From Octopus bimaculoides (lineage: Eukaryota): DNA of 40,398 nt. Shown here piece after piece: positions 1 through 40,398 of the stretch. The translations under genes and the position numbers were made by a program. Location: assembly GCF_001194135.2 (NCBI RefSeq), contig NC_068987.1, positions 41,939,390-41,979,787 of the forward strand, given 5' to 3'. Each line of letters begins with the position of its first letter. Within the stretch, counting starts at the first letter, position 1. The notes beneath the pieces are model-generated. The model did not search any database. It was not told the origin of the DNA and worked only from the letters and a program-made list of their open reading frames with translations.

Positions 1-739
1 AGTCTAAGGAAGCAGATAAGTCTCAGGTGACTCCAAGCTCGGCTGATGTCGCTAAAGTTATCAGACAGTACAAGGCCGGAGATCCTGTGTATGCACTATA
101 CTATGGACCTCGCCGAGACAAAGATCCCCGATGGGTACCAGCAATCATTAAGAAGTCATTGGGTACTCGCTGCTTTAACGTGAAGGTCATACCTCATGGC
201 CCGATGTGGAGACGACACTGGGAACAGCTGCGACCGCGGTACACAACTGAGGAAGACAATGAACCTGGTGATGCAGAAAACGCTGTATTTCAATTTGTAA
301 CAGATCACCCGATGGAGATCTCGGAAACTGTGCCACTAATTCAATGACAAACCAGACCCAAGATCATGTTACCCGTTCCAGTGTATGGACCAGACAACCC
401 AAGACTGTCCAAGAGAACCCGTAAAACCTGAGACTTTGCTGTTGATACTTCTTGTGTAGCATCAATTTCAGTGGGGAGGTGTTATATGGACTGTTGGATA
501 TGTTATACGTCTGACGTTCCGTGTGTCACTGTGGTTCGTCTGAGTTCATTGTTTCATTGTTGTTGTCTTGTGTGACTGTCGTAGTATAATGTCATTAATA
601 GATATGGCGGACATGATTCTTGTTTATTTACAATGAACATTGGGTGAGTGCGTTCTTTGTATGTAATTGAATAATAAATGTAATAATTAAATTGTACAAC
701 TCGTATTTTCTCTGCGAGTCTCCCGAGTGGAATACAACA
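1..739 (+). mobile_element. 3' end of a Ty3/Gypsy-type LTR retrotransposon: integrase C-terminal remnant, polypurine tract and 3' LTR
   Basis: ORF 27-347 (YKAGDPVYALYYGPRRDKDPRWVPAIIKKSLGTRCFNVKV...WRRHWEQLRPRY) resembles the C-terminal tail of Gypsy (K02A2.6-like) integrases. A purine tract agtggggagg ends at 479, directly before an LTR starting TGTT at 480. Confidence 0.8.
480..739 (+). repeat. 3' LTR (260 bp, TGTT...AACA)
   Basis: Starts TGTTATATGG and ends AATACAACA. Contains AATAAA at 673-678. Near-identical to 1358-1621. Confidence 0.85.
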
Positions 740-951
740 AAGACGGAATTAAAAAACTGTATAAATAGAACGGTAAAATGAAACTGCAAGCTTTGTGGGG
801 CTCGTAAGCCATTTCATTCTTTTCATTTTAATAATTCATATTTTCATTTGTTAAATGTACCCCACGTTTTGTACTACATTGTCCGTCCTTGTAATGTCCC
901 CTTCTATGTCGTGGCCGTAGTGCCAATAATAAAGAGAAAAGGTCATGCTAC

Positions 952-994
952 TCCAGACTGATGACGAGCAAAGACTCAGAAACATGTCTTTGGA
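952..994 (+). ncRNA. Candidate minimal type I hammerhead ribozyme (Penelope-like element type), one stem II mismatch
   Basis: Stem I TCCAGA (952-957) pairs with TTTGGA (989-994). Core CTGATGA at 958-964. Stem II GAG/CTC with a C965.A978 mismatch. GAAA at 979-982, palindromic ACATGT stem III, GTC cleavage triplet at 986-988. Confidence 0.55.
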
Positions 995-1357
995 TGCAGG
1001 CTTAGCTGGGTGGAGGTACTTGTCTCCCCCTTGTAAACATAAGGATACAGGAAATGTGTTAAGGCCGACAGGAAGCAGTACAGCTTCCTAGGTCTAACCA
1101 ACAATAGTATTATTCCCTTCAGGGGACTGTCACATTAAGTTGACAGCATACAACTACTTCATTGTATCACTACTGCATAAATCTCTCTGAGAGATTTAGA
1201 AATGTATTATTTCTAAACAACAAGGAAGATCACACAATTACTATGACAAAACAGTGAGCATGACAATGACCACCATACAACCACCGGTACAACACTAACC
1301 AATCACTGATACCCATAATATCCACATAGACGTTATAATAAAATGCCCAGCTATAAC

Positions 1358-1621
1358 TGTTATATGGACTGTTAGATATGTAATACGTCTGACGTTCCAT
1401 GTGTCAGTGTGGTTCGTCTGAGTTCATTGTTTCATTGTTGTTGTCTTGTGTGACTGTCGTAGTAAAATGTCATTGATATATATGGCGGACATGACTTGTG
1501 TTTATTCATAACGAACATTGGGTGAGTGCGTTATTTGTATGTAATTGAATAATAAATGTAATAATTAAATTTGTATAACTCGTTGTGTTATCTCTGCGAG
1601 TCTTCCGAGGGAAATACAACA
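1358..1621 (+). mobile_element. Solo LTR of the same family, with 5-bp target site duplication ATAAC
   Basis: TGTT...AACA termini. ATAAC at 1353-1357 and 1622-1626. Aligns end to end with 480-739. Confidence 0.9.
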
Positions 1622-1739
1622 ATAACTTACCTGGGTTTTATAAAAGCCATTAAAAAACAGAAGCTGTTTTATTTTTCTTCTACAATAGTTGTAGGAAATA
1701 TCAATCAATGACTAATTAAAGCAAAACTCTGTATTTTAG

Positions 1740-1869
1740 ACGAACGACGAACCAGTGAAGAAAAAGCCCAAAGTTAATCCACAAGTCTTCTTTGACATCC
1801 GGATTGGTACCAAGAATATTGGTCGGATAGTGATGGAGCTCCGAGCTGATGTTGTTCCCAAAACTGCAG
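1740..1869 (+). CDS. PPIE: Cyclophilin E (Cyp33) internal exon, [43 protein letters not shown]; upstream RRM exons are outside the window
   Basis: AG at 1738-39, GT at 1870-71, phase 0 to 1. The EPxxKKxxxNPQV linker before the PPIase domain matches PPIE rather than cyclophilin A (recalled human EPIAKKARSNPQV). Confidence 0.85.
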
Positions 1870-2809
1870 GTAACACATCTCTATCTTCGTTCATCATTGA
1901 TGTTGTTACGTATAATTTTCTATATTTGCATGGGTCAGATGGAATTTTTTGAGGCAGATTTTCTATGGCCAATGCTCTTCTTGTCACTGACCCACATAGG
2001 TAATATTTCTCCTCATCATATGGATACACAAACAACACGATGGCCAGAGTTGTTTCATGGAAGATTGCAAATGAACAATAATATTTGTATGATGGTGATG
2101 TTTACACATACATATATGTATGCAACTTGCTTTGGTGGGGCTGAACCAAAATCCACATGGTTGGGGAGGAAACGTTTCACTTTCTCCCTGTTTTTTTTTT
2201 TATACTTTTTCCCAATCTTTGGGAATAAGCTTCATTTCTAACTGAGAAGTCACAAGTTCTAGTCACTGAGGTCACTTAATTGTCTAATGGAAACAGTCAG
2301 TGGGATTTGGGTTAACAGGCTTCATAGGTTGGTCATGTGAAGATATAGGTGAGGGCTGGTGACAGGAAGAGCATCCAGCTGTATACACTCTACCTCAGTA
2401 AATTCCATCCAATCTATGCAAGCATGGAGAAGTGGCTGTTAAAACATGTGCCTTGTATTGAGTGCCATATTTATAAATATATAAAGCTATATGATGAATA
2501 TCCTTGTTCATCACTTTTTCCAATCCTTAGTTTGTATTTTCTCTTGTACTCACTTTCTTTTACCTTAAGTGTATGCTGATATGTCATCATCATTATCTTC
2601 TTTCCAGCTACTTCCACCCTTATATAATGCAGGGTAATCATGTACTCCCTCTATAGCAAGACAGCTGTGCTTCTCTGTTTGTCATACTTTAGCCTGTCAT
2701 GACCTGGCATAAATCTACCTCCCTCACTACGGTACCCTCACTCAGGCCAAGGGGGCTTTTTCTTTGTCTTACTCATTACTTGTTGATCTCATTAGTGTTG
2801 GTATTTTGA

Positions 2810-2966
2810 AAAATGCACCCATTCCACTCTGTAAAGTGGTTGGCATTAGGAAGAGCATCCAGTTGTAGAAATCAGGCCAAAACAAACATTGGAGCTCTGG
2901 GTTGTTGGATCCTGTCAGACTGTTTGATACTGCCAGCATGGAAGATGAACATTAAAAAATGATGAT
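2810..2966 (+). mobile_element. Short copy of the RTE 3' tail (SINE-like or truncated LINE)
   Basis: gtggttggcattaggaagagcatccagttgtagaaa...gccagcatgga...taaaaaatgatga, the same motif as the LINE tails at 10300-10446 and 36220-36373. Boundaries approximate. Confidence 0.65.
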
Positions 2967-3137
2967 AAGCGTTATGAATATAAATATATGAAAATAAAAT
3001 CAGTTCAATCCGCTATCTTTCTTACAGAATTTTGAATTTATGATATATAGCAGGATTGTATTTTATCATGTTCTTAGAAGCCATGTTACATCAGAGCTTC
3101 CTAGTGTCTCTCCCTTCTCCCTCTCTTTAACACTAAT

Positions 3138-3873
3138 TATTATTATTCATTTATCTAATTTTGTCACAGTTTGGCTGACTGAATACTATTGGTTATAGCT
3201 ATAGTTAAGAATGCAAATGTCTAGCTCTATCTCATTATTATTGTTATTCTTTCACACCGGCAGCCAGAGCGTTTGCTGTTTTGCAGTGTTATTCACCTAG
3301 TGGTTTTTTTACGATGGCAAGTTAAATTCAATCATTCAGTTATGTTACTCTAAATCCCCAAAATTCCATCTCCTTGTGTCCTAACTCTGGACTCTCTCTC
3401 TCTCCCCTCTCTCAGTTCTGTTAACCACTTGCTTCTTCCAATACGATGACATTATTCCCCCCCCCCCCACATATAAATTAGCTCTATTCAGATTTCCCTA
3501 CCTCATATTTTAATATCTTGTCACATGAAGTAGAAGTCAAAGATTTTCAGATAAGTAACTTTGTTTCCAACCTAGCACACATCTAAAAACCTCTTTTTAT
3601 AGTGCAAATTATAATTACTTTATCATTTCATTATCTATTTATGTACCCACAGTTTCGTCTTCCATGCTGAAAACTTAATATCTCTAAGTTCAATCATTTT
3701 CTCCCTATCTTTCACGCTCGTTTATTATTGTTATTTATTCATTTATATAATTTTCTCACAGTTTGGCTGACCAAATACTGTTGGTTATAGCTAGAGTTAA
3801 GAATGCAAATGTCCAATTCTATCTCGTTATTATTATTATACTTTCACACTGGCAGCCAGAATGTTTGCTGTTT
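3138..3873 (+). repeat. Two direct copies of a ~145-bp unit (about 3138-3282 and 3723-3873)
   Basis: Both read ...cacagtttggctgac...ggttatagcta.agttaagaatgcaaatgtc...ttcacac.ggcagccaga..gtttgctgttt. Confidence 0.85.
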
Positions 3874-4139
3874 CATGGAGCACCTGCCATCCCACTCCCA
3901 CCACCTAAAGCAGAAGTCTTTATCCTCTGACCTCTATCAAATGTCTTCCCTTGAACACCTCCAATGGCTTAACTGCTCCCCCATCTCTACTTAGTGTTTA
4001 TCTCCTATGAAATGTAGTGATTATGTAGGGCATAAAATGATAGTGTAGTGTTTGCAGGTTGAAGGCTATTGTATGTTTATGAGTTCTGCCAAATAAAAGC
4101 TTTCTTTTCGTATACATGATGCTGCTGTCCCCCATCCCA

Positions 4140-6823
4140 GGATCTCATGGGCCCACACCTTCCACACCCTCAGAGTTGGCACACTTAATGGTGGCATATT
4201 GAAAGGTAGGTCTGGTGAGATTGTTGAGATGCTTGAATGGAGATGTGTAGATTTGTGTTGCATCCAAGAAGTAAGGTGGAGAGGAAGTTCTGTTAGGTTC
4301 CTCACAGGCAAAGAACTTAGGTATAAGATTTTCTGGACAGAGAACATTGATGGGGTTGGGGGGCATGGGTATACTTCTTGCGAAGAAATAAGTTGGTAAG
4401 GTAATTGAAGTAGTCAGGGTCTATGATAGAATACATAAGCTTAGATTAGTGCTGTAACATGGATTAGCAACCATTATCTTGGCTTATGACACTCAGCCAG
4501 GGCTACCTGATGAACAGAAAGGCTAATTTTATGACACCCACTTGCAGACAGGGACCTTCTCTTTGTGGCTGGTGACTTCAATAGGCATGTTGGACAACAT
4601 GCAGGGAGTTTCCATGATGTACATAGTGGCTATGGATTTGGTTCCCGCAGTGAGGAAGGAACCAGGCTGCTGGAGTTCTACGATGCAAATGATCTTATGG
4701 TCTGTAATACTAAATTCAGGAAACCTGCCAGTCACCTGTTCACCTACCAGTCTGGTGGACACACTAGTCAGTTTGACCACATTCTCACCAGGAAACGGGA
4801 AAGATGGCAACTTATAAATGCCAAAACCTTCCCAGGTGAAGAATGCACCCTGCAACATAGATTAGTAGTTAGCGACTTCAGGATCAGGGCTAAATAGATG
4901 CCCAGAAGACAACCAGCATGGAAGAGAAGGGTCTGGAAGCTTAAGGATCCTCTGAATGGACAGAGATTTATAGACGTATTACTTGAAGCTTTTGATGCAA
5001 AAGAGGAGGATATAGCATTACATGATGTGGAAGACAACTGGATGTTCCTACAGGACAACCTGTTGAGGGCCACTGACCAGATCTCTGGATGGTGCAAAGT
5101 CCCCTCTCAACCTAAGGTAACATGGTAGTGAAACAGTGTAGTTGACAGGGCCATTAGGGAAAGAAACAGGCATGGAAGGACTGGAAGAACAGTGGTATCA
5201 GGGAACTGTATCAGATCGTCAGAAGGGAAGCTAGGAGACAGGTTTACTTAGCCAGAGGGGAAGGAGATAGGAAAAATTTGCTGATGTTCTACGTCGTGAG
5301 GACCAAAGACTTGAAGTGTTTCATGTTGCAAGACACTGTGTGAGAGAGAATTGTTCTGTTATAGGAGAGAAATGTGTCCACATGGATGATGGCTCACTTG
5401 TATTTAATGAGGCTGCAAAGAGAGAGACTTGGAGACTCTACTATGAAAGGTTGCTAAATGAAGAGAATGAATGGAAGAGAGTCTGTCAAATGTCGACCCA
5501 ACAAAGGGACCAGCTATCCAAATGACAGTACCTTGGTAAATAAAGCAATTAAGGGTATGAAGACAGAGAAAGCCCCCAGCCCATCAGAAATCACCTCAGA
5601 GATGCTTGAAATATCTGGCATTGTAGGCTATAGTCTAGTCAGCTGTATAGTCAATCAGGTGATACATGAAGGAGTCATCCCCAGTGACTGGTGTAGCAGC
5701 ACCATAGTCAACTGCTACAAAGGTAAAGGTGATGCATTAGATACGAATAATTACAGAGGTATCAAGCTGTTGGATCAGGTAATGAAAGTCACAGAGAGGG
5801 TCATAGCCCAACTAATTAGGGAAAGAGAGTCAGTTTTGATGAGATGCAGTTTGGGTTCGTGCCAGGGAAAAGCACCACTGATGCTATATTTCTGGTAAAA
5901 CAGCTGCAGGAGAAATACATAGCCAAAAATAAAACTCTGTACCTGGCTTTTGTTGACATGGAGAAAGCCTTTGACAGGGTCCCCCGATCCCTTATCTGGT
6001 GGTCAATGAGGAATCTAGGGATAGATGAATGGTTAGTGAGAGCTGTGTGAGCCATGTACAGGGATGCCCTCAGTAAGGTGAGGGTTGCCAATGAGTACAG
6101 TGAAGAATTCTGGGTAGCGGGACGGCTGCACCAAGGTTCAGTCCTCAGCCCCCTCCTATTTATCATAGTCCTCCTAGCAATAACACAGGAATTCAAGACA
6201 GGATGCCCCTGGGAGCTCCTCTATGCTGATGACCTTGCACTAATTGCGGAGTCACTATCAGAACTAGAGGAGAAGTTTCAGGTGTGGAAGCAAGGACTAG
6301 AATCAAAGTGCCTTAGAGTTAACCTAGCTAAAACCAGTCCTAATAAGTAGGAAGTTAGACAAACCACAAACCCATTCAGGTAGATGGCCCTGCTTGATCT
6401 GTAGAAAAGGCATAGGTAGAAACTCGATAAGATGTACCCAGTGTAAGCTATGGACACATAAGAGTTGCAGCAATATCAAAGGAAGGCTAACCAGGAAGAT
6501 AGTTTTTGTATGTGGCAGATGCTCAGGAGCAATAGACACTGAAAATGTGCAGAAAACAACTTCTGCCACATTCCAGTGAGAAAAACTAGAAGTAGTTGAT
6601 AGCTTCCATTACCTAGGTGACCAAGTCAGTAGCGGGGGAGGGTGCGCTGAATGTGTAGCTTCTGGAATAAGAATAGCCTGGGCAAAGTTCAGAGAGCTCT
6701 TACCTCTGCTGGTGTCAAAGGGCCTCTCACTCAGAGTAAAAGGCAGACTGTATGATGCATGTGTACGAACAGCCATGCTACATGGCAGTGAAACATGGGC
6801 CATGACTGCTGAGGACATGCTTA
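4140..6823 (+). mobile_element. Degraded RTE-clade LINE, 5' part: AP endonuclease and reverse transcriptase, with many stops and frameshifts
   Basis: APE motifs in ORF fragments (LCCIQEVRWRG, AGDFN, DHIL). RT motifs QFGFVPGKST, FVDMEKAFDRV, LHQGSVLSPLLF and LYADD (about 6220). 5' boundary uncertain. Confidence 0.92.
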
Positions 6824-6873
6824 TAGGAAAGTTGGTTATACATCATTAGATGTATACCTGACTTTCCTATATA

Positions 6874-7104
6874 NNNNNNNNNNNNNNNNNNNNNNNNNNN
6901 NNNNNNNNNNNNNNNNNNNNNNNNNNNNNNNNNNNNNNNNNNNNNNNNNNNNNNNNNNNNNNNNNNNNNNNNNNNNNNNNNNNNNNNNNNNNNNNNNNNN
7001 NNNNNNNNNNNNNNNNNNNNNNNNNNNNNNNNNNNNNNNNNNNNNNNNNNNNNNNNNNNNNNNNNNNNNNNNNNNNNNNNNNNNNNNNNNNNNNNNNNNN
7101 NNNN
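6874..7104. other. Assembly gap (N run)
   Basis: Run of n. ORFs crossing it are artefacts. Confidence 0.98.
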
Positions 7105-8366
7105 AAACACACACAAAGAAAAATGAAAGAAATGAAATGTACACTCGTGTGATACATGCATGCAATGTACAAATGAAAGAAAACATGCAATATGGGCAGT
7201 AAATGCCACCTAGTAAAAACAAATGAGACAATGAGAAAACAAATCGTGATGACTACTGTCCAGGAACTGGAATCACGGAATGTGAAAGTCTGAGCGTTTG
7301 TTTTTACTGAAAGGAAAGAAAATGTATGAGTGCACAAGTGTGTGTGTGAGAAAAAACACAGAACATAGTAAAAGTGTCTGTAGAGAAAAAAATCCAGTTC
7401 GTACAAGAGTTACACAAGTTGATTTTGAATGTCCGTGCTCAGGAAGTTGTGGTCAAGGAGCAGAGCTATAGTTGAGCATCAGAATGCTAGTTGTGACCGG
7501 TTACCCGGTACGGAATATTCAATGAAAGTTACACAAGGAAAATTTGGTCTGTTGATCGTGAGTGGAAAACATCCACTCTAACAGAGTCGACAAAACCGAG
7601 TGTGTTGATATGGTGTGTCCCTGGTGGTTGGGTTGTTGGCGCACGACATTGTGGTAGACAGTACATTGATGGTGAAGACGTCGGCGCAGGAACTGTAATA
7701 TAGCTGTGTTCTGTATGTGTGGTGGTAATGATGTTGACAGTGGTAATGGGTCAGTTGAAACTTGGCGACGTCGGGGGGAATGCTTGTAGTTGGTAGTAGT
7801 AATTGTTGTCGTCACAGTGGTAATCTTGGTTGAATGAAGCTGGTGGTGAAAAGGTTGTTCGTTCATTGTTGTTTGTAGAGGTGCGCTTTTTACAGACGAT
7901 CGACAGACAAATCTCTGTACGACCATTAGCGAAAACCTCGAAGAAAAATTTTCTTAACCCAAGATGAAAAAAAACGACCATGCAAACTTAAAAGAAAAAG
8001 GAGAAATGGTGACGAATGGAAAAACAGAGGACTCCTTTTATTTAAACGTGTCACACGGTCGAACACCAAAATATATATCAAAGATGATATACAAGTAATT
8101 ATGTTATACTACGGTAACATAGATTTTGTAAATACCAGTAATGAGACGATAGAAAAGACAACCGTATGAAATGAATAACAAGAGTTATTGTGTGGCATAA
8201 AAGATGTATGTGTATGTGAGAGTGTGAATGCAACATATAAAAACATAATAAAAAAACAGGCCGTCTATATGTATGTGAGATATCACAGCAGAAAGAAAGT
8301 CAGAACACGTGAGAGTTTTATACCAAGTTTTTTTTTTGAGTACACAATTGGAAAGTCGCAGGCTGT

Positions 8367-9038
8367 NNNNNNNNNNNNNNNNNNNNNNNNNNNNNNNNNN
8401 NNNNNNNNNNNNNNNNNNNNNNNNNNNNNNNNNNNNNNNNNNNNNNNNNNNNNNNNNNNNNNNNNNNNNNNNNNNNNNNNNNNNNNNNNNNNNNNNNNNN
8501 NNNNNNNNNNNNNNNNNNNNNNNNNNNNNNNNNNNNNNNNNNNNNNNNNNNNNNNNNNNNNNNNNNNNNNNNNNNNNNNNNNNNNNNNNNNNNNNNNNNN
8601 NNNNNNNNNNNNNNNNNNNNNNNNNNNNNNNNNNNNNNNNNNNNNNNNNNNNNNNNNNNNNNNNNNNNNNNNNNNNNNNNNNNNNNNNNNNNNNNNNNNN
8701 NNNNNNNNNNNNNNNNNNNNNNNNNNNNNNNNNNNNNNNNNNNNNNNNNNNNNNNNNNNNNNNNNNNNNNNNNNNNNNNNNNNNNNNNNNNNNNNNNNNN
8801 NNNNNNNNNNNNNNNNNNNNNNNNNNNNNNNNNNNNNNNNNNNNNNNNNNNNNNNNNNNNNNNNNNNNNNNNNNNNNNNNNNNNNNNNNNNNNNNNNNNN
8901 NNNNNNNNNNNNNNNNNNNNNNNNNNNNNNNNNNNNNNNNNNNNNNNNNNNNNNNNNNNNNNNNNNNNNNNNNNNNNNNNNNNNNNNNNNNNNNNNNNNN
9001 NNNNNNNNNNNNNNNNNNNNNNNNNNNNNNNNNNNNNN
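8367..9038. other. Assembly gap (N run)
   Basis: Run of n. Confidence 0.98.
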
Positions 9039-9425
9039 TACATCATTAGATGTATACCTGACTTTCCTATATAAAATTAAGAATATAAACGGAACACTGA
9101 ACTCCGGACTATCAACTTATACAACATTTATTCAGGTGGTAAATATATACATCTTAGCTCTTGTTGTTACAGCTTCTATGTGTGTGAGCATAGTTGTTAG
9201 GACGTTGTTATGTAGATGTGAGCGAGCTGTCGAGTGTAAGTCCGAAAGATGGAGAGTGACAGCTATACACGTAAAGAGACTGTCTGCAGGTTGGAATGTC
9301 AGAGACACTGCTTGACATGTCCATGCTCTATTGCTGGCCAGCAAGAAAGAGAGAGAATTAAGCGGGAAAGCTTGCTTGTTTAATTCCACGCATGCGTGAG
9401 ACTATGCATGCGCACGGCGTTACTA

Positions 9426-10446
9426 CATGCTTAAGGTTGCAAGAAATGAAGCCAGTATGCTCTGATGTATGTGTAATGTCAGTGTGCATACTCGACAGAG
9501 TGTAAGTACCTTGAGAGAAAAGTTGGACCTAAGAAGCATCAGTTGTGGAGTACAAGAGAGACGATTGCGCTGATATGGTCATGTGGCGAGAATGGATGAG
9601 GATAGTTGTGTGATAAGTGCCACACCCTAGCGGTTGAGGGTACCTGTGGAAGAGGTAGACCCAGGAAGACCTAGGATGAGGTGGTGAAGCACGACCTCCG
9701 AACATTAGACCTCACCAAAGCAATGACTAGTGACCAAGACCTTTGGAAATATGCTGTGCCTGAGAAGATCCGGCAAGCCAAGTGAGACCATAATCTGTGG
9801 CCTCTGCCAGGGGTGTAGCCAGCCTACTTATTCGTACCTTTACTTCATTGGACTCTAAACTCTGCTTGCGAAGACCTGTTGACGCAAGTGAAATTGAAAT
9901 TGAATCAAATTTGACGACTCCCATGCTAACCTTTCCTTCATTGGACACTAAACTCTGCTTGCGAAAACCTGTTGGGGCAAGTGAAATCGAAATCGTAATT
10001 GAACCAAATTTGATGACTGGCACCTGTGCCAGTGGAGTGCTAACAGCACCGTCTGAGCGTGATCATTGCCAGAGCAGCTGTCTGGTTTCTGTGCCGGTGG
10101 CATGTAAATAGCACCATTTGAGTGTGATCGTTACCAGCGTTGCCCTACTGGCACGTGAAAAAACATTCGAGCGAGGTCATTGCCAGTGCCACTGGACTGG
10201 CTCCTGTGCAGGCAGCATGTAAAAAACGCCATTTTGAGTGTGGCCATTGCCAGTACCTGACTGGCCCCCGTGCTGGTGGTACGTAAAAGCACCCACTACA
10301 CTCTTGGAGTGGTTGGCATTAGGAAGGGCATCCAACTTTGCGAGATCAGATTGGAGCCTGGTGCTGCCATCTGGTTCTCCAATCCTCAGTCAAATTGTCT
10401 AACCTATGCTAGCATGGAAAGCGGACGTTAAACGATGATGATGATA
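9426..10446 (+). mobile_element. RTE LINE, 3' part: ORF end, 3' UTR with ~95-bp subrepeats, GAT-repeat tail
   Basis: Continues the pre-insertion sequence (gcaagaaatgaagccagtatg...ggaagaggtagacccagg). Ends ggaaagcggacgttaaacgatgatgatgat. Collinear with 35245-36373. Confidence 0.88.

Positions 10447-10448
<2 letters not shown>

Positions 10449-10514
<66 letters not shown>
10449..10514. repeat. (TA)n microsatellite at the LINE tail
   Basis: Pure TA run. Confidence 0.97.
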
Positions 10515-10518
<4 letters not shown>

Positions 10519-11179
10519 TGATGGTGGTGAAAGGTCTGAAAGTATTGGACAGTAAACGATGATGATGAGGATGACTGACCTGTGAAGCCTGTTTACCCAA
10601 ATTCCATTGTCTGTTTTCATTAGACCACTATTTCAGCGATTTTCAGAGTGAAGTGAAGCTGTTTAAACTCTTTTACTTTTTGCATTCATGTTGAATGAAT
10701 GAAATATTAGAGAGTGATGGTGGTTGATTTATTGAACAAATGATTGTGGATTTATCTTAGGTTTACACAGTTACATAAAGACAGGATTTATATCAAAAGA
10801 GTTAAGTAAATGAAGGATGTATTTCAGAACAGAAACAAAATAGAAAATTTGTTGTTTAGTCTGATGGTCAGGCATCTCTAATCAAGACATGTCTCCATAA
10901 TCAAAGTTGTCCCAATCATGGCTATCCCATCTTTTTCTTTAAGTTTCGTCTATACAGTACTACATTAACAAATGTGATCTTTTTTCTTCTTAAACAGAAA
11001 GGTGTGAAATGAAGGCTATTTGGCTGTTGTTTATAGCACTTTAATCAATTTTGGAATAGCTCTCTTCTGTTGCTAGAAGCGATGTTAGGCATGTTTCTGA
11101 ATTATGAAATTTGGGGAAAATAGCAGTGACAAAAATTGTGTGCTTGAGAAAACGTGTCAAGTTGAGTGAAATTGTAGTC

Positions 11180-11353
11180 ATGACACATAAAAGGCACCTA
11201 CTACACTCTATGGAGTGGTTGGCGTTAGGAAGGGCATCCAGCTGTAGAAACCAACCAAACAGACTGGGGCCTTGTGCAGCTTTCTGAGTTACCAGTTCTA
11301 CTCAAACCATCTAACCCATGCTAACATGGAAAACAGATGCTAAATGATGATGA
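11180..11353 (+). mobile_element. RTE-tail SINE-like copy
   Basis: ctactacactctatggagtggttggcgttaggaagggcatccagctgtagaaa...taaatgatgatgat. Confidence 0.7.
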
Positions 11354-11954
11354 TTGTATCCATAAAGTCATGGTGGGATTTCAAAACTATTGATGTATCT
11401 TCTAACGCTACACATTTCATATCCATGTTGAATAAGAGACTAATAAAGTTTTGATATGGCTTCTATTTGTTGACCTACACACATCTAATCCATACTCCAG
11501 TTCTTGCTACCAACAACGAAGAACATCAAGCGTAACAGATTGAACAGCATCACTGTTGTGTTCAATACTTGTAATAGGAACATTACATGTGTGGTGGCTC
11601 TTCCTTTAACTTGCAAACGTGCGTCACTAATTCAAATTTTACAAGCCAAAGAATGCATTGAGCTCTCCTTTGCACTGTCCATGTCTTGACTGCTGCATCA
11701 GCTTGGCATGGCATCAGTTATGTCACTGTCATGTGACTAGCTGCATGTGCATCTCAACGTTCTTTGTACACTCATCCAACTGGAGTATCAATGAGATATG
11801 TGTAGGGCAACAAATGGAAGCCACATTGAATTGCACCAAACTATATAAATTTCATTAGTTGATCACTTATTCAATACGGATATGAAATGTATAGTGTTGC
11901 TAGTTACATCAATAAATAGTTTTGAAATCCCACCATGACTTTATGGACAGACTG
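11350..11954 (-). mobile_element. Internally deleted Tc1/mariner-type DNA transposon
   Basis: Inverted repeats: ccataaagtcatggtgggatttcaaaactatt (11360-11391) and its reverse complement ending at 11946. The right end is ...CTG followed by TA. The minus strand reads WTVQRRAQCILWLVKF (N-terminal-like) and W*QELEYGLDVCRSTN (C-terminal-like). Confidence 0.75.
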
Positions 11955-13181
11955 TATTATTGAAAGATTTCATTGAAAAAAGTAATTATCGCAAAAATAA
12001 GTTAAAATTTGTCCTGAAATAAGTGACAATATAAAACAAATTTTTTACATAGAACGTGACAAGGAGGGAGTTCAAACATCAGGGAAAAGAGAAGCTTCAT
12101 CTTTTGTATTTTGTGTATTATTTCTTTTGATGAAGAAAATTTTAATGAGAAAGTGGATTTGACTGAACAAATTACAGTATGATGTACATTTGGCATGTGT
12201 TTTATTGACTTCACAATGATGTAAACTGAAATACTTTAAAGTTATTTATTAATAATTTCAATAATAATGGTTGAATATCAACAACATTGACATTTTGATG
12301 AAGGAGGCATTACTGATATGGGGGACATTTTTGTAGGAAACAACATTACACTAATATGGTGGATGTTGGTCCTTTTATGTAGGAGGCACTGCTACACTGA
12401 TATAATGGATATTGGTGCTTATGTTGGATTATGTCTGCTTTCCTTGCTGGTATTGGCAGGATAGGTTTTCACATTCAAAGTCACCAGTTATTTCAAGGTC
12501 CTGCTCAGCTAAATGGGTCAGTGGATTGCATCTTGCATCTGTTTCAGTTTTGATTATGGTTTCTCTGGCTGGATGCCCATCTAAATATCAACGATTTTAT
12601 AATGTGTACTTTTTCCATGGCATCAGCACTAGAAAAGTGTTGTCCTTAATAGAATTAAAGGGTCTGAGTGCTTTTTGTGGCACCAGCACTAGAAAGGTAG
12701 CCATGTCCTCAATATATTGAAAGGGATCTCACCACCTATGTGTCAGCTCACTTGCCAACTTCTTTGTAGAGTGAGACATGAGTAATAATGATGACAAGGG
12801 GAATGGGTGAGGGGGGGAGTGATTGGAGTACTCAGTTTTCTGAGTATATCAGCAGACAGTGTGTGTATGTCTGATTACAGGTGTAATATTGTATCAAAAA
12901 GTGAAAGTTCAGTAATTTCATAAAATATAAATTGAAAAAGAAAAAATCTGTACCAGACTGAAATAAGTAGGGTGGGGCTCAATATAATAATCTAAGACTC
13001 TGGATATGATAATATAAAACTCCAGCATGGGTATAGTTTGGTGATTGGAAGTAGTAAAAGAATAAAGTATATTTTAATTGTGAATCTGTTCAAGACAGTA
13101 TAAAAATGAATGTTAAAGATACTGTGATTATGATGATGATGATAGTGAAAATGTTAATGTCTACCATATATTTCTTTGCAG

Positions 13182-13261
13182 AGAACTTTCGTTGCCTTTG
13201 TACCCATGACAGAGGCTTTGGTTATAAAGGAAGCACATTGCATCGAATCATTCCACAGTTT
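13182..13261 (+). CDS. PPIE: PPIE exon, (E)[26 protein letters not shown]
   Basis: tttctttgcAG acceptor at 13180-81. 80 nt, phase 1 to 0. Classic cyclophilin motif. The donor is non-GT (AT). Confidence 0.93.
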
Positions 13262-13530
13262 ATATCCTAATCAAAACTCATTGGAACTATTTTCCAAGTT
13301 AATTTCTAGAGTTATTTTACATCATTAAAGATAGAATGTTTAGCATTAGGAAAATAATCTAGTTGCAAAATTTTGTTACTTTGTGTGGATCTATTCACAT
13401 TTTTAGAATAGTCTTACATATATTGTATCAGGATAAATGGGAGGTTTAAATGTCTTTTAAATATGCACCCTTTAATGAATCAACATTCACAAAGGAATAC
13501 CAACTACGATTTGATAAGCCTGACAACTAA

Positions 13531-13735
13531 CCTTTTTGTCACCATTCTGCTATTGAAATGCTCTGCCTCTGCTTCAGTTGACATAAATAATGCAAGATTT
13601 AGTAAAATAACATCACTATTAAGTTGGTGTTTAGAACATTAAGTAACCTGAAATTTTGATAGACGATTTTAGTTTAAAAGTGGAAGTGTATATCATAGAA
13701 TCAGAGGTAGTTTCAAGTGGAGGGATTTCAAAAGG
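13531..13735. mobile_element. Degraded piggyBac-type MITE
   Basis: Ends CCTTTTTGTCACC and ATTTCAAAAGG. The internal agttggtgtttagaacat motif is shared with the 13857 and 18238 copies. The TTAA sites are degenerate. Confidence 0.55.
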
Positions 13736-13856
13736 TTTCATATATTATTTTTTTGTAGTAATTAAATTAAGAAGAGAAACATACCTCTTTTCTAGGTTAA
13801 TTCTCTACTTTGTTTAATTAAAATATATAAAGTTTTTACTCTAAGAGCATGTTTAA

Positions 13857-14038
13857 CCTTTTTGTTATTATATTACTTTTGTTTCAATAAATTTTGAAAA
13901 TAATAAAGAATTAGGTAAAATAACTGTCTTCATGAAGCTGGTGTTTGGAACAAATTAACAGGAAAATTTAGATCGCTGTAAAACAGAAAGTTTGTGTCAG
14001 AACCTGGAACAGTCTCTGGCAGGTAGGTAGGAAAAGGG
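13857..14038. mobile_element. piggyBac-type MITE with TTAA TSD
   Basis: TTAA at 13853-56 and 14039-42. Ends CCTTTTTGTTA and GAAAAGGG. Confidence 0.7.
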
Positions 14039-14185
14039 TTAAAACATTTTCATTTTAAAAGCTGTTACACTGATAACAATGAATAATGAAAAGGATTTGT
14101 AAAATGAGAAGTGGTCTTTTTTTTTTTGGAAACAATATTAAGGATTTGTATCACTACATTATATTTGTCCTTAACTCTGAAGTAC

Positions 14186-14291
14186 ATGTGTCAAGGAGGT
14201 GACTTTACGAGGCACAACGGAACAGGAGGAAAATCAATTTATGGAAATAAATTTGATGATGAAAATTTTGTCTTAAAACATACAGGAGCTG
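14186..14291 (+). CDS. PPIE: PPIE exon, [35 protein letters not shown](G)
   Basis: Follows the U12 AC acceptor. GTAAGT donor at 14292. Phase 0 to 1. Cyclophilin signature. Confidence 0.95.
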
Positions 14292-15059
14292 GTAAGTGGA
14301 AATAGCCTGCCATTTTGTTTTAGCTGTGTTTTCTTTATCAGCTAAGGAAATTTAACTTATTTGAAAAACTAACAATTATTTATTGATGTGTTTCTTTATG
14401 CCAGCATAGAAAACGTAATAAATGATTGAGTTGATAGAAGTGCTAGACAATTTATCAAGTGGATAGTGGTTCATACCCTACTATGGTCAATGTTGTGTGT
14501 CTCTGGCTGACACACAGAATATCCATACCTAACTACCTGATATAGATCCATATTGGATACCTTTTGCATGGTTCATTCTATTGCAAACATTTAGGCCAAG
14601 TCTCTGGTTTGAAAATAATCTCTTTGTACTCTCCCAGAGGCCCCGAAAGGAGTCATGGCTTCTACTGTTGCTTTTTTTGACTGTCAGTAAAAAATGTGAT
14701 GTAATTCTTCAGTTCTGAGTTTAGTTTCTTTTTTTTGGAGGAAAATTAATTTGTGACAGATTGAGATAATTTTAAAGAAGGTTGTCTTTCATAGACTTAA
14801 TCATGTAAAATTGGAGATAAATACTGGCTGAGTGGACTGCAGATGTCCCCTGAGAGGAAAAAGAATTATGATAATTTTTAATCTTGATATAGTCAGAGAA
14901 TTGTGTTGAGAGTGTAGTTAATTTGGGGTAAAGAATATAGTTAGATCAATCCCAAAACTTGTTTTATGAGCCTGGTAAAGTTGACATTAGCAGGGTTTGA
15001 ACTCAGAATGAAAGGGAACATAATTCAATACATCACAACCCTAATAATGATAATGTTAT

Positions 15060-15262
15060 AATTGTTTCAAATTTTGGAATAAGACTAGCAGTTTTAGTTG
15101 AAGTGGGTTAGTCAATTACAGTGACCCCAGTACTTGACTGATACATTATTTTACTGACCCTGGTTGGATGACCTCAGCAGCATTTGAACTCAAAACATAG
15201 TGTTAGAAGAAATGTTGCTAAGTATTTTGTCCAACATGCTAGCACTTCTTTCAGCTTGCCAC
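15060..15262 (+). mobile_element. Abundant interspersed repeat (ttttggcacaagg...ccccagtacttgactggtac...gaactcag family); other copies near 14930-15020, 15660-15880, 16600-16700 and 38090-38270(-)
   Basis: Recurring motif set across the window. Family name not assigned. Confidence 0.6.
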
Positions 15263-15286
15263 CCTAATAATAATGATAATAATAAT

Positions 15287-15660
15287 AACAAGAGCACTCA
15301 GAGAGCACCAACATCTGCCAAAGCAACACTAACGTCCTCTCAATGATTAACCAGAGATGATTTTTAAAATGAGAATATCTGGAATAAACTCAACTGCTCT
15401 CACAAGCCAGAATACTGAAAATGAACTTGACCGCCCTCAAAAAAAAAAAAAAAAACAGAAAAATAATCCAGAATCCTTGTCTGGTACCGTATCGATCCCA
15501 AAATCTAATCAGTTTGTGCCAGTCATGAGGCCAAACATCCCTGAAATTTTCATTGGAATCCATCTAGTGATTCTTGAGATATCTTGTCCATGCACAACCA
15601 AACAAACGAACAAACATGACTGAAAACAATACCTCTCCCTTTGCTAAGGTGGAGATAATA
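15287..15660 (-). mobile_element. Non-autonomous Helentron-type (HINE/DINE-1-like) element
   Basis: The minus strand begins ttattatctccaccttagcaaagggagaggta (hairpin), then a GTTT microsatellite, and ends gtgctctctgagtgctcttgtt. It sits in a T-rich site with no TSD. This matches the HINE architecture as I recall it. Confidence 0.55.
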
Positions 15661-16119
15661 ATTGTTTCAAATTTTGGCACAAGGATAAAAATTTCAGGAG
15701 AGGGACTAAGTTAATTAAATCAACCCCAGTGCTCAGCAGGTACTTATTTTTTTTTTGACTCTGAAAGGATGAAATGCAAAATCAACCTCGGTGGAATTTG
15801 AATTCAGAGCATAAAGACAGATGAAATACCACTAAGCATTTTGCCTGGCATGCTGATGATTCTGCCAGCATTCCACCTCAATAATTATAATATTAATAAT
15901 AATAATAATGATGATATTAACAACAACAATTATAATAAGAATTTCACCTTTCTTGATAGCTTCATATTCAGTTAGTCACCTTACTTAACAGTTGAGTATT
16001 ATTATAAATTTCATTTTTAATTAAAAAAATTGAACTACACAAATAATGTATATAAAATTTAATTAGAAACGTTAGAAATAATGTATATAAAATTTAATTT
16101 AGAAACGTCTTCCTTGCAG

Positions 16120-16195
16120 GTACATTATCAATGGCTAACAGTGGACCCAACACCAATGGTTCACAGTTTTTCATTTGCACAGAAAAAACTGATTG
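16120..16195 (+). CDS. PPIE: PPIE exon, (G)[24 protein letters not shown](W)
   Basis: tccttgcAG at 16118-19, GTATGT donor at 16196, phase 1 to 2. Confidence 0.95.
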
Positions 16196-16199
16196 GTAT

Positions 16200-16400
16200 G
16201 TATCAATAACATACAAATTGATATTTATTGTATTAATAACATACAAGTTGATATCAATAATACACAAGTTGATATCTATCAATGACACACAAATTGACAT
16301 CTATTGGTATATATAGCAATAATATACTTGTTGACGTTAGCAACAAATTAATATCCATTGATAAGTTGATATCTATGCTACAAATAAGACATGACACACA
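16200..16400 (+). repeat. Degenerate AT-rich minisatellite (units like tatcaataacatacaaattgata)
   Basis: Repeated aca(c/t)a(a/g)(a/g)ttgata units of about 20-30 bp starting right after the donor. Confidence 0.7.
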
Positions 16401-17130
16401 AATTATTCTGGTAATATCTCTGTAATTATACTTTATACCTGCTGCTTTGTTGATGTGGAGTGATAATCACTAATATTCATGTTCTGTATCATTTTAATAT
16501 CATCCTTTCACAATTAATAACAAACTCATTATCATTTACAATTAATAACAGACAAATCCTCTTGATGATAGTTAGCTGAAGACCTTTGATACTAGATCAA
16601 GGTCACAAATTTGGATGGATGAAACCAATTTAGTCAGACCCTAGTACATGACTGGTTACTTATTTTATACTTGTTCCTGAAGGATGAAATACAAATTTTT
16701 TTCAATGAGATTTTTTTCAATGTAACCAAATTGAATTAAATCATTTTATCTTGCAGATACTCCTGTGTTTGTCTAAAAATGGTTTCAAAGGAGTGTTCAG
16801 TGATTTTTGCTATACTGAGTTTTATATATCAGGAATGTATGATATATATTGCTATATAACTAATTTCAGATGTAATGTTATATAGCCAGTATGGTGTATT
16901 ATATGTAACATGCTTGTATGAAGTTATACAGCTAGTATGTTACTTCTTATATTTTCATATTTTGCAACCTAACAAAGACTTTTGGTAACAAAGACTTGGT
17001 AATAATGACTTTTAATGCAGATAGAAAGCTACACAGACTAGAAGAGAGTAGAATTAGATCGATTCCAAGACTTATCGATTGGGATTTATTTTGTCAATCC
17101 TGGTAGGACTTAAATTCATTTAACATGTTT

Positions 17131-17345
17131 TTTTTTTAATGCTAGCATGGATTGGATGGTTTGACCAGAACTGGCAAGTTGGAGAACTGTACCAGGTTCC
17201 AGTCTGATTTGGTTTAGTCTATATAGCTGGATGCCCTTCCTAACGTCAACCACTTTACAGTATGTGCTGGGTGATTTTAACATGGCACCAGCATGAACAC
17301 TTTTATGTGGCACCAGCACGAGTGCTTTTTACATAGTACCAGCAC
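17131..17345 (-). mobile_element. RTE-tail SINE-like copy, minus strand
   Basis: catgctagcatggattggatggtttgac...ctggatgcccttcctaacgtcaaccact, the reverse complement of the tail motif. Confidence 0.7.
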
Positions 17346-18237
17346 AAGCCAATCATCTTCTTCAGGAAGAGTAGGTTTTAACATTTCTTCTATGGAGAAC
17401 AGGTCTTCTTGAGCACAGCAAGGCACCAGATAACTCAGTCTTTTGTCATCTCTTTTGAAAGGTTCACTCTCCAGAAGTTGTCCTTCAGTACTTCATCCCA
17501 TGTCTTCTCGGGTGTCCCTCTTCCATGAGTTCCATCTGCTTTTAGTGATCAGCACTTCTTTATGGCACTGTTGACATCCATCTGCATCACATGACTTATC
17601 ATCCATCACCATATGGTGAACATAATGTTTTTCTTGGTGGTGGCAATTGCAAGACCTCCAGATCTTGGGTTATCTTCAAGATTCTGCCTTCCCTATCTAA
17701 AAGCGCCCACTTTTGCACTGTTGATAAAGCTGGTGTGACATTCACTAATGTAGCAAGCATGTCAGCATGAATGATTAGGGAGGCTCAGCTTTTTTTCAGC
17801 AAGTACTTGATAACAGCACAATGCTGAATTTTGTTGATTTTCAAGAGAAATTGTTACCAGTTACTTTTGAAGCCTTCTTTGAGCAGTCAGATGTCAATTT
17901 ACCTGGAAAGTAACAATGCAGCTATTAATACGAAAATTGGAAATTAATGTATGGAAGATTTCACAGCTCTAGCATCACTCTTTCATAAGCAGCCTATGAA
18001 CTTTTCAGCCCAATCTCATACATAGCCATTACATAAGACTCATACACAGTGCAGCTAGTTATGATTGAACAAGAGAGTACATTGGAATGTTACATCAAAG
18101 GTTTTACTCCTCTTCACACGAATAATTAAATACTTTTGTTGTAGACTATCTGTTGTACTTGTCAACTAACCCTATTGTTTTACAGGTACTTAGCAATTTT
18201 GAGGAAATGAAAATAAAATGATTGTAGAAGTGTTTAA

Positions 18238-18385
18238 CCCTTTTGTTACCATATTCCTGTGGTGATTGCCTTTGTTATTATAAGCTGGTGTTTGGAACAT
18301 AAATTAACACAGAATTTTGATGGAAAGTTTTTATTTTGATCACTTCATTATAGGAAGTAGTGTCAGGTGGGTTGATATCAAAGGG
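18238..18385. mobile_element. piggyBac-type MITE with TTAA TSD
   Basis: TTAA at 18234-37 and 18386-89. Ends CCCTTTTGTTACC and GATATCAAAGGG. Confidence 0.75.
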
Positions 18386-19567
18386 TTAAATTTAGAATGG
18401 AGAGTAAAAGCTACCAACTTGCCACCATTCTTGTGAAGAGTTATACATTGTGACAAATATGTTAACATGAGAGGACAAAGGACTAGGATGTCTGGCGGTA
18501 TGAGACTCTTAAGAAGACCCACTCACCTCTGCAAAATTAACTCCTGGAAGCACTATATGCATAAATGGGTACCTAACCCAAACTCTTTTGAACATCCTCT
18601 CTCCCAACATCTCTCTCACTGCCACCCCTACCCAACTGAGACCATCTTATTTTTTTTGCTAACAAGAAACATTTCATTTGTTAGCTATTTTTCATCCATC
18701 AATGTCTCTTCCCAACTTGAACCACCAAATTATCTCTTCACATACACAACACTTACATTCCCCTCACTCAATTTTGTGGTCAATTCAACCATGACATCTC
18801 TCCCTTGTCCTTTCTGTAAACTGCATCACCATTACTATCACTATCTTGCTGTCTTCCCCCACTCTTTCCTACAACCCTCTACCTTCCCCAACTTGTACAC
18901 CATTGATCATCCATCACTTCCTATATTTACCCGTCAATCCTACACGCTTTAAAGTTGTTGTCTACTTCCCATCACCACCTCCACTGTCCCAATACACTTC
19001 TATTCACGTCACACCTTGAGAAGCCACTTTCATTTGCAGCTTCTACAGATCATTCTCACTCTCTCTTATTGGTAACTATGTAGTTCGTCTGCAAAAGCCT
19101 ATCCTTACATAAGTGGTACCCCCACCATAAACCTAGGTTTTGTAGTCTTGTGAGCCACATAGCAACCTCACTAGTGCTGGCAGCATGAAAAATGTACCTA
19201 GTATATGCTGTAAAGTGGTTGGCATTAGGAAGGGCATCCACCAGAATAAACCATATCAAAGCAGACACCAACCCAGCCAGCATGAAAAGTAGATGTTAAA
19301 TGATGAGGAATTATTGAAAGAGTTTCTAGACCTTGGTAGAATTAAGTTAAATCTGTTTGAAATTGCACATATTGCATCTAATTATTTGATAATATGCTTT
19401 GATAATCCAGCTCGATTTACTCTATTCGAATAAAAAGACAGAATGATCATAGGACTATTTCATCGAGGATGACCAGGTACAACATTAGAACATTATACAT
19501 GAAAAATATATTTCAAAATAACTTTCAATTGATTTCTCTATTTAATAACGATTTTTAATATCTACAG

Positions 19568-19634
19568 GCTGGACAATAAACATGTAGCATTTGGTAAAGT
19601 AATTGAAGGAATGGATGTTGTTCGAAGAATGGAG
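19568..19634 (+). CDS. PPIE: PPIE exon, (W)LDNKHVAFGKVIEGMDVVRRME
   Basis: tctacAG at 19566-67, GTAAAT at 19635, phase 2 to 0. Confidence 0.95.
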
Positions 19635-19880
19635 GTAAATTATTGGTTTCTGTTTTCTTTCCCATAATCAATATCAGTTTGATGATATTTTCTTTCATGC
19701 TGGTATGGTTGAGACGAATCAGGTAGAATCTCTTCTAGTCACCAATCTGTACTTGTTTTATAAGAACCCTCTCCATTCCACCACTTACTTTATGTCTACT
19801 GTATTATGGAACAATTGCTCACCAGAAAAATTAAACATCTTTTGCTTAGTGCAACTCATGACATGATTGACATATTTTTA

Positions 19881-20132
19881 ATATATATATATATATATAC
19901 ACGTATATGTATATATACGTATATGTATATGCATGTATGTATATATATATGTATATGCATGTATGTATATATATATGTATATGCATGTATGTATATATAT
20001 ATGTATATGCATGTATATATATATGCATGTATGTATATATATATATATGCATGTATGTATATATATATATGCATGTATGTATATATATATATGCATGTAT
20101 GTATATATATATATGCATGTATGTATATATAT
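19881..20132. repeat. Compound microsatellite ((TA)n GCATGTATG units), running into an N gap at 20133-20446
   Basis: Directly visible. Source of the spurious Y/I/M/H-rich ORFs. Confidence 0.95.
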
Positions 20133-20813
20133 NNNNNNNNNNNNNNNNNNNNNNNNNNNNNNNNNNNNNNNNNNNNNNNNNNNNNNNNNNNNNNNNNNNN
20201 NNNNNNNNNNNNNNNNNNNNNNNNNNNNNNNNNNNNNNNNNNNNNNNNNNNNNNNNNNNNNNNNNNNNNNNNNNNNNNNNNNNNNNNNNNNNNNNNNNNN
20301 NNNNNNNNNNNNNNNNNNNNNNNNNNNNNNNNNNNNNNNNNNNNNNNNNNNNNNNNNNNNNNNNNNNNNNNNNNNNNNNNNNNNNNNNNNNNNNNNNNNN
20401 NNNNNNNNNNNNNNNNNNNNNNNNNNNNNNNNNNNNNNNNNNNNNNCAAATCGTCCAACCCATGCTAGCATGGAAAGCGGACGTTAAACGATGATGATGA
20501 TGATGTGTGTATATATATATATATATAAATAAAAGTAAATGTTAGAGGTAATACTTGATAACTGTAAGCACCTGTGTATGACAGATCGTGGCCGGGGTGA
20601 AAGGATAAATTGGAAACATAAAAATAAAAACAAAACACAAAGGATTCTGCGGTACACGTGTTTCAAGCTTTATATTTGTTGCATCATTATTGGTATATAA
20701 TTGATAGTATAAAGCTATCTTCAGCCGCAAATATATTCTTTCCCAAGAATTATATCACAAAGAGGAAATTAAAGGAGGGAGAAACATGAGAGATAAAAGG
20801 TGAGAGTCCACTT

Positions 20814-20920
20814 GGTATTGTCCATTGTAATATACCTCGTAGAATCTTTAATTTGAAATATTTACATAAAAGTTCATCGGTACTCCAAAATCTACGAGGT
20901 ATATTACAATGGACAATACC
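20814..20920. repeat. Perfect 30-bp inverted repeat with a 47-nt spacer (MITE-like hairpin)
   Basis: ggtattgtccattgtaatatacctcgtaga (20814-20843) is the exact reverse complement of 20891-20920. Confidence 0.92.
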
Positions 20921-21623
20921 CAGACTTTCAAGTCAGCAATCCGACTGACTTTTTTACCACTGCAGATATAAAAAGAGGCAATGATGATCGATTACATCGA
21001 TATTTTTGTGAATCTCTGAAGAGGCCTAGCGAATCATGCATGTACCCCCATTACATCATTTTCATCTGCTAATTACTCCGGCACACAGGAGCTATAGGGA
21101 TAGAATGGGGCATGCCAACGCTAGGCTGAAACAGCTGTAAGTTTCTGTATATTCTCCAATTGCTAAATGTACTTTATATTTATTACCTTAATTGTTAATA
21201 TGGCATGGTATGTCATAAGCATCTGTATATTGTGGTTTTTGTCATTTTAGTTACAAAATAAACAAATTAATTCAATGGAATACAGCATATTCTCCTTCAT
21301 TGTCTTATTGCTATATAAATTTAGGGTAAAATAACCCCCTTTTACCCGCACCCACTTATTACACTTGGTATAACACTAGTGTAGCAATAATTGGGTACCC
21401 TCCTAGCAGTATATTGGATAGATACTATCCCTTAGTGGGTTGAATTCTCAACCCCTAACTCTCTTGCATTATATACATATACACATAGAAAATACTTGCC
21501 TAAGGTGCCTTGCAGTAGGCCCGAATCTTTGACCACATAGTTGGGAAGCACGCTTCTTAACCAGACAGCCATGCAAGCACCTATTAAATATTTATTTAAT
21601 AATAATTCTTCTTTATCTTTCAG

Positions 21624-21695
21624 AGTTTTGGTTCTAAGTCAGGGAAAACTTCTGAGAAAGTAACAATATCAAATTGTGGAGAACTTTGTTGCTGA
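21624..21695 (+). CDS. PPIE: PPIE last coding exon, SFGSKSGKTSEKVTISNCGELCC*
   Basis: Polypyrimidine tract then CAG at 21621-23. TGA at 21693-95. The six exons total 531 nt, i.e. 176 aa plus stop. Confidence 0.93.
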   Translation, partial: SFGSKSGKTSEKVTISNCGELCC

Positions 21696-21787
21696 ACCAA
21701 AATTTGGGTAAAATAACCCAAATGAATGAGGGAACACACTGGCTGCTCTGAATTTTCATTTTCTAAAATTGTGTTTATTTATATATA

Positions 21788-21797
21788 AATAAATAAA
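21788..21797 (+). terminator. PPIE: Putative PPIE polyadenylation signals (overlapping AATAAA x2)
   Basis: AATAAATAAA about 93 nt after the stop, followed by GT/T-rich sequence. Usage not shown. Confidence 0.5.
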
Positions 21798-22399
21798 AGA
21801 AAAAGGTGTTTTGAATCTCTTTAATGGAGGAAACTTAAAATGGCACATTAAGAGTGTATTCTATCAACATTTTGTTTTTTTATCATTGTTCAGGATGAAT
21901 GAGCTGTACAACATTTTACATTTGCTGAACTCAATTCATGGGAGAAACTGATGTACCCAGTGTCCTGGCCAGCAGATGTAAACACATTTCTTCAACAAGA
22001 TAGAGTGTACTAGTTGTCTTTTATGTTAATGGCACTGGCTACAACTACAATTTCTCTTAGCTTTGATATGTCTTCTGAAGCACAGCAACTGAAGATCATA
22101 TTGCACCACCTTGTCCCACGTCATTGTGTTTGCATCTTCCACAGTTTCCTCCAGTTCGAGGTTGGCATTTCTTTATGCAGCTGTCTCATCCATATGCATT
22201 ACATGACCACACCCGTAGTCTTTTCTCTTACACACCACATCTTATACACAATTTCTCTCTTAAGATAACACACTGTCATATGTGCACAATGACATTGCAC
22301 ATATTGTTTCATTTCTTTGCGTGTCCTCTGCAATTACAGCCCATGTTTCACTACCACATAACATGGCTGTTTGCTCACAGGCATCATACAATCTACCTT

Positions 22400-23010
22400 T
22401 AACTCTTAGGGAGAGGCCCTTTCTTACCAACTGAACTTTGCCTAGCCCATTCTTATTCTAGAAGCCTTGCTCTCAGAGCACACACCACCATTGGTGACTT
22501 GGTCATCTAGGTAATAGAAGCTGTCTACTACTTCTAAGGTTCCCCCTCGATATTTGACGAAGACTACTTTCTTTGTTAACCTTCATCTGATACTGCTGCA
22601 CCTGTTATGTGTCTCTAGCTTGCACTGGGTACACATTAAGAAATGTCTACCTGTCTTTTCTACATACTGAACAGGGCATCCCGCTGAAGGGATTTCTGAT
22701 TTGTCTGGTTTCTTACCAAGACTATGGTCTTTGCTAAATTAACTTTAAGGCCCTTTGATTCCGGACCTTGCTTCCACACCTGAAATTTCTGGTAGTGATT
22801 CAGCTTTAAGAACAAGGTCATCAGCAAACAGGAGCTCCCAAGGGCAGCTGGTCTTAGGTTCCTCTGTTATGGCCTGGAGGACTCTCATGAACAAGAGGGG
22901 GCTCCAAACTGATCCTTGGTGAACTATCTGTACACTAAATTCATTGCCATAACATCCCTGTACACAGCTTCCACACTGATCACTAGATAAGGGAGCGGGG
23001 TACCTTGTCA
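22400..23010 (-). mobile_element. Degraded RTE RT fragment between the PPIE and TPR 3' ends
   Basis: ORF 22745-23014 contains VHQGSVWSPLLF...CPWELLFADDL, homologous to 6120-6240. Boundaries approximate. Confidence 0.85.
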
Positions 23011-23603
23011 ACAAAAGCCAAGTAGAGAAGTTTATTTTTGGTTAAGTACTTCTAAAAATAAAAAAAGGCTGAGCTTTTGGTATGTTTGCTGTGAAAGTTA
23101 GAATTGGCAACATTGACCTAGAAAAAAATTAAACATGAGCCCAAAGAAATGCTAAATAGATATGGAAGTATCTGAGGAAAGCTTAAAGTAAAAGAGAAAA
23201 GGGGAAGCAAACAAACTTTGAGTTGTTGCTTCAGACTGCAACAAAGTGTTTATGCCTGTAAAATGCAGACTTCTACCAATGTATGGTAGAAGTTACTGAA
23301 AAAAATAAGGTAAGTACAAGCTATTGGACATGTAATAACAACCTGCATAAAAAGTAGAGCTTGGCAGTTAAGGTATTTGGTTGGTTGGAGAATGTCACAA
23401 GTCAAAAAGCTCAACAAATATTTCAACGTCTGATCCCTGCTGTATGAAATCAATAATTTAACAAGATATAAGGTGACCTTCTTAGTGGTGGTGCAAAAAC
23501 AAAAAGCACATAGTACAGCCTACAAAGTGTCATATTACTCTCACTTGTTATTTTTTTAATAACAAAACAACAATTAAAGAAATTATTAAAATCTAGAATT
23601 ATA

Positions 23604-23609
23604 TTTATT
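23604..23609 (-). terminator. TPR: Possible TPR polyadenylation signal (AATAAA on the minus strand)
   Basis: tttatt on the + strand, about 116 nt past the stop. The context is AT-rich, so chance occurrence is possible. Confidence 0.35.
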
Positions 23610-23724
23610 TTACAAATATTTCATCAGTAATAGTTTACAGAGCAGTAAAGCAGAAATATTTCTTATGGCAGGGAAATATACAAATGACACTTGAATGGAT
23701 TGAGAAAGGATTGGTTAGGTGTCA

Positions 23725-24137
23725 CTAGTTCTTTCGTCGAAGACTTCGACCTCGAACCCCAGGGGTTCGAGAAGGTCCCCGGGATCTTCCTACGTGACCT
23801 CTTGCTATTGGACTTCGGGTTGGATGGCCACGCATTATAGCACCTCTGCCTCTTGTAGCACAGCGTACACCCCGTGTACTATATATCATACTACCACGAG
23901 AAGTGGATGTAGCTGAAGCTGGGCTGGGGTTAGTGCTAGGGGTAGGTGTGGGGTTAGATGCCCAAACAAATTCTTCACGTCCTTTTCCTGATGATAAACC
24001 AGCACTTGTACTTGGTGTAGAAATTGTACTGGATGAGGTTGGATTCTGTTGAAGTGGTGTAGCAGGTACTTGGTGTTGCTGACTTGCTCCAGGAGACTGG
24101 TCCCACACAATTGGTTGAATTTTACTTTTGCGCAAAC
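23725..24137 (-). CDS. TPR: TPR last exon, (G)LRKSKIQPIVWDQSP...RG-rich tail...SLRRKN*
   Basis: Poly-T then AAG acceptor at 24138-39. TAG stop at 23725-27. In phase with the upstream exons. An S/T/P-rich stretch followed by an RG-rich tail, as in TPR. Confidence 0.8.
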
Positions 24138-25521
24138 CTTTAAAAAAAAAAGTTTAACATAAATTAGGTTGTTATTTTCAAGACTATACAAGTTCTTACA
24201 TTTAATTTCTCCTTAACATTTCCATTTATTATTGGTTAAATATGAACAGCCATGATTTCTTCATTCCACTCCTGACAACTAGCTGTTTTAATTCCAGTTC
24301 CTTCCTTACTAGACATATTGACATAAATCATAACACAGTATTAAGCAACATCAGCATGATTACTTAACTTATGGATTTCATTAACATCGATTTAGTCTTG
24401 AAAAATAATATTGGAGTTATGTACCACAAATGTTCTAGCAAGTCACACTAAACTGATTATGATGCTTATGTGTAGACATCATCTGACTTGCCAATGATAG
24501 CACAGAGGTACAACAGCTTCTATTAATGGCTATTCTAACAGTTGCATAGCATACAGATGACAAATTTTAACAAGATAGGATGGTATTCATCCTTATTATA
24601 AAAAGAACTCATTGCATAAAACTATAATGTTTCATACCAATAACATTGATGGCTAGGGACCAATAAGCTTTGAAACAGATTGTGGCGGTGTTAGAGATGC
24701 TCAATGGAATCTTGGAGGCCTAGGTTAGGTCACAAAATTTCATAAACCTCATATAAGCAGTGAGGAGTTAATTTTCCCTGAAGTTTCCGAAGTTCTTGCC
24801 AAATATAACCAACTCAATTTCACTAAGTAACAATGAAACTCAGAGGCAAATTAGCTGAAAATGTACACTTTTATAGCATTTTACAAACAACAAAGTTTAC
24901 ATTATGGCCTGATGAATTGATTCAGCTAAGAAATGAATCTTTGCTACTTGCTATATGTATTTCCCAAAAGCAAAACACTCAATCAAGAATTATTATTTGC
25001 AAGACAACGTGTAACTGATATAAGAGGAGAGTTTATATTTGCCTTCTCTGCATAGTTCTTTTAAAAGCAAAAAAGATCACTTTCAAAAATAGTTGTTTGG
25101 GCAACTGTATCAATGACCGGTTTGTCATAAAAATCTTTTAGTTTAAAAGAAAAACCCACAAACATACATATGTATCTAATGTTATTACTGTCTATTGTGG
25201 CATTCACCACCACAATTTAATTGCAAAAATGGCTCAGTGAATTAATTTTTTCAAGAAAGTTACGACAGCTGTGAACAAAATTGCATCTTAATGCAAAATT
25301 AATGAAGAGTATTTTCAAAAGTAACTGCTTTGTGCTTAAGTTCAATGGTTGATGGAAAGCTAACTTATTCGACATGTTCTTATGGAGTTTTTGAATATAA
25401 ATAGTGTCTCAAGAGAACATGACATTGTCCGTCTGTTCAATATTATCTAGAATGTTTAAAAATGAATTTGAAATTACAATGGAATAACATTTATTTCAAC
25501 ATTAGTATTTAAGCACGACAG

Positions 25522-25811
25522 CGTCGCCTTACTGGCACGTGAAAAAACATTTGAGTGAGGTTGTTGCCAGTGCAGGTGGCAAGTAAAAAACACCATTTTG
25601 AGCGTGGCTGTTGCCAGTATTGCCTGACTGGCCCTTGTGCTGGTGACACATAAAAGCACCCACTACACTCTCAGAGTGGTTGGCATTAGGAAGGGTATCC
25701 AGCTGTAGAAACTCTGACAGATCAGATTGGAGCCTGGTGCAGCCATCTGGTTCGCTAGTCTTCAGTCAAATCATCCAACCCATGCTAGCATGGAAAGCGG
25801 ACATTAAACGA
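25522..25811 (+). mobile_element. RTE 3' tail copy (truncated LINE or SINE)
   Basis: Collinear with 10135-10446 and 36060-36373. Confidence 0.8.
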
Positions 25812-26644
25812 ACAAATAACTGTAGGGCAACATGAGTTTTATTAATTTGAAAAGTTATTAAAAAAAAGAAACTGAAAATATTAGGGATGAAATTTGGCAA
25901 AATTTTTTGTGATCACCTGGAGATGATCCTTAAAGATAGAGTGAAAAGAATTCGGTATCTTCTTTCACTGGATGTTCCAGATTGGGTAATTAATCCACTT
26001 TTAAATAAGATGATGATGGTCCTTTTTAGGAGAGCTTGTTTAATGATTTGAAATTATAAAATGTTTCAGATTGGTATTTTGTGTTATGGATATTTGTTTC
26101 AAACTACTTTCCCAACATCATATTTGGTAGAGAGAGGTTTTGGTGCTGCAATTTGCAAATTTTTAAACAAGATTTATAGTTTCCACTCACAAACATTGTA
26201 CACTTGACATTAATACACCGATAACTCTCCACTAAGCTCATCCAACATGGTAATATTTACATGAATTTTATTAATTTTTATAAATCCTTTGAAAAGATTT
26301 TGGAATCGATGAAGGTGCAATAAGTTATGTCATTACAGTCAGAGGAATTTCACCAAGACAGTTCAGCTGTAAAAAAATTGTTTGCAAAATTTTTAATTGC
26401 TTAATCTTCAAACATTTTCAATTTATATACTGCACACAAGTATTAGTAGTTGTTTTGACTTTCCATATCATGTATATCAGTAGTCTTTTAATGTCAGGGT
26501 ATGGCTAAACTTTATGGCAGCTGGTGTATACCAGCCTGTATGTTATCAAACTGATATTAGTTAAAGTTTAAAGGAAACAGCCCCACCCCCACCAAAACAA
26601 GAAAGAAAGAAAAAAAAAACCCAACAACAACAACCAATTCTCAC

Positions 26645-26746
26645 CTTGAGGATCGGTACTGCTGCCACCGTCATCTTCAGAAGCTGATGGTAAACCTTGT
26701 TCACCAGATGTAGAAGCAGCCTGACCCTCACGGACAGTCCTGGAAG
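26645..26746 (-). CDS. TPR: TPR exon, (A)SRTVREGQAASTSGEQGLPSASEDDGGSSTDPQ
   Basis: ttacttAG / GTGAGA, 102 nt, phase 1 to 1, open frame. Confidence 0.75.
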
Positions 26747-27245
26747 CTAAGTAAACAGAACACCTTATTTAACTGTACAGGTTGGTGAGAGAGTAATGGT
26801 GGTGGTAGTAATAGTTGTTACATACACTGGAATGAGGTGGGGAAGTGAAATGACTAGTAAGTAAACAAGACCAAATTGTACACAACAGTTTGATGCCTGA
26901 GAGAGATCTATTTCTTTTAAGGGTAGGAACAGCTAGATAAAGTTAATAGTGTGTTTGAATTTTTAAAATTCAAATGTTGACAAAAGAGTTTCAATGGAGA
27001 AAAACTTGGAATAGGACAAGACTAGGTAAGAGGAATTAAGAAACTGAAACAGAGATGATGGGATGAGATATTTGTTCAGTTGTTTGTATGTCTGTATGTG
27101 CGGGCTTGATAAATGTGTTATTGAGGTATTGTTTTACAGTTGGATACTCTTCCTTAAGTTAACCATTACTGACTTTTCAGGAATGGGTGGATGGTAATAT
27201 TGATAGATACATATAGATGGATATAGGTAGAAAGACAGAAATTAC

Positions 27246-27298
27246 CCATTTCTTCTGTAACTACATCTTCTTTTGGGGTGTCAGTTGATGAGGCAGAA
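27246..27298 (-). CDS. TPR: TPR exon, (S)SASSTDTPKEDVVTEEM
   Basis: ttttacAG / GTAATT, 53 nt, phase 2 to 1, fits both neighbours. Confidence 0.7.
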
Positions 27299-28421
27299 CT
27301 GTAAAATAAAATGACTGAATACAGGAACAATTTATTTTAGGATCAATATTAACTAATAACTATCACAAACATACTGAACTGGTTAAAATAAAGGGCCGAA
27401 GGAATATATGTACCAGTAATAAATATATCTAGTGACATGGTCTCAGGTTCAGTCCCACTGTGACACCTTGGGCAGGTATTTTCTGGATTTGGTAGGAAGT
27501 TGTTGTGGGTACATGTGTAAGTGCTTATGCCGCCTAACACATTTTACTGTGGCAATTTCAACTATCGTTACAGTTTCCTTTATAACATTGGCTGTTTATT
27601 TCTTGCAGTTGTCAACTTCAAGCAAAGAAGGAATTGAAGGCCTTAAGCACAGGTCCTCCCTTCAGAGCAAACCAATAAAGGAAAAAAAAAGCTAATTAAT
27701 AAAGAGATAAATTTTTCTTGCATACCAGAGGAGCCTATATTGTGGAATTTGTTTTACCAAAAGGATTAACAGGCAGCATAATATGAAACCAAAATTAGCC
27801 TATAATTTCATTCACTTTTGCAAATTTTGGAGAAATATAAAAACAATTGTGACTGTGGCTGGAAGGGAACCTGTCAAATGTAATTCTTATTTTCTCACTT
27901 TGTTTTGAATTAATCATGCATTATCTTAGAGCTTTGAAGTTTTGATGATGTGATTGTTTATTTTTAAGTGTGACAGGCCAGATCTGGCTAGTTTGAACAT
28001 AAAGCAAGTGGAATATTTTGGATGGATATGGTCGGTTTAAATGCTAAAGGGTTAAAGAAAGCTTACCAAATTATGTATTTAGTGCATCTGCACTAAATAC
28101 ATAATTTTAAACAAGTTGTCATTTAACAACAAATTGTTCTTCATTCAGTAAACCTACAATGAAAGGTGTCTTCACTTTTTGTATTCCTTAGACTATGCTA
28201 TTCAGCATTTTCTTTTTTTTAAGACAGTAGAGGGTGAATTGAAGGAATTTAATTGTTGTTTCTTGTGAAGCAAATGATTATGTTACAAGCAGGCAACAAT
28301 GGAACATTTGTGTGGAGGCAGTTTCCTTGATATGTTTATTTACAAGTTAGTCTTGATCTGCTGGACCTAGAAGTGTGGCATTGTGTGTTAGTAATAGAAG
28401 GGTGTGTATGTTATGTATAGT

Positions 28422-28795
28422 TGTTGGCACTCCGTCACTTACGACGTCGAGAGTTCCAGTTGATCCGATCAACGGAACAGCCTGCTCGTGAAATTAACGT
28501 GCAAGTGGCTGAGCACTCCACAGACACGTGTACCTTTAACGTAGTTCTCGGGGATATTCAGCGTGACACCCTGTGACAAGGCTGACCCTTTGAATTACAG
28601 GCACAAGAGAAACAGGAAGTAAGAGTGAGAGAAAGTTGTGGTGAAAGAGTACAGCAGGGTTCGCCACCATCCCCTGCCGGAGCCTCGTGGAGCCTTAGGT
28701 GTTTTCGCTCAATAAACACTTACAACGCCCGATCTGGGATTCGAAACCGCGATCCTATGACCACGAGTTCGCTGCCCTAACCACTGGGCCTCCAC
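28422..28795 (-). mobile_element. Full-length tRNA-derived SINE with 12-bp TSD GTTATGTATAGT
   Basis: Minus-strand head ggcccagtggttaggg (A box) and ggtttcgaatccc (B box, 28736-28748). CAA tail. TSD at 28410-28421 and 28796-28807. Confidence 0.88.
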
Positions 28796-28865
28796 GTTAT
28801 GTATAGTAAACATGAAGAAAATTGGACACATATGGAAGTGAAACAAAAATCTCTTCTTGACTTAC

Positions 28866-28980
28866 CTGGTCCCCTCTTTTGCAGATGGTAGTTCCTTATT
28901 TGTACTGTCTCCTTGTAATAGCTGTTGGGGAGGGGTGGAGCTTACAGCAAAGTTACTGAAAACCACAGTTGCAGAGCCAC
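28866..28980 (-). CDS. TPR: TPR exon, (G)GSATVVFSNFAVSSTPPQQLLQGDSTNKELPSAKEGT
   Basis: ttttttcaaAG / GTAAGT, 115 nt, phase 1 to 2. Confidence 0.72.
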
Positions 28981-29009
28981 CTTTGAAAAAATAACAGAAA
29001 CACAGATAA

Positions 29010-29520
29010 TGGTTTCAAATTTTGGTACAAGGCCAGTCATTTTTCTTAGCGGGTTGGGTTAGTCAATTACATTGACCTCGGAGCTCAACTGGTACTTATT
29101 TTATTAGCCTCAAAGGGATGAAAAGCAAAACTGACCTTGGCAGGAGTAACAACATTTCTGATTTAGGCACAAGGCCAACAGTTTTGAGGGGAAGAGGTTG
29201 ATATTGAACCCAGTACTTGACTGGTACTTTTATCAACTCCCAGAGATAAGAAAGGCAACATTGTCCTCAGTGAGATTTGAACTGAGAACATAAAGGGCTG
29301 AAAGAAATGATGTAAAGCATATTTTCTAAAACCTTAACAATTCCACCAGTTTACTGCAATCATAATAATTATTATTTTTATCATAAACACAAGGCCCAAA
29401 ACTCAGAGGGGGGAGTTGACACCATCTCCCCCAGTAATTTATCTTTCTGATTTAGGCCCAAGACCAACAAATTTGGGGTGAGTGGCAAGTCAACACTATC
29501 AACCCCAGTATCCAACACCC
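29010..29520 (+). repeat. Three tandem partial copies of the ttt(t/a)ggcacaaggcc repeat family
   Basis: Heads near 29020, 29160 and 29450 (plus a remnant near 29385), each followed by a ccccagta-type motif. Confidence 0.6.
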
Positions 29521-29598
29521 AAAAATGTCATGCGTACACAAACACAACTACACACACAGGTCCAGAATAATATAACATTTCAAAAAGATTTCACTCAC

Positions 29599-29694
29599 CA
29601 GAAGTAGTCACTTGATGAGATGTGAAAGGTAAGTTACGGACTTGACCATCATCAAACTGCGAAAGGTCCATGCGAGTATCATCCATGCCCAAAG
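29599..29694 (-). CDS. TPR: TPR exon, (A)LGMDDTRMDLSQFDDGQVRNLPFTSHQVTTS
   Basis: aattttAG / GTGAGT, 96 nt, phase 1 to 1. Confidence 0.8.
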
Positions 29695-30619
29695 CTAAAA
29701 TTTAGATATATCAAATATACCTGAATATATACTTTGATTTAGCATTTTATTGTGTTTATACATTTAAGTTGCATGTATTTGAAGTAGAAAGAAACATAGA
29801 TTCATAAATGACCAAATTAAAAATGGCGACCTTCATGCTCTTCCACAGTAACTTTAACTGAATAAGTGAGGTGAAATGTTTACAACTGGCATTGAATTTG
29901 GTTTGTCAGTACCATGTTGCTACTGGCAGCTATCCATGAGCATACAGTACTACATACATGCATGTGGCCACCTACATATACACAAGGTGTTTTTTCAATC
30001 TATGTAGAGAGTAAAGAATAAAATGGAGAGAACTGTAAGGGTGAGGGACAGAAACAAACCAAACCAAACATAATGAAGAAAAAGGTAAACATAATAACTG
30101 ATGTTAGTACCCAGTATTTTATGTGACTTTGAACTATTTAAAAATATTAAATGGATCATCACTATCCACCACTACGAACCACCACCATTGGTACACCAAC
30201 AAGAATATAGCCCAGTGGTTGAATAAGAAGTTACAGTGTAATACCAAAAGTATTAATGTTATAAAATAGTTTTCAAATATGAACGGACAACTGTCATGAA
30301 TCCAGTTAGTCGAGTCAGTAATATTTCTAACTTACCACAGCATCTCAGTCACTTTTATGGAATAATGCTCAACATTCAATAAGTTTGAGAATTAGCTGTC
30401 ATAGAGACCTAACCATAAATATCATTCTTATTAACAACATTCATCTCACTACAACCAGATACAACAGTTTTTATTTCTAGTGCAACCTTTGCTGATAGAG
30501 ACCATCATAACTTTCTATTCCACTAAAGTTGATTAGGATTACAACATGGTCATCAACAAGAAGCAACCTTTACTAACAAAATAAAGCACCAATCAAGGAA
30601 TGTGCATAAACTACTTTAC

Positions 30620-30696
30620 CTCCCTGTGATTCTAGCTCAGAGTGGCTGACTCCTTCTCCTGTTCCAAAGACAAAGCGTTGAGGCACTTGTGGATAG
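30620..30696 (-). CDS. TPR: TPR exon, (S)YPQVPQRFVFGTGEGVSHSELESQG
   Basis: ctctctttAG / GTAAAG, 77 nt, phase 2 to 1. Resembles human TPR HSPQVAGVPRFRFG...SHSDL (recalled). Confidence 0.85.
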
Positions 30697-32247
30697 CTAA
30701 AGAGAGAGAAATTGTAAAATAAGCAAAGACCATTTTTAGCTTCAGATTTTAGAGTGTTTGATAAGACAGTTTAAGACAAGCTACGATCCTATATAGGATT
30801 TTACTATTGTCAAAACACCAGTTTATTTCTTTTCTGGACAAGTAATCTAAGCATATGTGTTACTATTATTTTTTATACTTTACTTTGATCGGTATATTTT
30901 ATAATCACTTCCACATCCTATATATTTATACAAATCTCTTGTCAGATTTTTCTTACTTGGAACTGAATGAAAAAATGGATTTCAGTCAACATTTTAAACA
31001 CCCATCCAATTTTTAAGAGATTCTGTTAAAGACCATTATTTGTAATGAAAAATCTTAGAAAAATATGTAGCATTATAGTTTTGGGATGAACAGAAGTTAA
31101 TCAGAACACTTTTTCTCCACCTGTACCTCCCTCATTCCAATTTCTATTCTCTTGTTTTTACTTCTCTACTGTAGTCCTATTCAGTAAAAGGGGATATTAA
31201 GCTTGCAAGTGCACGGACATTAAATGATGATTTCCCAAATACCCATGCCAGCATAGAAAGCGGATATTAAATGATGATGATTTAATTGGTGTCAACATTA
31301 ATGATGCATGTAAATCAGTCCATTAGAGAAAAAGAGATAGAGTAGCAACAGAAAGGAAGTAGAAATGTGAACAGACAGAGAGAGAGAGAGAGTGTCGATG
31401 GAAAGAGTGTTCTGGTTAAATCCTGTTTACTCTACAAGGGAGCATCTACAGACTTAGTGAGGGATATATGTGGTTGCACAACTGGCTAGAAATAGTAACC
31501 AAATCTTCAAATTGCATCCACTATTATTTTACAAAAAGGAAGAATAAATAGGATGTGGTTCTAGATGCCTGAAAATAAGTTAGGGTAGCCATGGTTAGAA
31601 TTCCTTTGATCATACATCTGTTTGTTCAGGTCTGACCTACCGCCTTTTAGGATGATGTTAATTACATTGAATTTAATATTTTATTGATCTTTGGATGAAA
31701 AGCAAAATGAACACTGGTAGAATCTGAACTAAAAACATAAAAGGAATGTAATGAAAGAACACAAGACATTTCCTCTGATGTTCTGACAATTCTGTCGTCA
31801 CTTGACTGAATTCATAAAAGTATCAAACATTAGGAAACCAATCCAATGACGCTGGTATGGAAAGAATGCAAAGGAAAAAAAACAACAATTTTTGTATATT
31901 TTCCTTTGTTTTATCCCATTATCATAAATGGCTACTGTGGAAGAAAATATTTTACAAAAGAGAGTTCTTCCAAGCCATTCATTCATTTTAGACATAGTAG
32001 CTGTCATAGATATATTTTAGACAACATTTTGTTGGACAAACAAATTCTTCAACAATAATTCTATAACCATTGCTGTATTTCTTGTATTCTCCATTTGGTT
32101 CTTGTATTTTCTGACTAAAAACAATCTTTGCTTCACTGAACTCTATCTAATCCACATCTAAACTTCTTCAAAGCCCTCACTTCACCACTGATAACCTTGT
32201 GACTGATTGTGCCAACATTTATGCAATAATTTTGAAGTTGGGCTTAC

Positions 32248-32348
32248 CTTAAAGCTTCTGCAAAGCCATCACCACGACGAGGAACAAAAAGTGTTGGTGT
32301 GCTGGGAACAGTGCAGTCATCTCCTTCATCAAAAGGTCCAGGTGGTCC
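32248..32348 (-). CDS. TPR: TPR exon, [33 protein letters not shown](S)
   Basis: aaatAG / GTAAGC, 101 nt, phase 0 to 2. Close match to the conserved TPR motif [27 protein letters not shown] (recalled); this is the main basis for the gene call. Confidence 0.9.
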
Positions 32349-32643
32349 CTATTTAATAGTGATTAAATAGATTTTAGTGGTGGTCACATGATTATACCAT
32401 TCAATGTCAAACACTGACTTCAATAACAATACAGACACATTAATGAAAGTGTTGATATTGTAATGAGCAGACATCCTTGAACCAGTGGAAGGTTGAAGAC
32501 ATAACAGCTGAGGGTGAGAATGGAAACAGATACACAAAGCTACAGTGACTTAGAAAGGATTTGACATCCAGAATTGCAAAGCAAAACTACTTTAAGCCTC
32601 CATTTTTGTCCTTCCTCTGCTGTGCTAAATAGAAACAGTAAGA

Positions 32644-32710
32644 GGCAATGAGAGATCCTCTACAAGACAATGAGGAAGGATCCTCTATGAGACAATGAGG
32701 AAAGATCTTT
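32644..32710 (+). repeat. Short tandem repeat, about 3 units of ~24 bp (gacaatgaggaaggatcctcta)
   Basis: Directly visible. Confidence 0.75.
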
Positions 32711-33004
32711 CATGTAAGACAGTTTATCAGCTAGACATAGCTAAATCTCCCATTCCATTTACCCCTTTAAATAAAAAAAAGACACATTAGGTAAAGGCTG
32801 ACCCAAAATAATGATTAATAATGACTAACATTCCAATAAATCAGAGTTACTGGAGGACAAATCATTCTAATGGCTGAGAGATTAAGGTGTAGGATGCTTG
32901 GCCTCATGGTTAAAAATTCAAACCATACTACACTTGCCATATGGCTTGTCTTAGCCTGGCTAACACACAACTTTCCTTTCTAGGGCCTAAAAACTTAGGA
33001 CCCC

Positions 33005-33310
33005 GCTCCATATATCTTTACTTGCTTCACTCATTAGACTATGGCCATGTTGGGGCACCACCTTGAAGAACTTCTAGTTGAATGAATTGACCCTATCCAA
33101 TTGATTGCTTTTGCGGAAACACAAACACACTCAACATCAGTTGTCAAGTGATGTTGGAGGACAAACACAGACACAAAAATATACACACACATATCTATGA
33201 CAGGCTTCTTTCAGTTTCTGTCTACCAAACCCACTCACAAGGCTTTCATCAGCTGAGGCTTATAATAGAAGACACTTTATCCAAGGTGCCATGTAATGGG
33301 ACTAAACCCA
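33005..33310 (-). mobile_element. Degraded SINE of the same family as 39994-40398, head truncated
   Basis: ggcttctttcagtttctgtctacc...ccaaggtgcca...gggactaaacc is the reverse complement of the family body. Confidence 0.65.
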
Positions 33311-33321
33311 GGTATATTTAA

Positions 33322-34907
33322 CCCTTTCGTTACCAAACCGCCCAAAAAAAATTTTGGTTCATGTGACCCAGCCGCCCATAATCACCTATTCATATTTAAA
33401 TGAGAATGTCCGAGCAAATCTCGTTAGTACATTCGTGAAAACACGTGATTATTTGTGTAAACAGTTCAGCTATAGTTTTGTATGACGATCAACGCGTTNN
33501 NNNNNNNNNNNNNNNNNNNNNNNNNNNNNNNNNNNNNNNNNNNNNNNNNNNNNNNNNNNNNNNNNNNNNNNNNNNNNNNNNNNNNNNNNNNNNNNNNNNN
33601 NNNNNNNNNNNNNNNNNNNNNNNNNNNNNNNNNNNNNNNNNNNNNNNNNNNNNNNNNNNNNNNNNNNNNNNNNNNNNNNNNNNNNNNNNNNNNNNNNNNN
33701 NNNNNNNNNNNNNNNNNNNNNNNNNNNNNNNNNNNNNNNNNNNNNNNNNNNNNNNNNNNNNNNNNNNTTTTTCCAAATTTGTTCCTGTTGTGTTTTCAAA
33801 ATTTGTAATCCTGACAAAAAAATGGATACGAATTTTATTCTGTCAAGCAGCGAGTCAGAATTCGAAGGATTTTCTACTGAAGACCTCAATAAATCTAACT
33901 CTGTAACCGAAAAAAAAAAAAGCACGTGGTATTTGATAATGAATCTGCTTCATTTTCCGAAAATGAAAGCAGTGAATCCGAGAGCTCCGATGATAGCGAT
34001 AAAGATAATGAATTAGTACCTGAATGGAGTGAAAATTTAAAAACTCCTTCTTTCAGTGATTTTTCTCAAGAAACTGGACCAAGTCACAGTCTTACCCAGG
34101 AGAGTAAAGCTTTAGACTATTTCTTTTTGCTTTTTCCGATGCACCTATTTGAATTGATTACGGCGGAAACAAAGCGTTACGCTGAATGTAAACAAAGCGT
34201 AAAAAAGGATAGTTTGTGGTTTCCCACAAACGTGAATGAAATTAAAGCATATTTTGCCATGAATATTATTATGGGCATTAGAAAGTTACCCAGAANNNNN
34301 NNNNNTGCTCTGGATTTTAATTTTATACTGGCAAAAGAGACAGTAATGAATCCAGTTATGTGCACAACTCTTCTATAATAATATTTTGTTGTATACCCAA
34401 TGGTATATTTCTGTGTATCTATGTATATGGGAAAGCTTATTTAATCTAGTTGATGGTGTGTGTGTATTTTGTTTTCCAATTTTCTTCAAAGACAAATTCC
34501 AGTCTTTTGTTTTATTTATACCTTTATGGTACACCTGTCTTTTGTGTGTTAAATTCACCTGATGAATCCAGTAATGTGCACAACTCTTCTATAATAATAT
34601 TTTGTTGTATACCCAATTGAATATTAGCTAATAACCCATTTTCTATAGCGATGTTTAAAAAAAAATTTTTAATAATTTTATATTTTGTTGAATTTACCTG
34701 TAATTAGAGTCACTTTGTGACAAAAATTTTGGTATAGAATTGGTTGAGAACCTTTCGTTAAATTATCTTCCAAAAATCACATTAATATGTTGATAAATAA
34801 AAAAGTTAGAGTTGTTTAATGAAACCAGACTAAATTTATGATTATGTTAGAAATTAATTGAAACACATAAGGGGTGTATTTTGGTTAGAAATATGGTAAC
34901 GAAAGGG
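33322..34907 (+). mobile_element. Internally deleted piggyBac transposon (14-bp perfect TIRs, TTAA TSDs) with an N-terminal transposase remnant
   Basis: CCCTTTCGTTACCA at 33322-35 and TGGTAACGAAAGGG at 34894-907. TTAA at 33318-21 and 34908-11. ORFs 33822 and 33926 give an acidic N-terminus then LDYFFLLFP..LFELITAET..Y..W.PTNVNEIKAYFAMNIIMG, PGBD4-like. N gaps at 33499-33767 and about 34295-34305. Confidence 0.88.
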
Positions 34908-35244
34908 TTAATATCATCTCTAGGTTATAGTGTGCTTTCCAAAGCTCCTTTATAGATATTGGCTACCATATGCTATCGTACAACAGGAATTCTCTTTTTA
35001 CTGGATATACATGTGGAAATCTGTTAATTCACACAAAAAAATTTTAATACAAGATGGAATAAACAAGTTTTAATCTGTATCACTACAATTACTTCTGTAC
35101 ATTAGTATCAGCTGGTAATTGCTGAATGTGATCCAACAGTAGCTATGTACCTGCACTACTGGATCACCTATAACCTTCTATTGTTCTATACCCATAGTCT
35201 ATTTTTAACATCCCATTGACAAAAAGCAACACAGAAATACAAAT

Positions 35245-36373
35245 GTAGCATGTGTGTGAACAGCCATGCTACATGGCAGTGAAACATGGGTCGTGACTGC
35301 TGAGGACATGTGTAAGCTTGCAAGGAATGAAGCCAGTATGCTCCGCTGGATGTGTAATGTCAGTGTGCATACACAACAAAGTGTAAGTGACCTTGTGCAA
35401 GAGAGATGACTGCACTGGTATGGTCATGTATTGCGAATGAATGGGGACAGTTGTGTGAAAAAGTGTCACACCCTAGCAGTTGAGGGAACCTGTGGAAGAG
35501 GTAGATCCAGGAAAACCTGGGATGAGGTGATGAAGCATGACCTTTGAACATTGGGCTTTACTGAGGCAATGACAAATGACCGAGACCTTTGGAGATATGC
35601 TGTGCTTGAGAAGACCCGACAAGCCATGCCAGTGGGTGTAACCAGCCCACTTATGAATACTCCTCATTCATTGGACAATAAACTTTGGTTGTGAATGTCT
35701 ATTGAGGCAAGTGAAACCAAAATCGCTGATGTGGCCGATGACAGTACTGCCTGACTGGCACTCATGCCAGTGGAACATTAAAAGCACATCTGAACGTGGG
35801 GTGTAACTGGCCCACTTATGAGTACCCCTCATTCATTGGGCAATGAACTTTGTTTGCGAAGACCTATTGAGGTAAGTGAAAACAAAACAAATCAAAATCG
35901 CTGACGTGGCTGATGACAGTAGCACCTGATTGGCACTCGTGCTAGTCGAATGTGAAAAGCACATCCGAGTGTGATCTCTGTCAGGGCCACGGATTGGCTC
36001 ACATGCCGGTGATGCGTGAAAAGCACCATTTCAGCGCGATCATTGCTAGCATCACCTTACTGGTACATGTGCAGGTGGCACATGAAAAACAACATTTGTT
36101 GCCAGTGCTGATGGACTGGCTCCCATGCAGGTAGCACATAAAAGACACATTTTGAGCAAGGTCATTGCCAGAACCGCCCAACTGGCCCTCGTGCCGGCGG
36201 CACGTAAAAGCACCCACTACACTCTCAGAGTGGTTGGCGTTAGGAAAGGCACCCAGCTGTAGAAACTTTGCCAGATCAGATTGAGTCTGGTGCATCCTCT
36301 GGCTCACCAGTCCTCAGTCAAATCATTCAACCCATGCCAGCATGGAAAGCGGACGTTAAACGATGATGATGAT
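35245..36373 (+). mobile_element. 5'-truncated RTE LINE (3' ~1.1 kb)
   Basis: Collinear with 6760-6823 joined to 9426-10446. Ends ggacgttaaacgatgatgatgat. Confidence 0.88.
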
Positions 36374-36917
36374 AAAAGAACTATAAAAAAAAAAAAAAAA
36401 CGCATTGCTTATGGGATACTCAATATATAACTATGTATGAAAGTATATATAGGTGCAGACAAGTAAATTCTTGGTTTAATACCATTTCTTAATAACTGGT
36501 AAAGCAACTGTGATGAGACCCAAGGACAACCAAAATTAAGTTTATAAGCAGACAGTTTGGTATCCTGCAGTGGTAACAAGTTGACCTTGTGTAAATGATT
36601 CCCTTTGAAGTAGAACATTTACAGACACAAGAAATAAGGAATTCTTCCAGTTTATATATTTGACATTATAATGTGGTTATCATATCTTCAAGACATGTTT
36701 GTGCTTAGGAATAGACTGAATATGGGGCATCTTTAGTTTACATCACATATTAAAGATTTTTATTTCCATTGATTTATTTTTGGAACTTTTTATCATTTGT
36801 ATCTCAATTGTAGTGATTTGGATTAAAGTGTTTTCATTCCATCTTCTTGTATTAAAATTTATATAAACACATACATATATAATCTTAAAGAGGACAACAA
36901 CAACATAGAATATTAAC

Positions 36918-37066
36918 CTGAAACATAAAAGGAATTAGTTGTGATCTTCCTCCACTCCCTGCACTGGGTGTTAGCCGTTCTGTGTGTGTCCCAATTGAAG
37001 TCAGTTGAGATGAGGAATGTTGGCCAGAACTGACAGTCCCGGGACTACTGGTTACCTGACAACTAG
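36918..37066 (-). CDS. TPR: TPR exon, (T)SCQVTSSPGTVSSGQHSSSQLTSIGTHTERLTPSAGSGGRSQLIPFMFQ
   Basis: tcaacAG / GTTAAT, 149 nt, phase 1 to 0, joins the 32348 exon in frame. Confidence 0.75.
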
Positions 37067-38672
37067 CTGTTGAGTAAACAAACAAGAACAGAGGTGAATT
37101 ATAACAACAACAAACAGAATTATGCTATGAAGTTTTTTTATGAAATAAGAGTGATGAAAGACTGGTAGTACTTTTATGTGGGTGGAGTGAATTAAAATCA
37201 GGTTTCATTGGCTAAGACATTGGTCTGTTCCAACTAGCTTTCAGGAATGAATACCACACTATATATTTTATTGATTTATGATCAATCAACTCATCTTCTT
37301 AGAATGTCTTTCATGATCTGGAATTGATTAACTTAAAATTTTAAATTTTAAATCAAAAACAATTTTACTACTTTGTATTTTTCATAAGGAAGGTTACTTA
37401 TTGATAGATTTCCAGTATTAAATTTTTAATACATAATGTATTCCTAAAGATGTAATCATTACCTCATGTGTGCATATAAATGTTATTATCTATTTGGATT
37501 ATACATGCATGTGAGCGTAGACATCTATTAGTTTAGTCATGTGTATATGTGTCATCTGTTTTAGATCATACTTGTTCCTCATCTGAAATTTTGCCAGACA
37601 GACTATTTAAGCAAATAAATTCTAAGTAGCCGAGTGATATGGCTAGTTAAGAGAATGGCATTATTTGTGATTTGGTTAGTTAAAATTATGAAACCCTTTT
37701 GTATTTTGTTTGTACATTGAGTAGATTATATTCCACTTATTCATAAATAATTGCTGCAGTACTCTTACATTTACTGGCAGTTTCACTTTCATACAGTATT
37801 ATACACTTATGATACTATTAACCATAGTGTATCTTTAATATAGAACAGGGCAGGAATGTTTCTTGGCAAGATAACTGGACCTTGCATCTAGAATTTTAAT
37901 AGTATTCCAAACAACAAAACTTCATATATGAAATAACTGAAGTAGTTAGAGATCAACTATTCAATTTAGTAAGCTTAACTGAAAAGAATGTATTGATGAA
38001 GACAACATCACACTGTCACATCCATTAGCTAAAGCACTGCTAATATTTTATAAATTTATGTACTTGAACTACATATCATTAAGGCAGTGAGCTAGCAGAA
38101 TGATTATCACATCAGAAAAAATACTTAGAGGGCATTTCTCCTGTCTTTACACTGAGTTGAAATACTGAAGTTGAATTTGCTTTTCATCCTTTCAAGGTCA
38201 ATAAAATGAGAAACTATTGAGCACTGGGGTTAATGTAATTAACTAAGCCCCTTCCCCCAAAATTTCAGGTCTAAAGAATGTTTAAGGGTTTATATGCAGG
38301 CATGACTAAATGGTTATGAAGTTTATTTTACAAGTATGAGGTCCTAGGTTATATTCTACTTGGATGCCAAGTGGTATAAAGTGTGCGACATTACCATATG
38401 GTATAAAGTATGTGGTATTTTCAACTCAAGCCATGTCCTCCAATCGAAACTGAACTAACAGGAATTATAGGAAAATCTGTCATTTAACTATGTTCAAAAG
38501 ATCGGCCTTGCCACACACACTGTTGCACTGAGAATTATGTTAAGGATTTGTAGAATTCTTATTTTCTCTTGTCTTAGCAATTTGGTATGAGTTACATAGG
38601 TTGAAATGATTCATATATTAGTATTAGACAAGTATTTTAAAACAACTTTAATTCTTGCTAACAGCATAATTA

Positions 38673-38703
<31 letters not shown>

Positions 38704-38835
38704 CACTCATACATACACAATACAAGTAATGTATGTATACACACACAAATATACCACTTGAACAGTTCTCACTCGAAGCACAAGTCAAATGTACTCAGTA
38801 TTTAAAAATGTCTTTTTAGTGAAAAAAAGATTTAC

Positions 38836-38946
38836 TTGGCTGTTCCTGAGTTGATGTTTGCTGGGGGTCATCATTTGGGGAATCAATTTGTGTATTGCCA
38901 TCATTACCGCCATCATTATCATTGTCTTCATCAGTATTATCATCAT
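38836..38946 (-). CDS. TPR: TPR acidic exon, (D)DDNTDEDNDNDGGNDGNTQIDSPNDDPQQTSTQEQP; upstream exons are outside the window
   Basis: Long pyrimidine tract then ctAG, donor GTAAAT, 111 nt, phase 1 to 1. An acidic stretch is expected at this point in TPR. Confidence 0.75.
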
Positions 38947-38995
38947 CTAGAACAGAAAGGAAAAAAATACCCATCAAAACAAACTTTATTATAAT

Positions 38996-39167
38996 CATCA
39001 TCATCATCATTTAACATCCGTTGTCCATGCTGGCATGGGTTGGCCGGTTTGATCAGGGATGGTAAATTGAGGGCTGCACCAGACTCCAGTTTGATTTGGT
39101 ATGGTTTCTATGGCTGGATGCCCTTCCTAATGCCAACTACTCCGAGAATGTAAGGGTGCGTTTGTGC
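38996..39167 (-). mobile_element. RTE-tail SINE-like copy, minus strand
   Basis: (ATC)n then tttaacatccg...ggctggatgcccttcctaatgccaac. Confidence 0.72.
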
Positions 39168-39547
39168 ACAATGTAACAGAAATATCTATTCAGACATTTC
39201 ATTATCATCATGACTTTTAAAGGCAACCTAACAGATGTGTCTACAAAAGGTCAACTTTTTGGAATGCTAATGTCAGAGAAAATAGGAACACTGTAACTCA
39301 ATAGAGTCTGTCACTATTAAATATTTTATCATCATTGTTTTAATGTTCACTTTTCCATGCTTGCATGAGTTGGCTGGAGTTTATTGAAGCAAATTTTCTA
39401 AGTTGCCAACTTTCACCTGCTTCCAAGCAAGGTAATATTTCTTTATGGCCAAACATGCTTTCATGGAAGATTGGAAATGAATAACAAAGCTTATATGACA
39501 ATGACACTCATTTACAACTATCCTGCTATGTTAACACACAGAGACAC

Positions 39548-39710
39548 AGCAAGCTTCTTTCAGGTTCTGTCTATCAAGTTCACTTACAAAGCTTTGGTTA
39601 GCCTGGGGCTATAGTAGAGACACTTGCCCAAAGCACAATGCAGTGGGACTGAGCCCAAAACCATGTGGTTGGGAAGCAAACTTCTTAATAACACAGCTAT
39701 GCCTGCACCT
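39548..39710 (-). mobile_element. tRNA-derived SINE head, degraded, minus strand
   Basis: Its reverse complement aligns with 39994-40155. Confidence 0.75.
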
Positions 39711-39712
39711 TA

Positions 39713-39960
39713 TCTATAAAGCTGAGAATGTGTATTTGTCTGCCTGTGTGCATCACTAAAACTTGAGAACTACCCAACGAATTTCATTCAAATTTTACAC
39801 ATGCCTTACTTAGAGTCCATGCAGTGTCATGGGCCCAAAAAATTTAACTTCTTGCCTAATGCGAGCCCAGAGCAATCTCTTACCTCTTACAGTTTATGTA
39901 TTGTGTAAAAAGTGAAACAATAACATCTCTATTAATACTTTCACTATTATATGGTTTTAA
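39713..39960 (+). mobile_element. Possible non-autonomous Helitron 5' remnant
   Basis: Starts A/TCTATAAAGCTGAG followed by tgtgt-rich sequence, resembling Helitron-N 5' ends. No CTRR 3' end located. Confidence 0.35.
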
Positions 39961-39993
39961 TTTCAATTACTTCCATTAAGTACATATATATAT

Positions 39994-40398
39994 GGCATAG
40001 GAGTGGCTGTGTGGTAAGTAGCTTGCTTACCAACCACACGGTCCCGGGTTCAGTCCCACTGCGTGGCATCTTGGGCAAGTGTCTTCTACTATAGCCTCGG
40101 GCTGACCAAAGCCTTGTGAGTGGATTTGGTAGACGGAAACTGAAAGAAGCCCGTCGTATATATGTATATATATATATATGTGTATGTGTGTATGTGTTTG
40201 TCCCCCCAACATCGCTTGACAACCGATGCTGGTGTGTTTATGTCCCCGTAACTTAGCGGTTCGGCAAAAGAGACCGATAGAATAAATATTAGGCTTCCAA
40301 AGAATAAGTCCTGGGGTCGATTTGCACGACTAAAGGCGGTGCTCCAGCATGGCCACAGTCAAAAGACTGAAACAAGTAAAAGAGTAAAGAGTAAAGAG
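39994..40398 (+). mobile_element. Near full-length tRNA-derived SINE with internal (TA/TG)n and a GAGTAAA tail
   Basis: A box TGGCTGTGTGG at 40004-14, B box GGTTCAGTCCC at 40047-57, tail (gagtaaa)n running to the window end. Confidence 0.85.

Follow-up and report, generated by a model that had tools for sequence, protein, structure and literature searches.

The PPIE gene (cyclophilin E, or Cyp33) of Octopus bimaculoides raises the question of how two exons that meet within the invariant core of the cyclophilin domain are joined, when the first of them is followed by ATATCCT and has no usable GT donor. The window, by which we mean the whole 40,398-nt stretch of DNA that was analysed, had been read in the original prediction as containing a U12-type AT-AC intron at 13262-14185, and this reading is upheld here by the signals at the two ends of the intron, by their position weight matrix (PWM) scores and by seven orthologous introns of the U12 type.

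The forward strand of the window carries the 3' two-thirds of the PPIE gene, whose six coding exons were located by probing the window with a PPIE protein and by spliced mapping (Table 1). The protein built from these six exons matches XP_014791099.1 of O. bimaculoides at every residue along its whole length (100% identity) and contains a cyclophilin domain (Pfam PF00160, E = 1.5e-48). In a search of solved structures human PPIE is the top match (E = 1.2e-110), with PPIF and PPIA behind it. The matched human chain is present in 27 PDB entries, and among the entries listed for it are, judging by their codes, what we take to be human spliceosome structures. No RRM exons were found within the window, and those of the octopus gene presumably lie upstream of it; the octopus RefSeq models of PPIE carry the end of the RRM only (…NMNDSELFGRTIRVNLAKP), and the Argonauta orthologue comprises both an RRM and a cyclophilin domain (PF00076 and PF00160). 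The four PPIE introns of the window other than 13262-14185 are ordinary GT-AG introns, and the positions and phases of all five coincide with those found in Argonauta, the chiton and the oyster (three of the five also with those of carp). Likewise, all six octopus exons are intact and collinear with the orthologues, and the 80-nt length of the exon upstream of the U12-type intron is common to the orthologues of Argonauta, the chiton, the oyster, Lingula, Saccoglossus and Asterias.

Table 1. Features of the PPIE gene in the window, and the corresponding Phe/Met (F/M) site in the PPIE genes of other animals.
Feature	Position	Strand	Evidence or remark
PPIE coding exon, ending with the G of a split codon	1740-1869	+	exact match to XP_014791099.1 residues 65-107
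PPIE exon, 80 nt, 5' of the U12-type intron	13182-13261	+	spliced mapping
U12-type intron, AT-AC subtype, 924 nt, phase 0	13262-14185	+	signals, PWM scores, orthologous introns
U12-type 5' splice site ATATCCTAA; perfect core ATATCCT, AA and not TT at +8/+9	13262-13270	+	
U12-type branch-point sequence TCCTTAAC	14168-14175	+	PWM 15.2 bits, unique in the window
Terminal AC (3' splice site)	14184-14185	+	
PPIE exon, 106 nt, 3' of the U12-type intron, ending with a split-codon G	14186-14291	+	spliced mapping
PPIE exon between GT-AG introns	16120-16195	+	spliced mapping
PPIE exon (LDNKHVAFGKVIEGMDVVRRME) between GT-AG introns	19568-19634	+	spliced mapping
Last PPIE coding exon segment (SFGSKSGKTSEKVTISNCGELCC and TGA stop)	21624-21695	+	spliced mapping
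Argonauta hians, F/M site: GTATCCTTT … TTCCTTAAC … AG			intron 2,497 nt
Liolophura (chiton), F/M site: GTATCCTTA … TTCCTTAAC … AG			intron 217 nt
Ostrea edulis (oyster), F/M site: GTATCCTTC … TTCCTTAAG … AG			intron 3,501 nt
Lingula, F/M site: GTATCCTTT, branch site weak			intron 175 nt
Ischnura (damselfly), F/M site: GTATCCTTT … CCCTTAAC … AG			intron 2,956 nt
Asterias (sea star), F/M site: GTATCCTTT … TCCTTAAT … AG			intron 780 nt
Saccoglossus (acorn worm), F/M site: GTATCCTTT … TTCCATGAC … AG			intron 1,436 nt
Carp (Onychostoma) and whale shark: two exons fused at the F/M site			no intron
Nematostella and Actinia: PPIE gene wholly intronless			no intron

The window belongs to a gapped assembly and contains five N runs, 1,496 bases in total. 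Two of the gaps (6874-7104 and 8367-9038) lie in the 11.3-kb GT-AG intron of PPIE at 1870-13181, upstream of the U12-type intron. This large intron holds remnants of a non-LTR retrotransposon, especially at 4565-6400, among them an endonuclease-like open reading frame at 4565-4897, whose match to Pfam Exo_endo_phos_2 is weak and falls short of the curated cut-off (E = 5.5e-4), and, around 6213-6332, a stretch resembling reverse transcriptase. The 11.3-kb intron also includes a (TGA)6 run at 13125-13143 and a second ATATCCTT at 2498-2505 (+), for which neither a branch site nor an AC partner was found and which we regard as a chance match, since about 3.7 occurrences of ATATCCT per strand are expected from the base composition. 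Further along, a TA/CA-rich simple repeat at 19806-20494 (translated as YIYIYM…) flanks a gap at 20133-20446 in the GT-AG intron 19635-21623. A Ser/Pro/Arg-rich open frame of 136 amino acids at 23725-24135 (-), downstream of PPIE, gives no hit in Pfam and might belong to a neighbouring gene as one of its exons, and an open reading frame at 33926-34378 (+) corresponds to the N-terminus of a piggyBac-type transposase (Pfam DDE_Tnp_1_7, E = 2.4e-8), with interruptions by runs of N at 33499-33767 and 34296-34305.

The exon upstream of the U12-type intron ends in ...CCA CAG TTT at 13261 and the downstream exon starts with ATG TGT CAA at 14186, and a phase 0 splice between them yields ...HRIIPQF/MCQGGDFT, the invariant cyclophilin core, which bears out the in-frame F/M junction originally proposed. 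GT-AG, GC-AG and AT-AC pairs that keep the frame open were enumerated over about 60-70 nt around both ends; among these canonical pairs the conserved peptide is restored by 13261/14186 only, and every GT-AG or GC-AG alternative removes residues from the catalytic core or adds some to it, in agreement with the claim that no usable GT donor is present. Since the octopus protein and human cyclophilin A (CypA) align without gaps at an offset of 74, F134 and M135 correspond to F60 and M61 of CypA, as had been suggested; these two we take to be active-site residues. Reading through the intron gives ATA TCC TAA, and hence the predicted stop immediately after ...QFIS. On the 3' side, the branch-point sequence is followed by ten nucleotides, TCTGAAGTAC, the last two of which are the final AC, so that 8 nt separate the motif from the AC dinucleotide and 10 nt separate it from the exon; the ATATCCT start, the branch-point motif and the terminal AC are thus all confirmed. 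The candidate branch adenosines, 14173 and 14174, are 12 and 11 nt away from the 3' end of the intron, inside the 11-13 nt published as the optimum distance between branch site and 3' splice site (PMC3584512). As to the polypyrimidine tract, which is not distinct in U12-type introns, pyrimidines make up a fraction of 0.59 upstream of the 3' end, against 0.55-0.73 in the four GT-AG introns, a measure that is not discriminating in this AT-rich gene. No known RNA family, snRNA genes included, was detected when the whole window was scanned against Rfam, and consequently none inside the U12-type intron, where no tandem repeats were found either.

To gauge the strength of these signals, PWMs were derived from a training set of 76 human minor introns listed in Table S2 of Olthof et al. 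2019. On this scale the branch-site 12-mer TTGTCCTTAACT reaches 15.2 bits and so ranks at the 93rd percentile among the 76 human introns; it is also the top score when all 77,670 positions of the window, on its two strands, are considered. The 5' splice site, at 6.5 bits, is close to the minimum of the human introns (range 5.0-16.8, median 14), owing to AA instead of TT at +8/+9, and the U2-type introns of nine PPIE loci attain a maximum of 4.1 bits at their 5' splice sites, far below the octopus value. Of the five PPIE introns that the window contains, 13262-14185 alone scores as U12-like. With the base composition of the window, the expected probability of such signals at two fixed exon edges is about 7e-10, and a chance origin of the U12 signals at 13262-14185 is excluded; a further argument against chance is that seven other animal lineages have U12 signals at this codon boundary. 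Phase 0 is the minority phase of minor introns, accounting for about 22% of them, and Octopus sinensis has been used as a species with conserved minor introns (PMC10639083).

The PPIE genomic loci of eleven other animals were compared, each protein being mapped onto its own DNA. Seven of these species have at the F/M site an intron with GTATCCTT, a branch-site motif 9-15 nt from the AG and GT-AG ends (Table 1), and in every intron-bearing species it is the sole U12-like intron of PPIE according to the PWM scores. Its position and phase (…IP.F/MCQGGDF) are identical to those of the octopus intron and the sizes of the flanking exons mostly so. The positions are truly orthologous, because the neighbouring GT-AG introns hold constant positions and phases from fish to molluscs. 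The orthologous invertebrate introns resemble that of Octopus in their U12-type 5' splice site and branch site and differ from it in their termini, which are GT-AG in all those sampled, whereas AT-AC is found in Octopus only. Their interiors are also unrelated; in fact, the Octopus and Argonauta introns have no similarity except in the last ~18 nt, beginning at the branch site. The Lingula intron (4535-4709 of locus L006) carries a perfect TCCTTAAC right after the 5' splice site (GTATCCTTTCCTTAAC), and near its 3' end a weak motif (AACTTAAC, 1.3 bits) followed by a C-run. In Nematostella (L002, 2001-2897) and Actinia (L009, 1001-1891) PPIE is a single exon, compared with 7-11 introns in the bilaterian orthologues; in anthozoans, it seems, either a retrocopy took the place of the gene or the introns were lost wholesale. 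The alignment of intron positions across molluscs, an insect and vertebrates, which had been put forward as a check, therefore places a U12-type intron in the bilaterian invertebrates sampled and none in shark or carp. The possibility that the intron is common to vertebrate PPIE is not borne out for jawed vertebrates, as the two exons are fused in both fishes and PPIE is missing from the human and mouse minor-intron lists.

Taken as a whole, we consider, with a probability of roughly 93%, that 13262-14185 is a constitutive U12-dependent AT-AC intron of octopus PPIE, inherited and with a derived subtype. The signals, the unique junction that restores the frame, the conservation among orthologues, the loss in vertebrates and the polarity of the subtype switch are shown by the data, and what we infer is that the U11/U12 spliceosome is really used and what becomes of transcripts in which the intron is retained. 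By what is established for introns of this class, U11 and later U6atac would pair with ATATCCT at the 5' end, and U12 would pair with TCCTTAAC, so that a branch adenosine bulges out at a distance of 11-12 nt from the 3' end. Once the intron is excised, the Phe codon TTT would adjoin the Met codon ATG in phase 0 and the cyclophilin core would be restored; an intron left in place would result in a protein truncated at the residue equivalent to F60 of CypA, or in a transcript likely to be directed to nonsense-mediated decay. The octopus intron has in common with the catalogued human AT-AC introns of PHB2, E2F4, SCN8A and CRYZL1 the ATATCCT start, TCCTTAAC located 11-12 nt from the end and the AC terminus, and, like them, it is a single such intron among GT-AG introns, in an 'information processing' gene (here RNA processing), and deeply conserved. 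Unlike them, it has AA at +8/+9, a low-end 5' splice-site score and the minority phase 0, and PPIE is not a member of the human or mouse sets of minor-intron genes.

Two other accounts of the AT-AC ends are, in our view, equally and extremely improbable. U2-type introns with such ends exist (PMC11347168), and the major spliceosome might accordingly remove this one, but its 5' end is ATATCCT and not an ATAAGT-like sequence complementary to U1, a near-perfect U12 branch site lies 11-12 nt from the 3' end, and the orthologues all have GTATCCTT and not GTRAGT. The AT and AC ends might instead be assembly or sequencing errors in a U12-type intron with GT-AG ends, or the locus might represent two genes or a broken copy; the window does come from a gapped draft with 1,496 N, and the O. 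vulgaris annotation shows two separate short proteins. Nevertheless, two independent errors would be needed, exactly at the two terminal bases, while in the independent O. vulgaris assembly the 5' end translates to Ile (AT-) and the 3' end to Tyr (TA(C/T)), and XP_052825510.1, the more recent O. bimaculoides model at chromosome level, has the same junction. A split or broken gene is also at odds with six intact exons collinear with their orthologues, and with the fact that the two O. vulgaris halves make up one cyclophilin domain together, neither being a viable fold alone.

A more substantial alternative, although still an unlikely one, is that retention of the U12-type intron, with its stop after QFIS, tunes PPIE to the activity of the minor spliceosome and U6atac, and so couples a cyclophilin of the catalytic stage to the minor pathway. 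Minor introns have been described as U6atac-dependent switches (PMC3728624), and retention here brings an immediate stop. The U12 identity is kept in all eight intron-bearing invertebrate lineages sampled, with no conversion to the U2 type, although long conservation is typical of U12 introns generally (PMC3584512). Minor introns in genes for splicing factors are a familiar theme, and the human minor-intron lists include the splicing-factor genes SNRPE, SRSF10, RNPC3, PPIL4 and UBL5; SNRPE, SRSF10, RNPC3/65K and PPIL4 are likewise spliceosome-associated genes whose expression needs the minor spliceosome, PPIL4 being a cyclophilin different from PPIE. The two half-models of O. vulgaris, one of which reads into the intron, could reflect intron-retaining transcripts. 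An extended version, in which the switch is conserved among invertebrates, is tuned in Octopus by the AT-AC ends and the weak +8/+9 positions, and leaves its trace in the O. vulgaris split through abundant retained transcripts, seems to us slightly less probable again. Against both, cross-regulation of the two spliceosomes is purely conjectural, and the intron is dispensable for the function of PPIE in jawed vertebrates, which lost it without replacement, and in the two sea anemones, whose PPIE is intronless. Moreover, the introns of Octopus and Argonauta have interiors without conservation, and a conserved intronic element is absent. The USSE feedback of U11-48K and U11/U12-65K involves a tandem U11 site, whereas no such tandem site is found in octopus PPIE, (A/G)TATCCT occurring on the forward strand of the window at 2498, 13262 and 36560 only.

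With 13262-14185 read as an inherited minor intron, its history can be reconstructed from the loci compared. Because protostomes and ambulacrarian deuterostomes both have a U12-type intron at the site, the intron at the F/M boundary can be dated, on gene structure, at least to the bilaterian ancestor, and in molluscs, brachiopods, insects, echinoderms and hemichordates it remained of the U12 type, with GT-AG termini. The fused exons of shark and carp indicate a loss before the shark-teleost ancestor by precise deletion and not by conversion to the U2 type, given that carp retains the flanking introns. Carp also lacks the phase-2 intron inside …KTDW/LDGK, its remaining intron positions being common with molluscs. 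PPIE does not appear in the human and mouse minor-intron gene lists, whose order runs POLR3H, PPIL4, PPME1, and absence of the intron in mammals is derived from these published lists and from parsimony based on shark and carp. The AT-AC ends, by parsimony, are derived in the Octopus lineage after its split from Argonauta, because GT-AG ends are found in seven lineages, the octopod Argonauta included; a G to A change at +1 and a G to C change at -1 turned the subtype from GT-AG to AT-AC, and the TT to AA change at +8/+9 likewise is most simply placed after the Argonauta split. Subtype switches are known but rare, and the opposite direction, from AT-AC to GT-AG, has been mentioned (PMC3584512). 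O. vulgaris probably has the AT-AC state too: its protein models read Ile-Ser-stop into the intron and ...Lys-Tyr/Met out of it, and as Ile codons begin with AT and Tyr is encoded by TAC or TAT, the ends of the intron in that assembly are AT...A(C/T).

Regarding annotation, the idea that the intron had gone unnoticed does not hold, since the junction is already present in the O. bimaculoides RefSeq models XP_014791099.1 and XP_052825510.1, in the UniRef entry A0A0L8I3R0 and in XP_029657863.2 of O. sinensis, all four of which contain IIPQFMCQGGDF across it. The use of 13261/14186 in octopus mRNA is accordingly predicted from RefSeq models and protein conservation. No paper on a U12 intron in PPIE/cyp33 was found in full-text literature searches. 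The warning that gene predictors tend to mis-model such introns proved well founded in O. vulgaris, where PPIE is annotated as two genes split exactly at the intron: CAI9726182.1 ends in ...IIPQFIS, and CAI9726181.1 starts inside the 3' end of the intron, MLRICISTLYLFLTLKY/MCQGGDF…. This is a concrete case of an AT-AC intron breaking a gene model, in a gene for which the NCBI models are correct.

The octopus intron is genuine but ordinary, being the form that an ancient minor intron takes in the PPIE gene of Octopus, and its value is a modest one, as a caveat for annotation and as an evolutionary example. PPIE joins those genes connected with splicing that, in many invertebrates, depend on the minor spliceosome, and it offers a well-polarised example in which three known fates of minor introns, namely persistence as a U12-type intron across bilaterian invertebrates, precise deletion and subtype switch, are found in one gene.
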